Assembly (NCBI GenBank): GCA_033762795.1
Contig: JANRLH010000013.1
Coordinates: forward strand, 12,172 to 76,171
Origin: Pseudanabaenaceae cyanobacterium bins.68
GTDB lineage: Bacteria > Cyanobacteriota > Cyanobacteriia > Pseudanabaenales > Pseudanabaenaceae
Reading direction: 5' to 3'
DNA length: 64,000 nt
Shown here: piece by piece, positions 1 to 64,000 of the stretch
Position numbering within the stretch: position 1 is the stretch's first letter
How the letters are laid out: every line of letters starts with the position of its first letter
The notes under the pieces: model-generated
What the model saw: the letters and a program-made list of their open reading frames with translations, nothing else
What the model was told of the DNA's origin: nothing
Database searches by the model: none
Program-made: the position numbers and the translations under genes

Positions 1-546
1 AGTAGCCGCAAACTCAATCAAATCTGAGTTTGTGCATGGTGGTAAATCTTGGCCAATCGAAGGATTGCAGACTTGAGAATTGTTGTGCAGGCTTAAGAGC
101 ATGGCAATGATTTCCGTATGCTGCACTTCATGCTGGATCAGCCAAAACCACAGGCGGGCTTGACCATTGAGATCGGCTGGGGCAGCGATCGCCAAAAAAT
201 CTAATACCTGTTGGCGGACAAGCTGGCTGTACTCAATGATTTCGGGTAGGGGTGGCAGTTTAGTTCTGAGGTGTTTATCCCCAAAATCATTCATAAAATA
301 AGCCTGATATGCCTGGCTGAGATGGGGAGCATCAGGCAGCAACCAGAGGGCTTCCGTGTAGGCAATATGCCCCAAGTGCCAACCAATCGGGCTAAATTCA
401 GGATCTACCTGCAAGTTAAAAATTTGGGCGGCGGTCTCAGAGGCAAATAAGTTTAGGGTGTGGTGCCGTACTTGATCCAGTTGATCTTGCAACACCACCA
501 ACCAAGCACTGGGAGGAAACCCGTCTATGAAATAGCCTGGGATCAA
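1..546 (-). CDS. DinB-like/EgtB-family protein, N-terminal part (gene continues past the left edge)
   Basis: Edge-truncated, so absent from the ORF track. My minus-strand translation is open from 546 to 1: ..GYFIDGFPPSAWLVVLQDQLDQVRHHTLNLF..SPIGWHLGHIAYTEALWLL..LWFWLIQHEVQHTEIIAMLL.. The spaced His motifs resemble DinB_2 domains that precede the FGE-sulfatase domain in EgtB-type sulfoxide synthases. The only start candidate is TTG 546..544. Confidence 0.5.
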   Translation of the reverse strand, partial: MIPGYFIDGFPPSAWLVVLQDQLDQVRHHTLNLFASETAAQIFNLQVDPEFSPIGWHLGHIAYTEALWLLPDAPHLSQAYQAYFMNDFGDKHLRTKLPPLPEIIEYSQLVRQQVLDFLAIAAPADLNGQARLWFWLIQHEVQHTEIIAMLLSLHNNSQVCNPSIGQDLPPCTNSDLIEFAAT

Positions 547-845
547 AGGTCATCCTCCCAGCCACAACGGAGACAGCGCCACTGGAGCGGCGGCAGTTTG
601 AGGCGGGAAAACGGTAGGTCACAATCGGGGCATTTGCCCGTGAAAATTGGGTGCCAATCGTATTCTTCTAAACCCAAGTGGGGATAGTCCTGGAGGGATT
701 CTGGCTGCCAGAGTTCGGCAGTTTCAAAATCTAGACAGACTTGCTTTACTCCCAGGGGATGCACCGCACAGACGAGGTAGGGGCTGTGGGCATAGTAGCT
801 ACAGCGGTCGCACCAGGGCAGTTTGTTGAGCCTAGCGATTGCCAT
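543..845 (-). CDS. Cys-rich hypothetical protein with zinc-ribbon-like C-terminus
   Basis: 100-aa ORF with paired Cys motifs (CDRC; CPDC..17 aa..CLRC). There is a 2-nt gap to the upstream ORF (848), and its stop TGA 545..543 overlaps the TTG candidate start of the downstream DinB-like ORF, so it looks operonic. Confidence 0.55.
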   Translation of the reverse strand: MAIARLNKLPWCDRCSYYAHSPYLVCAVHPLGVKQVCLDFETAELWQPESLQDYPHLGLEEYDWHPIFTGKCPDCDLPFSRLKLPPLQWRCLRCGWEDDL

Positions 846-847
846 AG

Positions 848-2212
848 TTAGCTAAAACGCTTCAATTCCACGCCATTACTTAAAATTACCAGTTCTAACT
901 CCAAAGGGCTAGTAGTGTACACGGGCGATCGCGCGATCGCTTTAATCTCGTATTTGGTCTTGATTTGGCTAATCATGTCTAGGAGTTGATCCAAAGCGGT
1001 AGGGGAAAATGTCCCCACTGTGCGGGTGAGGGGATCTGCCAGCACTCCTTCGCGGGTAGCCCGCAGATTTGCCAGTTGAAATAGCCGTTGTAGCTGCGCT
1101 TCTACTTCAGCTTTAGTCAGATTGGGCGCAAAATTCAACGCCACAATTACCTGACCCTGGTTAAAAACCTGGCGATTGGGATTAACCTCAGCGTTGATGA
1201 ACACACTGGTTTCCCGCTTTAAAAAATTACCTGCTGCCTGAATCCGAATAGCATAGCTAGCGTCCCCTTTGATTTGGGCTTGCAGAGCGGCAATTTGGGC
1301 TTCAGTTACCTTGATTACCGGTTCTTGGGGCTGTTGATCTGGTAAAAAATCCAGCAGGCGGCGGGCAGTCTGATCAGCCTGCTGTAAAAGTTGATTGATC
1401 ACCTGTTGTAGTTCCCTGCCATTCAGCTTGGGTTTGGTTACACCCACTGCCAGAATCTGCTCCTTCCGAATAGCCACATCCCCTAAGCGCAGGTTTTGTA
1501 AGCTCAAGGCTAAGCGATCGCGCAGATTTTGCAGATCACTGAGATCAGCAAGTAGTTCTGTGCGCTGATTTTCTAGCTGATTAAACTTGATCTGAGCGGT
1601 CGCCACCTTCTGGCGTAACTCCGTTTGCGTCTGTTTACTCTGATCTAGACTTTGCAATAATCGCTGCTGGTCTGCGATCAGGCTATTTTTAGTATTGAGC
1701 AGGTTTTGTTGTTCAGCCTGAAGTGTCTGGTTGCGCTGGGCTAACTCCTGCTCCTTTTGCTGCACCTGGTCTAGCTCGGTTTGAATTTGATCCAAGCCGA
1801 TCGCTGCCTGACGTAGTTGAGCTTGGGTTTGGCTCTGTTGCAAAAGGGCCTGCACCCTCTGGCGGTTGGTCACATCTAGCTGCTGGCGGGCTTGGCTAAT
1901 CTGTTGCCGAGATTGGCTTAGCTCTTGCTCAGTCAGTTGTTTACGCGCCTGGGCTTCGGCAAGTTCAGTCCGAATCTGCTCTAGTTGAAATAGTCCTTGG
2001 CGCAGTTGACTGCTAGTTGCCAAAATTACTCCCAGGGTGGCAGCCGAGATCATGGCACCAGTAGCGATTGTCACTAGAGTAGCGGTTTTACGCGGGCGAA
2101 GATTAAAAATACTTAACCTTTTTTTGCCAATTTTTGATCCCAAGCGATCGCCCACAGTCGCAATTGTGCCACCCAGAAATAACACTGCCAGAATTAAAAT
2201 GTAGCCGTCCAT
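848..2212 (-). CDS. Membrane-anchored coiled-coil protein (DUF3084-like)
   Basis: The ORF track gives 848..2257. I prefer ATG 2212 (MDGYILILAVLFLGGTIATVGDRLG..) because AAGGAG sits just upstream (complement of 2215..2220). Two N-terminal hydrophobic segments are followed by a ~250-aa Q/L-rich heptad region (QLEQIRTELAEAQARKQLTEQELSQSRQQ..). The DUF3084 assignment is from memory. Confidence 0.75.
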   Translation of the reverse strand: MDGYILILAVLFLGGTIATVGDRLGSKIGKKRLSIFNLRPRKTATLVTIATGAMISAATLGVILATSSQLRQGLFQLEQIRTELAEAQARKQLTEQELSQSRQQISQARQQLDVTNRQRVQALLQQSQTQAQLRQAAIGLDQIQTELDQVQQKEQELAQRNQTLQAEQQNLLNTKNSLIADQQRLLQSLDQSKQTQTELRQKVATAQIKFNQLENQRTELLADLSDLQNLRDRLALSLQNLRLGDVAIRKEQILAVGVTKPKLNGRELQQVINQLLQQADQTARRLLDFLPDQQPQEPVIKVTEAQIAALQAQIKGDASYAIRIQAAGNFLKRETSVFINAEVNPNRQVFNQGQVIVALNFAPNLTKAEVEAQLQRLFQLANLRATREGVLADPLTRTVGTFSPTALDQLLDMISQIKTKYEIKAIARSPVYTTSPLELELVILSNGVELKRFS

Positions 2213-2392
2213 TACTCCTTGGTAACCTTTGGCTGATCTTAACATTCTTAAGACCAATCGCCTTGGAACAAAGAAGCTAAGCAGGACAGGGTTAATCTTT
2301 AACCCGGACTAGATTGGCACTTTGCCTCAAAAGCTATCATCAAGAAACACTTAGTTATGCTATCTTAATAGACCTATGAGTTTTTAAAAAAA

Positions 2393-2710
2393 ATGCCAAG
2401 AGCAAATATTCACCCCACTTGGTACCCTGATGCCAAGGTAATCTGCAACGGACAGGTTGTTGCGACAGTTGGCTCCACCAAGCCAGAGTTACAGGTTGAC
2501 CTCTGGTCGGGCAATCACCCTTTTTATACGGGCACCCAAAAGATCATCGACACCGAAGGGCGAGTAGAACGGTTCATGCGTAAATATGGCATGAGCAGCG
2601 CAGATATGCCCCAAATTCAAGAAGTGGGCTCGGCTCAAGCAGAATCTAAACCCGCACCAGTCGAAGCTCCTGCCCAAACTCCTGCTCAGAAAGGTAAGAA
2701 AAAAAAGTAA
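2393..2710 (+). CDS. rpmE: 50S ribosomal protein L31 with low-complexity C-terminal tail
   Basis: MPRANIHPTWYPDAKVICNGQVV..GNHPFYTGTQKIIDTEGRVERFMRKYG is the L31 core. It lies directly upstream of prfA, as is usual in cyanobacteria. Confidence 0.9.
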   Translation: MPRANIHPTWYPDAKVICNGQVVATVGSTKPELQVDLWSGNHPFYTGTQKIIDTEGRVERFMRKYGMSSADMPQIQEVGSAQAESKPAPVEAPAQTPAQKGKKKK

Positions 2711-2725
2711 TAGTTCTCTACCCCT

Positions 2726-3817
2726 ATGCCCGCGCCCTATCTGCTAGATAAGCTAAAATCTGTGGAACAAACCTTTCACGAGCTAACTCGGCGAATGGCT
2801 GATCCTGATGTAGCTGCCGACCATAGCGAGTTTCAGCGCATTGCCAAGCTGCGTTCCTCCCTAGAAGAAACGGTTAATACCTTTGAGCAGTTTCGCACGG
2901 CGGAAGTGCAACTTCAAGAAGCACAAGCTCTGGTTAAAGAAGCTGATGACCCAGAGCTTAAACAAATGGCAGTGGAAGAAGTTCAAACTTTAAATCAGCA
3001 ATTAGCAGAACTAGAAGAGCGGCTCAAGGTGATGCTACTACCCCAAGATCCCAATGATGAGAAAAATATCATGTTGGAAATTCGCGCGGGTACAGGTGGT
3101 GATGAGGCGAGTATCTGGGTTGCCGATCTGCTACGTTTGTACACTCGCTATGCTGAAAGCCAAGGGTGGCGAGTGAAATTGGTGAGTGAGTCTCCCGCTG
3201 ACTTGGGTGGCTACAAGGAAATTATTTTAGAAATTCAAGGCGATCGGGTCTACAGCAAGCTCAAGTTTGAATCTGGCGTACATCGAGTGCAGCGAGTACC
3301 AGCTACAGAAGCTTCTGGTCGAGTACACACCTCAACAGCAACCGTAGCAGTAATGCCTGAAGTAGATGCGGTAGAGATTCACATCGATCCCAAAGACATT
3401 GAAATGTCTACGGCTCGATCAGGCGGTGCAGGTGGGCAAAACGTCAATAAGGTGGAAACGGCCGCAGATCTTTTCCATAAGCCTACAGGAATTCGGATTT
3501 TCTGCACCGAAGAGCGATCGCAAATGCAAAACAAAGAGCGGGCAATGCAGATTCTGCGCGCTAAGCTGTACGAAATGAAACTGCGAGAGCAACAAGATCA
3601 AATCAGTTCCATGCGGAAGTCCCAAGTCGGAACTGGAGCTAGATCCGAGAAGATTCGTACCTACAACTACAAGGATAGTCGCCTCACTGATCACCGTCTG
3701 GGACAAAACTTCCCCTTGCCCCAAATCCTTTCTGGAGATGTGGATGAAGTAATTCAAAGCTGTATTGCTCAAGATCAAAAGGAAAGACTCCAGGAACTAG
3801 CGGCAGCAGGACCATAA
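2726..3817 (+). CDS. prfA: Peptide chain release factor 1
   Basis: GGQ motif ([15 protein letters not shown]), RF1-type PAT tripeptide (VQRVPATE), 363 aa. Confidence 0.95.
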
Positions 3818-3823
3818 ATAACT

Positions 3824-4555
3824 ATGCAGAATCTGGGTGAACAAATATACGAAGGCAAGGCTAAAATTCTTTACCGCACCCTTGATTCTAGGGTGATTTT
3901 AGTCAAGTATAAAGATGATGCCACCGCTTTTAATGCCCAAAAGCAAGGAAAAATTGCCCGTAAAGGTGAGCTTAACTGCGATATCACCCGACACCTGTTT
4001 AACTTTTTAGGTACCCAAGGCATTCCCCATCATTTTATCCGTCAGATTGCGTCTGATCAAATGGAAGTAGTAGCTACCCAGATCATTCCCATTGAGGTCG
4101 TGGTCAGAAATATTGCTGCAGGTAGCCTATCTAAGCGCCTGGGGATTGCCCAAGGTACAATTTTGAAGCGACCAATTGTTGAGTTCTACTACAAAGATGA
4201 TGCTTTGGGTGATCCCCTAATCAACGAAGAGCATATTGATATACTGGCATTGGCTACTCCTATGCAGGTAACACACCTAAAACAGCTAGCTCTAGAGATT
4301 AATCATCACTTGCAAACCTTTATGGATCGGTGTGAGCTAGATCTGGTAGATTTCAAGCTGGAGTTTGGCATAGATCATAACCAAGAAATCCTATTGGCAG
4401 ATGAGATTAGCCCTGATACTTGCCGACTCTGGGATATGCGTGAGACTGACCCTACAGCTAAAATTTTGGATAAGGATCGCTTTCGATTTGATCTAGGTGG
4501 TGTGGCAGAGTCTTATGCTGAAGTACATAGGCGAATTTTAGCTCAAGCCTTTTAG
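3824..4555 (+). CDS. purC: Phosphoribosylaminoimidazole-succinocarboxamide (SAICAR) synthase
   Basis: IYEGKAKILY.., KDDATAFNAQK.., LADEISPDTCRLWD, 243 aa. Confidence 0.93.
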   Translation: MQNLGEQIYEGKAKILYRTLDSRVILVKYKDDATAFNAQKQGKIARKGELNCDITRHLFNFLGTQGIPHHFIRQIASDQMEVVATQIIPIEVVVRNIAAGSLSKRLGIAQGTILKRPIVEFYYKDDALGDPLINEEHIDILALATPMQVTHLKQLALEINHHLQTFMDRCELDLVDFKLEFGIDHNQEILLADEISPDTCRLWDMRETDPTAKILDKDRFRFDLGGVAESYAEVHRRILAQAF

Positions 4556-4672
4556 GTTGACAGGTTTTATCTGAGCTATAGCTGCTGAAGTAAAGGTCAG
4601 AACGGGGTGCAGGGGTGGAACCCCTAGCTCGGGGCTTCGCTCACCCCCCCTCAAAACCTATCCCAGGATGAT

Positions 4673-6586
4673 TTAATCATTTCCCAAGTAAGTATAGCCA
4701 TTCAAACTATGTTCATAGTTTTGCAGCAACATCCGTGCTTCTATCAGACTGATTTGTTTGGCTTCCAGCGCTCTTTCCGTTTCGCGGCGTAGATTCTCTA
4801 ACATGCCTTCACGACTATACTGCACATACTGTAATACCTCGGTGAGGGAATCTCCTTTGATTACCTGTTCGATTTTGTAGCCATTGGGAGTAAGTTGAAT
4901 ATGCACAGCATCAGTATCCCCAAATAGATTATGCAGATCGCCCAGAATCTCTTGATAAGCTCCCGCCAAAAACAAGCCGAGATAATAGGGTTCCTGGGGA
5001 TTGAATGGGTGTAACTCCAACACGGATTTGACATCCCGTAGGTCAATAAATCGATCAATCTTACCATCGCTGTCACAGGTGAGATCTGCTAGGGTGCCGC
5101 GACAGGTAGGCTCTTGGTTGAGCCGATGGATGGGCATAATCGGAAATAGTTGGTCGATCGCCCAGCTATCTGGTACTGATTGAAATACGGAAAAGTTACA
5201 GTAATAGGTGGTCGCCATGATCTGCTCTAGGGGCTCTAAGTCGTCTGGCACATAGTTCTGATGACGGATAATCTGCAGGACGCGATCGCAAATTTGCCAA
5301 AATAATCGCTCTGCTTTAGCTCGGTCAGTAAGACTCAAATAGCCAAAGGAAAATAGGCTAATTGCCTCTTCTTTAAACTGAATGGCATCGTGGTAGGCTT
5401 CTTGATAGTTCTCTTGATTTAACTGTTCTAGGGTGATATGGAGATTGCGTAAAATTAGGTGATCTTGCTCAGTAGGAGGAGCGATCGCGCCATGGGGAGT
5501 TTCGGTTACGCCCAATACATCAAAAATCAACACAGATTGATGGGAAGCGATCGCTCGACCACTCTCACTGATTAAAGTAGGAACTGGTAAATGGCGCTCC
5601 GCACAGGTCTCTTGCACTTCGGCTACCACATCATAGGCATAGTTTTGAATGGTGTAGTTTTTGGAAGCATAGAAATTAGTTTTGGAACCGTCATAGTCTA
5701 CCGCTAAGCCCCCACCTACATCTAAGTACTGCATATTTGCCCCTAATCCTGCCAGTTCCACATAGATTTGGGCGGCTTCGCGAATGGCATCTTTTACTGC
5801 ACTAATGGCACTGACCTGGGAGCCAATATGAAAATGAAGGAGTTGCAGAGAATCCAACAGATTTGCCTGCTTGAGCCGTTCGATTACTTCCAACATTTCC
5901 CAAATCCTCAAGCCAAATTTGGCTTTGTCCCCGGCGGAATCTTCCCAATGACCACTGCCCTTGGTATTTAGCTTCGCTCTCACACCCAGAATGGGCACGA
6001 TCTCTAACTTGCGTGCTACCCGAATCACTAAGTCTACTTCTTCGAGTTGCTCTAGCACAATAATCGGTTTCTGCCCGAGCCGTTGGGACAATAGGGCAGT
6101 TTCGATAAATTCCGCATCTTTGTAGCCATTACAAATTAAGAGCGCGCCTGGAGTTTTGAGGGTAGCAAGCGCAATCAGCAGTTCGGGTTTAGAGCCAGCT
6201 TCTAGCCCGAATTGGAAAGGTTTACCGTAATGGACTAATTCTTCTACTAGTTGACGCTGCTGATTTACCTTCACTGGATATACGCCTTGATATTTGCCCT
6301 GGTAGTTATAACGGGCGATCGCTTTGATAAAGCAAGCATTCAAGCGCTCAATTCGATCTGCCAAAATGTCTGAGAAGCGAATCAGGAGCGGCAAGCGCAG
6401 TCCCCGCAATTTTAGATCTTGAACCAGTTCATAGAGGTCAATACAGCCGCCGCGATTCCCTTGGGGAAATACGGTGATGTGCCCTGCCTGATTGATGCTG
6501 AAGTAGGGATCACCCCACCCATTAATTCGGTATAGCTCTTCGCTTTTTTGAATTGACCAGGTTTTAACTAGACTAGAAGTGGTCAT
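4673..6586 (-). CDS. speA: Biosynthetic arginine decarboxylase
   Basis: 637 aa. N-terminus WSIQKSEELYRINGWGDPYFSIN and PLP-fold region YPVKVNQQ..HFHIGSQ are typical of SpeA. Confidence 0.93.
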   Translation of the reverse strand: MTTSSLVKTWSIQKSEELYRINGWGDPYFSINQAGHITVFPQGNRGGCIDLYELVQDLKLRGLRLPLLIRFSDILADRIERLNACFIKAIARYNYQGKYQGVYPVKVNQQRQLVEELVHYGKPFQFGLEAGSKPELLIALATLKTPGALLICNGYKDAEFIETALLSQRLGQKPIIVLEQLEEVDLVIRVARKLEIVPILGVRAKLNTKGSGHWEDSAGDKAKFGLRIWEMLEVIERLKQANLLDSLQLLHFHIGSQVSAISAVKDAIREAAQIYVELAGLGANMQYLDVGGGLAVDYDGSKTNFYASKNYTIQNYAYDVVAEVQETCAERHLPVPTLISESGRAIASHQSVLIFDVLGVTETPHGAIAPPTEQDHLILRNLHITLEQLNQENYQEAYHDAIQFKEEAISLFSFGYLSLTDRAKAERLFWQICDRVLQIIRHQNYVPDDLEPLEQIMATTYYCNFSVFQSVPDSWAIDQLFPIMPIHRLNQEPTCRGTLADLTCDSDGKIDRFIDLRDVKSVLELHPFNPQEPYYLGLFLAGAYQEILGDLHNLFGDTDAVHIQLTPNGYKIEQVIKGDSLTEVLQYVQYSREGMLENLRRETERALEAKQISLIEARMLLQNYEHSLNGYTYLGND

Positions 6587-6704
6587 TTAGATTTAGAATA
6601 TTGATTATTAAACAGCATAACAGTTAGGTTTGTTGATAGCCACTACAGCCCTGCCTTTTAGGAAATAGGTGAGAATTGTCTGCCCTTACCCCCAGCCGCT
6701 ATAG

Positions 6705-6726
6705 GGATGGTCAAGGTTGACCATCC
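6705..6726. repeat. Perfect 10+2+10 palindrome GGATGGTCAA-GG-TTGACCATCC
   Basis: Read directly. It lies between the stop of the ABC ATPase gene (6803) and the speA start (6586). No adjacent T/A run. Confidence 0.6.
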
Positions 6727-6802
6727 AGGGACTCCCGATCACCTTCGATCGCCTTGCTGTGCAACGCCACTTTTTGCCCGTGTATGCAACCGTGAATGAA
6801 CG

Positions 6803-7528
6803 TCAACGCAAAATCTTGCCTAAAAACTGGCGGGCCCGCTCCGAACTAGGATGATCAAAAAATTTCTGCTTGTCAGTATCTTCGACAATTTCGCCACAGT
6901 CCATAAAAATCACCCGATTGGCAACTTTTTGGGCAAATCCCATCTCATGGGTGACTACTACCATGGTCATGCCCTCCTGGGCGAGTTCGACAATCACATC
7001 TAGCACCTCATTTACCATTTCTGGATCTAAGGCGGAAGTTGGCTCATCAAACAGCATTACCTTCGGCTCCATCGCCAGTGCCCGCGCGATCGCTACCCGT
7101 TGCTGTTGTCCACCAGAGAGTTGACCAGGAAATTTTTGCGCTTGAGAAGTCAGTCCCACCCGCTCTAATAGCTGATTGGCTTTAGCGATCGCTTGAGTTT
7201 TCGACTGCTTGAGTACCTGAATCGGGGCCAGGGTCAAATTCTGCATAATCGAAAGATGGGGAAACAGTTCAAAATGCTGAAATACCATACCCACTTGCGA
7301 TCGCAACTTAGGTAAGTTTGTGCCAGAGCCACCCACACTGATACCATCCACATAGATATTGCCCTGCTGAAACGGCTCTAGGGCATTTACACACTTGATC
7401 AGGGTAGACTTGCCCGAACCCGAAGGTCCACAGACCACCACCACATCCCCCCGTTTGATCTCGGTGCTGCAATTTTTGAGTACCTGGAACTTGCCGTACC
7501 ACTTGGAAACTCGTTCAAGAATGATCAT
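6803..7528 (-). CDS. Polar amino-acid ABC transporter, ATP-binding subunit (GltL/GlnQ/BgtA-like)
   Basis: Walker [10 protein letters not shown], signature [15 protein letters not shown], Walker [13 protein letters not shown], 241 aa. Last gene of a four-gene operon. Confidence 0.9.
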
Positions 7529-7544
7529 GGTTTATCCTCACCCA

Positions 7545-8234
7545 TTAACTAACTGCCACCCGCATTCGCTTTTGCAGCGATCGCACCAACCTAGACAAGG
7601 CCAAACTAATCACAAAATAGACCACCGCCGCAAATAGATATAGTTCTAATAGTCTGCTGTCCCGCTGGGCAATCTTGGCGGCTGCCCCCAAAAAATCAGT
7701 TACGGAAATCACATAGACCAGAGAAGTATCTTGAAATAGCACAATTGTCTGGGAGAGCAAGATCGGCAGCATATTCCGAAACGCCTGGGGCAGGATCACG
7801 TACTGGAGTTGTTGCCAGTAGGTCAACCCCATTGCCCGTGCTGCCGATTGCTGACCATTGGGAATTGACTGAATCCCTGCCCGCATAATTTCACAGTAGA
7901 AGGCAATTTCAAACAGACTAAAACTGACCAATGCAGTTTGTTCGGCGCTGATTGCTTGAGGTTGAGCCGCCCCAGTCAAACCCTGCACTAGCAAAGGTAC
8001 CAAAAAGTAAAACCAGAAAATCACCAGCACCAAAGGCACCGAGCGCATCAAGTTGACATAGAGTGCCGCTAGCCAAGCTAAGGGCTTAAAACTCGCCAAC
8101 CGTGCTACCGCTAACAAAGTGCCACCACCAATTCCCACGACCATCGCCAAGCTAGTTAAGCCTAGGGTATAGACCATGCCACTCCAGAGGTAGGGCAGCG
8201 ATCGCTGAATCACACCAAGATCAAACTCGCCCAT
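7545..8234 (-). CDS. Amino-acid ABC transporter permease (GltK/NatH-like)
   Basis: 229-aa polytopic membrane ORF. It overlaps the upstream permease gene by 14 nt. Sizes and order (302/251/229/241 aa) match GltIJKL-type systems. Confidence 0.85.
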   Translation of the reverse strand: MGEFDLGVIQRSLPYLWSGMVYTLGLTSLAMVVGIGGGTLLAVARLASFKPLAWLAALYVNLMRSVPLVLVIFWFYFLVPLLVQGLTGAAQPQAISAEQTALVSFSLFEIAFYCEIMRAGIQSIPNGQQSAARAMGLTYWQQLQYVILPQAFRNMLPILLSQTIVLFQDTSLVYVISVTDFLGAAAKIAQRDSRLLELYLFAAVVYFVISLALSRLVRSLQKRMRVAVS

Positions 8235-8976
8235 AACTGCCCATGCCCGGAATCTTGGTAGTTGCTTCGATCAGAGTCATCAACCGATTCACGGTCAAAC
8301 CCACAATCACGTATAAAACCGTGGTCACCGTAAATACCTCAAAACCGTTGAAGGTGTACTCGTTAATCTGGCGTGCCTGAGCAGTCAATTCCAACACGCC
8401 AATAGTCAAAGCCACCGAAGAGTTTTTCACCACATTCATCGCCTCACTGGTTAAGGGTGGCAGAATCAAGCGAAACGACTGGGGCAGTAAGATATAGCCA
8501 TAGACCTGAGCTAAATTCAGACCCATGGCTAGGCCCGCCCTGGTTTGATCCCGTGGAATTGCCCCAATCCCTGCCTTCACCTGTTCCGCAATCCGCGCCG
8601 AGGTATAAAACCCCAAGCTCACTACCGCCGTAGCTACTTCTGGCAGGGGCAAATCCTGCTTCAACCACTGGCCAACTGCACTAGGCAACAGTTCTGGCAA
8701 CACAAAGAACCAGAGAAACATCTGCACAATCAGGGGAATATTGCGGAAAACTTCCACATAGGCATCTGCTAGCCAGAGTAATGGCTTAGTAAGAGAATGA
8801 GGGGGCAGAGTGCGAACAATTCCCATGATTGTACCTAGAGCCAAAGCAATCAACCAAGCACCTAGGGAAATTATCAAAGTCCAGGCTAGACCCTGAAAGA
8901 GCCATTCTAAATACTGCTCACCCCCAGCAGGCACCTCTTCCCAAAATACTCGCCAATTCCATTTGTATCCAAGCAA
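8221..8976 (-). CDS. Amino-acid ABC transporter permease (GltJ/NatG-like)
   Basis: 251-aa polytopic membrane ORF, with a 2-nt gap to the binding-protein gene. Confidence 0.85.
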   Translation of the reverse strand: MLGYKWNWRVFWEEVPAGGEQYLEWLFQGLAWTLIISLGAWLIALALGTIMGIVRTLPPHSLTKPLLWLADAYVEVFRNIPLIVQMFLWFFVLPELLPSAVGQWLKQDLPLPEVATAVVSLGFYTSARIAEQVKAGIGAIPRDQTRAGLAMGLNLAQVYGYILLPQSFRLILPPLTSEAMNVVKNSSVALTIGVLELTAQARQINEYTFNGFEVFTVTTVLYVIVGLTVNRLMTLIEATTKIPGMGSYGRV

Positions 8977-8978
8977 GC

Positions 8979-9887
8979 CTATACTCCCTTATCCGAAGGA
9001 TTTTTGAACGCTTCGCGCAAACTAGGGCTGAGCGGTAGATTCATGTTCACATTATTGGGCGGAATTGAACGGGTAAACCACCTGGTGTATAGGGATGCCA
9101 TCACGCCGCTCCGCATCATATTGATCAAGGTGTCATCTACCACTTTTTTAAATTGGGGATCATCCTTGCGCATCATCACCGCGTAGGGCTCTACGGAAAG
9201 TTCTGGTCCGACGATCACAAAATCTCGCGGATTCTTAGATCGGGCGATTAGACCTGCCAACAGCACGTCATCCATCACAAAGGCTACTGCTCTGCCCGAT
9301 TCTAGGCTTAAAAATGACTCAGCATGGTCTTTAGCATAGATATTTTTGACATTGATGTTTTTGCCCTTTTCATTTTGCTTAATGTAGCGATCGCTAGTAG
9401 TACCGCTAGTAGTTACCACTGCCTTGCCATCTAGATCGTCTAGGGTACGAATGCCAGAATTAGCTCTTACAGCCATTCGCACCGCCGCAATAAAATAGGC
9501 AACGCTGAAAGCTACCTGCTCTTGGCGCTTGATCGTGTTGGTAGTAGAGCCGCACTCCAAATCCACTGCTCCAGACACTACCAGAGGAATCCGAGTTTGA
9601 GAGGTTACCGCCGTGGTTTTTACTTCCAGCTTAGGCAGATTCAAGCGCTTTTTGATGTTGTCTGCCACTCGCATGCAGATATCGATGGCGTAGCCTACGG
9701 GCTTCTGCTCATTGTCCAAATAGGAAAAGGGGATAGAAGACTCCCGAATACCGATTGTGAGCGTATTAGTGTCTTTAATTTTTTTGAGTGTGCCAGTGAG
9801 TTGCTGCGCCTGGCCTACTCCAGGAGCGCCTACCAGTATAACTGCGGCTCCTAGGCCCAACATTGATGTAAACAAATTTTTGACCAT
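8979..9887 (-). CDS. Periplasmic amino-acid-binding protein (GltI/NatF-like)
   Basis: Signal peptide MVKNLFTSMLGLGAAVILVGAPGVGQAQ. The 302-aa class-3 solute-binding fold pattern (TLTIGIRESSIPFSY.., DLECGSTT) matches this family. First gene of the operon. Confidence 0.85.
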   Translation of the reverse strand: MVKNLFTSMLGLGAAVILVGAPGVGQAQQLTGTLKKIKDTNTLTIGIRESSIPFSYLDNEQKPVGYAIDICMRVADNIKKRLNLPKLEVKTTAVTSQTRIPLVVSGAVDLECGSTTNTIKRQEQVAFSVAYFIAAVRMAVRANSGIRTLDDLDGKAVVTTSGTTSDRYIKQNEKGKNINVKNIYAKDHAESFLSLESGRAVAFVMDDVLLAGLIARSKNPRDFVIVGPELSVEPYAVMMRKDDPQFKKVVDDTLINMMRSGVMASLYTRWFTRSIPPNNVNMNLPLSPSLREAFKNPSDKGV

Positions 9888-9992
9888 GACTACTCCTTGG
9901 CTCCTTTAAACCTAGAAAATATAGATTTGTACTCACGCACAAGGTACTAATTTATACTGTTTTAAAATCAATTTTTCCAACTCCACAATACT

Positions 9993-10619
9993 ATGAATTA
10001 TCTAGCCCTAGCAATCGCTTACTTTTTGGGTGCTATCCCCACTGGCTATTGGGTCGGTTGTATTCAAGGTATTGACATTCGCGAACATGGCTCTGGCTCT
10101 ACGGGAGCTACTAATGTCTGGCGTTGCCTGGGGCGCAAGTATGGGATTTTAGTATTTGCAGTGGATTTAGCTAAAGGGGTAGCAGCAGTTTTGCTGACTG
10201 GAATGCTTCTACCGGCCGATAGTGCCCAAGCCTGGTGGATCATTGGTGCTGGGGTTTGCGCTCTGATTGGGCATAGCCGCTCCTGTTGGATTGGCTTTAG
10301 GGGCGGCAAATCCGTGGCTACGGGGCTAGGGGTTTTACTGGCACTCAACTGGCAGGTGGCGCTTTGCGCCTTAAGCATCTGGGGCTTGACCATGGCGATC
10401 TGGCGCACGGTGTCAATTAGTTCTCTGGCTGCCGCAGTTAGCACCCCTCTGTTAATCTGGCTCTGGCAATCGCCCCAACCTTACCTAATTCTGACTATTT
10501 TTGGGGCAATGTTCATCATCTGGACTCACCGCGCTAATATTCAACGCCTACTATCTGGGCAAGAACTGAGCTTCAATCAAGCCAAAGAAACTGAGCCTAG
10601 CCAGGCCAAAATCTCCTGA
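9993..10619 (+). CDS. plsY: Glycerol-3-phosphate acyltransferase PlsY
   Basis: FLGAIPTGYWV.., HGSGSTGATNVWR, GGKSVATGLG, 208-aa membrane protein. Confidence 0.9.
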   Translation: MNYLALAIAYFLGAIPTGYWVGCIQGIDIREHGSGSTGATNVWRCLGRKYGILVFAVDLAKGVAAVLLTGMLLPADSAQAWWIIGAGVCALIGHSRSCWIGFRGGKSVATGLGVLLALNWQVALCALSIWGLTMAIWRTVSISSLAAAVSTPLLIWLWQSPQPYLILTIFGAMFIIWTHRANIQRLLSGQELSFNQAKETEPSQAKIS

Positions 10620-11431
10620 TTCACCTGCTCTGGCACTTCATCCTGGGGGCAATGACCTGCACCCTCTAGCCAGACTAGCCTGGCTCCAGCGATCGCTAAT
10701 TTAGGGGCTAGACTGGGAGGAATCACCCGATCTTGAGTACCCCATAAAATCAATAGGGGGGAGTTTAGCCGCGCGATCGCTACCTTTAAGTCAGCAGTTG
10801 ACCTAGCCATCCCTCGATTTAAATAACTAAAAGCAGTAGCAGCTCTTTGATCCCTAGCAGGGGCGGCAATCATTTCTACTAGTTGCTCATCCACTTGAGT
10901 GCGATCGCGATAGACCAAAGTGCGCAACACCCACCTAATCACCGCTGGCCGCCGCATCAAATAGAACAAAGGTAATGCCAAGATGCCTCCTACCACTGCT
11001 TCCAGCGATCGCTTAATTGGCCGCACAAACCCAGGTACCATTGCTTCAAATTCAGACAAGTCGGGAATACTGATCCCCACCACTCCTGCCGCCATTGCTG
11101 GATACTGAGCTGCCGCCAAAATCCCTACCATCGCTCCAATCGAATTACCCACTACCACGGTCGGCACTCCAATTACTTCCCACCAAAAGCTATAGAGCTG
11201 TTCCACCCAAATGGTTGGGGTATAGATTACTGCCGCCTTGCTGGAGCCGCCAAAGCCCAATAGATCAATCGCATATACCCGCCGATCACCTGCCAACACC
11301 CCTTGATTTTTGCGCCAATGGCCGATAGCTGCACCAAAGCCATGGATCAAGAGCAAAGGTGGCAACCCCCGATCCCCACCCTCAAACCTGTACCTAACTT
11401 GCCAACCGCGCCAATACCAAGTTCGATTCAT
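10577..11431 (-). CDS. Alpha/beta-fold hydrolase
   Basis: LLLIHGFGAAIGHWRKN (oxyanion HG) and nucleophile elbow GNSIGA. C-terminal GHCPQDE supplies the catalytic His. Confidence 0.8.
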   Translation of the reverse strand: MNRTWYWRGWQVRYRFEGGDRGLPPLLLIHGFGAAIGHWRKNQGVLAGDRRVYAIDLLGFGGSSKAAVIYTPTIWVEQLYSFWWEVIGVPTVVVGNSIGAMVGILAAAQYPAMAAGVVGISIPDLSEFEAMVPGFVRPIKRSLEAVVGGILALPLFYLMRRPAVIRWVLRTLVYRDRTQVDEQLVEMIAAPARDQRAATAFSYLNRGMARSTADLKVAIARLNSPLLILWGTQDRVIPPSLAPKLAIAGARLVWLEGAGHCPQDEVPEQVNQEILAWLGSVSLA

Positions 11432-11437
11432 ATTTTC

Positions 11438-11776
11438 TTAGTTACCGGCAGGCTTGTCCCAAAATAGCTTGTACAGCACAAACAACACCAAGAGCATAAT
11501 TGCCAAAGAAACCGCCAGGGAAATCAAGCGCAGCACTAGGCTCAACACCATAAAAGCCGCCACTGCCACAAAGCCCAGTGCCACCAACTTAGTCACCCCA
11601 GTCTGGCGATCAATCCAGCCCCATAGCTCAGCCAGGAGGTTTTTCTGCCCAGCCCCAGGTGGCATTGAAGACTCTCCCAAGGTTTCCCGCTCCAACTGGC
11701 GAAATCGTTGTTCTAGATCATCTTGATTACTCACTTGATTAACCCCACAAAATTTACTTGGGCTTTTAACCACCAC
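11438..11776 (-). CDS. Hypothetical small membrane protein
   Basis: 112-aa ORF with a C-terminal double hydrophobic segment (VALGFVAVAAFMVLSLVLRLISLAVSLAIMLLVLFVLY). 6 nt upstream of the hydrolase gene. Confidence 0.5.
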   Translation of the reverse strand: MVVKSPSKFCGVNQVSNQDDLEQRFRQLERETLGESSMPPGAGQKNLLAELWGWIDRQTGVTKLVALGFVAVAAFMVLSLVLRLISLAVSLAIMLLVLFVLYKLFWDKPAGN

Positions 11777-11811
11777 AGAATACCCTTCAAAACCATTCTT
11801 AGGCTAGCTTT

Positions 11812-12345
11812 TTATGGGAGCCTGCTCCAAACCATGCTGATTGTCCAAGCATCAGTCAGTAGTAGCAACAAGCTAAAAACTAACAAGATTAGATACATCC
11901 AAGGCTGCGCTAACGGCTTCACATCTCCTGTATCAATCCCAGTAGCTGCCTCTATTGCTGCCACCAGTCTAGCAAACCCTGCCACCCGCATCGGCAGGAG
12001 ATAGCCTTGCCCTGCTTTGGTCAACAGATAGTAGACTAAGCCACCCTGACCTGTGGTTTTAGGTTTCAGCGCCTCCACTTCTTGCCAAGCTAATTCCCAG
12101 TTGTGCTTGCCCCACACCACCCAACTTGGATAGTTTACGGTAATTACTTGGTCATTTATGCCTACCCTTTGGCTTAGTCCCCCATAGATCACCATGAAAC
12201 CACAGATCAACGGCAATACCCACCACCACGCACCAGGATCATTTAGTTTCCCCAAAAACGGCAAAGGTAGCACCAAAGCCACATACAGTAATAGGAGAGT
12301 AAGCCGAATCAACGGAGAAATATAAAAGTATTTTAAGGGTTCCAT
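11812..12345 (-). CDS. Hypothetical membrane protein
   Basis: The ORF track gives 11812..12456. ATG 12345 (MEPLKYFYISPLIRLTLLLLYVALVL..) begins at the first TM segment and is the more plausible start. No family recognised. Confidence 0.45.
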   Translation of the reverse strand: MEPLKYFYISPLIRLTLLLLYVALVLPLPFLGKLNDPGAWWWVLPLICGFMVIYGGLSQRVGINDQVITVNYPSWVVWGKHNWELAWQEVEALKPKTTGQGGLVYYLLTKAGQGYLLPMRVAGFARLVAAIEAATGIDTGDVKPLAQPWMYLILLVFSLLLLLTDAWTISMVWSRLP

Positions 12346-12721
12346 ATTAAAAATTGATCTTGCAGTTGGCAGACTGATGGGTAAAAATGAGGATCTCAGG
12401 CTGCTTACCAAAGGTAAGCAAAACCGATAGCCCCGCATTGGGCTTAATTTACGCATTTAGATCGACTGAGATTGGCAATAGCAGAGCGTAGCCTCGAACA
12501 CGCAGGAATTAGGTGTTTTAAGCTATTATGGCAAGTCTTAGGGAATGGATGTTTCTTCCCGTCGCTGATAGCTAGTCGTAGACCTACAATGACACTGTAA
12601 CCAGGAATTATCCCAGTTTGCAAGTTAATGGGTAAAAGGGGCTCTGCGCCCCGCTATGGGGTTTAATCATTTCTCTATCGCATTCTTTCAAAAATCGCAA
12701 TAGCAGTTCTTCATCACCAAA

Positions 12722-13318
12722 ATGCCTTACCTAGCTCCCTGGCGATCGCCCCTAGCTCGCAATCTCTATCAGCACCGCAACCAACCCCAGGCGCGTTATC
12801 TCCAACTAGCTACTACCGACCTAGAAGGTAAACCGAGCAATCGCACCATTGTGTTTCGGGGTTTCGTTGACCATTTACCCAACTCCAGTAACCTGCTCAA
12901 ATTTATCAGCGATCGCCGCGCCGCCAAAATCAGCCATATTCAGCACCAACCTTGGGTAGAAGCCTGTTGGTATTTTCCTAAAACCCGCGAACAATTTCGG
13001 ATCAGCGGCAAAATGTTACTGGTGGAGGCAGAGCATCCCAACTGGAGTCCAATGCGTCAAACCACCTGGCAAGAGCTATCAGATCAGAGTCGCACCCAGT
13101 TTAGCTGGTCTGATCCAGGTCAGCCCCTGGCGCAAGCCCCTGAGCATAATCAGCCACCCCCCTCACAAGCTCATCCCAACTTTACCCTCCTGTTACTAGA
13201 TCCTTGGCTAGTAGATCGTTTAGAATTACGCCACTACCCTCACCATCGATCACGCTATCAAAAAAGTGGTGAGCAACCTCAACCTAGCCTTTGGCATCAC
13301 CATTACCTCAATCCCTAA
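12722..13318 (+). CDS. Pyridoxamine 5'-phosphate oxidase-like FMN-binding protein
   Basis: YLQLATTDLEGKPSNRTIVFRGF.., PWVEACWYFPKTREQFRISG are split-barrel PNPOx-like motifs, 198 aa. Confidence 0.75.
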   Translation: MPYLAPWRSPLARNLYQHRNQPQARYLQLATTDLEGKPSNRTIVFRGFVDHLPNSSNLLKFISDRRAAKISHIQHQPWVEACWYFPKTREQFRISGKMLLVEAEHPNWSPMRQTTWQELSDQSRTQFSWSDPGQPLAQAPEHNQPPPSQAHPNFTLLLLDPWLVDRLELRHYPHHRSRYQKSGEQPQPSLWHHHYLNP

Positions 13319-13324
13319 AAGCTC

Positions 13325-13501
13325 ATGGAAACATTACCTGTCCCCCCTTGGACTGCTGCCGCCCGCGCCAAACTACGCAACGTGCCCTACTTCGCCCGCA
13401 CCCAAGCCAAAAAACAGATTGAACAAGTAGCGATCGCTACCCAAGCACCCCTAATCACCACCAAAATAGTCGAGCAAGCCCGCTTAGAATTTGGGCAATA
13501 G
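13325..13501 (+). CDS. Small PCP-reductase-like protein (58 aa)
   Basis: Below the ORF-track length cutoff. I translated ATG 13325 to TAG 13499..13501: METLPVPPWTAAARAKLRNVPYFARTQAKKQIEQVAIATQAPLITTKIVEQARLEFGQ. The W-T-x-x-A..L..VP-x-F-x-R..IE pattern resembles the C-terminal domain of protochlorophyllide reductase subunit B. 6 nt after the PNPOx-like gene. Confidence 0.6.
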   Translation: METLPVPPWTAAARAKLRNVPYFARTQAKKQIEQVAIATQAPLITTKIVEQARLEFGQ

Positions 13502-13718
13502 GTTATATTCAAAGGTGATGCAAATGCTTGACCGAGTAGTTCACTTTCTGGCTCCAGACTTGTGCATGCAATCCTATGATTCTTGGATCACAACTGCGTA
13601 AGTCATCTAACCGAATACCACTATTCTAAAATCAACAGTCTAAAAGTCACTCACAATTACAGCAATCAGCGCCAATTCATCAGCAGGATTCAAAGCAGCA
13701 CCGCAGTAGGGGGAAATA

Positions 13719-14660
13719 GTGCAAATCTCAAGGGCATTACGCATCAATCGAGGCATAAGTCAGTACCAACCAGACTTTCAAGACTACTACGCCATCCTTG
13801 GGATTCCGGTCACTGCCACGGCTCAGCAGGTACGGAAGCGATACTTATCGATCGCCAAACACCTCCATCCCGATGTCTATGGTCGTCCTCCCGAAGAAAA
13901 AATCAAAGCTACTCGCTACTTTTCCCGTCTGGTCAACCCCGCCTACAGCACCCTCAATCAAGAACGGGAGCGGATTGAATACGCCGAAATCCTACGCCTT
14001 CTTGCCAAGCGTCTACTCAAGCGCAACGAACGCCTTGCCCCTCAGTCAGAAGCTGCCAAGAAACTGCTCTATTTTCCCAAAGAATTGCAGTATGACTACG
14101 AAAAGGCTGTACTAGCGATCGCCCAAATCCAGTACGAGCAGCTAGATCAAATCCTGGAACATATTGCCCAACTCAGCGAATTAAACCTAGTATTTGTATT
14201 GGTACGGGAAGGTTACCAACATTTCAATGCCGGACCTTCCACCCTGGGTCGCCCTGCCAGTTCTGGCAACACTAGCTTTGGTCAGCAGCCCCCCCGCCCA
14301 CCCAAACCACTCGAACGTCCGGCCAATTCAGCGGCACAACACATCACTATGGCCGAGCAGTTAGTAGCAGCCCAGCAATGGTCTTTGGCAATTCAAGAAC
14401 TCCGCGCCGCCCTGCAAATCGATCCCAATAGTAGTAAATCCCACGCCCTGCTTGGCTATGTCTATATGCAACGCAAACTTACCAGCATGGCAAAAAGTAG
14501 TTTCAAGCAAGCACTCAAACTCAACCCCAACGAGCCGCTTGCCAAAGAGAACTTTGCCAAACTCGAAGGACAGGAGCAGCCAGTTTCTAAGCCAGAGGCG
14601 AATAAAACTGCCACTAAAGACAAGAAAGGGGGATTCTTTGGTTGGCTGAGCGGATCTTAA
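13719..14660 (+). CDS. J-domain protein with C-terminal TPR region
   Basis: DYYAILGIPVTATAQQVRKRYLSIAKHLHPD (HPD tripeptide). C-terminal TPR-like AIQELRAALQIDPNSSKSHALLGYVYMQ..ALKLNPNEP. GTG start preceded by GGGGGA. Confidence 0.85.
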   Translation: MQISRALRINRGISQYQPDFQDYYAILGIPVTATAQQVRKRYLSIAKHLHPDVYGRPPEEKIKATRYFSRLVNPAYSTLNQERERIEYAEILRLLAKRLLKRNERLAPQSEAAKKLLYFPKELQYDYEKAVLAIAQIQYEQLDQILEHIAQLSELNLVFVLVREGYQHFNAGPSTLGRPASSGNTSFGQQPPRPPKPLERPANSAAQHITMAEQLVAAQQWSLAIQELRAALQIDPNSSKSHALLGYVYMQRKLTSMAKSSFKQALKLNPNEPLAKENFAKLEGQEQPVSKPEANKTATKDKKGGFFGWLSGS

Positions 14661-15002
14661 GCAAACCTTAAGCTTTGACTTACTTCCCCAGTTAGGGCGA
14701 TTCCGAATTGAACTAAACATTAAGTTGTGTTAAGATGTGCCTAGAAAGTGTAAGCACATTAGGGATCAAGTTTGCTAAATTCATAGCAGTTAAGAAATTG
14801 CCTATTCATGTACTTCTGGACTTACAAGTCGACTAGTTAAGGTCAGGTTGACCAAACTAGCCGGTTTCTGAGCTAGCCCAGTCAGACCTAGTGTGAATGG
14901 GTTCACTGAACTCCCTAGCACTGTTCGTAATACTGATTACATGAGTGTTTACATTAAACCTAAATTAAACTTAGAAATCTTATTTTCATAGGAATTTGAC
15001 GT

Positions 15003-16064
15003 ATGACCATCGCAATTGGAAGAGGTCAGCAGGTCGAGAGAGGCCTGTTTGACATTGTAGATGACTGGCTAAAGCGCGATCGCTTTGTATTTATTGGCTG
15101 GAGCGGTATCTTGCTTTTCCCTACTGCATTTTTGGCAGTTGGCGGCTGGATGACCGGCACCACTTTTGTGACCTCCTGGTACACCCATGGTTTGGCTTCT
15201 AGCTACCTTGAAGGTGCCAATTTTCTCACCGTAGCCGTATCTACCCCTGCCCTCAGCATGGGTCACTCTCTACTGTTGCTCTGGGGCCCTGAAGCTCAAG
15301 GTGACTTTACCCGTTGGTGTCAGATTGGCGGGCTTTGGACTTTCGTTGCCCTCCACGGTGCTTTTGGTCTGATCGGCTTCATGCTGCGTCAGTTTGAAAT
15401 CTCTCGCCTCGTAGGTATTCGCCCCTACAACGCGATCGCTTTCTCTGGCCCGATTGCTGTATTCGTCTCTGTGTTCTTGCTCTATCCCCTTGGTCAAGCT
15501 GGCTGGTTCTTCGCTCCTAGCTTTGGCGTAGCTGGTATTTTCCGCTTTATCTTGTTCTTCCAAGGTTTCCACAACTGGACACTCAACCCCTTTCACATGA
15601 TGGGTGTAGCAGGTATCTTGGGCGGCGCCTTGCTCTGTGCTATTCACGGTGCTACCGTTGAAAACACCCTGTACGAAGATGGTGAAGGCTCTAACACCTT
15701 TGTGGCATTCAACCCTACCCAAGCTGAAGAAACCTATTCCATGGTTACCGCTAACCGTTTCTGGAGCCAAATCTTCGGAATTGCTTTCTCTAATAAGCGT
15801 TGGTTGCACTTCTTCATGTTGTTCGTACCTGTAACTGGACTCTGGTTCAGCAGCGTGGGCGTAGTTGGTCTGGCTCTCAACCTCCGTGCCTACGATTTCG
15901 TATCTCAAGAGGTGCGTGCCGCCGAAGATCCCGAATTTGAAACTTTCTACACCAAGAATTTGTTGCTAAATGAAGGGATCAGAGCATGGATGGCTCCCCA
16001 GGATCAGCCCGCCGAGAAGTTTATCTTCCCTGAAGAAGTACTGCCTCGTGGTAACGCTCTGTAG
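15003..16064 (+). CDS. psbD: Photosystem II D2 protein
   Basis: [67 protein letters not shown], 353 aa. Confidence 0.97.
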
Positions 16065-16090
16065 TCTTTGAATTCCTTTCGATAGTAAGT

Positions 16091-16129
16091 CAGCCTCCAG
16101 GGTTAATCAAACTTCTGTAGGCTGTTTTT
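16091..16129 (+). terminator. Hairpin plus T-run in the psbD-psbC spacer (possible attenuator or processing site)
   Basis: CAGCCTCCAG (16091..16100) pairs with CTGTAGGCTG (16115..16124) with one mismatch and a 14-nt loop, followed by TTTTT. Confidence 0.4.
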
Positions 16130-16204
16130 ACCTATCTCCAGGCTTGATTGGTTAGGATGGATTAATATTTATCAATAAGATATTTTTGACGGAGAATTTC
16201 TCGC

Positions 16205-17596
16205 GTGACTACAACTATTAACTTTAATTCCCTAGGTGTAGGTGGACGTACCCAAGATACCAGCGGCTTCGCCTGGTGGTCTGGGAATGCTCGTCTGATC
16301 AACCTGTCTGGTAAGCTGCTGGGCGCTCACGTTGCTCACGCTGGCTTGATTGTTTTTTGGGCAGGAGCCATGTGCCTATTTGAGGTGGCTCACTTTGTGC
16401 CAGAAAAGCCCATGTATGAGCAAGGGCTGATTTTGCTACCTCACCTCGCTACCCAAGGTTGGGGCGTTGGCCCTGGTGGTGAAGTGGTAGATGTTTTTCC
16501 CTACTTTGTGGTTGGGGTCTTGCACCTAATTTCTTCGGCTGTGCTGGGCCTAGGTGGTATTTACCATGCGGTACGTGGCCCTGAAGTCCTGGAAAACTAC
16601 TCCAGCTTCTTTGGCTACGACTGGAAAGACAAGAACCAAATGACTAACATCATTGGCTACCACTTGATCCTGCTGGGCTGTGGTGCATTTCTCCTGGTGA
16701 TCAAAGCCATGTTCTTTGGTGGCGTGTACGACACTTGGGCACCCGGCGGCGGTGACGTTCGCGTAATCACTAACCCCACCATTAATCCCTTGGTGATCTT
16801 CGGCTATGTATTCAGTTCTCCCTTTGGTGGCTCTGGTAGCATCGTGGGTGTGAACAACATGGAAGACGTAATCGGCGGGCATATTTGGGTAGGGATCATC
16901 TGCATCAGCGGCGGCATTTGGCATATCGCCACTAAGCCCTTTGGTTGGGCAAGACGAGCATTTGTGTGGTCTGGCGAAGCCTACCTTTCCTACAGTTTGG
17001 GTGCTTTATCCCTGATGGCTTTTATTGCTACCTGCTATGTATGGTTTAACAACACTGTTTACCCCAGTGAGTTCTATGGTCCTACTGGCCCTGAAGCTTC
17101 TCAATCTCAAGCATTCACCTACATTGTGCGTGACCAAAAGCTAGGTGCTAACATCGGTACTTCCCAAGGCCCTACTGGTTTAGGTAAGTATCTGATGCGC
17201 TCTCCGTCTGGGGAAATCATTTTTGGTGGTGAAACTATGCGGTTCTGGGACGTACGCGCTCCTTGGCTAGAGCCTCTGCGTGGCCCCAACGGTCTAGATA
17301 TTGACAAGCTCCAAAATGACATTCAGCCTTGGCAGGTACGTCGGGCGGCTGAGTACATGACCCATGCTCCCCTGGGTTCAATCAACTCCGTAGGCGGTGT
17401 GATCACTGAAATTAATGCAGTGAACTTTGTCTCTCCCCGCTCTTGGTTGGCAACTTCTCACTTTGTGCTTTCATTCTTCTTCTTGGTGGGTCACCTGTGG
17501 CACGCTGGCAGAGCAAGAGCGGCAGTTGCAGGCTTTGAGAAGGGTATCAACCGTAAGACTGAGCCAGTTTTGGCTATGCCTGATCTAGAGCAGTAG
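16205..17596 (+). CDS. psbC: Photosystem II CP43 chlorophyll apoprotein
   Basis: [73 protein letters not shown] start with GGAG 9 nt upstream. An in-frame TGA at 16187 excludes a longer N-terminus. Confidence 0.97.
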
Positions 17597-17711
17597 TCTT
17601 TATCCTCTGAGTTCACTCTGGAGTTTATAGTTTTGGTAAATAGAGTCTTGCCCACAAGTGAGCTAAAATCTTTATGCCCTGGGGCAAGTTTTCCTAAGAA
17701 TAAAAAAACAT

Positions 17712-17740
17712 AAAAAATTAGCCCCGTGAGGGGCTTTTTT
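17712..17740. terminator. Bidirectional intrinsic terminator between convergent psbC and ycf65
   Basis: AAAAAATT-AGCCCC-GTGA-GGGGCT-TTTTT: a 6-bp GC stem and 4-nt loop, with an A-run on one side and a T-run on the other. Confidence 0.7.
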
Positions 17741-17749
17741 AGTCAAAAA

Positions 17750-18073
17750 TTAATTACTACCTGTGAAAACGACATCAGGAAATTTTGCTTGGGCTTCACT
17801 CATGGGTTTACCTTTGCCATCTTCTTGCCAGTAGTTGATTAGTTCGGTGGCACGGTTGAGAACTTCGATTCTCTCTTGATCAGAAATCCAGGGCTTCTGC
17901 TCCATCTCACCTTTGAGTTGATCCCAGGCATCATCCCGTGGCCAAAAGAAATATTTAGTTAGGGGGCTATGGCCTTTCGCTACTACTTGATCTACTGCTA
18001 ATGCTATGTTTTCTTCTAACCATAGGATTTTTAGAATGAATTGTGACAAATTAAACTTTCCTCCATTGCACAA
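17750..18073 (-). CDS. ycf65: Plastid-specific ribosomal protein 3 homologue (PSRP-3/Ycf65)
   Basis: [57 protein letters not shown] matches the Ycf65 pattern, 107 aa. Confidence 0.85.
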
Positions 18074-18105
18074 AAAACTTTTCTACTGCGATCTTTAACC
18101 TTAGC

Positions 18106-18846
18106 ATGAAAATCAACACCTGCCCTATCCTAATTTTTGATATTGATGGAGTGATTCGGGATGTATCCCAGTCCTATCGCCGTGCTTTAGCAGATACGGT
18201 AGAGCATTTTACTAACGGCGCTTATCGCCCAACTTCAGATCAAATTGATTGCTTGAAGGCTGAGGGGCTATGGAACAACGACTGGGAGGCGGCACGCGAG
18301 TTGGTAGGACGTTTTGCCCAAGAATTAGAACCTAGCCTGGCACAAATCATCCAGTTTTTTCAGCAGCGTTATCGGGGAGATGATTGGAATGGCTACATTC
18401 AAGCTGAAAAACTGCTAGTAAATTTAGCCTATTTTCAGCAACTAACCGCGGCTGGAATCAAATGGGGCTTTTTTAGTGGAGCGAGTCGAGACTCTGCTCG
18501 GTTTGTGCTGGATCGGGTAGGTCTAACACAGCCAGTGTTAGTGGCGATGGAAGATGCTCCCAGTAAGCCTGACCCTAGCGGCTTATGTAAAGCGATCGCT
18601 CTGTTAGAACCAGAGACAGTGGGGAGAAAGGTGATTTATGCGGGCGATACGGCGGCGGATATGATCACGGTGGTGCGAGCTAGGGAGTTGCTGCCCCAGG
18701 ATCAATTTTGGGCGGTTGGGGTGCTCCCCCCCCATGTGTTAGATAGAGCAAATTATGGCCAACTTTTACACGATCGCGGCGCTGATCTGGTGATAGATCA
18801 AATCATGCAACTTACACCTGGTTTAATCTTTGAGCTATTAGGGTAG
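18106..18846 (+). CDS. HAD-superfamily hydrolase
   Basis: Motif I ILIFDIDGVIRD, motif II FFSGASR, motif III/IV SKPDP..YAGDTAADM, 246 aa. Confidence 0.8.
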   Translation: MKINTCPILIFDIDGVIRDVSQSYRRALADTVEHFTNGAYRPTSDQIDCLKAEGLWNNDWEAARELVGRFAQELEPSLAQIIQFFQQRYRGDDWNGYIQAEKLLVNLAYFQQLTAAGIKWGFFSGASRDSARFVLDRVGLTQPVLVAMEDAPSKPDPSGLCKAIALLEPETVGRKVIYAGDTAADMITVVRARELLPQDQFWAVGVLPPHVLDRANYGQLLHDRGADLVIDQIMQLTPGLIFELLG

Positions 18847-21078
18847 AGACCAAACTTCATAGTTACCATCAATTTCGGTAAGAATCTGGCCACTGACTCT
18901 GCCAGGTAAGATAGTTACCCAGCGACGACTGCGATCGCCAGTAATTTCACTATAAATGACTTGACCTTCGCTGTTAAAAGCCACAATTGTCGGATAACGG
19001 CGATCGCCCATATCTACCTTCAGTCGATCTAGTTCTAGAACATAGTCTACTTTGCCATCACCACTGAGATCGATCGCTTTGAGATTCCAGCTACTGAATT
19101 GCCGCCTAAATTCTTCCCGCCGCAGAGAAACCTCCCCCAGACTTTGCAATTCCCCATATAGTTCACTACTCATGCGCTCCAAGATGGGCGTAGGCAAATT
19201 AATGGGGGTAGTATCAGTACCAGTAGTAGCAGGCAAAATCCCATTGGTAGTCACGATCGCTGGAATAGAACTCTCCCTGATCCCTTGGCTCACTTCTTTG
19301 CCGCCAGAGAGTAACAGCCTGAGCTTGCCAGTACTACTTACTGCATAGGAATGGGCACGGAGAAAGGCATTATTGCTTAAGCCTAAATTATCCTGAATCA
19401 AGAGGTTGAGGATGTTATTGCGCTTCAGATTCAGTAATTTCCATACTGCGACGGGCGATCGCCCCACCAATTCTGCAAAATTGCCACCTTGCCAAAGGTC
19501 TTGATCCAACATCAAGGTAATCTCAGCCACGTACCAGCTATCTGTCTCTGGTAGGGGTTCGGGGGGAATTGCCCAACCTGCACCTGGCTCTCGGCTAATC
19601 ACTGGCGTTACTGTGCCAAATAGCTGCTGAGGCTGAATTTTAAACGGGAACACATCCAACCGATTGATCAAGTCGATCGCTACAGATTGATCTCCACCTA
19701 GACCATTTAGCCATTTTTTTCCACCTTGCAGTCCCTGACTTGCCATCACCGCGATTGCCCCTGCCTGCTCCGCGATCGCCACATCATCTAGCTTGAGTTT
19801 CTGCACTAGTTCAACCCGACCCAGAATATTGGGTAGATAGGGTTTCACAGCCGCAAATACAGCCCGCGTGTTGGTTTCATTACTTTCCGCGATCGCGATC
19901 GCTCCTTGCCATTTGCCATCTAGCATTTGCAGCAGAGCTTGACGACCTGGATCTTTAGCCTGGGCAAACTGTTCACTCAATAGCTGAGCATGGGCAGCAA
20001 TCAGACCATGCTGTTCCCATACATAATTAGAAAATTCCTGAGACTGCGATCGCAACTCTATGCGAACTTGCTCAAGCCTAGTCAAAGCATCTGACCAGAG
20101 ACCGCCACTAGCCAACACCAGCGCTTGGGCGTAGGAATTGGGCATTCCCAGACCTTCATTCAAGGTGATTTGCCGCAAATCAATCGGCTGCTGGGGATTA
20201 GTAGTCAGTTCTGGTTGGTAGACTTCAAAATCTAACTCCAAATCTTGGTGCTGTTCTAAGATTAGTTGTGGGTCACGACCAGGCACCGCAGGCTTAGCTG
20301 GATCTCGTTCCAGAGTCCAAGCCGAGGCCAGTTGCAACAGGTTTTGCCAACGGGGGGGCTTCGGGCCACTCCATTCGGTCAGAATTGTTAGGGATGGACG
20401 CGGCTGAGCTACATAGCCCAACACCAAACCATACTCGGTTTTACCCCTAGTGCCACTGGCAATTAGCCATCTACCATACCTGGGAGCCTCGCCCTCAATT
20501 AACTGCAACTGCTTGAGTGGGAAACTCTCTCCCTTCAAGCTGACTTTACCTTGACCAAACCGCCGGCGGGGCTTCAGCACAAACCAGTCATCTAGGTTAT
20601 CTACCTCCACTCGACTAACTAGCTGCAGCTTTTTGGAATTAGGCCGAGTTTGGTAAGCTCTAATTTCCCGCATTTCTTGGCTAACTTGATCCAAAACTGG
20701 GTAAATCATAATTGGGTCAGCAGCACGCTGCCTTTGTCGATCTTCGCCAAAGTCTAATCCCTTACCTAGCACCCGCTCACTATCTTTAAGTTGGGCATTG
20801 ATTTCTTCGAGGGTGAGGGGAGGCTCCAAACCATAGGCAGGCAGACTGGGAGCCTCAGAAGAGACCAGCCAGTAAAAATTCACTGGATCAGTCAAGACTT
20901 TGAACGCCAAAAAAATCACCAAACCCAAGATGGGAATTGACAATAGCAATAGAGTACGGCTGACCGAAAAATTCAGGGATTGAAAAGTCTGAATAACTGG
21001 CTTGAACCCCAACCTTGACAACCTTTGAGCTGGATCAACTAAATCTGGGTCAGGCAGAATATCTTTCTGGGGGGGCAT
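18838..21078 (-). CDS. Large membrane-anchored hypothetical protein (746 aa) with FG-GAP-like C-terminus
   Basis: A long uninterrupted ORF. One N-terminal TM segment (TLLLLSIPILGLVIFLAFKVL). C-terminal DLSGDGKVDYVLELD is a Ca-binding FG-GAP/VCBS-like motif. The rest is unassigned. Confidence 0.7.
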   Translation of the reverse strand: MPPQKDILPDPDLVDPAQRLSRLGFKPVIQTFQSLNFSVSRTLLLLSIPILGLVIFLAFKVLTDPVNFYWLVSSEAPSLPAYGLEPPLTLEEINAQLKDSERVLGKGLDFGEDRQRQRAADPIMIYPVLDQVSQEMREIRAYQTRPNSKKLQLVSRVEVDNLDDWFVLKPRRRFGQGKVSLKGESFPLKQLQLIEGEAPRYGRWLIASGTRGKTEYGLVLGYVAQPRPSLTILTEWSGPKPPRWQNLLQLASAWTLERDPAKPAVPGRDPQLILEQHQDLELDFEVYQPELTTNPQQPIDLRQITLNEGLGMPNSYAQALVLASGGLWSDALTRLEQVRIELRSQSQEFSNYVWEQHGLIAAHAQLLSEQFAQAKDPGRQALLQMLDGKWQGAIAIAESNETNTRAVFAAVKPYLPNILGRVELVQKLKLDDVAIAEQAGAIAVMASQGLQGGKKWLNGLGGDQSVAIDLINRLDVFPFKIQPQQLFGTVTPVISREPGAGWAIPPEPLPETDSWYVAEITLMLDQDLWQGGNFAELVGRSPVAVWKLLNLKRNNILNLLIQDNLGLSNNAFLRAHSYAVSSTGKLRLLLSGGKEVSQGIRESSIPAIVTTNGILPATTGTDTTPINLPTPILERMSSELYGELQSLGEVSLRREEFRRQFSSWNLKAIDLSGDGKVDYVLELDRLKVDMGDRRYPTIVAFNSEGQVIYSEITGDRSRRWVTILPGRVSGQILTEIDGNYEVWSLP

Positions 21079-21151
21079 TTCAATTGCTTAAATGGCAAGA
21101 AAGGGTTGAGGTGAAAATTCTAGCCTGGATTGATCCCTGCTTGGCAGGTTG

Positions 21152-21979
21152 CTACTTGGCAGATAGCTGGAACACCTGGGGGTTTTTAGCCATATTTTTA
21201 GCCACCCTGGTTAAGCTTTCGCTAAAGCGACGGTTGGTTGGCTGCTCCCTTGGCTCTTTCTGGGCTTCTAGCTGGGCAAGTTGATTCAATAGGCTAGAAA
21301 TTTGGGCTTGATCACCAGCATCAAGGGCAGCAGCTAGAGCATCATACCAAAAACCGGCCTTGGCATAGGCTTCTACTCTAGCGCCCGCTACATTTGTCAG
21401 GCCAAGACTGCGCTCTAGGTCAGACGAGCGCTCCAGCACCTGTAGGGGAATACGAAACCAAGCAGACTTGGCAGGAGTATCAGCGATCGCTACCACTTGC
21501 CAGGCATAGGTCTTACCAGGTTGGAGCGTATTCTCAGGTAACCTAAACCTGTTGATTCCTGGCTGGGCATTAAGCTGTTGAGTAAATAGGGGCACAGGCT
21601 GTAATCTACTACCACCCAAGTCATATTCATAGATACTTAGCTGTACAGACACAGAGTTGCAGTTATGGGTGTACCAAACCAAACTGGGGCGATCGCTCAC
21701 AGTGCTGCCCATATGGCTAGCGGGAGCTAGAGCTACCAGCCCCAAAAACTCCCCATTTAGGTCAGAATTTGTCGCCGGCAAGATCAATTGTTTTTTGGTC
21801 TCAGGCTTGGCTAACTCACAGGCAGAGCGACGACCTGCAGTTCCACCCCGAGCGCGTGGAGGTACTTGATCAGTAGGTGGCACATAGGCAGCAAAAGTTG
21901 GCAGGGATATTAATGTGACCACTACTGGGCTGAGGAGATTGACCAGGATCGCCTTAATCGAACAGAGCATATGACTCAT
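21152..21979 (-). CDS. Secreted DUF928-like protein
   Basis: Signal-like N-terminus (LSPVVVTLISLPTFAAYVPP) then PPRARGGTAGRRSAC, resembling the conserved P-x-R-x-x-GG-x-R block of DUF928 (from memory), 275 aa. Confidence 0.65.
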   Translation of the reverse strand: MSHMLCSIKAILVNLLSPVVVTLISLPTFAAYVPPTDQVPPRARGGTAGRRSACELAKPETKKQLILPATNSDLNGEFLGLVALAPASHMGSTVSDRPSLVWYTHNCNSVSVQLSIYEYDLGGSRLQPVPLFTQQLNAQPGINRFRLPENTLQPGKTYAWQVVAIADTPAKSAWFRIPLQVLERSSDLERSLGLTNVAGARVEAYAKAGFWYDALAAALDAGDQAQISSLLNQLAQLEAQKEPREQPTNRRFSESLTRVAKNMAKNPQVFQLSAK

Positions 21980-22071
21980 AAAAGATGCACCTATAGATAA
22001 TTTAACTACAAACTACTAGCAATTTGGTCAAAACTTGTGAAGAACCGAGTTTTACAACTCAAACCTAAATT

Positions 22072-22119
22072 GAGCGAATCTCTGAGTGAATCTCTAAGCG
22101 AGTCACCGAGCGAATCTAA
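22072..22119. repeat. Four tandem 12-bp units (GAGCGAATCTCT / GAGTGAATCTCT / AAGCGAGTCACC / GAGCGAATCTAA)
   Basis: Read directly, in the 531-bp intergenic region upstream of the ParA-like gene. Confidence 0.75.
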
Positions 22120-22370
22120 GGGGATAATCTGGGCAAAATTAGTAAGGATGGGAGTTGAGCCTTTTGCTAATTGCAATCTGATCGAAGGGCTATTAAAAAG
22201 GGGGGAATAATTACGCTGGTTTTAGACCACGTTTGCGCAAGCTTGGATTTGAAGCAGCGCTTACGCTCAAATCTGCAGTATACCTACATAAGATCTTAAG
22301 CTGACTCTCTGGGTTTATGCATTCTGCTTTGCGTAGATCTAATTGCCACAGAGTTACAAGGAGGCTAGAT

Positions 22371-22412
22371 CAACATTACTCAGTGTGATTTGGGAAGTTT
22401 TGCGTAAGTTCT
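22371..22412 (+). repeat. Internally deleted derivative of the AGGACTTACGCA-type MITE
   Basis: CAACATTACTCAGTGTGATTTGGGAAG resembles the 5' ~30 nt of the diverged copy at 46541..46672 (reverse complement CAGGATTTATGCAGTCTGATTTGGGAAG). It is joined directly to TTTTGCGTAAGTTCT, which resembles the 3' TIR. A further 3'-end fragment GGTTTTAGACCACGTTTGCGCAAG lies at 22218..22241. Confidence 0.45.
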
Positions 22413-22510
22413 GATTAATATTAAATAAATCTTTAATTTTTATGCCAAAAAAACCACAACTCTGGTAACCTGTGTGGAGAGGGCTAACTTTAAGTTAAAG
22501 GTTTTTTTGA

Positions 22511-23308
22511 ATGGCTAGGGTCATAGCATTCACCAACAATAAAGGAGGCACTGGCAAATCCACCCTGTGTTCCAATTCAGCCCACATTGTTGCCAATAGC
22601 GGTGCCAGGGTACTGATTGTAGACTTAACTTCCCAAACCACCTGTACAACCCTATTCCTAGGCAGTGGTCATCAACTGAAGGAATCTGATACGGTGATGG
22701 CATTTTTGAAAAAGCGTCCAGATCGCCACCTAGAAGATTTAATTTTTGAAAGTGAAAAGGGCTTAGATATTGTGCCTGCTCACGTTTCCATGTCAGAGGC
22801 AGTAACCCAACTCTCGGCCATGCAGATGGGCAAAGAAACAGTGCTAAAACGAGAAGTTGATCGGGTGCTGCCCCATTATGACTACATATTCATTGATAGC
22901 CCTGGGGATTTGAACGAACTCACTGCCAATGCTCTGGTACCAGCCCATTTAGTTTTTATCCCAACTCGACTCAATCGCACTGATTTTCAATGTACAGAAA
23001 CCACCCTGCGCTTTATTAAAGAAGCAGAATCTTTTATTGGTGCTCGCACTGCCAGAGTGGTAATCAATATGTTGGATGATCGCTATTTACCTGGAGAGGC
23101 CTGGTCAACCTCTCATACGGGCGAACTATATCGCCAAGCCAAAATTGAGTTTGAGCAGATTTTGTGTGGCGTGACCATTCCCGATAGTGCTGATATTAGG
23201 ACTGCTTTTGATCGGGGGTTGACAATCGTAGAGCATCGACCACAGAGCTTGGCTACCAAACGAATTACCGCCTTCGTGGAAAGTGAGGTATTTAGTGAAC
23301 GAGTCTAA
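22511..23308 (+). CDS. ParA/MinD-family P-loop ATPase (orphan; McdA-like candidate)
   Basis: Deviant Walker A with signature Lys (FTNNKGGTGKSTL), A' box RVLIVDLTSQ, Walker B YDYIFIDSPGD, 265 aa. No MinD-type C-terminal amphipathic helix recognised. Confidence 0.9.
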   Translation: MARVIAFTNNKGGTGKSTLCSNSAHIVANSGARVLIVDLTSQTTCTTLFLGSGHQLKESDTVMAFLKKRPDRHLEDLIFESEKGLDIVPAHVSMSEAVTQLSAMQMGKETVLKREVDRVLPHYDYIFIDSPGDLNELTANALVPAHLVFIPTRLNRTDFQCTETTLRFIKEAESFIGARTARVVINMLDDRYLPGEAWSTSHTGELYRQAKIEFEQILCGVTIPDSADIRTAFDRGLTIVEHRPQSLATKRITAFVESEVFSERV

Positions 23309-24146
23309 TTTGGCGAAGGGGCTGTTTGGAGCTAAACCGAAAAAGTCGGGTCGCAAGGGGGGGAAGGCTGACCCAGAGATTACGCTCCCACTGTCACAAT
23401 CTCAGGCACAATCTCAGGCACAAGATCCCATATACCTAGCTGAGAGTTGTGAGAGTTCTGATCATAAGTCCAGTTCTGGCTGTGAGAATTTCTTGGCATA
23501 TACTGACAGTTGGGTTGAGCCTGGAGTTGGTCGTCAAACCCCCAAAAAGTCCACTAGAGTAAAGCCCAATCTCAATGCTGAGTTTAAGCCTAAACCTAAA
23601 CAGCCAGATGAGCAAGGGCATGAGCAAATCATGGTCACAGCTTTAGAAGCAGAGGTTAAGTTATTAAAGCTGGAGTTGGTGCAAAAGCAGCAAGTTGAGC
23701 AGCAACTACGGCAGCAAAATCAACAGATGCAGCTAGAGTTGGAAGCCAAACAAGCCAGTCTGATGATGTTGCAGCGATCGCTCCAGGAAGTAACTGCCCA
23801 GCTAGATCAACCCAGCGATCGACTAGTTGAGTTGGAGTCCCAGGTGGTAGAGTTGCAGGAGCAGGTTCTAAAACAGGCGGGGCAAGCGGCAGAGTATGAG
23901 GCAGCCATTCAACACTGGAAAGAGCAATCTTTACATCACCAGCGCCATGCTCTCCAACTGAGTGGCGCTCTAGAGCGGCTGATGGATGAGCAGAAGAGCG
24001 GCAAGCGCACTACTAAGCTAGAAAAAGAGTTGGCGAATTTCGCTCCCAATGGGCCTAAACCTCTAGCCGAGCCTGAGGAAACCAAGCCCAGTGGCAAGGT
24101 GAATTTGCCTTCTTTCCTGATGCGCCAACGTCCCGCCTTGAGTTAA
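23283..24146 (+). CDS. Q-rich coiled-coil partner protein of the ParA-like ATPase (McdB-like architecture)
   Basis: The ORF-track start is GTG 23283, a 26-nt overlap with the ATPase gene. In-frame alternatives are GTG 23295 and TTG 23310, which begins 1 nt after the ATPase stop at 23308. Basic N-terminal peptide GAKPKKSGRKGGK, ~115 aa of low complexity, a ~120-aa heptad Q-rich segment (KQQVEQQLRQQNQQMQLELEAKQ..), and a Pro/Lys-rich tail. Confidence 0.75.
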   Translation: MRYLVNESNLAKGLFGAKPKKSGRKGGKADPEITLPLSQSQAQSQAQDPIYLAESCESSDHKSSSGCENFLAYTDSWVEPGVGRQTPKKSTRVKPNLNAEFKPKPKQPDEQGHEQIMVTALEAEVKLLKLELVQKQQVEQQLRQQNQQMQLELEAKQASLMMLQRSLQEVTAQLDQPSDRLVELESQVVELQEQVLKQAGQAAEYEAAIQHWKEQSLHHQRHALQLSGALERLMDEQKSGKRTTKLEKELANFAPNGPKPLAEPEETKPSGKVNLPSFLMRQRPALS

Positions 24147-24243
24147 GGGCGCATCAACCCAGGTGATGCTGGAGTAAAATTCTGGGGTAAAATTAGCTAC
24201 TCTGGCTGAATCGTTAAAGTTCTAGATGGAATAATATAGAAAC

Positions 24244-24933
24244 ATGAATGTAGAAGAGACTTTACCTAATTCTGATCAAAATTTTAGTGAGGTAGATTTA
24301 GAGGAAATTCGGGATGAAGATGAGATTGAGCTAGAAAATTCTCTCCAACAACTGGCGGAACAAACCGAGTCTGCTCCAGAAAATCAACCTGTGCAACCAG
24401 ATCAGCCTGTACCTACTCAAACTGCCCCAGACCTGAATCATTTGGCAAAGATTGAAGCGCTGATTTCGGAGTCGGTGGGGTTGCGGGCGCAGCTAGATGA
24501 TCGACAAGCCCAGTATGCTAGGCTCTACGCTGATTTTGAAAATTTCCGCAAGCGCACCCTCAGGGAAAAGGAAGAAGAGGAGGAAAAGAACACCAGCAAA
24601 ATCTTGAAAAAATTTCTGCCTGTGGTAGATGATTTTGAGCGGGCTAAATTGCAGATTAAGCCTAAAACTGACGCGGAAGCTAATATTCACAATAGCTATC
24701 AGTCGGTGTATAAGCAGTTGGTGAAGTGCTTACAGGAGGTGGGCTTGGTGCGAATGGAAACGGTGGGTCAAGAGTTCGATCCAAATTTGCATGAAGCGAT
24801 CGCTCAAGAACCAACCAGTGAATTTGCTGAGGGTGCAGTCATGGCTGAGTTACGCTCCGGCTTTTTGTTGGCAGATAAGGTGTTACGCCATGCGCTAGTG
24901 AAGGTAGCAGCCGCACCTAGTGAGGAGAGCTAG
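24244..24933 (+). CDS. grpE: Nucleotide exchange factor GrpE
   Basis: QYARLYADFENFRKRTLREKEE and C-terminal GQEFDPNLHEAIAQE..VLRHALVKV, 229 aa. Confidence 0.93.
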   Translation: MNVEETLPNSDQNFSEVDLEEIRDEDEIELENSLQQLAEQTESAPENQPVQPDQPVPTQTAPDLNHLAKIEALISESVGLRAQLDDRQAQYARLYADFENFRKRTLREKEEEEEKNTSKILKKFLPVVDDFERAKLQIKPKTDAEANIHNSYQSVYKQLVKCLQEVGLVRMETVGQEFDPNLHEAIAQEPTSEFAEGAVMAELRSGFLLADKVLRHALVKVAAAPSEES

Positions 24934-26278
24934 CTGCTTTAATCCAGTCCTGGGCTAGCTGTTTGGCCTGATCTAAGCTACCGATCTGATTCTCTAGGGC
25001 GGCTGTTCTAAGTAGTTGGAGCAGTTCACCTACAAATTTACCCCTGGGGCAGCCAAGTTGAATCAGGGCTGTACCATCCAGGGGCGACTGAATTTGCCGC
25101 CATTGATGAAAGTATTGCCAAATCAGACGTCGTTGATAGCGATCGCTAGTCTTGGTAGCATGGATCAGTAAGCTGAGGGGATGAAATTTTTCAAGCTGCT
25201 TGACTAGGCGTGAGGCTGAGTGGGAATAGCAGAACTCTGCTCTGGTCAGTTGCCCAACTTGACTGAGTTGGCTGAGTTGGAGGCCAGAAAGCTGAAGGTT
25301 TGGGGCTTGGTTGGGTGTTTGAGCAAACAATCTGCCTAAATCGCTGAGTAAAAATAAAAAATTGCGTTCTGGGGCTTGCTGGCTGAAATCCCCAAAAAAA
25401 CTGGGGAACCAGTACTGCCATCGCTGCCATCGCTGCCAACTAGTTTTAAACCGTGGGTCGAGGGGGAAAGGATCATAAATGCAGCCGAGACCACCCAGTC
25501 CAGCCAGCGATCGCCACATTTGGCTAGTTTGGGCAGGGGAAAATGCCAAAAGATAGTAGATTTCAGCCTTGAGCCGGCTGCCACCAATACCAGCGTGAAT
25601 CCCAGAGGCAGTAGTTTGACGAATTTCTAGCTCAGTGTGGGGATGGAGTTGGAAGCTAAATCTGACGGCAAATCTGACCGCACGATAGATTCTGCGTGGA
25701 TCTTCGATAAAGCTACCTGGACGGATAGCTCGAATTTGCTTTTGATCTAGGTCTGAAATCCCCTGGTGAGGGTCGATAATTTCTAAGTGATCTTGAGTGG
25801 TGAGGGGGATCGCGATCGCATTGATGGTGAAATCACGGCGCTGTAGATCTTGAAGCAGGCTGGCAGCCTCAACTTGGGGGTTAGCTCCAGGATAACTATA
25901 GATTTCGGTTCTGGCAGTGGCTAAGTCTAGGGTGAAGTTATGACCAGTTGCAGCTACTTGCCAAATTAGCTCAGCAGTTTGGAACTTTTCATGGATCTGT
26001 AGCTGGCTGGCAGGATAAAGCCGATGTAGAGCGATCGCAATTAAAATCCCAGCCCGATCCCTGCCAGCAACAACTAAATCCAGGTCAGGCCATTCTGGGT
26101 TTGCAATGGCTGGATTTGTAGCGGGGTGGCTTATTAACTGGCTTAGTAACAACCAGTCTCTGACGATCCCGCCGACGGCGTAGATTTGCAAATCATACCC
26201 TTGAGCGATCGCTAGGGCATCAGTCAATACCTGGCGCTGGTAAGGATTAAAATTGGTGGCTAGCCAAGCCTTAGACAA
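24917..26278 (-). CDS. cca: CCA-adding enzyme / poly(A) polymerase-family tRNA nucleotidyltransferase
   Basis: IYAVGGIVRDWLL..DLDLVV head-domain motif, RRDFTINAIA, EDPRRIYRAVRF, 453 aa. Confidence 0.85.
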   Translation of the reverse strand: MSKAWLATNFNPYQRQVLTDALAIAQGYDLQIYAVGGIVRDWLLLSQLISHPATNPAIANPEWPDLDLVVAGRDRAGILIAIALHRLYPASQLQIHEKFQTAELIWQVAATGHNFTLDLATARTEIYSYPGANPQVEAASLLQDLQRRDFTINAIAIPLTTQDHLEIIDPHQGISDLDQKQIRAIRPGSFIEDPRRIYRAVRFAVRFSFQLHPHTELEIRQTTASGIHAGIGGSRLKAEIYYLLAFSPAQTSQMWRSLAGLGGLGCIYDPFPLDPRFKTSWQRWQRWQYWFPSFFGDFSQQAPERNFLFLLSDLGRLFAQTPNQAPNLQLSGLQLSQLSQVGQLTRAEFCYSHSASRLVKQLEKFHPLSLLIHATKTSDRYQRRLIWQYFHQWRQIQSPLDGTALIQLGCPRGKFVGELLQLLRTAALENQIGSLDQAKQLAQDWIKAASSPH

Positions 26279-26283
26279 GATAA

Positions 26284-26598
26284 CTAGAGCTTAACTTCAA
26301 TGTCTACACCAGAAGCTAAATCTAGCTTCATCAAGGCATCAATGGTTTTGGGGGAAGGCTGGTAAATGTCGATGATGCGGCTGTGGGTGCGAGTTTCAAA
26401 ATGTTCGCGGGAATCTTTGTCTACGTGGGGCGATCGCAAGACACAATAGATTCGGCGCTTGGTGGGCATGGGAATAGGACCGATCGCTACGGCATTAGTG
26501 CGGTTGGCAGTGTCTACGATCTTTTCACAGGAAGCATCTAGCAGTTTATGATCAAATGCCTTGAGCCGAATTCTAATCTTTTGTTGAAGGGTTGCCAC
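26284..26598 (-). CDS. rpsJ: 30S ribosomal protein S10
   Basis: [54 protein letters not shown], 104 aa, GTG start. Confidence 0.95.
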
Positions 26599-26779
26599 GG
26601 GAAATAAATCTTTAATTTAACAGCATTTCTTACTGTAACATGGCTTTATCTAAAAGTCTGATTTTTTCTGGGGATCAATCTTAAGCCTAGCTTAACCCCA
26701 AACTTCGCTAGGATGCTTTAGTCTAGCTAAGAAATTGCAACTAAAAATCGCTTAGTGTAGCTGAAATTACATCTCTCCC

Positions 26780-29035
26780 ATGACTAGCGCGGCCTGGCTT
26801 CTTCTTTGCATTGCCTTTATTGGCGGAGGGTTTGCCCAGAATTGGTGGGAAAGGCTAGTTTTACTGTTCCTAGTTGCGATCGCTGCCCTGGTCACAGGTC
26901 TGGCAGGTAGGAGGTCAGGCAGCGCAACACCTAAGTGGTGGTTATGGCTATTGATGGCGGCCCTGGCGACCGCTTCGTCTCTATACCTAGAGTGGCGCAT
27001 TCCAATTGAACAAAGTACGGATATTGCCAGGTTTGCCCCCCTCGCGCGGGCAGTTGTCACTGGCAAGGTGACTAGTAATGTGACTACCACCCGCAGTGGT
27101 AGGGCCAAATTTAACCTAGAAGTAACCAAGCTCAAAAGTGCCCCCGATCGGCAGGTGACTGGCAGTTTGTATGTGACCGTCGCACTCCCTCAAGCTACTG
27201 GATTGCGCCCAGGTCAAGAGCTAGAGTTGCGAGGCTCGCTCTATCGACCCAGCGCCGCTAAGAATCCAGGCGGCTTTGACTTCAAAGCATATTTGGGCAG
27301 ACAGGGAATTTTTGCGGGTCTAACGGCTCAGCAAGTCAAATTTATCGGTGATCCGCCTCGGTTTGGGGGGTGGTGGATCAGGCAGCGGATGGCTGAGGCT
27401 CATGTTTTGGGAGCAGGAGTACCCCATGGTAGCCTTTTGAGTGCGCTGATTTTGGGTAATCGGGCGGTGGATTTACCCAATGATGTCAAAGATACCTTTG
27501 TGCGGGTGGGGTTGGCAGCCGCCTTGGCAGCTTCGGGATTTCAGGTGTCTTTAATTTTAGGATCGGTGTTGCTAGTGTGCCGCAGTTTATCCCCTTGGCA
27601 ACAGTTTGGCATTGGAATGGCGGCATTATGCTTGTTTCTATTGCTGACCGGGGTAAGCCCTTCGGTGTTGCGGGCGGTGGTGATGGGGACGGGCACTCTG
27701 GTTGGCGGCGTGATTGGCCGTAAGAGCAGACCAATTTTGGGTTTAGCGATCGCCGCAGTGATTCTGTTGATTTATCAACCCCTCTGGCTCTATGACTTGG
27801 GGTTTCAGTTTAGTTTTTTGGCTACCCTGGGGCTGCTGGTGGCAGCTACTCCGATTCAGGAATATTTTAGTTTTCTGCCCCCAATCTTGGCTGCTGCCCT
27901 ATCAATTCCGATCGCTGCCTATGTTTGGACTTTACCCCTGCAACTGTTTGTCTTTGGCAAGGTTAGCCCCTACAGCATTTTGGCAAATGTGCTAACTACC
28001 CCTTTGGTCTCCTTTGCCACGATTGGCGGCGTGATTAGTGGCATTTTAGGCGTGATCTTTGTGCCCCTAGGGGCTTTGGCTACCTGGCTATTATTTTTTG
28101 CCTTGGTACTGATTATTGCGATCGCCCGCATGATTGAGAGCTTACCTGGCGCCGTGAGTAGCTTGGGGACAATTGCCCTCTGGCAGTTGCTTATTGCCTA
28201 TGGCCTATTGGTGGGGGTGGCAGCGATCCCTGGCTTACAACGGCAAAGACGCTGGATACCAGTGATGGCGGCGATGATAATCATCCTGTTTGTGCCAGGG
28301 ATTGTCGAGCGACAACAGCTTTCGCGCTTGACCATCCTAGCGATTGAAGATCTACCCTTGATGCTAATTCAAGATCAGGGTAAAAATATCCTGATCAATA
28401 GCGGCAAGCGCCAGACAGCCGAGTTTACGGTTTTACCACTATTGCAGCGAGAAGGCATTAATCAGCTTGATTTAGCGATCGCTACTGGTAGTCAAATAAC
28501 CGATGGTTGGCAGAGAATTAGCCAGCAGGGGATCAAAATTCAGCGTTTGGTGCTTAGCCCTAACACTAAGCTGAGTGCTGCTAACCGTGAGCTAGAGCAG
28601 AGGGGTACGGAGATTAGCCCCCTGAATCAGGCTGAGGTGTTAAACCCCAGCGCCAATTTTGCGGTGGAATTGATCAGTAAAACTCCTACGGCGATCGCAA
28701 TTACTACCGGTTCTAGCCGTTGGCTGTTTTTGGATCATGCTGACCTCCAAGCTCAAAACCAGCTATTGCAACAGCCAGGGCTGCTGACCAAGCTACCCGC
28801 TCAATACCTGTGGTCAAATAATCTGGAACTGTCTTCCCGTTTGCTGCAAGTGGTTAAGCCCGAGGCCCTGATCAGTTCCCGTACTAATTTACCAGAGCCA
28901 TTACTTGATCGCTTGCAGTCGGCTAATGTGCGCCTCTACTGGACAGCTAGAGATGGGGCGCTAGAATGGTCGGCAGCTACCCAGTTGCGATCGCTACGGG
29001 AAGCCGAAGATACCGCCTCGCCTTTGGGATTCTAG
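26780..29035 (+). CDS. comEC: DNA internalization competence protein ComEC/Rec2
   Basis: N-terminal DUF4131-like region (NPGGFDFKAYLGRQGIFAGL), a polytopic competence domain, and a C-terminal metallo-beta-lactamase-like region, 751 aa. Confidence 0.88.
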   Translation: MTSAAWLLLCIAFIGGGFAQNWWERLVLLFLVAIAALVTGLAGRRSGSATPKWWLWLLMAALATASSLYLEWRIPIEQSTDIARFAPLARAVVTGKVTSNVTTTRSGRAKFNLEVTKLKSAPDRQVTGSLYVTVALPQATGLRPGQELELRGSLYRPSAAKNPGGFDFKAYLGRQGIFAGLTAQQVKFIGDPPRFGGWWIRQRMAEAHVLGAGVPHGSLLSALILGNRAVDLPNDVKDTFVRVGLAAALAASGFQVSLILGSVLLVCRSLSPWQQFGIGMAALCLFLLLTGVSPSVLRAVVMGTGTLVGGVIGRKSRPILGLAIAAVILLIYQPLWLYDLGFQFSFLATLGLLVAATPIQEYFSFLPPILAAALSIPIAAYVWTLPLQLFVFGKVSPYSILANVLTTPLVSFATIGGVISGILGVIFVPLGALATWLLFFALVLIIAIARMIESLPGAVSSLGTIALWQLLIAYGLLVGVAAIPGLQRQRRWIPVMAAMIIILFVPGIVERQQLSRLTILAIEDLPLMLIQDQGKNILINSGKRQTAEFTVLPLLQREGINQLDLAIATGSQITDGWQRISQQGIKIQRLVLSPNTKLSAANRELEQRGTEISPLNQAEVLNPSANFAVELISKTPTAIAITTGSSRWLFLDHADLQAQNQLLQQPGLLTKLPAQYLWSNNLELSSRLLQVVKPEALISSRTNLPEPLLDRLQSANVRLYWTARDGALEWSAATQLRSLREAEDTASPLGF

Positions 29036-29050
29036 GCTTTGCACAATACC

Positions 29051-29158
29051 AGGATGATTTTGCCAAACCCAACGTTTAAAACCATACGGGGGGCTGCGCC
29101 CCTAACCCCCGCCATCCTTCACATATGCAACACCGGATTTTAGGGATATAATCATCCT
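29051..29158. repeat. 108-bp element bounded by AGGATGATT / AATCATCCT inverted termini with a central GC hairpin
   Basis: Read directly. The termini are perfect 9-bp inverted repeats and the centre contains GGGGC-TGC-GCCCC. Related GC-hairpin motifs occur at 12638..12652 and 4630..4646. Confidence 0.45.
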
Positions 29159-29185
29159 AATTCTCAACAAAACTTTACTTAAGCC

Positions 29186-29824
29186 ATGGAGCTATTTTCC
29201 TTAGACAACCTAGAGCAGTTAGCTCACCAGTACGGCTATTGGCTGGTGTTTGGGGGAATTATGCTCGAAAATGCTGGCATTCCACTACCTGGCGAAACCA
29301 TTACCCTGGTGGGTGGCTTTTTAGCGGGTACGGGCGAGCTAGTCTATACCTACGTTTTGGTGGCGGCGATCGCTGGTGCGATTTTGGGAGATAACTGCGG
29401 CTACTGGCTAGGGCGCTGGGGTGGGATCAATCTGCTAGAAAAAATTGGCAAACTGTTTCACCTACCCGCCGATGAATTGCTGAAGGCCAGAGATAAATTC
29501 AGCGCCAATGCCGATCGCGCCGTATTTTTTGGCAGATTTATTACACTACTACGAATTTTCGCTGGCCCCTTGGCAGGAATGGCAGCAATGCCCTATGGTC
29601 GATTTTTGTTGTTCAATAGTTTGGGCGCGATCGCCTGGGCGAGTCTGATGGTGAGTCTAGCCTTTGGGGCGGGCAAGTTTGCCGGCAGTTTTATTCCCTT
29701 ACCCCTACTCTCTTCCCTGTTGGCAGCTACTGGACTGGTAGCCCTAGGGGGAGTGTTAATTTGGTATGTGCTGATTCCCCTGGGACAAAATTTTTGGCGC
29801 CGCCGCCAGACCACCCATGAATAG
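29186..29824 (+). CDS. DedA-family membrane protein
   Basis: YGYWLVFGGIMLENAGIPLPGETI.. and FFGRFITLLRIFAGPLAG are DedA/SNARE-associated motifs, 212 aa. Confidence 0.88.
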   Translation: MELFSLDNLEQLAHQYGYWLVFGGIMLENAGIPLPGETITLVGGFLAGTGELVYTYVLVAAIAGAILGDNCGYWLGRWGGINLLEKIGKLFHLPADELLKARDKFSANADRAVFFGRFITLLRIFAGPLAGMAAMPYGRFLLFNSLGAIAWASLMVSLAFGAGKFAGSFIPLPLLSSLLAATGLVALGGVLIWYVLIPLGQNFWRRRQTTHE

Positions 29825-31355
29825 GATAATTTATGCCACTCTCGCCCCAGTTCTAGGCAATATTCTGGGGAGTAATCTGAGCGGTCAGCCTAGCTTAGCT
29901 AGCCCAACCCTTAACCCAATTTTAGAAATCGGCATCGTGCAAAGATTTGGCGAAAAGCCCCAAGATCAGATCACTCTCAGGGCCTTGCCAGGCGATCGCT
30001 TATACCTAAAATTTGGCAAAACCAGCCTGACGGCAGAACAGATCACCCTCAGCCTCAGCCGTACCCCCCTGGCTAGCCCTGAGACGGTTGAGAAACTGAT
30101 TTTAAGCAATCATCGCAGTTTTGAAAATGCGGCTGCCAGTGCTTTTCGCCTCAAGGAGAAAGGAGTTGCTACCGAAATTGCCCAACCTAGACGCTGGCAA
30201 GTATGGGCACAGCGGGATCGCTTTGCGACTCCCCTCAGCCAACATCTTTTACTCTTGGGATTGCAGGGCAAAGGCTATGTCCAGGTTCAGCCGCGAACCC
30301 ATCTTACTCAAGTCACCTGGCAAGTGGCAGGAAATCGCTACCAGGGCGATCGCTTGGGAATTAGCAGTGGGCGGGGGGTAATTCAGGTAAACAATCGACC
30401 CTACGGCGGCAGTTTGCGCGTGCAGCCCAATGCCCACGACAGTTTTACCTTGGTCAACCTCGTTCCCCTAGAAACCTATCTGCGTGGGGTAGTGCCCCAT
30501 GAAATTGGCTACCAAGCCCCATTTGCGGCGGTGCAAGCCCAAGCCGTCCTTGCCCGTACCTATGCCCTAGCCAGCCGCCACCGATTTAAAGTGGATCAAT
30601 ACGAACTCTGTGCTACTACCCAATGTCAGGTTTATCGCGGCCTAGAGCAAACTACCACCACGGCCGACCAAGCGATTACTTCCACCAAGGCACAGGTATT
30701 GACCTACCAGGAGCGGGTGATTGATGCCCTCTATTCCTCCAACACCGGCGGAGTGACCGCCAACTACAATGACCTATGGGATGGGGAACCCCGTCCCTAC
30801 CTGCAGTCAGTGTTTGATACCGTAAATAATCCCCTGCCCCCTCAGCAACGGGACTTGAGCCAAGCGGAGAATCTACGCACTTTTTTACAACTGCGCCAGG
30901 GGTTCAACGAACAGCAGTGGCGCACCTTCCGTTGGCAAAAATCCAGCACCCTGGCAGAAATCACCCAAGGTCTCCAAGAATTTCTCCGCCTGTCGGGCGA
31001 TCGCGCCACCAAGCTCAAACAGGTAAAGTCCCTTACTGTGAAACAACGGGCTAAATCAGGGCGAGTCTTGCAGCTAGAGGTTGAAACTGACGCTGGGATG
31101 CTGACAATTGAAAAAGATGAAATCATTGATGCTTTTTTAGCCCCCAACAGCACATTTTTTGAACTCCAGCCTATCTTGGGCGCAGATGCCACTCTCCAGG
31201 GCTATAGCTTTAGCGGTGGCGGCTTGGGGCATGGGGTAGGCATGAGCCAAACGGGTTCTTACTATTTAGCGGGTTTAGGCTGGGATTTTGCTCGAATTTT
31301 GCGGTTTTATTACTCAGGCGTGAAACTCCAAAAACTGCGTCCAGGGATGTGGTAA
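29817..31355 (+). CDS. SpoIID/LytB-domain protein (amidase-enhancer family)
   Basis: LETYLRGVVPHEIG..QAVLARTYAL..YSSNTGGVTANYNDLW..GHGVGMSQTGSYYLA. Its start overlaps the DedA stop (ATGA). Confidence 0.85.
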   Translation: MNRIIYATLAPVLGNILGSNLSGQPSLASPTLNPILEIGIVQRFGEKPQDQITLRALPGDRLYLKFGKTSLTAEQITLSLSRTPLASPETVEKLILSNHRSFENAAASAFRLKEKGVATEIAQPRRWQVWAQRDRFATPLSQHLLLLGLQGKGYVQVQPRTHLTQVTWQVAGNRYQGDRLGISSGRGVIQVNNRPYGGSLRVQPNAHDSFTLVNLVPLETYLRGVVPHEIGYQAPFAAVQAQAVLARTYALASRHRFKVDQYELCATTQCQVYRGLEQTTTTADQAITSTKAQVLTYQERVIDALYSSNTGGVTANYNDLWDGEPRPYLQSVFDTVNNPLPPQQRDLSQAENLRTFLQLRQGFNEQQWRTFRWQKSSTLAEITQGLQEFLRLSGDRATKLKQVKSLTVKQRAKSGRVLQLEVETDAGMLTIEKDEIIDAFLAPNSTFFELQPILGADATLQGYSFSGGGLGHGVGMSQTGSYYLAGLGWDFARILRFYYSGVKLQKLRPGMW

Positions 31356-31387
31356 CTTGACGGTTGGTTACTACAAGATTTTTCACC

Positions 31388-32020
31388 ATGTTGACCGTTG
31401 CGATTCCCAAAGGGGCTTTATTGGCCGAGGCGATTAGTCTGTTGCAGTCGGTGGGGTTAGATTTTTCGCGGTTTCAAGATCCTAGCAATCGGCTGTTGCA
31501 GATTACTGATCCCCAGGGAAAAGCCGCTGCTCTGTTGGTGCGTTCTCAGGATGTGCCTGTGTATGTAGAGTATGGTCAAGCCCAGCTAGGGATTGTCGGC
31601 GATGATGTGCTACGAGAAAAACAGGCAAAGGTCGCTAATCTAGTCGATCTGGGCTTTGGTGCCTGTCGGATGTCGATCGCTGTTCCCCAGCATAGCCCCT
31701 ACCAATCGGCTTTAGAATTGCCGCCCCACTGTCGCATTGCCTCCAAGTATGTCAACTGTGCCCGCACCTATTTTCAGAGCATTGATCTACCTGTAGAAAT
31801 TATTCCGCTCTACGGCTCGGTGGAACTAGCGCCAATTACCGGCATGGCTGAAGCGATCGTCGATCTAGTTTCCACAGGGCGCACCCTGCGGGACAATGGC
31901 CTAGTCGAAACCGATGTGTTATTTCAGAGTACCGCCCATTTGATTGCCCACCCTTTGAGCTATCGACTCAATCGCGATCGCTTGAATGATTGGGTAGCAC
32001 AACTGCGACCCCGTCCTTGA
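31388..32020 (+). CDS. hisG: ATP phosphoribosyltransferase, short form
   Basis: The ORF track starts at TTG 31364. ATG 31388 gives the canonical [19 protein letters not shown].. N-terminus. Also [28 protein letters not shown]. Confidence 0.9.
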
Positions 32021-32696
32021 CTAGGTGTTGGTCGATCGCGGCAATACATTGATCTACAGGAGCCGCCGCCGCCATAGCTAGCACCAAGGCTTCAAAGGCG
32101 AGGCGTTGACTACGAAGTAAGCTTTTTGCTCGAATCATTGCCCAGCGCTGTTCTACAGCGGGATTAGCCAGAGTAGCGATCGCCTGTTGCAGTTGGGCCA
32201 AATCTTGACTACTCCCTGGAGATGCCTGGGTGGCAGGTAAAAAAATCTGCTCGGCGGCCAACCCTGCTAGCCATACGGTGCAGCACTGGCGTAAAAGTTC
32301 TAGTTGATTTAATTGACTAGCCCCTAAATCTACTTCAACTCCCCCTAGCATCCCCACATGGGGTGACGGCTGATCCGCCAGATAATAATGCAGTACCCGC
32401 ATACCCAATAGGTGTGCCACCAAAAAATGCCCTGCCTCATGGATTAAGATGCGGTGATTGTCCACTTCGGGATTGCCGCCCAGCCAATTTTGTAGCTTTG
32501 CCGTCAGTTTGCCGCCGCCTACTCCCTGATCTAGACCATAGCTAGCTAAAATCATCACCGCCGCCGTCACAGGTACCCAGGCAGAAATTTGCCAAACGGA
32601 GCCAAGCAGGGCAGTGAGCGTAAACAGGAATATGCTGATCGCGATCGCGCTCAAACTAGACTCAGGCATAGGCTTTAGAAAATATTGCTGATGCAA
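31968..32696 (-). CDS. Membrane protein with FtsH-like (M41-type) zinc-peptidase domain only
   Basis: N-terminal TM segments, HEAGH zinc motif ([16 protein letters not shown]) and downstream [10 protein letters not shown], as in the M41 peptidase module. No AAA domain, 242 aa. Confidence 0.65.
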
Positions 32697-32702
32697 AAGC
32701 AG

Positions 32703-33197
32703 TTAACTTGGATACCAGAACATCCCCTTGATCCCTTCTGGATCTGGGACAAAACCCAACTGATAATAAAACTCTACAACATGGGCATCGGCAAACAGGC
32801 TGATATTGCTGATATCTAGCCGCCGCAATTCACTCACAATCTCTTCCATGAGAGCCTTGCCTAAACCGCGCCCTTGGTAGTCTGGATGCACCACCACATC
32901 CCACAGGGTAGCATTGAAAGCATGATCTGAGGTGGCACGGGCAAAGCCGATCAGACGTTGATAGGAGCCTTTGATTTCCCAGAGGGAGATCACCACAAAA
33001 CTATACTCCAGAGCTTTGCGCACTTTACGGATCGGACGGCGCGCCCAACCTACGGCATCACAGAGTTCTTCCAGTTCGTAGAGATCAATGTCGCGATCGC
33101 TACTGAAATAGATGTGGTCACCTTGGTTGGGAACTAGGCGAAATTTCGCCCCAATACTGGACTGGGCGCTATTAAATAAGCTTTGCCAAAAACCCAT
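32703..33197 (-). CDS. GNAT-family N-acetyltransferase
   Basis: Acetyl-CoA motif [21 protein letters not shown], 164 aa. Confidence 0.85.
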
Positions 33198-33462
33198 TGA
33201 AATTGTCTACAGCCCCTGATCTAATTGCTTAAATGAGATGATTTCTTTTGCTAGCTTGTTCGAGCTTAGTGATTTTTTGCTCAGATCAAGCTTAGCTTTA
33301 CTGCTGGGAAAAAGCACTAGACTTTGTGCATATACCTTACAATACTGTTTCGGCATCCTAAACACAACTTCGGGATCACCTGGATGATTCCGTATGGCTG
33401 GTTGGCGGCCAATGAATGATTGGAAAAGCAGTGAATCTAAATCAACGAAAGATAAAAGTTCT

Positions 33463-33969
33463 ATGAAACATACCCTCTCAGTGCTAGTTGAGGATGCCTC
33501 AGGGGTGCTGACCCGGATTGCGGGACTATTTGCGCGGCGGGGATTTAATATTGAGAGCCTAGCAGTTGGCAAATCTGAAGATCAAAGATTTTCGCGGATT
33601 ACGCTGGTGGTGTCTGACGATGGGCAGGTGATTGAGCAGGTGATCAAGCAACTAGATCGCTTAATTAATGTGATTCAAGTGGAAGACCTCACTAGCTGTC
33701 CGGCGGTAGAGCGGGAGTTGATGTTGATCAAGCTGAATGCAGAGGCGAGTCAGAGATCGGAAATTCTGGAAATTGTCCAGATCTTTCGCGCCAAGGTGGT
33801 GGATGTGGCAGACGACTTCTTGACCATTGAGGTGGTGGGAGATCCTGGCAAGATGGTGGCAATTGTGAATATGGTGAGTAAATTTGGCATTTGTGCGATC
33901 GCGCGCACGGGCAGAATAGCCTTGACACGGGAGTCGGGTGTGAACACTGCATCCTTAAAATCCGCATAA
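33463..33969 (+). CDS. ilvN: Acetolactate synthase small (regulatory) subunit
   Basis: The ORF track starts at 33394. ATG 33463 gives the canonical [36 protein letters not shown] (ACT domain). Confidence 0.9.
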
Positions 33970-33973
33970 ACCC

Positions 33974-35581
33974 ATGGGTGATCGCCGATTCTTCAGAGGT
34001 TTTTTGGTGGCGGTGATCGTCTTAGGCATTGGCTTGAGGTGGTTTGAGCTAGATCGCAAGCTCCTATGGCATGACGAGGTTTACACCCAGTTTCGGGCGG
34101 CAGGTTTTAGCCGGAAGCAGATTGACCAGCAACTGTTTCAAAACCGCCTAGTGCTGCCCCAGGAGTTACAGAGCTTTTTGCAGCTTAAGCCCAACTCTAC
34201 CGAACAGGACACGATCGCTTCTTTAATCCAAGAAGATCCCCAGCATCCGCCTTTATATTTTTTAATGGCACGCTCTTGGCTAGAGTGGTTCGGTGGCAGT
34301 ATTGCCGTCGCCCGCTTGTTACCAGCTTTGCTGAGCCTGTTGACTTTGCCTTTGATGTTTGGCTGGGCCTGGGAATTGTTTGCCGAAGAATTAGAGGTAG
34401 ATTTAATTGGGCTGTTGGCGATGGCTTTGGTGGCAATTTCTCCCTTTGATCTGTTATTTGCCCAAACTGCCCGCCAGTATAGTCTGCTAACGGCGGCGGT
34501 GGTAGGTAGTAGCTATCTGTTAATCCGATCGCTGCGCTGGGGGATCTGGCAAAACTGGCTGCTATACCTGTCTAGTATTACCCTGGGGTTTTATACCCAT
34601 CCCTTTTTTGGCTTAACCCTGGCGGCTCAGATTGTCTTTGTGGTTTGGCGCAGTCCCAGAACTGGGCTTAAGGGGGTTGGGAGCGCGATCGCTGCCGCTC
34701 TGGTGTTATACAGCCCTTGGATTTTGGTACTGGCGGTCAAATCCCAGCAGGCGCTAGCCACTACCGATTGGGCGCGAGTACCAGTGGGCATCGACTACTT
34801 AGCTAAACTTTGGCTGCTAAGTTTTACGGCGATTTTTTTTGATCTAGATTTTGGCTTCCATAATCCCTGGACTTTCCTGGTGCGGCTGCCCTATCTGCTC
34901 TTGATCCTGGTGAGCTTCTACGCCCTGATTCGCCGCAGTCCCCGTTCTAGCTGGCAATTTCTGCTGGTTTCTTGGTTGGTGCCCTTTGGTTTGCTGGCGC
35001 TCCCAGATTTGCTCCTAGGGGGTAAACGCTCCGCCGTCAGTCGTTATTTGATCTCGACCTTGCCTGCCATCCAGTTAGCGATCGCTTACTTTTTGATTAC
35101 TTGGCAGCCCAACCTGGTGGCACTGGCTCAACCTCGATTAGCTGGGTGGCAGCGACTCTGGCTCAATGCTTGGCGCTTAAAACCGTGGATTTTATCGGTA
35201 ATTATTACGGGTGCAGTGGTTTCCTGTGGCGCAAGTGCTTTGGCGAACACCTGGTGGTCAAAGGACTTGAGCTATCACAATGGTTTAACTGCCCAAAATA
35301 TTCCACCTGGAGCAGTGGTGATCAGCGATCGCGGCCCTGATTTTACTAATACTGGCGATTTGATCTCCCTCAGCTTTCTAGTGCCACCAAATACCCAGTT
35401 TTATTTAACTAAAGACCCGGCTGATTTTGAGGCGATCGCCACCTTGGAGCCGCGCCAATTTTATCTATTCCGTCCCACCACCCAGCTAAAGCAGGCGTTT
35501 GAACAGCGGTTCGGTGAGCTAGAGCGGGTAATTTTAGAAGAGCGGTTATGGCGAGCCAGGTTAAAACTGGGAAATGCCTAA
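33974..35581 (+). CDS. GT39/ArnT-like polytopic glycosyltransferase
   Basis: 535-aa multi-TM ORF with the N-terminal loop motif WHDEVYT and a PMT_2-like hydrophobic pattern. Confidence 0.75.
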   Translation: MGDRRFFRGFLVAVIVLGIGLRWFELDRKLLWHDEVYTQFRAAGFSRKQIDQQLFQNRLVLPQELQSFLQLKPNSTEQDTIASLIQEDPQHPPLYFLMARSWLEWFGGSIAVARLLPALLSLLTLPLMFGWAWELFAEELEVDLIGLLAMALVAISPFDLLFAQTARQYSLLTAAVVGSSYLLIRSLRWGIWQNWLLYLSSITLGFYTHPFFGLTLAAQIVFVVWRSPRTGLKGVGSAIAAALVLYSPWILVLAVKSQQALATTDWARVPVGIDYLAKLWLLSFTAIFFDLDFGFHNPWTFLVRLPYLLLILVSFYALIRRSPRSSWQFLLVSWLVPFGLLALPDLLLGGKRSAVSRYLISTLPAIQLAIAYFLITWQPNLVALAQPRLAGWQRLWLNAWRLKPWILSVIITGAVVSCGASALANTWWSKDLSYHNGLTAQNIPPGAVVISDRGPDFTNTGDLISLSFLVPPNTQFYLTKDPADFEAIATLEPRQFYLFRPTTQLKQAFEQRFGELERVILEERLWRARLKLGNA

Positions 35582-35618
35582 AGCTATGATTTATGGTGGG
35601 ATGAATATTTAGAACCAT

Positions 35619-37235
35619 ATGACAACTTCGGATTCGGCCTGGCAACAACTGAAACGACGGGAAATTTCCTTAGAAACTGCCTTGAATCTGTTAATTGATA
35701 CTAGGGGCAACCTGGCATTGGATCTAATCGATAAAGAGTTAGCTAGCCAGTTTCAGCGCCAAGTGGGGAGCCACGATTTCCACGTAGTACCGCTACTGCT
35801 CTGGCAAGGCAAATACTATCTTGCTAGTCCTACGCCGCTGAATAGCCAGGAATTAAAAACTATCAGCGATCGCACCCACACATCCGTAGAAACGATCGCG
35901 ATCGCCAAAAAAAGTTATCGTGACTGGCTGCGTCAAAAAAGCCTCAACCTTGAGGTGATTAGCGATGAAGTCTTATCTACCCCCTTCGATGATGACATCG
36001 AACCAGAAGACATTAGCGAACTAGCTGGGGCTGAGCTATCTAAAGCTTCCGATCAACGCAGTCGGATTAACGTAATTATTTCTAACGCCCTGCGTAGCCG
36101 TGCCAGTGATATTCACCTAGAGCCAGATGTAGACGGCTTGAGACTGCGTTACCGCATTGATGGGGTATTGCGGGACATTGCCAAACTGCCAATCGAGTTT
36201 AGCCGCAAGGTAATTGTCTCCACTAAAGTGATGTGCGACATGGATATCTCGGAAAGTCGCCGCCCCCAAGATGGCAGAATTGGTCGCAACTATAGCTCTA
36301 AGGATGCCACCGAAAAGCTGGATATGCGGGTGAGTACCTTACCCTGTATGGGTGGGGAAAAAATTGTAATTCGCTTACTGCCCCAAAATAATCCTTTTAA
36401 TGAGGTGAAGGATTTGGGCTTCACGCCCCGCACCCTCGGAATTTATCAAAGCTGGCTGAATCAACCCCAAGGACTAATTATTTTTACCGGACCTACTGGT
36501 TCAGGTAAAACCAGTACCCTCTATACCAGCTTGCAAAAAGTCTCAACTGAGCGCGTGAATGTGGTCACGGTTGAAGATCCCGTAGAGTATATCCTGCCCC
36601 ACATTACCCAAACCCAGGTCAACGAGTTGGCAGGTATGACCTTTGCCGCCGGCCTACGGGCAATTTTGCGCCAAGATCCAGACATCATTATGGTGGGAGA
36701 AATTCGTGATCCAGAAACAGCCGAAACCGCAGTAAGGGCTGCCCTTACAGGTCACTTGGTCTTAACCACTATGCACACTAACGATGCGGCTGGTGCGATT
36801 CCCCGCCTGCGAGATATCGGGCCTGATCCAGGTTTGATCTGTGATGCTCTGCTGGGAGTGGTAGCCCAACGCCTAGTCCGCAAGATTTGTCCGCACTGTG
36901 CGCAGCCCTATACCCCTGCGGAGGCAGAATTACAGCTTTTGGGCTTGAAGCAAGGGGATACGGATCTCAGCAACTGGCGGCGGGGTGCGGGCTGTGCTAA
37001 ATGCCTGAATAGCGGCTATTTGGGCAGGGAGGCAGTGGTAGAGTTACTGGAAGTGAATGATCGGGTGCGTCAGATCATTTACGAAGGCTCGATGGTGGAA
37101 ATGCAGAAATATCTGAGCCAAGCAGATTTTAATTCTTTTCGATTGGCAGCGATCGACAAAGTGAGCAGAGGAGTGACTACTGTGGAAGAACTGCGCCGAG
37201 TTCTGCCCTATAGTGCCTTACATTCTCGGTTTTAG
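35619..37235 (+). CDS. GspE/PilB-family type II/IV secretion ATPase
   Basis: One T2SSE_N-like N-domain, Walker A GPTGSGKTS, Asp box, Walker B IIMVGEIRD, His box TGHLVLTTMHTNDA, tetra-Cys CPHC..CAKC, 538 aa. Confidence 0.9.
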   Translation: MTTSDSAWQQLKRREISLETALNLLIDTRGNLALDLIDKELASQFQRQVGSHDFHVVPLLLWQGKYYLASPTPLNSQELKTISDRTHTSVETIAIAKKSYRDWLRQKSLNLEVISDEVLSTPFDDDIEPEDISELAGAELSKASDQRSRINVIISNALRSRASDIHLEPDVDGLRLRYRIDGVLRDIAKLPIEFSRKVIVSTKVMCDMDISESRRPQDGRIGRNYSSKDATEKLDMRVSTLPCMGGEKIVIRLLPQNNPFNEVKDLGFTPRTLGIYQSWLNQPQGLIIFTGPTGSGKTSTLYTSLQKVSTERVNVVTVEDPVEYILPHITQTQVNELAGMTFAAGLRAILRQDPDIIMVGEIRDPETAETAVRAALTGHLVLTTMHTNDAAGAIPRLRDIGPDPGLICDALLGVVAQRLVRKICPHCAQPYTPAEAELQLLGLKQGDTDLSNWRRGAGCAKCLNSGYLGREAVVELLEVNDRVRQIIYEGSMVEMQKYLSQADFNSFRLAAIDKVSRGVTTVEELRRVLPYSALHSRF

Positions 37236-37310
37236 TCCAGCCGAAATTGTCTCACCACCATCACCGCCCTGGAAAATTAAGCGCGGTTCTAGCTCATATT
37301 TTGCCTTTTC

Positions 37311-37763
37311 CTATCTCACCACCATCACTGCGCAGGGGGCGTGATGCACCACATAGTCACTCACACTACCGAGCATTAGCCTTTCAAGGTTACCTAAACC
37401 GCGAGAGCCGATAATTAATAAATCGGCAGTTTCAGCTTGGGCGATCGCACAGATTTTTTCGCGGGGGTTGCCCTGTTCCAGGCGAGTTTGGCAAGATACC
37501 TGGCGATCGCTAGCAATTTGTTGGTATTGATCGAGCAGTTGTTGGGCGGCACTAAGCAATCGCGCTTCTAACTCTAGGTCAGGATAATTTTGGATGCCAA
37601 CTAGATCACCAGTGGGCAGGGCAATACTAGAGAAGTAGGGAGGAGTAGATTCCACTACGGTCAGCAAAATTAGTTCCGCTTTTAGGGGTAATGCTAGAGC
37701 TAGAGACTTTTCAAACACGTTTTGACTAACTTGAGAATGATCAAGGGCGGTGAGGATTTTCAT
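37311..37763 (-). CDS. Universal stress protein (UspA family)
   Basis: DLLIIGSRGLGNLERLMLGSVSDYVVHHAPCAVMVV is the ATP-binding Usp motif, 150 aa. Confidence 0.88.
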   Translation of the reverse strand: MKILTALDHSQVSQNVFEKSLALALPLKAELILLTVVESTPPYFSSIALPTGDLVGIQNYPDLELEARLLSAAQQLLDQYQQIASDRQVSCQTRLEQGNPREKICAIAQAETADLLIIGSRGLGNLERLMLGSVSDYVVHHAPCAVMVVR

Positions 37764-37812
37764 TAGTTAAAATTCAAGGTAGGATAATGATCTTAGCGCT
37801 GATTTAGCGTGG

Positions 37813-38187
37813 TTGTGGCTAAAACTAGTTTACGGATTATCAATAATGATTACTAAATCTGAAGTAGGTAAACTCTATGAAAAAGGCATAGATGAGTTAT
37901 ATCTATTTATCAATGAGCTAGAGAAAAAGTACAAACAAGAGCAGCCTAAACCTCAGCCTACGGTGGTCAGCGCCAGTAAACAACCAGAATTGAACGTCAG
38001 TGTGCCGAGTATTCGCAAGATTCATGGCTTGATTCGCGATCGCGCCAGAGTCGAAATAAAATTACGGGTAAATGAATCCCTCCAAGGGAGAATCTGTTGG
38101 ATTGATCCAGAATGTATTGGAATCGCTGATGGGGAAACTGAATCAGTAATTTGGCTGAAAGCGATCGCTAGTGTGCAGCAGATTTAG
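37813..38187 (+). CDS. hfq: Cyanobacterial-type Hfq (Sm-like) protein, reading frame extended at the N-terminus
   Basis: The C-terminal 64 aa, [62 protein letters not shown], align closely with my memory of Anabaena Hfq (SLPSIRQLQNLIKQAAPVEIKLVTGDAITGRVLWQDPTCVCIADENSRQTTIWKQAIAYLQPK). Possible starts are TTG 37813, ATG 37846 and GTG 37963 (74 aa, canonical size). Confidence 0.8.
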
Positions 38188-38191
38188 GGCT

Positions 38192-40042
38192 GTGACTCTA
38201 TTGACTAATCCCGAAAAATTGCAGGCGCGGCTCAGAGAAATTCCCCAAGAGCCAGGGGTTTACTTCATGCGCGATCGCCAGGATCAGATTCTCTACATTG
38301 GCAAATCTAAGAGTCTGCGCAATCGGGTGCGTTCTTACTTTCGCAGCCTTCCAGATCTCTCACCCCGCATTGCCATGATGGTACGCCAAGTGAGTGAAAT
38401 TGAATTTATTGTCACCGATACTGAAGCTGAAGCCCTCGCCCTAGAAGATAATCTAATCAAGCGCCATCAGCCCTACTATAATGTTCTGCTCAAGGATGAT
38501 AAGAAATACCCTTACGTCTGTATTACCTGGTCAGAGGACTATCCGCGCATTTTTATTACGCGCAATCGCCGCAGTAAGAGTGCCAAGGATCGCTACTATG
38601 GCCCTTATGTGGATTCGCGATCGCTCTCTAGAACCCTATGGATTATTAAACGCACTTTCCCTTTGCGCCAAAGACCATTACCGATGTTTAAGGATCGTCC
38701 CTGCTTAAACTATGACATGGGCCTATGCCCTGGCGTCTGTCAGCAGTTGATCACTCCTAGTGACTACCATAAAACCATGGAAAAAGTGGCAATGATCTTC
38801 CAAGGTCGCACTAGTGAATTGATTGATCAGATTAATTTGAAAATGGAAAGAGCAGCCGAAAATTTAGAATTTGAGAAGGCAGCTAATCTTCGCGACCAAA
38901 TCAATACGCTCAAGCATCTAGGTGCAGATCAAAAAGTCTCTCTGCCCGATGATCGGATCAGTCGGGATGCGATCGCCCTAGCTCAAGATCAAGACCATAC
39001 TTCTATTCAGCTATTTCAGATTAGAGCAGGTAGATTAATTGGTAGATTGGCATTTGTGGCTGATAGTCAAAGTGATTCCCCAGAGATGATTCTGCAACGC
39101 ACCCTCGAAGCCCATTATCAAGCTTGCGAAGCCGTAGAGATTCCCAGCGAAGTGCATACCCAGCTAGAACTGCCTGAAGCAGACATTCTGGGAGCTTGGC
39201 TAAGCCAAAAACGCGGCCGCAAAGTGGAAATTGCCACTCCCCAACGCCAGTCTAAAGCCGAACTGATTGAAATGGTGGAACGCAATGCCCAGTATGAACT
39301 AGCTAGAATTCAAAAGCTCAGCGATCGCAACCACCAAAGTCTCGTTGCCCTAGCAGATTTGCTGCATTTACCTGATTTACCTGGTCGAATTGAAGGCTAT
39401 GATATTTCCCATATTCAAGGTTCAGATGCAGTTGCAAGCCAAGTGGTATTCATCGATGGATTGCCCGCTAAACAACATTACCGCCACTATAAGATTCGCA
39501 ATCCTGAAATCCAAACTGGACATTCCGATGACTTTGCGAGCTTGGCAGAAGTTTTAGAACGCAGGTTCCGCCGCTATAATTCAGAGCTAAGGGGACAGAA
39601 GAGCAGTGATTTTCCCGATCTAGTGATGATTGACGGTGGCAAAGGACAACTCTCTGCGGTGATGAAAGTGATTGAAAAGCTAGGCTTAAGTTCAGAGTTG
39701 AGGGTGATTAGCTTAGCGAAGAAAAGAGAAGAAGTATTCTTACCAGGTGAATCTGAGCCGCTTGCTGCTGATGCCGAACACCCTGGAGTCCAACTATTGA
39801 GAAGGCTACGAGATGAAGCCCATCGTTTTGCCATTACTTTTCATCGTCAAAAACGCTCTCAACGGATGCAGCGATCGCACCTCGATCAAATTCCAGGATT
39901 AGGTCATTATCGCCAAAAACAACTACTAGCTAAATTCCATTCAGTCGAATATATTCGCCAAGCCACCCTAGCTCAAATTGCCACCACGCCTGGCATCGGT
40001 CAAAAGTTAGCCCAGATTATTTATGGATACTTCCATCCCTAG
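38192..40042 (+). CDS. uvrC: Excinuclease ABC subunit C
   Basis: GIY-YIG ([25 protein letters not shown]), UVR domain, C-terminal (HhH)2. The ORF track starts at GTG 38171, overlapping hfq. In-frame GTG 38192 lies 4 nt after the hfq stop. Confidence 0.92.
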
Positions 40043-40163
40043 CAGGACTTACGCAGCCTAAGTTGGGAACTGCTGTAAAAAGGGAGTTTGAGGGCTTTGC
40101 CCTCAAGTGGAACCCCACTCCCCACTTAAAGCCAGGGTTTGGATCACCTTTGCGTAAGTCCTA
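40043..40163 (+). mobile_element. MITE-like element, copy A (121 bp)
   Basis: Termini CAGGACTTACGCA...TGCGTAAGTCCTA, internal hairpin GAGGGC-TTT-GCCCTC, flanked by perfect 5-bp direct repeats CCTAG (40038..40042 and 40164..40168). Confidence 0.8.
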
Positions 40164-40309
40164 CCTAGCTTAAAATCAGACAGATTCAGGACTGATTAAC
40201 CTGCAATAAGCAGACTACTTTGGGAAATGTTGAAAACAGAGGCAGGACTTACCCGGGGAAAATGGGTTTAATAAATAAACGGTCAAGAATATTACCCAGG
40301 ATCAGTCCA

Positions 40310-41260
40310 TCAAGCATAAAGGTGGGAAACCAAATCACCATAACCGTTATAGATCAAAGTGCGGCGGCGATCGCTACTCCCCAGCATTCTTTCAGTTGCC
40401 TGTGACCAACGGGGATGGGGAATCGTGGGATTGACGTTAGCGGTAAAGTCGTACTCATAGGGGATTAAGGTATTCCAGAAAGTAGGGGGTTGAGTCTCAG
40501 TTAATTCAATTTTTACAATCGACTTAATACTTTTAAACCCATACTTCCAGGGTACGACCAATCGAATGGGAGCACCATGTTGCTTAGGTAACTCATGGCC
40601 ATAGATACCCACTGCCAAAAATGCTAGGTCATGATAGGCTTCTGCCAGGGTAAGCCCCTCAGTGTAGGGCCAAGGGGGAGCCATGGTCTGATTGGGAGCC
40701 TGCTGCAAATTTTGGAAAGTGGTCATCTTCACAAATTTAGCTTTTGCCTGAGGTTCGACTTTCGCCAACAGCGCCTTCAGGGGGAAGCCAATCCAAGGAA
40801 CAGCCATCGCCCAGGTTTCCACGCAGCGATGACGATAGAGCCGCTCCTCTAGGGGGATTTTCGCGATCAGATCCTCGATCGCTATGGTTTGAGGCTGAGC
40901 CACCAGGCCAGTTACTTCTATAGCCCAGGGGTGAGTTTGAAACTTGCTCACATGCCGCCACACCTCTTTACCACTACTAAACTCATAAAAATTGTTATAG
41001 GTAGCAGCGATCGCTTCATCCGTAAGTTCCCGATCAAGGGTGTAATTGGAATTACGGCGGGCAGCGAGGGCTTTTAGTTGGGCTTGATTGAGTTGTGCCC
41101 TCACCGGCTTCGCCTTCTGCGCTGGGGTTGCACAGCCGCCCAAAACTGTAGCTAAGCCGATCACCCCACCTAAAAATTGACGGCGATTGAGGTAGACCGA
41201 TTCGCTAGTGGCTTGATGCTCTGGAATCCACCAATCGGGCAAGATTTTAATTAGGGGCAT
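40310..41260 (-). CDS. msrP: Protein-methionine-sulfoxide reductase catalytic subunit MsrP (YedY-type molybdoenzyme)
   Basis: Tat-like LNRRQFLGGVIGLATVLGG, NNFYEF, and a sulfite-oxidase-fold pattern (HRCVETW..VPWKYGFKSIKSIV), 316 aa. Confidence 0.88.
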   Translation of the reverse strand: MPLIKILPDWWIPEHQATSESVYLNRRQFLGGVIGLATVLGGCATPAQKAKPVRAQLNQAQLKALAARRNSNYTLDRELTDEAIAATYNNFYEFSSGKEVWRHVSKFQTHPWAIEVTGLVAQPQTIAIEDLIAKIPLEERLYRHRCVETWAMAVPWIGFPLKALLAKVEPQAKAKFVKMTTFQNLQQAPNQTMAPPWPYTEGLTLAEAYHDLAFLAVGIYGHELPKQHGAPIRLVVPWKYGFKSIKSIVKIELTETQPPTFWNTLIPYEYDFTANVNPTIPHPRWSQATERMLGSSDRRRTLIYNGYGDLVSHLYA

Positions 41261-41265
41261 AGATT

Positions 41266-42186
41266 TTAGTGGGGTAATTCAGCTTTGAGTTCTCTTTCCA
41301 TTAACCCCTCTACGGCTTCTTGGGGAGAAATTTCCGCAGCCAAGAGGCGCTGCACATAGCTACAGATCGGCACAGAAATTTGATGTTGGGTCGCCCAATG
41401 GACGATCACCTGGGCAGTATTTACGCCCTCTGCCGTCCCTTCAATTTCCTGTAAGGCTTGAGCAAGATTTTTGCCCTGGGCTAAGCCGTAGCCGACTCGA
41501 TAGTTGCGACTGAGGCTGCTATTGCAGGTGGCAAGCAGATCCCCTAAACCCGATAGTCCCCAGAAGGTTTGGGGTTGGGCGCCGAATTTGCTACCCACTC
41601 GGATGATTTCAATCAGGGCGCGGGTGGTCAGAGCAGCCTTAGCATTGGCGCCAAGTTGCAGACCATCACATACGCCCACGGCGATCGCAATTACATTTTT
41701 TAAGGTACCACCTAGCTCTACACCCAAAGGATCATCGTTGGTGTAGACCCGAAAATTACGATTGGCAAAAATGCTCTGCACCTCTTGGGCAGTGGTTGGG
41801 CTAGCGCTAGCCACCACCGTAGCGCAGGGTAAGCCTGCAGCAATTTCCTGGGACAGGTTAGGGCCAGACAGCACCGCGATCGCTTGATCACCTAAAGCTG
41901 CTTGCCATAGCTGGAGCGCAGTTCGCCTAGTGCCCGGTTCTAGTCCCTTGGTCGCACTCACAAAAATCAGCTTTGGATCTAGGTCAAGCTGTTTGATCTG
42001 AGCAATTAGGGGTAGTACACCAGCGATCGCTACCGCCGAAACTAAAAAGTCTTGCCCCGCAATCAATTCTGCTAGGGGCTGGCTAGTCTGGCGACTGTAA
42101 AAGCTGACCTGATGACCATTTTGGCACAGCAAACTACCCAGGGTTTTACCCCAAGTACCTGCTCCCAACACCAGCACTCTAGCCAC
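41266..42186 (-). CDS. gpsA: NAD(P)H-dependent glycerol-3-phosphate dehydrogenase
   Basis: VLVLGAGTWGKTL Rossmann motif, GPNLSQEIA, GTLKNVIAIAVG, 306 aa. Overlaps the typA stop by 8 nt. Confidence 0.9.
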   Translation of the reverse strand: MARVLVLGAGTWGKTLGSLLCQNGHQVSFYSRQTSQPLAELIAGQDFLVSAVAIAGVLPLIAQIKQLDLDPKLIFVSATKGLEPGTRRTALQLWQAALGDQAIAVLSGPNLSQEIAAGLPCATVVASASPTTAQEVQSIFANRNFRVYTNDDPLGVELGGTLKNVIAIAVGVCDGLQLGANAKAALTTRALIEIIRVGSKFGAQPQTFWGLSGLGDLLATCNSSLSRNYRVGYGLAQGKNLAQALQEIEGTAEGVNTAQVIVHWATQHQISVPICSYVQRLLAAEISPQEAVEGLMERELKAELPH

Positions 42187-43963
42187 GTTTTTTGGGGATC
42201 TTGCGAATCCGAATCGATTGGGGGGTAACCTCTACCATCTCATCTTCGGTAATATATTCTAGCGATCGCTCCAAAGTCATTTCAATTGGAGCTTGCAGTT
42301 GCACCAGTTCATCTGCTCCTGCCGACCGCATATTAGTAAGTTGCTTGGCTTTGCAGACATTCAGATCTAGATCCTGCTGGCGATTATTTTCGCCAATCAC
42401 CATGCCCTTGTACACCTTAGTGCCAGGGGTAATGAAGAAGGAGCCGCGATCTTCGGCATTTTTCATGGCATAAAAAGTGGCTTCGCCTTCCTCAAAGGAA
42501 ATCAGCACACCGTTCCTTCTGCCCTCTAGCTCACCAGCCATGGGGCGATAATCCAAAAAGCTATGGTTCATAATTCCTGCGCCCCGAGTAATCCGCATGA
42601 AATCACCCCGAAAGCCTACTAGCCCCCGCGCTGGAATCACAAATTCAATCTGAGTACGGCCATTGCCAAACACCTGCATGTCCCGCATCTCTCCCTTACG
42701 CTGGCCCAGGCGCTCAATGCAACCACCCACCGCATCATCAGGCACATCTAGAACCAGCAACTCAAACGGCTCACATTTCTGACCATTGATTTCGCGGAAA
42801 ATTACCTGGGGTTGGGATACCTGAAACTCAAACCCTTCGCGGCGCATGGTCTCAATTAAGATCCCCAAATGCAATTCTCCTCTGCCAGAAACCGCAAAGC
42901 GATCGGGAGAATCTGTATCTTCTACCCGCAAGGCCACATTGGTCTCTAGCTCTCTGGCAAAGCGATCTCGCAACTGTCTGGAGGTCACAAACTTACCCTC
43001 CTTGCCCGCAAAAGGCGAATCATTGACACAGAAAGTCATTTGCAGGGTAGGCTCATCCACTTTGATCATCGGCAAGGCGCGGGGATCAGCAGGATCGGTA
43101 ATGGTTTCGCCAATATTTGCGGTTGCAAATCCCGCTACTGCTACGATATTGCCGGCGCTGGATTCTTCCAGTTCAATCCGCTTCAAGCCATCAAAGCCCA
43201 GGAGTTTAGTCACTCGACCTTTCTCAATCGTGCCGTCTTCTTTGACCAGGGCTGCCTGCTGGTTAGCCTTGATCTTGCCATTATGAATTTTGCCAATCAC
43301 AATCCGCCCCAAGTAATCAGAATAGTCTAGGGTAGTGACCTGAAGTTGTAGCGGCGCTTCAGGATCGCCAATTGGTGCCGGCACATGGTGCAGAATCGCT
43401 TCAAATAGAGGCTTCATATCGTCATTCTTCTGCTCGAGCGTCTCCTGGGCAAAGCCCTGTAAGCCAGAGCCAAACAGGTAGGGGAAATCACACTGATCAT
43501 CATCTGCGCCTAGCTCTAAAAATAGGTCTAATACTTTATCTACGGCAATGTGGGGATCAGCTTGGGCGCGGTCAACCTTATTCACAAATACTACGGGGCG
43601 CAGTCCTTTTTCTAGGGCTTTACGCAACACAAAGCGAGTTTGGGGCATGGGGCCTTCGTTGGCATCGACAATTAACAGGCAGCCTTCAACCATGCCTAGC
43701 ACCCGTTCTACTTCACCGCCAAAGTCGGCGTGACCTGGAGTATCGACAATATTGATCAGGGTTTCGCCGTACTTGACCGCAGTGTTTTTCGACAAAATGG
43801 TAATGCCTCGCTCTTTCTCTAGGTCATTGGAGTCCATTACACAGGTTTCAACTACTTCTCCCGTGCGAAATACCCCAGATTGCTGTAGCAGAGCATCTAC
43901 TAGGGTGGTCTTGCCATGGTCTACGTGGGCGATAATGGCAACATTACGAATGGGCAGTGACAT
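42179..43963 (-). CDS. typA: Translational GTPase TypA/BipA
   Basis: [19 protein letters not shown] (G1), [12 protein letters not shown] (G3), NKVD (G4), 594 aa. Confidence 0.95.
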
Positions 43964-44084
43964 AAATGTATTGAGCTGTTAAGTGAGCGCTGTTCGATCT
44001 TAATTATGCTTGACTTCTGTTAAAAAATGTCAAGTAAATCTGGGCATATTTACAGAAAAAATGGTAATCCTAAACGAGTAAGCA

Positions 44085-44166
44085 TGAGAGTTGGGTGGGG
44101 GTTTGGGGGCATAGCCCCACACCCCACTTAAAGCCAAGGTTTTAGATCACCTTTGCGTAAGTCCTA
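44085..44166 (+). mobile_element. MITE-like element, 5'-truncated or degenerate copy C
   Basis: 44113..44166 CCCCACACCCCACTTAAAGCCAAGGTTTTAGATCACCTTTGCGTAAGTCCTA is near-identical to the 3' half of copy B. No left TIR is recognisable. Confidence 0.6.
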
Positions 44167-44169
44167 CAA

Positions 44170-45438
44170 TTAAGAATTTAGGTAAGAATTGAGGGCTATT
44201 TGCAGCTGATGTTCACCTGCTTGTGGCTGATCTTCAAGTAGAGCCTGGGCAGCAGCAAGTAGCTCTGGAGCTTGAGCTTGGAGGTCTGGTCTAGTATTTA
44301 GATAGAGTTGCAGCGCTGCGTAAGGATTGAGGATAGGGCTGAGATCTTGATTGCCTAGTCTAAGTCTAGAAGGGCTGGCAGCAATTTGAGGGGAAATGGT
44401 GTAGGTGTGGGTGATCGCTAGAGCATGGTGAATTTCGGTTAGGTCTAGCAGGGGCTGGTGTTCGGGCTTGATTTTATAGACCAAACGCGCGATCGCGCCA
44501 GGGATGTCAGCTTGGGCAATGGCAGCTAAAAGTTGCGCCTGGGCTTGGTGAGGTTGCTCTAATTGGCTCAGATCAGCAGTGATGGTGATAAAGGGGCGGG
44601 CGGGGAGGGCGCAGAAGTGAAACTCACATTTAGTTTGATCGATCTCTACCCACATATAGCCCTTGGCTTCATGCTCTTCGCCAAAATCTACCCGTTCAAT
44701 GCTGCCAGGATAGACCACCGGCGGATCTTGATGCAAAACCTGATGCTTATGCACATGACCTAGGGCGACATAGCTAAATTCTGGTCGAGCCAATAAATTT
44801 AAGGGTAGGGTAAAGCCAGTGCCGGCGGCTAAAAAGCGCTCTGCTCCCATAGTGGCTCGATCTACCATGGCATGAGCGAGTAAGATCGCCGGAATTTCAG
44901 GATCAAGTTGGCGAATTTCGGCTTCTAAAACCAGATGTAAGCGATCGAGCAGCACTTTGCCCACCGCTTCTAGGGATAGTCCATCAGTTTCAGCTTTGGT
45001 CAAAAGAGTAGAGCGGGTGAGCCAGGGTAAGCAAGTTACTTGAATCTCACCGTTTCTAGTGGCAATTTTGTGGGTTTGTAAGCGATCGCCCACCACAAAA
45101 CCCGGTACAGCCAAACTGCGAAAAATATCTAGACTATTGCTAGCTTGAGAATGGCGATCGTGGTTACCAATCAGCAGCACAGTCGGAATTTCTGCATCAG
45201 CTAAGCGGCGAAATTGACTGGCAAAAAGCTGCTGCACTTGGGGAGAAGGAGTAGCATCTGGAAAAGCATCACCGCCAAACAGCACTATGTCGGCAGGCTG
45301 ATCCACGGCTCGATCAATACATATCTGTAAACAGCGCTCAAAATCTTCCAGGCGACTATTGATTCCAGTCTGGGGATTAACCTTGCCATGGGTAAGCGTA
45401 CCTAGATGGATATCAGCGAAATGGAGAACTTTGATCAT
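44170..45438 (-). CDS. sbcD: SbcD/Mre11-family nuclease (metallophosphoesterase)
   Basis: VLHFADIHLG, GGDAF, GNHD, GHVH phosphoesterase motifs, 422 aa. Confidence 0.85.
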   Translation of the reverse strand: MIKVLHFADIHLGTLTHGKVNPQTGINSRLEDFERCLQICIDRAVDQPADIVLFGGDAFPDATPSPQVQQLFASQFRRLADAEIPTVLLIGNHDRHSQASNSLDIFRSLAVPGFVVGDRLQTHKIATRNGEIQVTCLPWLTRSTLLTKAETDGLSLEAVGKVLLDRLHLVLEAEIRQLDPEIPAILLAHAMVDRATMGAERFLAAGTGFTLPLNLLARPEFSYVALGHVHKHQVLHQDPPVVYPGSIERVDFGEEHEAKGYMWVEIDQTKCEFHFCALPARPFITITADLSQLEQPHQAQAQLLAAIAQADIPGAIARLVYKIKPEHQPLLDLTEIHHALAITHTYTISPQIAASPSRLRLGNQDLSPILNPYAALQLYLNTRPDLQAQAPELLAAAQALLEDQPQAGEHQLQIALNSYLNS

Positions 45439-45463
45439 GCCCCTGGTCTCAGGTCTGCAATGC

Positions 45464-46300
45464 CTAAGCTGTAGCTAAAACCTTGCCAGGATTGAGATAA
45501 AAATCAGATAGCAAAGTAAACAGATCCCGATCTGGAGTGTCATTGGGCACCACTCCTTCGGGCATCGCCAGCAATTGATCGGCAATATTCAAGTAGTAAT
45601 CACATACATAGCTGAGTTCTGGATCTTGTTCTGCCATTTCAAATAGAGTCTTCCCTTTTACCCGCGACACTCTAATATCTTCAATCAAAGGCAACACTTC
45701 CAAAACTGGCATTGGCACTTGGGAAATATATTTCTCAATCAGGTCTCGCTTGCTAGTGCGATTGCCAATTAGACCAGCTAAGCGTAGAGGATGGGTGCGC
45801 GCTTTCTCTCTAACTGAAGCAGCAATGCGATTGGCAGCAAACAGGGCATCAAACCCGTTATCTGTGACAATGATGCAATAGTCGGCATAGTTGAGTGGGG
45901 CAGCAAAACCTCCGCAAACCACATCTCCTAACACATCAAACAGAATGACATCATATTCATCAAAGGCATTTAATTCTTTCAGGAGCTTCACGGTTTCACC
46001 AACTACATAACCACCACAGCCTGCACCTGCGGGGGGGCCACCTGCCTCCACACAATCAACTCCGCCATAGCCCTTATAAATTACATCTTCAGGCCAAACA
46101 TCTTCGTAGTGGTAGTCCTTTTCGGCCAGGGTATCAATAATTGTCGGAATTAGATAGCCAGTGAGGGTGAAGGTGCTGTCGTGCTTGGGATCACAGCCAA
46201 TTTGTAAAACTTTTTTGCCTCGCTTAGCCAAGGCTACGGAGATATTGCAACTGGTGGTGGACTTGCCAATGCCGCCCTTGCCATACACTGCTAGTTTCAT
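45464..46300 (-). CDS. chlL: Light-independent protochlorophyllide reductase, Fe-S ATP-binding subunit
   Basis: [48 protein letters not shown] and the cluster cysteines (CVEAGGP..VCGGFA), 278 aa. Confidence 0.95.
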
Positions 46301-46540
46301 GAACGCTGTTCCTCTGAGTTTTGGAGTCTATGGGTCATTATGGGCTGCTTAATCTCCGAAAATCTGTTGACGCAATAATCATTAATAAATCTCGATTGCT
46401 TTTAGCTTGATTGTGACCTGCGGAAAACATCCCAGAGTAGCAGCACATATGCTAAATCAACCATGTTTGTGAAGATTTAAGATCAGATCTAGGGTTTAAA
46501 TTCAATTATTTGTATATTTAGATACAGAAAAACTTAAATA

Positions 46541-46672
46541 TAGGACTTGCTAAAGGTGATCTAAAACCCTGACTTTAAGTGGGGTGTGGGGCTAGCGGCT
46601 CCGTCATCCTTCGGTATGTGCCTTCAAATTCCCTTCCTAGACCACTTCCCAAATCAGACTGCATAAATCCTG
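46541..46672 (-). mobile_element. MITE-like element, diverged copy D (132 bp, inverted orientation)
   Basis: The reverse complement reads CAGGATTTATGCAGTCTGATTTGGGAAG..GGAATTTGAAGGC..[~27-nt insert]..GCCCCACACCCCACTTAAAGTCAGGGTTTTAGATCACCTTTAGCAAGTCCTA. Flanks are AAATA and AAATG (4/5 match). Confidence 0.65.
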
Positions 46673-46712
46673 AAATGCTTACCTGTTTATAATTTTCGTT
46701 GAGGTAAATTCA

Positions 46713-46958
46713 ATGTTAAGAACTAATTTTAAAAAAATTCCTTCATCAAGGCAGAGCAGCGATCGCGCCATTGGTCTACCTGGGGGACTACAGTGTTTGA
46801 TCCCTAAACCTTCCGCCTGGGTGCAACTGTGGCAACCGATGTCTGACTGTGCAGAGGCTTGGCTAATGTGTGAATACGATAATGGCAGTTGGGCAGCCTG
46901 GATTCCTGATCTAGGGGAAGTGACTTTGACCTGTGAACAGTTTTGCCGGTTAAGTTAA
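46713..46958 (+). CDS. Small hypothetical protein (possibly only the C-terminal 39 aa from ATG 46839)
   Basis: 81-aa ORF. The C-terminal AEAWLMCEYDNGSWAAWIPDLGEVTL resembles a small cyanobacterial peptide motif I recall only loosely. No SD checked. Confidence 0.35.
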   Translation: MLRTNFKKIPSSRQSSDRAIGLPGGLQCLIPKPSAWVQLWQPMSDCAEAWLMCEYDNGSWAAWIPDLGEVTLTCEQFCRLS

Positions 46959-47139
46959 TGCATATTTGAGCCTGTTACCCAGCTTTTGTGGGCTTACCTG
47001 GTATTGCTTAGTACCAGAAACCCGTACAGGGGCTTCCAATCTCAATCATCCTTCAGATGTGTAACAGCCATCAGGCAAAGCCATTTCCTATAGTATTTTC
47101 CCTGTATTTATTTCTTGAATCTGTTATGGTGTGACCAGA

Positions 47140-47212
47140 TGCCAGGACCGAGATTTGAACTCGGGACACGTGGATTTTCAGTCCACTGCTCTACCAACTG
47201 AGCTATCCCGGC
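47140..47212 (-). tRNA. trnF: tRNA-Phe (anticodon GAA)
   Basis: The reverse complement GCCGGGATAGCTCAGTTGGTAGAGCAGTGGACTGAAAATCCACGTGTCCCGAGTTCAAATCTCGGTCCTGGCA folds as a 73-nt cloverleaf. It has a 7-bp acceptor stem (one G-U), D stem GCTC/GAGC, anticodon stem GTGGA/TCCAC with loop CTGAAAA, T stem CCGAG/CTCGG with TTCAAAT, and discriminator A. CCA is not encoded. Confidence 0.93.
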
Positions 47213-47304
47213 TTTTTTGCGCTTTACCAAGATAGCATGGTTAAACAATTTTTGGCAAGAGTGATTATTCGACCAGAGTAGAATTACCTTTAATTCGACT
47301 CAGT

Positions 47305-48135
47305 TTGATGGCAAAATATAGGGGCTTAATTTGGCAATACTTTATGACAACCTTGACTAAGTGGCTGTTTAAGCTATTTGCCAGTCTGCTTTTAGCCGGA
47401 CAAGTAGTTGTGCATATCCTATTGAAGCGGCGACTGCACCGGCGCAACATTCTAGAACAGATGTCGATTGTTGGCACTGAGTCTATCCCGATCGCTTTAG
47501 TTACGGCGGCATTTGTGGGCGGGGTATTTACTATTCAGGTGGCTAAGGAGTTTATTCGATTTGGGGCGCAGTCGGTGATTGGTGGCGTATTAGCGATCGC
47601 TCTCACCAGAGAACTATGTCCAGTGCTAACCGCAGTCATTATTGCGGCGCGGATTGGCTCGGCCTTTGCGGCTGAAATTGGTACAATGCGGGTAACAGAG
47701 CAAATTGATGCCCTGGTGATGCTAGGTACTGACCCGATTGACTACTTGGTGACTCCTCGGGTGATTGCCTGTGTGCTAATGTTGCCAATCTTGATGATAT
47801 TTGCCTTACTCACTGGGATTTTGGGGGCGTGCTTGGTATCTCAAGCTCTCTACAACATCAATCCAACTAGCTTTTTTGACTCGATTCAGCTTTTGCTAAA
47901 ACCTTGGGATTTGGTCGCCGCCCTGGTCAAGTCGAGTATTTTTGGCAGTTTGATTGCGCTAATCGGCACAAATTGGGGCTTGAACACCACAGGAGGCGCA
48001 AAGGGAGTAGGGGAGTCTACTACTACGGCGGTGGTAACTGCCCTTTTGGCCATCTTTACCACTAATTTCTTTTTGTCTTGGTTCTTGTTTGGCAATGTGG
48101 GCGGCACGATCGCCAAAAATTTTGGCTTTGACTAG
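47305..48135 (+). CDS. MlaE/TGD1-type ABC transporter permease
   Basis: ILEQMSIVGTESIPIALVTAAFVGGVFTIQ..RELCPVLTAVIIAARIGSAFAAEIGTMRVTEQIDAL is the MlaE signature region. The start may be the internal ATG at 47344. Confidence 0.88.
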   Translation: MMAKYRGLIWQYFMTTLTKWLFKLFASLLLAGQVVVHILLKRRLHRRNILEQMSIVGTESIPIALVTAAFVGGVFTIQVAKEFIRFGAQSVIGGVLAIALTRELCPVLTAVIIAARIGSAFAAEIGTMRVTEQIDALVMLGTDPIDYLVTPRVIACVLMLPILMIFALLTGILGACLVSQALYNINPTSFFDSIQLLLKPWDLVAALVKSSIFGSLIALIGTNWGLNTTGGAKGVGESTTTAVVTALLAIFTTNFFLSWFLFGNVGGTIAKNFGFD

Positions 48136-48157
48136 CTAGGCTGGAAATGCCCTAATC

Positions 48158-49330
48158 TCAAGCCCAAACCTGCACTTGGCTAGTTAATTCACTCGCTTGC
48201 TGCCTAGCCCATTGATCTACTGCCAAAATATCTGCTAGTTCTGGCTGAGCGATCACCTGGTGACGTGCACATACGGCTTCAATAATTTGGGGAATCTGGA
48301 TAAACGAGATCCGCTCGGTGAGAAACATTTCTACTACTTGCTCGTTAGCGGCATTGAGCACCGCCGGCATAGTCCCACCCGCCCGCCCCGCCCCATAGGC
48401 AAGTTGCATACAGGGATATTTGCGATGATCGGGAGCTTTAAAGGTGAGATTGGCGCATTTCACTAGGTCTAGTCGGGGCCAGTCAGTAACTAAGCGATCG
48501 GGGTAGGAAATCGCATACAGCAAGGGCAATCGCATATCTGGCAAGCCCAGTTGAGCCAACACTGAAGTATCAGTGAGTTCAATCAAAGAATGAATGATGC
48601 TCTGGGGATGAATCACAATCTCAATCTGATCAAAACTAAGACCAAACAGGAAATGAGCTTCAATTACTTCCAGACCCTTGTTCATCAGGGTGGCAGAATC
48701 AATCGTAATCTTCTTACCCATTGACCAGTTGGGGTGCTTGAGGGCATCAGCGATCGTCACCGTTGCCAGTTGTTCAGGGGCAAGATCCCGAAAGGCTCCG
48801 CCAGAAGCAGTCAGAATAATCCGAGCCAATCCACCGGCGGGCACGCCCTGCAAGCACTGAAAAATAGCCGAATGCTCCGAGTCGGCAGGTAAAAGCTGGA
48901 CTTGATGTTTAGCTACCAAAGGATTGACTATACAACCAGCCGCGATCAGGGTCTCTTTGTTCGCCAGAGCAATGTGCTTACCTGCAGTAATGGCAGCAAT
49001 GGTCGGGAGCAATCCAGCACAGCCGACAATGCCGGTAACTACAAGTTCGGCATCACCATAGGCGGCTACGGTTTCTACCCCTTCCGCCCCAGCCAGCAAC
49101 ATCGGCGGTGGATCGAGGTCAGCAAGTGCTTGGCGCAGTTGACTAAATTTGCTTTTATCGGCGATCGCGACAATTTCAGGTCTAAATTTTTGCACCTGAG
49201 CCGCCAACAACTCCACATTACTACCGGCAGTAATGCCCACCAATCTGAAGCGATCGGGATACTGCGCCAGAATTTCTAGGGTCTGGGTGCCAATAGAGCC
49301 AGTAGAGCCAAGCAGAGTGATGGGTTTCAT
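48158..49330 (-). CDS. dxr: 1-deoxy-D-xylulose 5-phosphate reductoisomerase
   Basis: [36 protein letters not shown], 390 aa. Confidence 0.95.
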
Positions 49331-49381
49331 GGGTTTAGATCGGGTGTTGCCACAGCCTAGTCTACCGCTTTGGGGTGGGAT

Positions 49382-50218
49382 TTAATTGCCAGTTAGCTCA
49401 ATTAGAGTCAGTTCTGGCGGACAGAAAAACCGCCCTGGCATATAGGTCCCCAAACCGCGATTGATATAAACTCGGTTATTGCCAATCCGATGTAGTCCTT
49501 GGGACCATTCCCAGTTCTGCACCACTTCATAGCATTCCTGCCAGAGAAACGGCACCCAGCGCTTCATTTTTTTGGGGATTTTGCTGCGCCACTGTTTGAT
49601 TTTGCCAATTACCGGGCCAACACCTGGGATTACCACTTGGCCACCGTGGGTATGGCCAGAAAGCTGTAAATCTACTCGCCAAGCCATGAGGTCTTCGGCA
49701 CTGTCAGGATTGTGGGATAAGACAATACGTGGAATCTGGGGATCAATTTGGCTAAGGGTGAGTTCAGGTTGAAACTGGCGTGACCAATAATCAGGTAAGC
49801 CGACGATCGCTAGATCTTGCCCCAGGGGGTAGCTGACTTGGTTCCATAGTACCTGAATGCCTTGCTCGGTGAGTGCTTGGGTAATCTGGGCTTGGGAATC
49901 GCGCTTGAGTAAATCATGGTTACCCAAAACCGCAAAAATCCCCGCCTGGGTTTGGAGTTGGGCAAGATGGGCTGCAAGTTGGGTGATCGGGGCGGGCTGA
50001 TCGGTAACGTAATCCCCAGTCAATAGCACTAGGTCTGGCTGAAATTGATTGCTAGTCGCGATCGCTTGCTGGAGTAGTTGCTCAGAAAGCCGAATACCGT
50101 CAAAGTGAAAGTCAGTAAGATGAACGATTTTGGTGCCTACTAGCTTGGGACTGAGGTTAGCGATCGGGATAGATAATCGCTCTACACTCAAACTGCCGGC
50201 TAGATATTTTTGAATCAT
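49382..50218 (-). CDS. Metallophosphoesterase (YaeI-like)
   Basis: HLTDFHFD, LTGDY, GNHD, SGHTHGGQ motifs, 278 aa. Confidence 0.85.
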   Translation of the reverse strand: MIQKYLAGSLSVERLSIPIANLSPKLVGTKIVHLTDFHFDGIRLSEQLLQQAIATSNQFQPDLVLLTGDYVTDQPAPITQLAAHLAQLQTQAGIFAVLGNHDLLKRDSQAQITQALTEQGIQVLWNQVSYPLGQDLAIVGLPDYWSRQFQPELTLSQIDPQIPRIVLSHNPDSAEDLMAWRVDLQLSGHTHGGQVVIPGVGPVIGKIKQWRSKIPKKMKRWVPFLWQECYEVVQNWEWSQGLHRIGNNRVYINRGLGTYMPGRFFCPPELTLIELTGN

Positions 50219-50295
50219 GCTAACTCACTGGGGTCTAGACCGCAGAATTTGATCGTGATCACAGAGCTTAGGTTCGTGGCAAAGGATATTTAAAG

Positions 50296-50404
50296 CAGGA
50301 CTTACGCAGCCTAATTCGGGAACTGTTGTAAAAAGGGAGTTTGAGGGCAAAGCCCCACACCCCACTTAAAGCCAGGGTTTTAGATCACCTTTGCGTAAGT
50401 CCTA
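50296..50404 (+). mobile_element. MITE-like element, copy B (109 bp)
   Basis: CAGGACTTACGCAGCCTAATTCGGGAACTGTTGTAAAAAGGGAGTTTGAGGGCAAAGCCCCACACCCCACTTAAAGCCAGGGTTTTAGATCACCTTTGCGTAAGTCCTA, flanked by perfect 5-bp direct repeats TAAAG (50291..50295 and 50405..50409). Confidence 0.8.
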
Positions 50405-50591
50405 TAAAGTTGAGACTCCAGAGCCAAGAAAGAGCTACAGGAGAGTATAAATACTTAAGTAAATCGCGACTTCATTTTACCCAACTAGGCGAGTAAAGTT
50501 CAAGCACAACCCACCATAATCTTTTCTTAATCAAGACTTGGGCAACTTTGACTTAAAAAGCTGAGATCTAGGTGGGGGATTCCATAGGGTT

Positions 50592-51287
50592 TTAATAGAT
50601 CGCTTGAGTAGGAATCAGCACCATCGCAAAGTAAGGCACATTGGCGGCATTCACTTCTAAAATCGGCAAGGTTTTCTGGTTAGCCATCGTCGCGCATTCA
50701 ATATATTTTGCCCTTTCTACCAAGTCCAACTTAATCAAAATTTCACGCACCTGATCAAAATGCCTAGCTAGTTTGATGATTGCCGCCCCATTCGCACTCA
50801 AGAGGTGAGTTTCTAGTAGTTCTGGTGCTAAAGTTGCTGACAACACGCTAAAAACATCGTTGCGATAACTCAAGGGCAAGCCCAGAGCCGCCGCCGCCAT
50901 AGGCGAGCATACCCCAGGGACAACTTCAGTCGGATAGCGATCGCTCAAACGAGTAAATAAATACATAAATGAGCCATAAAACAAGGGATCGCCTTCGCAC
51001 AGCACTGCCACCTGTTTCCCTTGCTCTAGGCATTCAGCTATGGGCGCGATCGCCTGATCGTATGCTGACTTAGCCGCAATTGGATCAAGCGCACGCGGGA
51101 AGCGAAAACATAACTCCTGCTGGTCGCCGCGAAGGTAGGACGCAACTATTTGTCGAGCTACACTTTGACGTTGTGCAGCCGCCTGGTAAGCTACCACCTC
51201 CACCTGTTGCAAAATCTTCAAAGCCTTTAGGGTAATTAACTCTGGATCTCCGGGACCTACTCCGACTCCATACAACTGTGCTGTCAT
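50592..51287 (-). CDS. cobI: Precorrin-2 C20-methyltransferase
   Basis: LYGVGVGPGDPELITLKALKIL and LCEGDPLFYGSF are tetrapyrrole methylase motifs, 231 aa. ATGA overlap with cobH. Confidence 0.88.
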   Translation of the reverse strand: MTAQLYGVGVGPGDPELITLKALKILQQVEVVAYQAAAQRQSVARQIVASYLRGDQQELCFRFPRALDPIAAKSAYDQAIAPIAECLEQGKQVAVLCEGDPLFYGSFMYLFTRLSDRYPTEVVPGVCSPMAAAALGLPLSYRNDVFSVLSATLAPELLETHLLSANGAAIIKLARHFDQVREILIKLDLVERAKYIECATMANQKTLPILEVNAANVPYFAMVLIPTQAIY

Positions 51288-51931
51288 TCCGCCTCCTGAG
51301 CTAAAGCATTGACCGCCGCCGCCGCCAACGCACTCCCCCCGCGGCGACCATGGAGGGTAATATAAGGAATCCCAGAACTAGCCAGGGCCAACTTAGACTC
51401 AAGGGCTCCCACAAACCCGACCGGGAACCCTAGGATTAGAGCCGGTGTGAATCTCCTGGACTCGATTAAGTCCAACAGATGAAACAGGGCAGTAGGTGCA
51501 TTGCCGATCGCTACCACTGCTCCTTCAGGTTGCCATAGCTCTAATGCTGCTGCCGAGCGAGTATTGCCAATTTGGCTAGCGATCGCGATTACTTCAGGCT
51601 GATTTAGGGTACAGATCACGGAATTATTGGCGGGTAAACGACCACGGGTAATACCATCTGCCACCATTTGGGAATCACAGTAGATCCCTGCTCCAGCCTG
51701 GAGAGCAGTCCTAGCGATCGTGGCGGCTCCAGGTGAAAAATCTAAATCCTGCACCAGGTCAGTCATCCCACAAGCATGGATCAGCCGCACCGCCACTTTT
51801 TCCATTTCTGGAGGTAACCCAGCTAAATTAGTCTCGGCTCTGATCGTAGCAAAGGAAAGCCGATAAATTGCTGCCCCATCTTTGAGGTAATCACGCATGC
51901 ACACACAAATTAGATTCTGCCCACTGATCAT
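51284..51931 (-). CDS. cobH: Precorrin-8X methylmutase
   Basis: RLIHACGMTDL.., AIGNAPTALFHLLDL.., GFPVGFVGA, 215 aa. Confidence 0.88.
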   Translation of the reverse strand: MISGQNLICVCMRDYLKDGAAIYRLSFATIRAETNLAGLPPEMEKVAVRLIHACGMTDLVQDLDFSPGAATIARTALQAGAGIYCDSQMVADGITRGRLPANNSVICTLNQPEVIAIASQIGNTRSAAALELWQPEGAVVAIGNAPTALFHLLDLIESRRFTPALILGFPVGFVGALESKLALASSGIPYITLHGRRGGSALAAAAVNALAQEAE

Positions 51932-52025
51932 AGCCTGAACATTCTTGACACTTACACCCTAGTCGGACGGATGTAGGCTACACCTCTATAAGCGGGAATT
52001 AAGTCCCAGCCATAAAACTGGAAGC

Positions 52026-52053
52026 TTGACAGCTAATCTCAAGGGATTATGCT
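52026..52053 (+). promoter_or_regulatory. Candidate sigma70-type promoter (TTGACA, 16 nt, TATGCT)
   Basis: TTGACA 52026..52031, a 16-nt spacer, TATGCT 52048..52053, about 30 nt upstream of ATG 52084. Sequence match only. Confidence 0.35.
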
Positions 52054-52083
52054 AGCTTAGTAGCGCAGTAACCAAGTAAGACT

Positions 52084-52290
52084 ATGGATGAACTCAAGCC
52101 CATCTTTGCCCAGTTGACCAGCCAGCCAATTGCTTTCTGTGGCGGTCTAGTTTCAGGTTTGCTCAGACTCGATCCTAGCCAAGCCCCTCTAAAAGACTGG
52201 CTCAGGTCTCAGAACATCAGTGCCACTACCTCCAATGTTGTAGGCAAGGCAACCGCTGATAAAGCACCTCAATCTATTTCGATTGACTAA
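52084..52290 (+). CDS. Small hypothetical protein (68 aa)
   Basis: ORF preceded by the promoter-like element. One hydrophobic stretch (PIAFCGGLVSGLL). No family recognised. Confidence 0.45.
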   Translation: MDELKPIFAQLTSQPIAFCGGLVSGLLRLDPSQAPLKDWLRSQNISATTSNVVGKATADKAPQSISID

Positions 52291-52541
52291 AAAAGATTCA
52301 TAAAATTTACCCGTGAGTAGCCTTAGATCACTTCGCCAGGTCAAAGTAAAAGATCTTGCCTGCGTAAGCTAATCCAATAGACACTGAGAGCGATCACTCC
52401 TAGCAAGGTCGCGATCATTATGGCCGTTAAAATCGGCTGTAATCCATTAGCAGCGCATTACCAGGTTGAGTACTGATCACGGAATCACGGGGTGACCTGG
52501 GATTGTAGGCAACCCAGATCTGGAGACAAAGCCAGGTTTAG

Positions 52542-53954
52542 CTAATAGGCGCCCTTGCCAAAAATTACAATTTGAATAGTTTGAAAGAGGATTTCTAGAT
52601 CTAGTTGCAGCGACCACTGATCCAAATAAAACAGATCGAGCCTTACTGCATCGTGAATATTATCGATCTCGGAGCGCCCTGATATTTGCCACAACCCCGT
52701 AATTCCAGGTAAAACTGCATGGCGAGCATGGTGCCAATCGCTAAACTTCGCCACATCCCGCAAGGGTAGGGGACGCGGCCCCACCAGACTCATCTGTCCC
52801 AAAATTACGTTGAATAGTTGAGGTAGTTCATCGATACTAAAGCGGCGGAGAAAATGCCCCACGGGAATAATGCGGGGATCGCGCTTGAGCTTAAACATCA
52901 CCCCATCCTGGCATTGGTTGAGGGCTTCTAGTTGTCCTAGGCGACTTTCGGCATCGGCATACATGGTGCGAAATTTCCAAATTTGAAAGACTTTACCCTG
53001 CAATCCCACTCGCTCTTGGCAGAAAAAAACATTGCCCTGGGGGGAGTTGAGTTTGATCAAGCTCGCTACTACTAAAAACAGGGGAGCAAGGATAATTACG
53101 CCAATTAAGGCAAAAACTAAATCTAGCGATCGCTTAACCCGATAGTCCCAACCACTGAGCAACCCACTACCAATCCGAATTACCGGCATACCGCCAAAGA
53201 TTTCTGGTTGACCACGACGATACAAACTAGAAATGCTGGAGGGAATCAGTCGCAGGTTAATTTCTAGCTGGCGCAGTTGCCAATAAAAACTGGATGCTCC
53301 TTCCCCCTGGGCAAGACCTTCGGCAATTACTTCTTTGACCCCCGCCGCTTGGATTTGGGGTAGAGTCTGGCTGGAGAATACCAGATCGACAGTCAGGCTG
53401 CCTACTACCTGGCAGTTGGTGCGATGGCTGATGGCACGACAGATCGCTTCCATGTGGGTAGTAGTGGCAATTACAAACACTGGCACGGGGCGACCACGGC
53501 GCTGCACCTGATCCAAAATCAGGGTAGTGAGAAATCTGCACCCAAAGCAACAGGCAACACTACTTAACCAAGCTGAAAAAAATAGCGATCGCGGTAGATT
53601 GATTTCTGGATCATAGAAATAGCTCAAGATCAGAGAGCCCAGGTATATGCGGGTAATTATTTGGCTTTGCCCCAAATAGTTGCGCCATTGGGAATTAGTA
53701 CTATAAAAGTCTTGTAAAGCTAATACCAGAACGATCGCTACCACAAAAGCCCAGAATATGCCTGATACCCCTAACCATTTTCCCCAGTCTAGTTGGGGCG
53801 GCAAACTGGAAAAAGCACGGTTGATTTTTTGGGTAATTTGACCAGCGAGTCCCAAAGCCACCAGATCGGCAATCAGGGTGGTAATTGCTACTAACCAGCC
53901 CATCTCTGGAGCTTGAATCCATTGGTCGCCACTGCGGATATCACGCATAGGCAC
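52542..53954 (-). CDS. Polyprenyl-phosphate glycosyl-1-phosphate transferase (WcaJ/EpsB-type bacterial sugar transferase)
   Basis: N-terminal TM bundle, then KRSLDLVFALIGVIILAPLFLVVASLIKL..QERVGLQGKVFQIWKFRTM..DELPQLFNVILGQMSLVGPRP, 470 aa. Confidence 0.88.
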   Translation of the reverse strand: MPMRDIRSGDQWIQAPEMGWLVAITTLIADLVALGLAGQITQKINRAFSSLPPQLDWGKWLGVSGIFWAFVVAIVLVLALQDFYSTNSQWRNYLGQSQIITRIYLGSLILSYFYDPEINLPRSLFFSAWLSSVACCFGCRFLTTLILDQVQRRGRPVPVFVIATTTHMEAICRAISHRTNCQVVGSLTVDLVFSSQTLPQIQAAGVKEVIAEGLAQGEGASSFYWQLRQLEINLRLIPSSISSLYRRGQPEIFGGMPVIRIGSGLLSGWDYRVKRSLDLVFALIGVIILAPLFLVVASLIKLNSPQGNVFFCQERVGLQGKVFQIWKFRTMYADAESRLGQLEALNQCQDGVMFKLKRDPRIIPVGHFLRRFSIDELPQLFNVILGQMSLVGPRPLPLRDVAKFSDWHHARHAVLPGITGLWQISGRSEIDNIHDAVRLDLFYLDQWSLQLDLEILFQTIQIVIFGKGAY

Positions 53955-53974
53955 TCTAAATCCCAGAGGGAGAT

Positions 53975-54361
53975 TTAGGGCTTAGACAGAGCTTTATCAT
54001 TGCGACATACTTCTAGGTTAAGTTGCTCAAAGGATTTGATCGCAGTGATCCGCTTGCGCTTGGAGTTGGTAGCCACATCCATACAGGCGCAGCCATAGCC
54101 ATAGTTGCCGTTGACTTTGACATATTGTTTGGCACTGATGTCGGGGATCAACTCCATATTTTGGGCACGGTTGGCAGATCCCTGGGTAGAGATTGTCCAG
54201 GTAGCATCACGATCAGTTAGCCACCAATTGCCTGGGGTGGGGTTGGCTAGCCAGCCACATCTAGTTTCGGCATTTAGAGGCAAGACCAGTAGGCTGGGGG
54301 TGATCGCTACCAGAGCCAGAAATTTACCTAAAAGTCTAGAGGGCTGGGCTAGTATTGGCAT
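53975..54361 (-). CDS. Secreted DUF4087-like protein
   Basis: Signal peptide, then RCGWLANPTPGNWWLTDRDATWTISTQG and YGYGCACM. The family assignment is from memory. 128 aa. Confidence 0.65.
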   Translation of the reverse strand: MPILAQPSRLLGKFLALVAITPSLLVLPLNAETRCGWLANPTPGNWWLTDRDATWTISTQGSANRAQNMELIPDISAKQYVKVNGNYGYGCACMDVATNSKRKRITAIKSFEQLNLEVCRNDKALSKP

Positions 54362-54368
54362 GGCTGGG

Positions 54369-55505
54369 TTAAGCAGGGAGTAATTGAGCTACTTTAGTAG
54401 CCAGGGATTTCATCAAGGAGGCAAAGGGCTGGACAAATTTGTCAATCCCTTCCATTTGCAACTCTACCATTACTTGATCCAGGTCAATACCTACCTGTGC
54501 CAGGTTAGCTAGTACTAAGTTGGCTTGATCTAGATCCATTTCAATGCGCTGCTCCACATCGCAATGATCGATACAGGCAGCAATCGTTTCTGGTGGCATG
54601 GTATTCACGGTATTTGCTCCTACCAGGTTATCCACATACATCACATCGCTGTAGGCAGGATTTTTAGTACTGGTACTCGCCCACAACAGCCTTTGTTCTT
54701 TGGCTCCAGCAGCTTTCAGGGCTTGCCAGCGCTGGTTAGCATAAATTTCTTTATATTTTTGGTAGGCGATTTTGGCATTGGCGATCGCCACTTTACCCTT
54801 GAGGGAGTTGAGTAGCTCGATTTCCGCTGGATCATGAGCAGCCTGGAGTTTGCGATCAAGCACCTGGTCGATTTTGGTATCAATGCGGCTCAAAAAGAAA
54901 CTAGCTACCGAAGCGATCGCGCCAATAGTTGCACCTTTAGCTAAGCGACTTTCTAAACCACGGATAAACGCCCAGGCGCAAGCTTCATAGTCTGCCACTG
55001 AAAATAACAGCGTCACATTTACGGGGATACCTGCCCCAATTACCTGCTCTACTGCCGCAAATCCTGCTGCTGTCCCTGGAACCTTGATCATGATGTTGGG
55101 GCGATCTAGAATCTGCCAAAACCGTAGAGCCTCAGCTACAGTGCCAGTAGTGTCATGGGCTAAGTTGGGGGAAACCTCGATTGAAACATAGCCATCTTCG
55201 CCGCCAGAAGAGTCAAACACCGGACGCAAAATATCTGCGGCTGCCTGAATATCGCTAAAAGCCAGGGTTTCATAAATTTCAGTAATACTTTTACCCGCCT
55301 GAGCAGCCTCTAGAATTGACTGGTCATAAATGGCATTGCCAGCGATACTTTTTTCAAAAATGGCAGGATTAGAAGTAATACCGCGAATGCCTTGATTAGT
55401 TACCAGGTTTGTCAATTCGCCTGACTGAATAATGTTGCGACTGAGGTTATCCATCCACACGCTCTGACCATGTTCATGGAGCTCTAACAGATGATTGGTA
55501 GTCAT
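54369..55505 (-). CDS. tal: Transaldolase
   Basis: GQSVWMDNLSR, GITSNPAIFEK, MIKVPGT (catalytic Lys), 378 aa. Confidence 0.93.
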   Translation of the reverse strand: MTTNHLLELHEHGQSVWMDNLSRNIIQSGELTNLVTNQGIRGITSNPAIFEKSIAGNAIYDQSILEAAQAGKSITEIYETLAFSDIQAAADILRPVFDSSGGEDGYVSIEVSPNLAHDTTGTVAEALRFWQILDRPNIMIKVPGTAAGFAAVEQVIGAGIPVNVTLLFSVADYEACAWAFIRGLESRLAKGATIGAIASVASFFLSRIDTKIDQVLDRKLQAAHDPAEIELLNSLKGKVAIANAKIAYQKYKEIYANQRWQALKAAGAKEQRLLWASTSTKNPAYSDVMYVDNLVGANTVNTMPPETIAACIDHCDVEQRIEMDLDQANLVLANLAQVGIDLDQVMVELQMEGIDKFVQPFASLMKSLATKVAQLLPA

Positions 55506-55591
55506 GGCTTTTCCAGGAGGTTACATCAGCTTAGTCTAGGGGGCGATCGCTCAGCTAGTCACAATTTTCAGAGTTATTTTACAGTCTTAGG

Positions 55592-56668
55592 TTAAACATT
55601 AGCCGGAATGCCCAATCTGGCAAAAATCATCCGCCCCGCCGAAGTCTGCAAGGCACTAGTTACCACTACTTTGAGTTGCTTACCCAGATATTTCCGCCCA
55701 TCTTCTACCACCACCATAGTGCCATCATCCAAAAAGCCTACTCCTTGGGCTGGATCTTTACCTTCCTTCATCAGTTTTAGATCCAGGGTGTCGCCTGGCA
55801 AATACACTGGGCGCAGGGCTTGAGCCAGATCATTGATGTTCAATACTTCTACTTCTTGAAGATTAGCCACCTTATTGAGATTGTAATCATTAGTAATCAG
55901 GGTGCTGTCTAATTCCTGAGCCAGGCGCACGAGTTTGGCATCCACGGTGGGAATATCTTCGTAGTCGGCCGAATGAATCACAATGCGATCGCCCCAGTTA
56001 GTGCGCATACTATTGAGAATATCTAGACCACGGCGACCGCGTACCCGCTTTTGATCATTAGAACTGTCGGCTACGGTTTGGAGTTCTTGCAACACAAACT
56101 GGGGAATTAGGAGCTTGCCTTCGATAAAGCCAGTATCTACTAGGGCTTCAATTCGTCCATCAATGATCGAACTGGTATCCAGAATCTTGGTGGTGGCAGG
56201 GCTGAGCGTACCTTCTGATAGCAACACGCTCTCCACACTGTTGGGATTGATTAAGCGCAATAACGCCCGCCCATGGGTTTCAGTTAGGGTCATGCCCGTA
56301 TAGGCAAACATGATACTGACTAAAATTGCAGTTAGGGGTTTGAGAAAAGCAAAATCATCGGGAAAAGGTAGCAAAAATAGGGGCGCTAGGATCAAGTTGG
56401 CTAACAACAGTCCCACTACCAGACCGATCGCCCGACTGAGCAGGATTTCGATCGGCATGGCACGCACTTCTGCTTCTAGTTTGCGGTAGGCGTTTTGAGC
56501 AAATATTCCTAGGGCTAAACCTAGGAAAGAGCCACCACCTAGGGCTAGCCAGCGAAAACTCTGGAGATTAATTTGGGCGAGCACTGAGCTAGGTAAAAAA
56601 TCTACGCCGTGAAAGCCTATGCCTGCTCCAGCGAGAATGAAGGAAATAATAATGACGGCATCGATCAT
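55592..56668 (-). CDS. Membrane-anchored PIN/TRAM-domain protein (YacL-like)
   Basis: Four N-terminal TM segments, a PIN domain (KILDTSSIIDGRI..LITNDYNL), and a C-terminal TRAM-like KQLKVVVTSALQTSAGRMIFARL, 358 aa. Confidence 0.85.
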   Translation of the reverse strand: MIDAVIIISFILAGAGIGFHGVDFLPSSVLAQINLQSFRWLALGGGSFLGLALGIFAQNAYRKLEAEVRAMPIEILLSRAIGLVVGLLLANLILAPLFLLPFPDDFAFLKPLTAILVSIMFAYTGMTLTETHGRALLRLINPNSVESVLLSEGTLSPATTKILDTSSIIDGRIEALVDTGFIEGKLLIPQFVLQELQTVADSSNDQKRVRGRRGLDILNSMRTNWGDRIVIHSADYEDIPTVDAKLVRLAQELDSTLITNDYNLNKVANLQEVEVLNINDLAQALRPVYLPGDTLDLKLMKEGKDPAQGVGFLDDGTMVVVEDGRKYLGKQLKVVVTSALQTSAGRMIFARLGIPANV

Positions 56669-56869
56669 AATGTATGGGCGAGATACGCTTCTGGTATTCT
56701 AGCCCTTGTTTAGGGATGAATTTGGCGGGATTTAGGTAGGGCAGGGTGCGGTTTTACGCGATCAAAAGCTGGGATCGGGCTGCTGTCTATCTTGGCTCTG
56801 ATTCAATCTAGTTCGGTTAAGTTTAATCAATTTTTTTCTATTTTGCTGAATTTGAGGAATTTTAAGACT

Positions 56870-57844
56870 ATGGAGTTTAGCGATCGCCGCATTTTGGTTA
56901 CAGGAGGAGCGGGTTTTCTCGGCAAACAGGTAGTTGCCCAATTGATTGCTCAAGGTGCTAATCCAGATCTGATCAGGATTCCGCGATCGCGCCACTTGGA
57001 CTTGAGAGTTTGGCAAAACTGTGTAGCAGCAGTGGAGAGCATTGACCTAGTAATTCATCTGGCTGCCCATGTGGGTGGCATCGGTTTAAATCAACAAAAA
57101 CCCGCCGAATTGTTTTACGACAACTTGATTATGGGCGCTCAATTAATCCATAGCGCCTACCAAGCAGGAGTAAGCAAATTTGTCTGTGTAGGCACAATCT
57201 GCGCCTATCCCAAGTTTACGCCTGTGCCATTTGCCGAAGCGGACCTGTGGAATGGTTATCCCGAAGAGACTAACGCTCCCTATGGCATTGCCAAAAAAGC
57301 CTTGTTGGTGCAGTTGCAATCCTATCGTCAACAGTATGGGTTCAATGGCATTTATTTGCTGCCCGTCAACCTCTATGGGCCTGAAGATAATTTTGACCCC
57401 CGAAGTTCCCATGTGATTCCGGCATTAATTCGTAAAGTCTATGAAGCTCAACAACGGGGCGATCGCTACCTAGAAGTGTGGGGAGATGGTTCTCCTACCA
57501 GGGAATTTCTCTACTCGGTGGATGCGGCCCAGGGGATTGTGCTGGCGGCGCAAAAATATGATGGGGCAGAACCAGTTAATTTAGGCACTAACTACGAAAT
57601 CTCGATCAAGGCCCTGGTGGAATTAATTTGCGAACTGATGGAATTTAGGGGCGAGTTGATCTGGCTAACCGACAGGCCCAACGGTCAGCCGCGTCGCTGC
57701 CTAGCAACTGGCACAGCCGAGCAGGAATTTGGCTTCAAGGCAGCAGTAGAACTGCGCCAAGGGCTAAGCCAGACGATCGCTTGGTATCGGCATTATGCTA
57801 AGGATTTACCTCAGTCGCAGGTTGCTGCTCAGGTAGCCACTTAA
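56870..57844 (+). CDS. fcl: GDP-L-fucose synthase (GDP-4-keto-6-deoxymannose epimerase/reductase)
   Basis: The ORF track starts at 56792. ATG 56870 gives [21 protein letters not shown] (Rossmann). YGIAKK (YxxxK), 324 aa. Confidence 0.85.
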
Positions 57845-59105
57845 TTAGCGGTAAAGGCAGCAAAGTAGAGAGGTTGGTAATCAAAATCAGGAGCCAAAGC
57901 TGGTCAAAATTGGACTCAGTAATGCCCAGTAGATGGGTAAGCAGAGCACCAAATTGATAGGAACATAAACCCGCTAGGTTAAAAATTGACATCAAGCTCG
58001 CAAATAAAGTGGCTTCCACCCCCGCAGGGCAGAGGCGAGCCGCTAAGACCAGAACTGGCATGAAGGCGATTCTGCCAGCCACACTCAAGATCAGGTTATC
58101 GCCCATACTGAACCAGCGATCGTCTATACCCAACTGCCGATTAGCATGGGTGACTAGGATCAGACTGCTTAATCCCAAGATAGTGGAAATTAAAGTAGTC
58201 CAAACAAATATGCGGCGCATGGGCACGTTTTTAAGGTAGCGCTGAAACAGCCACACGCCAAACAAACCAGCAATGCTACTGACTAGCTGCACTCTGCCTA
58301 AAAATTCGGGATTGAAGTGCAACTCATTGGTGGTGAAGAAAAAGAAGGCAGAATCAGCCGTAGGGGTCGCCTGCCACAGAAATACAAAGGCAGCAGGCAA
58401 AATAATTTGCTTGCTAGTAAAGGCTTGACGCAGTTGAGTCAGTTGGTTTTGCCAAAGCCGGCGCGGGCGATATTCATGCTGCTCTTGAATGGCAAAGCTA
58501 GCTAAGCTAGCCAACAGAGGCAAAGCGGCAGTGATTGAGAACACCCCATGGCTACCCAGTTGTTCGAGTAGGACGCCGCCAAGATAAGCTGCCAAAACCG
58601 CCCCTAGGGAAGTGGCTGTCCAGCTAAAGGATTGGAGAGAACCGGCTTCAGCGAGCGATTCGTTACGGGCTCTCTCTACTACCACGGCATCGGTAATTGC
58701 ATCTGAGCAAGCTACAGCTAGAGAGGTAAGCGCGATCGCGCAAGTGGCTGTAGTAGGGTTTTTGACCCAGAAGGCGAGGGTGAGCCAGGCGGTGGTGGCA
58801 AGCAGGCTAGAGATCAGAATATAGGGGCGGCGATGATAGCCTAAAATCGGTAAACTATCGGAAATTAGGCCATAGAAGGGCTTAATTGTCCAGGGCAGCA
58901 TGGCAATGCCAACCAGGGCAGCTACTTCCGCCGGGCTAAGATGAAGTTCATCCTTTAAGAAAAAGCTGACCGCAAGCTGAGCTAAGCCCATCGCACCTTG
59001 GACAAAATAGATGATGGCGATCGCGATTAGCTCAGGATCCCAGCTAAATTTTGGCTTGGCTTTGGGCTGAATATCTAGTTCAGGTGGATTTGTCTGAGTA
59101 ATCAC
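57798..59105 (-). CDS. Folate/biopterin transporter family (BT1, MFS) protein
   Basis: 12-TM pattern with [27 protein letters not shown], characteristic of FBT carriers, 435 aa. Confidence 0.82.
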
Positions 59106-59165
59106 AATAGCAATTATGAAGAAATATCAAGATTCATCCTATTATACTGCCAATAGAAAGCTGTA

Positions 59166-60056
59166 TCAGCGATCGCTTTGCTGCCAGGTTCGCAATTGCC
59201 AATAGACCAAGGCTAGCACTAGGAGCATTAACACAATCGCGGCGGCTGCCCCATAGCCAAAGTCAAACTGACCAAAAGCCTGCTCATATATGTAATACAC
59301 CAAAATATTAGTGGAGTTAAGTGGGCCTCCACCCGTGACTACAAATACCTGCTCAAAGCCCCTGAGTGTGAAAATCAAGGTGGTGATCAATACCAGCACA
59401 GTAGTAGAACTAAGCCCGGGTAGGGTAATGTGCCAAAATTTTGCCCAAGGGTCAGCGCCATCTAGTTCGGCCGCTTCGTAGCGACTGGCTGGAATAGTCT
59501 GAAGCCCCGCCAAAAATACCACTAGATTAAACCCCAACTGTTTCCAAACACTCAGCAAGATCAACACAGGCATAGCCAGAGTCGGATTTCCTAACCAACT
59601 AGGCGGCGGCATCAACCCCAAAAGCTGATTGACTATGCCATCGGGCTGAAACAGCCAGCGCCAGCCTAAGCCAGCCGCCACAATTGAAATCACTGAAGGC
59701 AAGAAATAGAGTGATCGCAGCCAAGACCTCCCGTCAAACTGTCGATCAAGCAGCACTGCCAACCCCAGCGGGATCACCACACTGGGAATCACTGTGCCTA
59801 TGGCAAAGTAGAGGGTGTTGCCGATCACCTGCCAAAAATCAGGGCTAAGCAACAGGCGTTGATAGTTTTTTAACCCTACCCAATGCACGCCTGCCAGGGT
59901 GAGATGCCCTTGGGTAAAGCTGAGATAGACCAGGTAGAACAGGGGCAGGATGACAAAAATGCCTAGGCAGACTAAGCTAGGTGCCAAAAATAGACTGGCA
60001 GCGATCGCGGGTTGATCAAGACTGCGACTAAGGCGGCTGAGCATGAAGCGACTCAA
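59166..60056 (-). CDS. Carbohydrate ABC transporter permease (MalF/UgpA-like)
   Basis: 6-TM ORF with an EAA-type loop (YEAAELDGADPWAKFWHITLP), 296 aa. No cognate ATPase, binding protein or second permease is adjacent. Confidence 0.85.
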   Translation of the reverse strand: MSRFMLSRLSRSLDQPAIAASLFLAPSLVCLGIFVILPLFYLVYLSFTQGHLTLAGVHWVGLKNYQRLLLSPDFWQVIGNTLYFAIGTVIPSVVIPLGLAVLLDRQFDGRSWLRSLYFLPSVISIVAAGLGWRWLFQPDGIVNQLLGLMPPPSWLGNPTLAMPVLILLSVWKQLGFNLVVFLAGLQTIPASRYEAAELDGADPWAKFWHITLPGLSSTTVLVLITTLIFTLRGFEQVFVVTGGGPLNSTNILVYYIYEQAFGQFDFGYGAAAAIVLMLLVLALVYWQLRTWQQSDR

Positions 60057-60063
60057 AAGAAAC

Positions 60064-60549
60064 TCAGGAGAAACTCAAGCCAAACTTGAGACCGAGTAAA
60101 GCATGGAAACAGAGCAGAGCTAAAATGCCACTACCCAGATAGGCATGGACACGGCGCAAAATTGCCTGATTCCCACCAAAGCCAGATAGGGAGAGACTGC
60201 CATTGATTGCCAACAAGACTAGAACCACCGAACCAGTCCAAAAGTGAGGGCTTTCTAGGACAGGCTTACCCTGCATGGTTAAGGATAGCAGGCCGCCAGT
60301 GTAGCCCATAGCCAAAAACGTGGTCATCATTGGTGCGGTCTTGCGGTGATCAGCCAGGCTCTTGGTAGCCAGTTCAGGACTAGTGGTGGCTAATACCCGC
60401 CCGCGCCAACCAGCATAGCCAGCAAAACCGCCCAAGACAAAAATCACAATGGACATGAAGAAGGGGTGTCCCCAATGGACTACCACAGGAGGTACACCCA
60501 ATTGATTAAAAAAGTCAGCGATCGGAGCTAAGGTTTGGGATAAGTTCAT
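60064..60549 (-). CDS. DUF4079-like membrane protein
   Basis: 161 aa, four hydrophobic helices with conserved His (VVHWGHPF.., HAYLG, FHALLG). The family assignment is from memory. Confidence 0.65.
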   Translation of the reverse strand: MNLSQTLAPIADFFNQLGVPPVVVHWGHPFFMSIVIFVLGGFAGYAGWRGRVLATTSPELATKSLADHRKTAPMMTTFLAMGYTGGLLSLTMQGKPVLESPHFWTGSVVLVLLAINGSLSLSGFGGNQAILRRVHAYLGSGILALLCFHALLGLKFGLSFS

Positions 60550-60597
60550 GGGAATAGATCAAGAGGCCACACTCTGATTCTACTAGATTGCTACAAC

Positions 60598-61161
60598 CTA
60601 GGCAGGGGGCACGGCTCCCTTCTCAAAAGTAGGAGCGTAACTCTGGAGTAGGGCACTGAGTTGAGACAGCATACTGCCTTGGGTCGATTGACCTAAGCTT
60701 GAGCGATCAGGGAAAAAGTCAGGATGGCTCATATTGCGCTCGATCGCTTCTTTGACCTGTTGGGCAATTAAAAACTGTAAATCTGCTAAAGCCCGTTCCC
60801 GTTGGTAAGCAGCCCCTTGATCGGTGGTGGCATAGAGGGGGGGCAGGCGGTTAAGTGCATAGGCAGCAATGTCACCTAGATCCATCACTTGGTTGGTGAG
60901 GGCTTCGATTTCGGCAACTCGCGCTACGGCTTCACTCAAGACTAATTCTTCCATCACATTGATGAACTGCTTGCGTGGCACTGCTACTACTTCACCGCTC
61001 AGTAGCGCTCCCATCAAACGATCGAGCGACATATATTCTTCCATCGAAAGATCCATGGCGCTATCACAAATGCGGCCTACTTCTGCTTCCATGGCAGGAG
61101 TGAGGTAACCATCTTTGATGGCCTGCTCAACTATGGATTCAATCTCGCTTTTGTTTTTCAC
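60598..61161 (-). CDS. ComFB-domain protein (candidate cyclic-dinucleotide receptor family)
   Basis: FINVMEELVLSEAVARV..DIAAYALNRLPPLYATTDQG is the ComFB core pattern, 187 aa. Confidence 0.72.
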   Translation of the reverse strand: MKNKSEIESIVEQAIKDGYLTPAMEAEVGRICDSAMDLSMEEYMSLDRLMGALLSGEVVAVPRKQFINVMEELVLSEAVARVAEIEALTNQVMDLGDIAAYALNRLPPLYATTDQGAAYQRERALADLQFLIAQQVKEAIERNMSHPDFFPDRSSLGQSTQGSMLSQLSALLQSYAPTFEKGAVPPA

Positions 61162-61240
61162 AAGGGTGTATTACAAGTGTCTCTTTACAACTCTGAACCT
61201 ATAGTGCCATAGGCGGTCACCTTCGGCTATAGATCATATG

Positions 61241-63469
61241 CTAGGGAATTTCCACAGGAATGATTGTATATTCTGGCAGAGATAGCTGAAAAGTGCGATC
61301 GCGACTCAGTAATACTACCAATCTAGCAGAGCTTTGGGGCTCAACTTTGAGATCGTACCAGGGTAGAGCAACCTCTAAACACTGGCTAAAGGCCATGCGG
61401 CTATCCGTAGTCAAATTATGCCAGCCTAAGGTAGCGATCGCTTCTTGTAAATTCAACTGATTTTCGGCAATATCTACTTCCAGGTGGTGATGAAATAGGT
61501 AATCGAGCGGAGAAATGTGGGGCAGACGCTCCAAGTGAATGGGGCTGTTATAGTGCTGCTTTTCGGGATAGAACCAAAATAAGTGTACGGTTGGCATCTG
61601 CGATCGGGGCAGTTTCAGGAGCGCCTCACTAAAATCTAAGCGCAAGTAGAAATTAAAGTGATCCAAGCCATACCAGAGCCGCTTTACCAAAGTGTTTTGG
61701 TGCATAGTCCCTCGCGCCGCATTGATCTCTAGACAGCCTGCCCCATGCCAATCCTGTTTGTCCAGCTTGCCATTGATCACTGGATGTACCAAATTTTGGG
61801 GATGATGACTGAGATGGAGCGCATGGGGCTCCAGGGGGTAGAGCAAAGATTGGGGGATGGCTTCATTCAAAGCTCGGTATAGCCCTTGCAGATGCTCGCG
61901 GAAAAGCTGATCAAAAATTGAGTCATGGTCGGAGCTATGACCTTCGCCAAACCACCAAAACCAATCGGAGCCTTCGGCGGCAAACAGATGTTCCCACACT
62001 TCCGGGTTGTTTTCTTGGGTCGCTTCCGTATGGTTAGCCAATACCTGGCGCGCCTCTGCCAGGAGTTCCCAGGCACGGTTTTTGATTGGGTCACCAATCC
62101 AAGTATTAAAATTAGCATCGATCCAGGAGCCGCTATGTAGTTGGTGAGGGGGGATTTTATCCTGGGGTGGAAACTGCTGGATAAACTCGGACACGGTTAC
62201 CAGTTTGAGCCAATTCTGTTCAGACATGGCGCTGTATAGATGCTCTAAAAAGTCTTTGCCATCATTGGCATAGTATTCCCAGCAATTTTCGCCATCTAAG
62301 GCAATCGTGACTAACCAAGGGCGATCGCTCTGGCGATTTGGATCGGTTTGCCAAGTTTGATAAATGTGCTTGAGGTAGTGGAGGAGATGATTGGTAGCTT
62401 CGGCGGGCGGCATAGAGCTATAGCTAAACCCAATTAAATCCGAGAGCCGATGATCCCGAAAGACGATCGCTAAATCCCCATACATGGTCTCCAAACGGTA
62501 GGGCTGATATAACAGATCAGGCTCGGTGATATTGCCATCCTGATCACGGCGAAAATAATGACCCAGAGACCAGCCCAGCACCGCTTCATCCGAACAGAGC
62601 CACTGAAACCCATACCGACTGACAAAAGGTAAAATTGCGGGGCTAACCGACTGCTCTGAGGGCCATAAACCACGGGGCTCGGCCTCAAAATATTGACGGT
62701 AGATCTGCTTTGCCTTTTCTAGGTGCAGAGGGATGTCATTTTCCCAGCGATAGCGAATACCAGGCAGCAACATTTGGGGGCTAGCTACCCGCCCAGCCTG
62801 GGAGTCGGCTAATAGGGGCATGATTGGGTGAGTGTAGGGGCTGGTAATTAGCTCTAGCTGTCCTCTAGTTTGCATGGCTCGATGAGTAGGCATAATCTGA
62901 GCTAAGATTTCTCGCTGTTTGGCATAGATCAGTTGGCGATCGCTCAAATTAAATCCTTTGCCCTGGTCAAACCAAGCCTGAATCCTGGGATCACGCTGGC
63001 GATGTAATGGATCAAACCAAGTCAAGTTATGCCAGGCTAATAGGTCACTATACTCGCGATCGCTCCAATGTTCCAGGCACCAATTCCCCCCTTTGGTTTT
63101 CTTCTGCTCCAGTAACTGAGCATAACGGGGGTAAGGCTCCACCATGGTGGTGTGATGGGCATCAAAAAAATGGTCAATAATAAATTGCTTTTGCAGCCTA
63201 CCCATAGTTGCCACAGGCGTAAGAGTTAGCTCTAGATATGGGTCAAAGGCAATGCCATCAATGTATTCTTGAAGCTGTATGATCAGGGAAGGCACCAAAT
63301 TCACCGTCTGGTGCAGGCTGGGAAATCGTTCCAAGATCAACACCAAATCTAAATAATCCTTGATTCCATGTAATCGTACCCATGGCAACCGATACTTCCC
63401 GACCGTTGGGCTTTTGTAAAGTGGCTGATGCTGGTGCCAGACAAACGCAACATGGAGAGGGGAAGACAT
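61241..63469 (-). CDS. Glycoside hydrolase family 57 protein
   Basis: HVAFVWHQHQPLYK.., EL.TSPYTHPIMPLL, DGENCWEY, GSDWFWWFGE are GH57 signature blocks, 742 aa. Confidence 0.9.
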   Translation of the reverse strand: MSSPLHVAFVWHQHQPLYKSPTVGKYRLPWVRLHGIKDYLDLVLILERFPSLHQTVNLVPSLIIQLQEYIDGIAFDPYLELTLTPVATMGRLQKQFIIDHFFDAHHTTMVEPYPRYAQLLEQKKTKGGNWCLEHWSDREYSDLLAWHNLTWFDPLHRQRDPRIQAWFDQGKGFNLSDRQLIYAKQREILAQIMPTHRAMQTRGQLELITSPYTHPIMPLLADSQAGRVASPQMLLPGIRYRWENDIPLHLEKAKQIYRQYFEAEPRGLWPSEQSVSPAILPFVSRYGFQWLCSDEAVLGWSLGHYFRRDQDGNITEPDLLYQPYRLETMYGDLAIVFRDHRLSDLIGFSYSSMPPAEATNHLLHYLKHIYQTWQTDPNRQSDRPWLVTIALDGENCWEYYANDGKDFLEHLYSAMSEQNWLKLVTVSEFIQQFPPQDKIPPHQLHSGSWIDANFNTWIGDPIKNRAWELLAEARQVLANHTEATQENNPEVWEHLFAAEGSDWFWWFGEGHSSDHDSIFDQLFREHLQGLYRALNEAIPQSLLYPLEPHALHLSHHPQNLVHPVINGKLDKQDWHGAGCLEINAARGTMHQNTLVKRLWYGLDHFNFYLRLDFSEALLKLPRSQMPTVHLFWFYPEKQHYNSPIHLERLPHISPLDYLFHHHLEVDIAENQLNLQEAIATLGWHNLTTDSRMAFSQCLEVALPWYDLKVEPQSSARLVVLLSRDRTFQLSLPEYTIIPVEIP

Positions 63470-63535
63470 AGGCTGCGGCTAGCTCAAATAATTTGGCAAT
63501 TATCAAGAATTGTGACACAGCCTTAGACAAAACGG

Positions 63536-64000
63536 ATGACTAATCTAAAGATGCTAAAAATTTCTGCCCTTGGCACGCTTCTATCTATCTTGCTGATCAG
63601 TTCGGTAAACTCTGCTCCTGTTAAGCCCGAGCCCCGCCGCGCCCAGTTTCTCCCCATTACGGCCAAGGCTCGACTCGCCAATCAAGTGGTGCAACTAGAA
63701 GTAGCCCAAACCCCCAGCCAAAAAGCTCAAGGTCTGATGTTTCGCGATCGCTTGCCCGATGATCGAGGAATGCTATTCCCCTTTCAGCCTGCTGGACCAC
63801 TCAGTTTCTGGATGAAGAATTGTGCCGTACCGCTAGACATGATTTTTATTCGTCAAACTCGCATAGTAGCGATCGCTCACAACGCCCCGCCCTGTACTGG
63901 TGATCCTTGCCCCATCTATCCTCAAGTTCCTGTCTTAGCTGACCAAGTAATTGAACTACGTGCTAACTGGGCAAAAGAAAAAGGGCTACACCTGGGCGAT
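63536..64000 (+). CDS. DUF192-domain protein (runs into the right edge)
   Basis: My translation from ATG 63536: a signal-like MTNLKMLKISALGTLLSILLISSVNSA, then QKAQGLMFRDRLPDDRGMLFPF..FWMKNCAVPLDMIFI, the DUF192 core. No stop before 64000. Confidence 0.75.
   Translation, partial: MTNLKMLKISALGTLLSILLISSVNSAPVKPEPRRAQFLPITAKARLANQVVQLEVAQTPSQKAQGLMFRDRLPDDRGMLFPFQPAGPLSFWMKNCAVPLDMIFIRQTRIVAIAHNAPPCTGDPCPIYPQVPVLADQVIELRANWAKEKGLHLGD

Follow-up and report, generated by a model that had tools for sequence, protein, structure and literature searches.

A ParA-like ATPase and a coiled-coil adaptor with an FtsZ-tail-like C terminus: a candidate positioning module of early-branching cyanobacteria

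The 64-kb stretch of DNA analysed here (the window) carries two overlapping genes on its forward strand, the first encoding a ParA/MinD-superfamily ATPase with a predicted Soj-like fold (ORF1) and the second a protein with a glutamine-rich coiled coil (ORF2). ORF2 is part of a wider cyanobacterial family, most members of which have no adjoining ParA gene, and its Pro/Lys-rich tail contains the most conserved short motif of that family, which by sequence matches the C-terminal peptide of FtsZ. Neither the family nor the tail motif featured in the initial annotation of this DNA, which had read the pair as a cargo-positioning module with a divergent carboxysome-positioning McdAB system as one option. 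The general reading as a ParA–partner module is retained here, as the pair is conserved, whereas the McdAB option departs from the published criteria for McdA and McdB. The interpretation we prefer, although we rate it as somewhat less than an even prospect, is that ORF1 and ORF2 form a ParA–adaptor positioning module in which the tail of the adaptor docks on the receptors of the FtsZ tail. On the sequence evidence its cargo is probably linked to cell division and not to carboxysomes.

ORF1 (22511..23308) encodes 265 amino acids and is recognised by Pfam AAA_31 (3.7e-31); its AlphaFold2 model has a pLDDT of 92.9. ORF2 (23295..24146) encodes an adaptor protein of 283 amino acids when read from GTG 23295. 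Both reading frames are present where they had first been reported, but for ORF2 a start at GTG 23283 or TTG 23310 had been suggested, and while both codons exist, neither is the conserved one. We place the start at GTG 23295 because all ORF2 homologues begin with [MV]-x-E-S-N-L, which corresponds to this codon in the window, because a GAGG Shine-Dalgarno-like element, read from the sequence within the 3′ end of ORF1 (23285..23288), precedes it with a 6-nt spacer, and because the NCBI model of the protein also has 283 residues. Counted from this start the two genes overlap by 14 nt, compared with 4–8 nt in the homologous pairs.

The nucleotide-binding motifs that had been described for ORF1 were all found. 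The deviant Walker A motif NNKGGTGKST (22535..22564, amino acids 9–18), with the signature lysine Lys11, and the Walker B motif YIFID (22883..22897, amino acids 125–129) are read directly from the sequence, and the Walker A′ region RVLIVDLTSQ (22607..22636, amino acids 33–42) was aligned to ParA proteins of the PDB. The same alignment shows that the reported D-L-T-S-Q, in place of the D-x-D-P-Q of Soj, is real, and the motif is kept as D-[LM]-T-[SP]-Q throughout a distinct cyanobacterial clade to which ORF1 belongs. This clade comprises 58 matches at E<1e-30, down to 48% identity and 258–270 amino acids in length, across which the Walker A residues K11, G12–G15, K16, S17 and T18, the A′ residues D38, T40 and Q42, and Y123, D124 and D129 in the Walker B area are invariant. 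Pfam matches ORF1 to AAA_31, CbiA and MipZ, and the NCBIfam ParA_partition model scores 94 bits, below its cutoff of 180. In Foldseek the predicted structure lies nearest to Soj/ParA (TM 0.86–0.90, 22–27% identity, E = 1e-22 to 1e-18), with lower structural scores for the solved McdA and MinD structures, and the C-terminal half of ORF1 gave no significant sequence match to solved ParA proteins.

ORF2 begins with a candidate ParA-interaction region (23298..23366), in which the sequence NESNLAKGLF, with a short helix predicted at NLAKGLF, is followed by a basic run (GAKPKKSGRKGGK); its proposed role rests on the co-variation of this motif with the ParA gene, described below. Lysine and arginine make up 28% of the first 25 residues. 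A disordered and poorly conserved linker follows (23367..23609; pLDDT 42–53, variable in alignment A1), and then a Gln-rich coiled-coil region (23610..23996; 21% Gln) that AlphaFold2 models as two long helices, residues 110–175 and 179–238 in the numbering from GTG 23283, with pLDDT >90 as against <55 outside the helices. Within this region lies the family-defining conserved block ELQEQVLKQAGQAAEYEAAIQHWKEQSLHHQRHALQLSGALERL (23835..23981), with invariant or near-invariant columns in alignments A1 and A3, and the protein closes with a Pro/Lys-rich tail whose final residues, FLMRQRPALS, include no tryptophan. The layout given in the initial annotation (basic N terminus, Gln-rich helices, Pro/Lys tail and Trp-less end) is thus upheld in outline, although the low-complexity stretch after the basic start spans ~80 amino acids and not ~115, and the helical region 129 and not ~120. 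The lack of a ParB domain was likewise correctly noted, as ORF2 matches no family in Pfam or NCBIfam. A whole-library profile search, driven by the conserved block, places ORF2 in an unnamed cyanobacterial family of 190 clusters among 1.84 billion representatives. Foldseek returned no structural match for the ORF2 model, the conserved block of ~50 amino acids (EYEAAIQHWKEQ) has no known counterpart in Pfam, NCBIfam, the profile search or Foldseek, and literature searches on the locus tags and on DUF5340 came up empty.

The ORF2 homologue is immediately preceded by a ParA gene in the window and in eleven further loci (L001, L002, L004, L013, L016, L021, L027, L036, L079, L082 and L086), and the pair with overlapping genes occurs in at least 12 distinct genomes, from Pseudanabaenales-like cyanobacteria and Leptolyngbya FACHB-261. 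Such recurrence in many genomes argues that the pair is not due to chance, and the proposal that ORF2 might lack conserved homologues beside ParA genes, which would have spoken against a dedicated module, is not borne out. Flanking genes vary among the loci, so that conservation is limited to the pair itself, and no third gene is conserved beside it across the loci compared. A neighbour of 746 amino acids that Pfam does not recognise was considered as a third component and rejected, as it is not kept beside the pair elsewhere, and the grpE linkage of the window is absent from every other locus compared.

The presence of the ParA gene is mirrored in the partner's N-terminal sequence. The motif xESNLARSLF, in the form xESNLA[RK]SLF, is found at 10 of 11 ParA-linked loci and at none of 65 loci that lack ParA (Fisher p = 1e-11, a value that ignores kinship among the loci), and it is kept without a basic residue in L021 and L027. 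Pseudanabaena sensu stricto lacks a ParA gene within 10 kb of its ORF2 homologue and contributes no named isolate to the 58 matches of the ORF1 clade; its counterpart of the motif stretch, VNDDDELDALL, is acidic and has lost the N-terminal position. At three loci of Thermostichales type (L084, L085 and L088) the ParA gene is followed by a short partner gene whose product is without the central block and shares the RSLFS and the basic run; a search with the Thermostichus partner retrieved Thermostichales proteins only, with no bridge to McdB. ORF2 thus shows both features of the activating-partner class, a gene next to that of the ATPase and, at the N terminus, a short and conserved peptide that includes basic residues, and the earlier suggestion of a cognate ParA–partner module gains weight from the overlapping genes and from this co-variation. 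That the majority of family members stand without an adjoining ParA gene indicates, at the same time, a core role of the family that is independent of this ParA.

At the C terminus of ORF2, the FtsZ-tail-like motif K-V-N-L-P-S-F-L-M-R-Q-R (24096..24131) conforms to a family consensus end, K-V-D-L-P-x-F-L-x-R-x-R, found within 30 residues of the terminus in ~92% of members (232/251). The proline of the motif lies a median of 9 residues from the end, and the tail logo shows Pro at 100%, Phe at 100%, Leu at 99% and Asp/Glu at 93% at position −2, for which the ORF2 of the window has Asn; LDLPDFLMRRRSYKTRR, HDIPEFLLRRRNYRP and LDVPDFLMRRRNHWAR are examples of family ends. One cyanobacterial FtsZ ends in LDIPDFLRKRTPPRN (PMC7714070), and the near-invariant residues of the ORF2 tail fall at I374, P375, F377 and L378 of FtsZ. 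In both peptides, basic residues come after a D/E-hydrophobic-P-x-F-L core, and both lie at the extreme C terminus behind a disordered linker. They differ in that the residue after F-L, Arg in FtsZ, is usually hydrophobic in the ORF2 family (Val in 51%), and in that the ORF2 peptide sits on a coiled-coil protein that lacks a tubulin/GTPase domain. In 1.32 Mb of six-frame translated cyanobacterial sequence the strict tail pattern was found 66 times, and all but one of these instances (65) are C termini of the family. When run against the PDB, the tail profile (alignment A2) recovered no FtsZ, a search of low statistical power in which many PDB constructs of FtsZ probably end before the tail, and its best match was a chance internal one in Plasmodium uS4 (E = 0.17). 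The short Thermostichales partners end in D/K-M-P-x-F/Y-L-L-D (..MPPYLLD or ..MPAFLLD), with the aromatic residue fourth from the end among acidic neighbours, a tail that is also reminiscent of the Tyr/Phe endings of McdB-like proteins.

We envisage the working of the module as follows. The ATP-bound ORF1 dimer would most likely coat the nucleoid, with ORF2 acting as its dedicated adaptor and ATPase-activating protein. Judging from the co-variation of the motif and from other partners of this ATPase family, the N-terminal helix xESNLA[R/K]SLF and the basic run would engage the ParA dimer and bring about ATP hydrolysis and release, and the predicted structure of the Gln-rich coiled coil suggests that ORF2 would be oligomeric. 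Cargo may be bound by the conserved C-terminal block together with the terminal K-V-D-L-P-x-F-L-x-R-x-R peptide. Because this peptide reproduces the D-I/V-P-x-F-L core of the FtsZ tail and its basic end, the usual cyanobacterial holders of that tail, ZipN/Ftn2 (ARC6-like), SepF and MinC, would be the likeliest cargo. The module could in this way tie the choice of division site to the nucleoid, either by marking mid-nucleoid, as with PomXYZ, or by having ORF2 vie with FtsZ, over the nucleoid, for the FtsZ tethers. In its fullest and more doubtful form, the model has an oligomeric adaptor on nucleoid-bound ParA imitating the FtsZ tail and capturing, or competing for, the Z-ring tethers ZipN and SepF or MinC, which would amount to an undescribed mechanism of division-site placement or nucleoid occlusion by FtsZ mimicry in early-branching cyanobacteria, with the ParA-less family members as a new Z-ring-associated class in filamentous cyanobacteria.

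The closest match to this proposed working, by architecture alone, is the PomXYZ system that positions the FtsZ ring in Myxococcus xanthus, in which PomZ is a ParA-like ATPase of the nucleoid type and PomX has a conserved activating peptide at its N terminus, short and with positive charge, along with a disordered linker and a coiled coil that interacts with itself (PMC7993993). The comparison is one of architecture, with no apparent sequence relationship between the two systems. The cyanobacterial pair, moreover, has two genes and no PomY, and the link to division, a role so far deduced for the pair, would run through an FtsZ-tail-like peptide that PomX lacks.

A divergent McdAB system, in which the tail Phe/Tyr would stand in for the C-terminal Trp of McdB and the carboxysomes of early-branching cyanobacteria would be the cargo, would share with the pair its host phylum, a signature-Lys ATPase and an adjoining partner gene. 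The charged and basic N terminus, central Gln-rich coiled coil, disordered flanks and high overall disorder that characterise Type 2 McdB are all seen in ORF2, and the signature lysine expected of Type 2 McdA (PMC7182216) is K11 of ORF1. Non-Trp aromatics can partly substitute, in keeping with the Thermostichales endings given above, and McdB-like proteins of other microcompartments have Tyr or Phe among their last five residues (10.1101/2023.11.21.568049). Some 14% of beta-cyanobacterial genomes are without McdAB by the published criteria, and the main texts of the McdAB survey mention neither Pseudanabaena nor Thermostichus. Type 2 McdA is, however, also defined by GKTTT, with two extra Thr after Walker A, by a double Trp near Walker A′ and by a length of 202–253 amino acids, whereas ORF1 reads GKSTLCS, has no WW (its sole Trp is at amino acid 198), is 265 amino acids long (258–270 in the clade), forms a clade of its own and has a model nearer to Soj than to solved McdA. 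The Trp that is invariant among the four final residues of McdB Types 1 and 2 (PMC7182216) occurs there in 1 of 251 family members, ORF2 itself ending in RPALS, and the Phe of ORF2-type tails lies at least 6 residues from the end in a basic, not acidic, tail. McdAB lies near carboxysome genes in ~31% of genomes, the figure for ccmK3/K4 being ~25%; a tblastn search run without a positive control detected no ccmK or rbcL match within 10 kb of any of 88 related loci, nor in the window. With the published criteria and these loci both against it, the divergent McdAB option of the initial annotation appears unlikely.

Less probable still is a DNA-segregation pair in which ORF2 would be a non-canonical, centromere-binding ParB analogue that contacts DNA through an Arg-rich end. 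The ORF1 fold is nearest to chromosomal Soj/ParA, its top structural match, many family tails are Arg-rich, and Spo0J/ParB, the partner of Soj/ParA, likewise works by way of an N-terminal peptide. That peptide of ParB reads LG(R/K)GL..AL(F/L), which the NLAKGLF.. start of ORF2 (L-A-R-S-L-F in relatives) loosely resembles. ORF1 differs from Soj/ParA, however, in D-L-T-S-Q for D-x-D-P-Q and in a C-terminal half that is unrecognisable by sequence, and ORF2 has no HTH, RHH or ParB-N domain in Pfam or NCBIfam and only a weakly basic tail. The window holds no parB gene, and the pair has housekeeping neighbours in place of a parS-like or plasmid context; the prevalence of family members with no adjoining ParA gene also argues against segregation. 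More credible than either of these, although still on the doubtful side, is a positioning module for some other cargo, in which the binding target of the L-P-x-F-L tail and the EYEAAIQHWKEQ block has nothing to do with the FtsZ-tail receptors and could be a storage granule, a site on a thylakoid or membrane, or a condensate of the adaptor itself. The conserved pair and the motif co-variation support a module of this kind equally well, the likeness to FtsZ is a short motif of ~10 residues with low statistical power, the conserved block is without a known counterpart, and no third gene is kept beside the pair. Against this stands the one-for-one coincidence of the invariant tail residues with the critical residues of the FtsZ tail, followed as in FtsZ by a basic end, and the near absence of the pattern from the rest of the six-frame translation; docking on FtsZ-tail receptors is the reading that we carry forward.

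ParA/MinD ATPases serve many cargos, and it is the partner protein that decides which. The coherent ATPase clade and the cyanobacteria-restricted partner family are apparently undescribed. Their ParA-linked form is found in Thermostichales, Pseudanabaenales and one Leptolyngbya strain; Thermostichales and Pseudanabaenales are early-branching cyanobacterial lineages and, if that placement holds, this form may be ancestral. Two candidate peptides are supplied, one a putative N-terminal ATPase activator and the other a putative C-terminal competitor of the FtsZ tail. Should the tail engage ZipN, SepF or MinC, the pair would connect cyanobacterial Z-ring placement to the nucleoid in a novel way, a connection relevant by descent to chloroplast division, where the FtsZ2 tail of plants is bound by ARC6 and PARC6. 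Should the cargo be different, the pair would still constitute a new ParA positioning system.

The genes around the pair in the window are all housekeeping genes, and a Pfam search of all window ORFs of at least 130 amino acids found no min, parB, carboxysome, plasmid or phage genes, which upholds the earlier report that min, carboxysome and plasmid genes are absent nearby. A defence system was also considered and rejected, PADLOC having returned P-loop and coiled-coil noise alone. An ftsZ gene is present in none of the loci examined, and division genes lie near the pair at 2 of ~12 loci, a number that is not significant: in L002, minC-minD abut the pair in divergent orientation, and in Tumidithrix a ZipN/ARC6 gene lies 7 kb from it.

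The ATPase of the pair is encoded by ORF1 (22511-23308, + strand; MDX1976276.1, recorded as 'ParA family protein', with GrpE the next gene but one), a 265-residue protein in which NNKGGTGKST, RVLIVDLTSQ and YIFID can be read and which matches Pfam AAA_31 at 3.7e-31. Its AlphaFold2 model is confident (pLDDT 92.9), and the nearest structures are chromosomal Soj/ParA proteins (TM 0.86-0.90, 22-27% identity), followed by orphan mycobacterial ParA-like proteins, then Cyanothece McdA (18% identity), and then MinD and FlhG. By structure, Soj is the nearest relative of the ATPase. Against the NCBIfam equivalogs for chromosomal or plasmid ParA, ORF1 scores 94 bits, far under the cutoff of 180. For its C-terminal half, no solved ParA gives a significant match by sequence. 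ORF1 carries no MinD-like amphipathic end, which points to a putative nucleoid-binding ParA. The proteins close to it make up 58 clusters at E<1e-30, with identity declining smoothly to 48% and no members beyond. This ORF1 clade is a tight group, and among the motifs that are invariant in it and specific to it are D-[LM]-T-[SP]-Q, NRTDFxCTE, MLDDRY and IPDSxDIRTAFDRG.

The partner gene, ORF2 (23295-24146, +), overlaps the ORF1 frame by 14 nt. Whereas the initial annotation began it at GTG 23283 or TTG 23310, we place the start at GTG 23295, because homologue N termini all read [MV]-x-E-S-N-L, which corresponds to this codon in the window, a GAGG (23285-23288, +) precedes it by 6 nt, and the protein is 283 aa long in the NCBI model. 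The remaining description of the two proteins, with Walker motifs, DLTSQ, a basic N terminus, Gln-rich helices and a Pro/Lys tail devoid of Trp, was borne out. Lys and Arg make up 28% of ORF2 residues 1-25; a low-complexity stretch of ~80 residues follows, then a 129-residue region with 21% Gln, and finally a tail rich in Pro and Lys that ends FLMRQRPALS. AlphaFold2, supplied with 23 homologues, predicts (numbered from GTG 23283) a short helix on NLAKGLF, disorder to residue 109, long helices at 110-175 and 179-238 with pLDDT >90, and a disordered tail. Neither Pfam nor NCBIfam holds a fitting family for ORF2.

Scanning a single genome per species recovered 77 loci encoding an ORF2 relative. 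In 9 of these the gene immediately upstream is an ORF1 orthologue, at 62-86% identity, and three further genomes show the same order, so that the adjacency of ORF2 homologues to ParA genes, which the initial annotation had set as a test, was indeed found. The three are Thalassoporum mexicanum PCC 7367 (263 and 399 aa, 8-nt overlap), Tumidithrix helvetica and Leptolyngbya sp. FACHB-261 (263 and 576 aa); as flanking genes vary among genomes, only the pair itself is conserved. The most distant ORF1-clade members belong to Thermostichales and a related MAG. In Thermostichales-type loci a short partner gene comes directly after the ParA gene and overlaps it by 4-8 nt. Its product (159-176 aa) starts T-G/D-x-D/H-R-S-L-F-S plus a basic run, contains a coiled coil rich in Gln and terminates in ..MPPYLLD or ..MPAFLLD. 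A search with the Thermostichus partner found this protein restricted to Thermostichales; in alignment it is colinear with ORF2, at a similarity that is not significant. Another locus, L087, has an ORF1-clade gene with no adjoining partner. It is very probable that the pair is a genuine and conserved module of a ParA and its adaptor, of a kind for which the literature searched gave no description.

A MAG contig titled 'Rhizobium sp. Q54' (L004, CALRKB020000012.1) has the cyanobacterial pair at 73% identity to ORF1, and the same protein cluster bears the name Pseudanabaena sp. SU_2_4; mis-binning of the contig is probable. In Oscillatoriales SM2_1_8 (L036:9094-10576) the partner ORF 3′ of the ParA gene drops the family frame and both its termini are unrelated to the family; a frameshift in this MAG of low coverage is the probable cause.

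A profile of the C-terminal 127 ORF2 residues, run against 1.84 billion representative proteins, retrieved a family of 190 clusters at E≤0.001, whose named members are all 'hypothetical' or carry a generic coiled-coil label and whose locus tags returned nothing in a literature search. A ParA gene is absent from the 10 kb around most members. Where genomes are Leptolyngbyales-like, Elainellales-like or Alkalinema-like, the family gene comes after lpdA, trpC and a small gene for DUF5340; Leptolyngbya FACHB-261 has DUF5340, then ParA, then the partner. Family genes with and without a ParA neighbour thus seem to share one locus, which suggests a single ancestral locus that gained or lost ParA. DUF5340 lies directly upstream of a ParA-less family gene in ten loci (L050:1706-1978 and nine others) and upstream of the FACHB-261 ParA gene at L086:5586-5903.

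At the N terminus, the motif E-[SRA]-[NSH]-L-[ATV]-x-x-[LFI]-[FWL] occurs in 10 of 11 ParA-linked loci versus none of the 65 ParA-less loci with enough upstream sequence to judge it (Fisher p = 1e-11, with no correction for common descent), the sole exception being L036, frameshifted in appearance. In Pseudanabaena sensu stricto, with no named isolate among the ORF1-clade matches, the aligned stretch is acidic (VNDDDELDALL) and is preceded by an N-terminal extension, and ~39% of full-length family representatives begin with a degenerate M-S-E-P-N/D-L that has no basic residues. Partners of ParA-family ATPases stimulate ATP hydrolysis through basic N-terminal peptides. The activating stretch of McdB is residues 1-20 with K7. 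That of PomX is residues 1-22 with K13 and R15, and Spo0J, SopB and MinE are further examples (PMC7993993). The ORF2 N-terminal peptide fits this rule and may contact ORF1 physically. In two ParA-linked loci (L021 and L027) the hydrophobic pattern is retained with Arg/Lys gone, so the basic residue of the motif is not universal.

At the other end of the family proteins, P-x-F-L lies within 30 residues of the C terminus in 232 of 251 members, with a median Pro-to-end distance of 9 residues. Counted from the motif Pro (position 0, 100%), Lys stands at -4 in 66%, Val/Ile/Leu at -3 in 90%, Asp/Glu at -2 in 93%, Leu at -1 in 92% (Ile/Val in 7%), Phe at +2 in 100%, Leu at +3 in 99%, Arg/Lys at +5 in 90% and Arg at +7 in 81%, often with an Arg-rich extension after the motif. 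Across 5,893 six-frame segments (1.32 Mb of cyanobacterial DNA) there are 66 matches to the strict pattern [DE][ILV]P.[FY][LIM].[RK], and 65 of these are family C termini. Tails such as KLDLPDFLMRRRSYKTRR, HDIPEFLLRRRNYRP and LDVPDFLMRRRNHWAR agree in core and basic end with the FtsZ tail, which is DIPTFLRNRNKRG in B. subtilis and LDIPDFLRKRTPPRN in Fischerella and Chlorogloeopsis (PMC7714070). The invariant residues of the family coincide exactly with the FtsZ residues that matter; however, the residue after F-L is mostly hydrophobic in the family and Arg in FtsZ, and the ORF2 copy in the window has Asn at -2. A search of the PDB with the family tail profile retrieved no FtsZ. In plants, ARC6 and PARC6 bind the FtsZ2 tail, and ZipN/Ftn2 is the cyanobacterial relative of ARC6. 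Thermosynechococcaceae/Acaryochloridaceae members (P0289, P0302, P0307; L048, L055, L058, L060, L061, L063, L066-L068, L072) keep the conserved block and have ..L-S/T-P-R/K-E-L-L-G-x-R-x-x-x-x-x-F in place of the L-P-x-F-L tail.

We tentatively propose that the cargo is the division machinery, which would be reached via the FtsZ-tail-like peptide of ORF2; this is the best-supported lead, its full mechanism being possible, and PomXYZ is the closest working analogue. Gene context offers a weak hint in the same direction. In the MAG Pseudanabaenaceae MP8IB2.15, and in this locus only, minC and minD (L002:394-2162, -) lie directly upstream of the pair (L002:2322-4014) and diverge from it across a common 159-bp intergenic region, and in Tumidithrix helvetica a ZipN/ARC6-type gene with DnaJ, ARC6 and ARC6-like_IMS domains (L082:1-367) lies ~7 kb upstream; division genes are thus near the pair in 2 of ~12 loci, which is not significant. 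That the module serves some other cargo is somewhat less likely, and a DNA-partition pair with ORF2 as a non-canonical ParB analogue is very improbable.

A divergent McdAB system, one of the two options in the initial annotation, is unlikely; in outline the pair works as McdAB does, but we do not class it there. Type 2 McdA proteins are 202-253 aa long and have the signature Lys, GKTTT and, next to Walker A', a double Trp. In McdB a charged N terminus precedes a coiled coil that is central and rich in Gln, and an invariant Trp is among the final four residues (PMC7182216). ORF1 shares only the signature Lys, and ORF2 shares the layout but not the terminal Trp, which 1 of 251 family members has. 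Moreover, mcdAB genes often lie near carboxysome genes, whereas ccmK/rbcL queries, run without a positive control, had no match in 88 loci or the window. Conversely, Tyr/Phe can partly substitute for the McdB Trp and are present in McdB-like proteins of other microcompartments (10.1101/2023.11.21.568049), and the Thermostichales tails, with Tyr/Phe fourth from the end and acidic neighbours, resemble these, so that a carboxysome role keeps some probability.

The window ORFs of at least 130 aa, all of them scanned, are ordinary chromosomal genes (psbD, psbC, prfA, uvrC, chlL, comEC and others), and no parB, min, carboxysome or plasmid gene is among them. Two genes upstream of the pair lies an ORF of 746 aa (18838-21078, -) that matches no family in Pfam and is not conserved beside the pair in other genomes. 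A 313-aa DnaJ and TPR protein (13719-14660, +) is encoded 8 kb upstream, and Pseudanabaena sp. Chao 1811 has a similar gene (L081:12696-13826) ~3.5 kb from its ORF2 homologue; it is distinct from ZipN, a far longer protein with ARC6 domains. A 469-aa protein (848-2257, -) has DUF3084 at its N terminus and no further recognised family. Finally, grpE (+, ending at 24933) and a CCA-adding/poly(A) polymerase-family gene (-, ending at 24917) overlap convergently by 17 nt (24917-24933).
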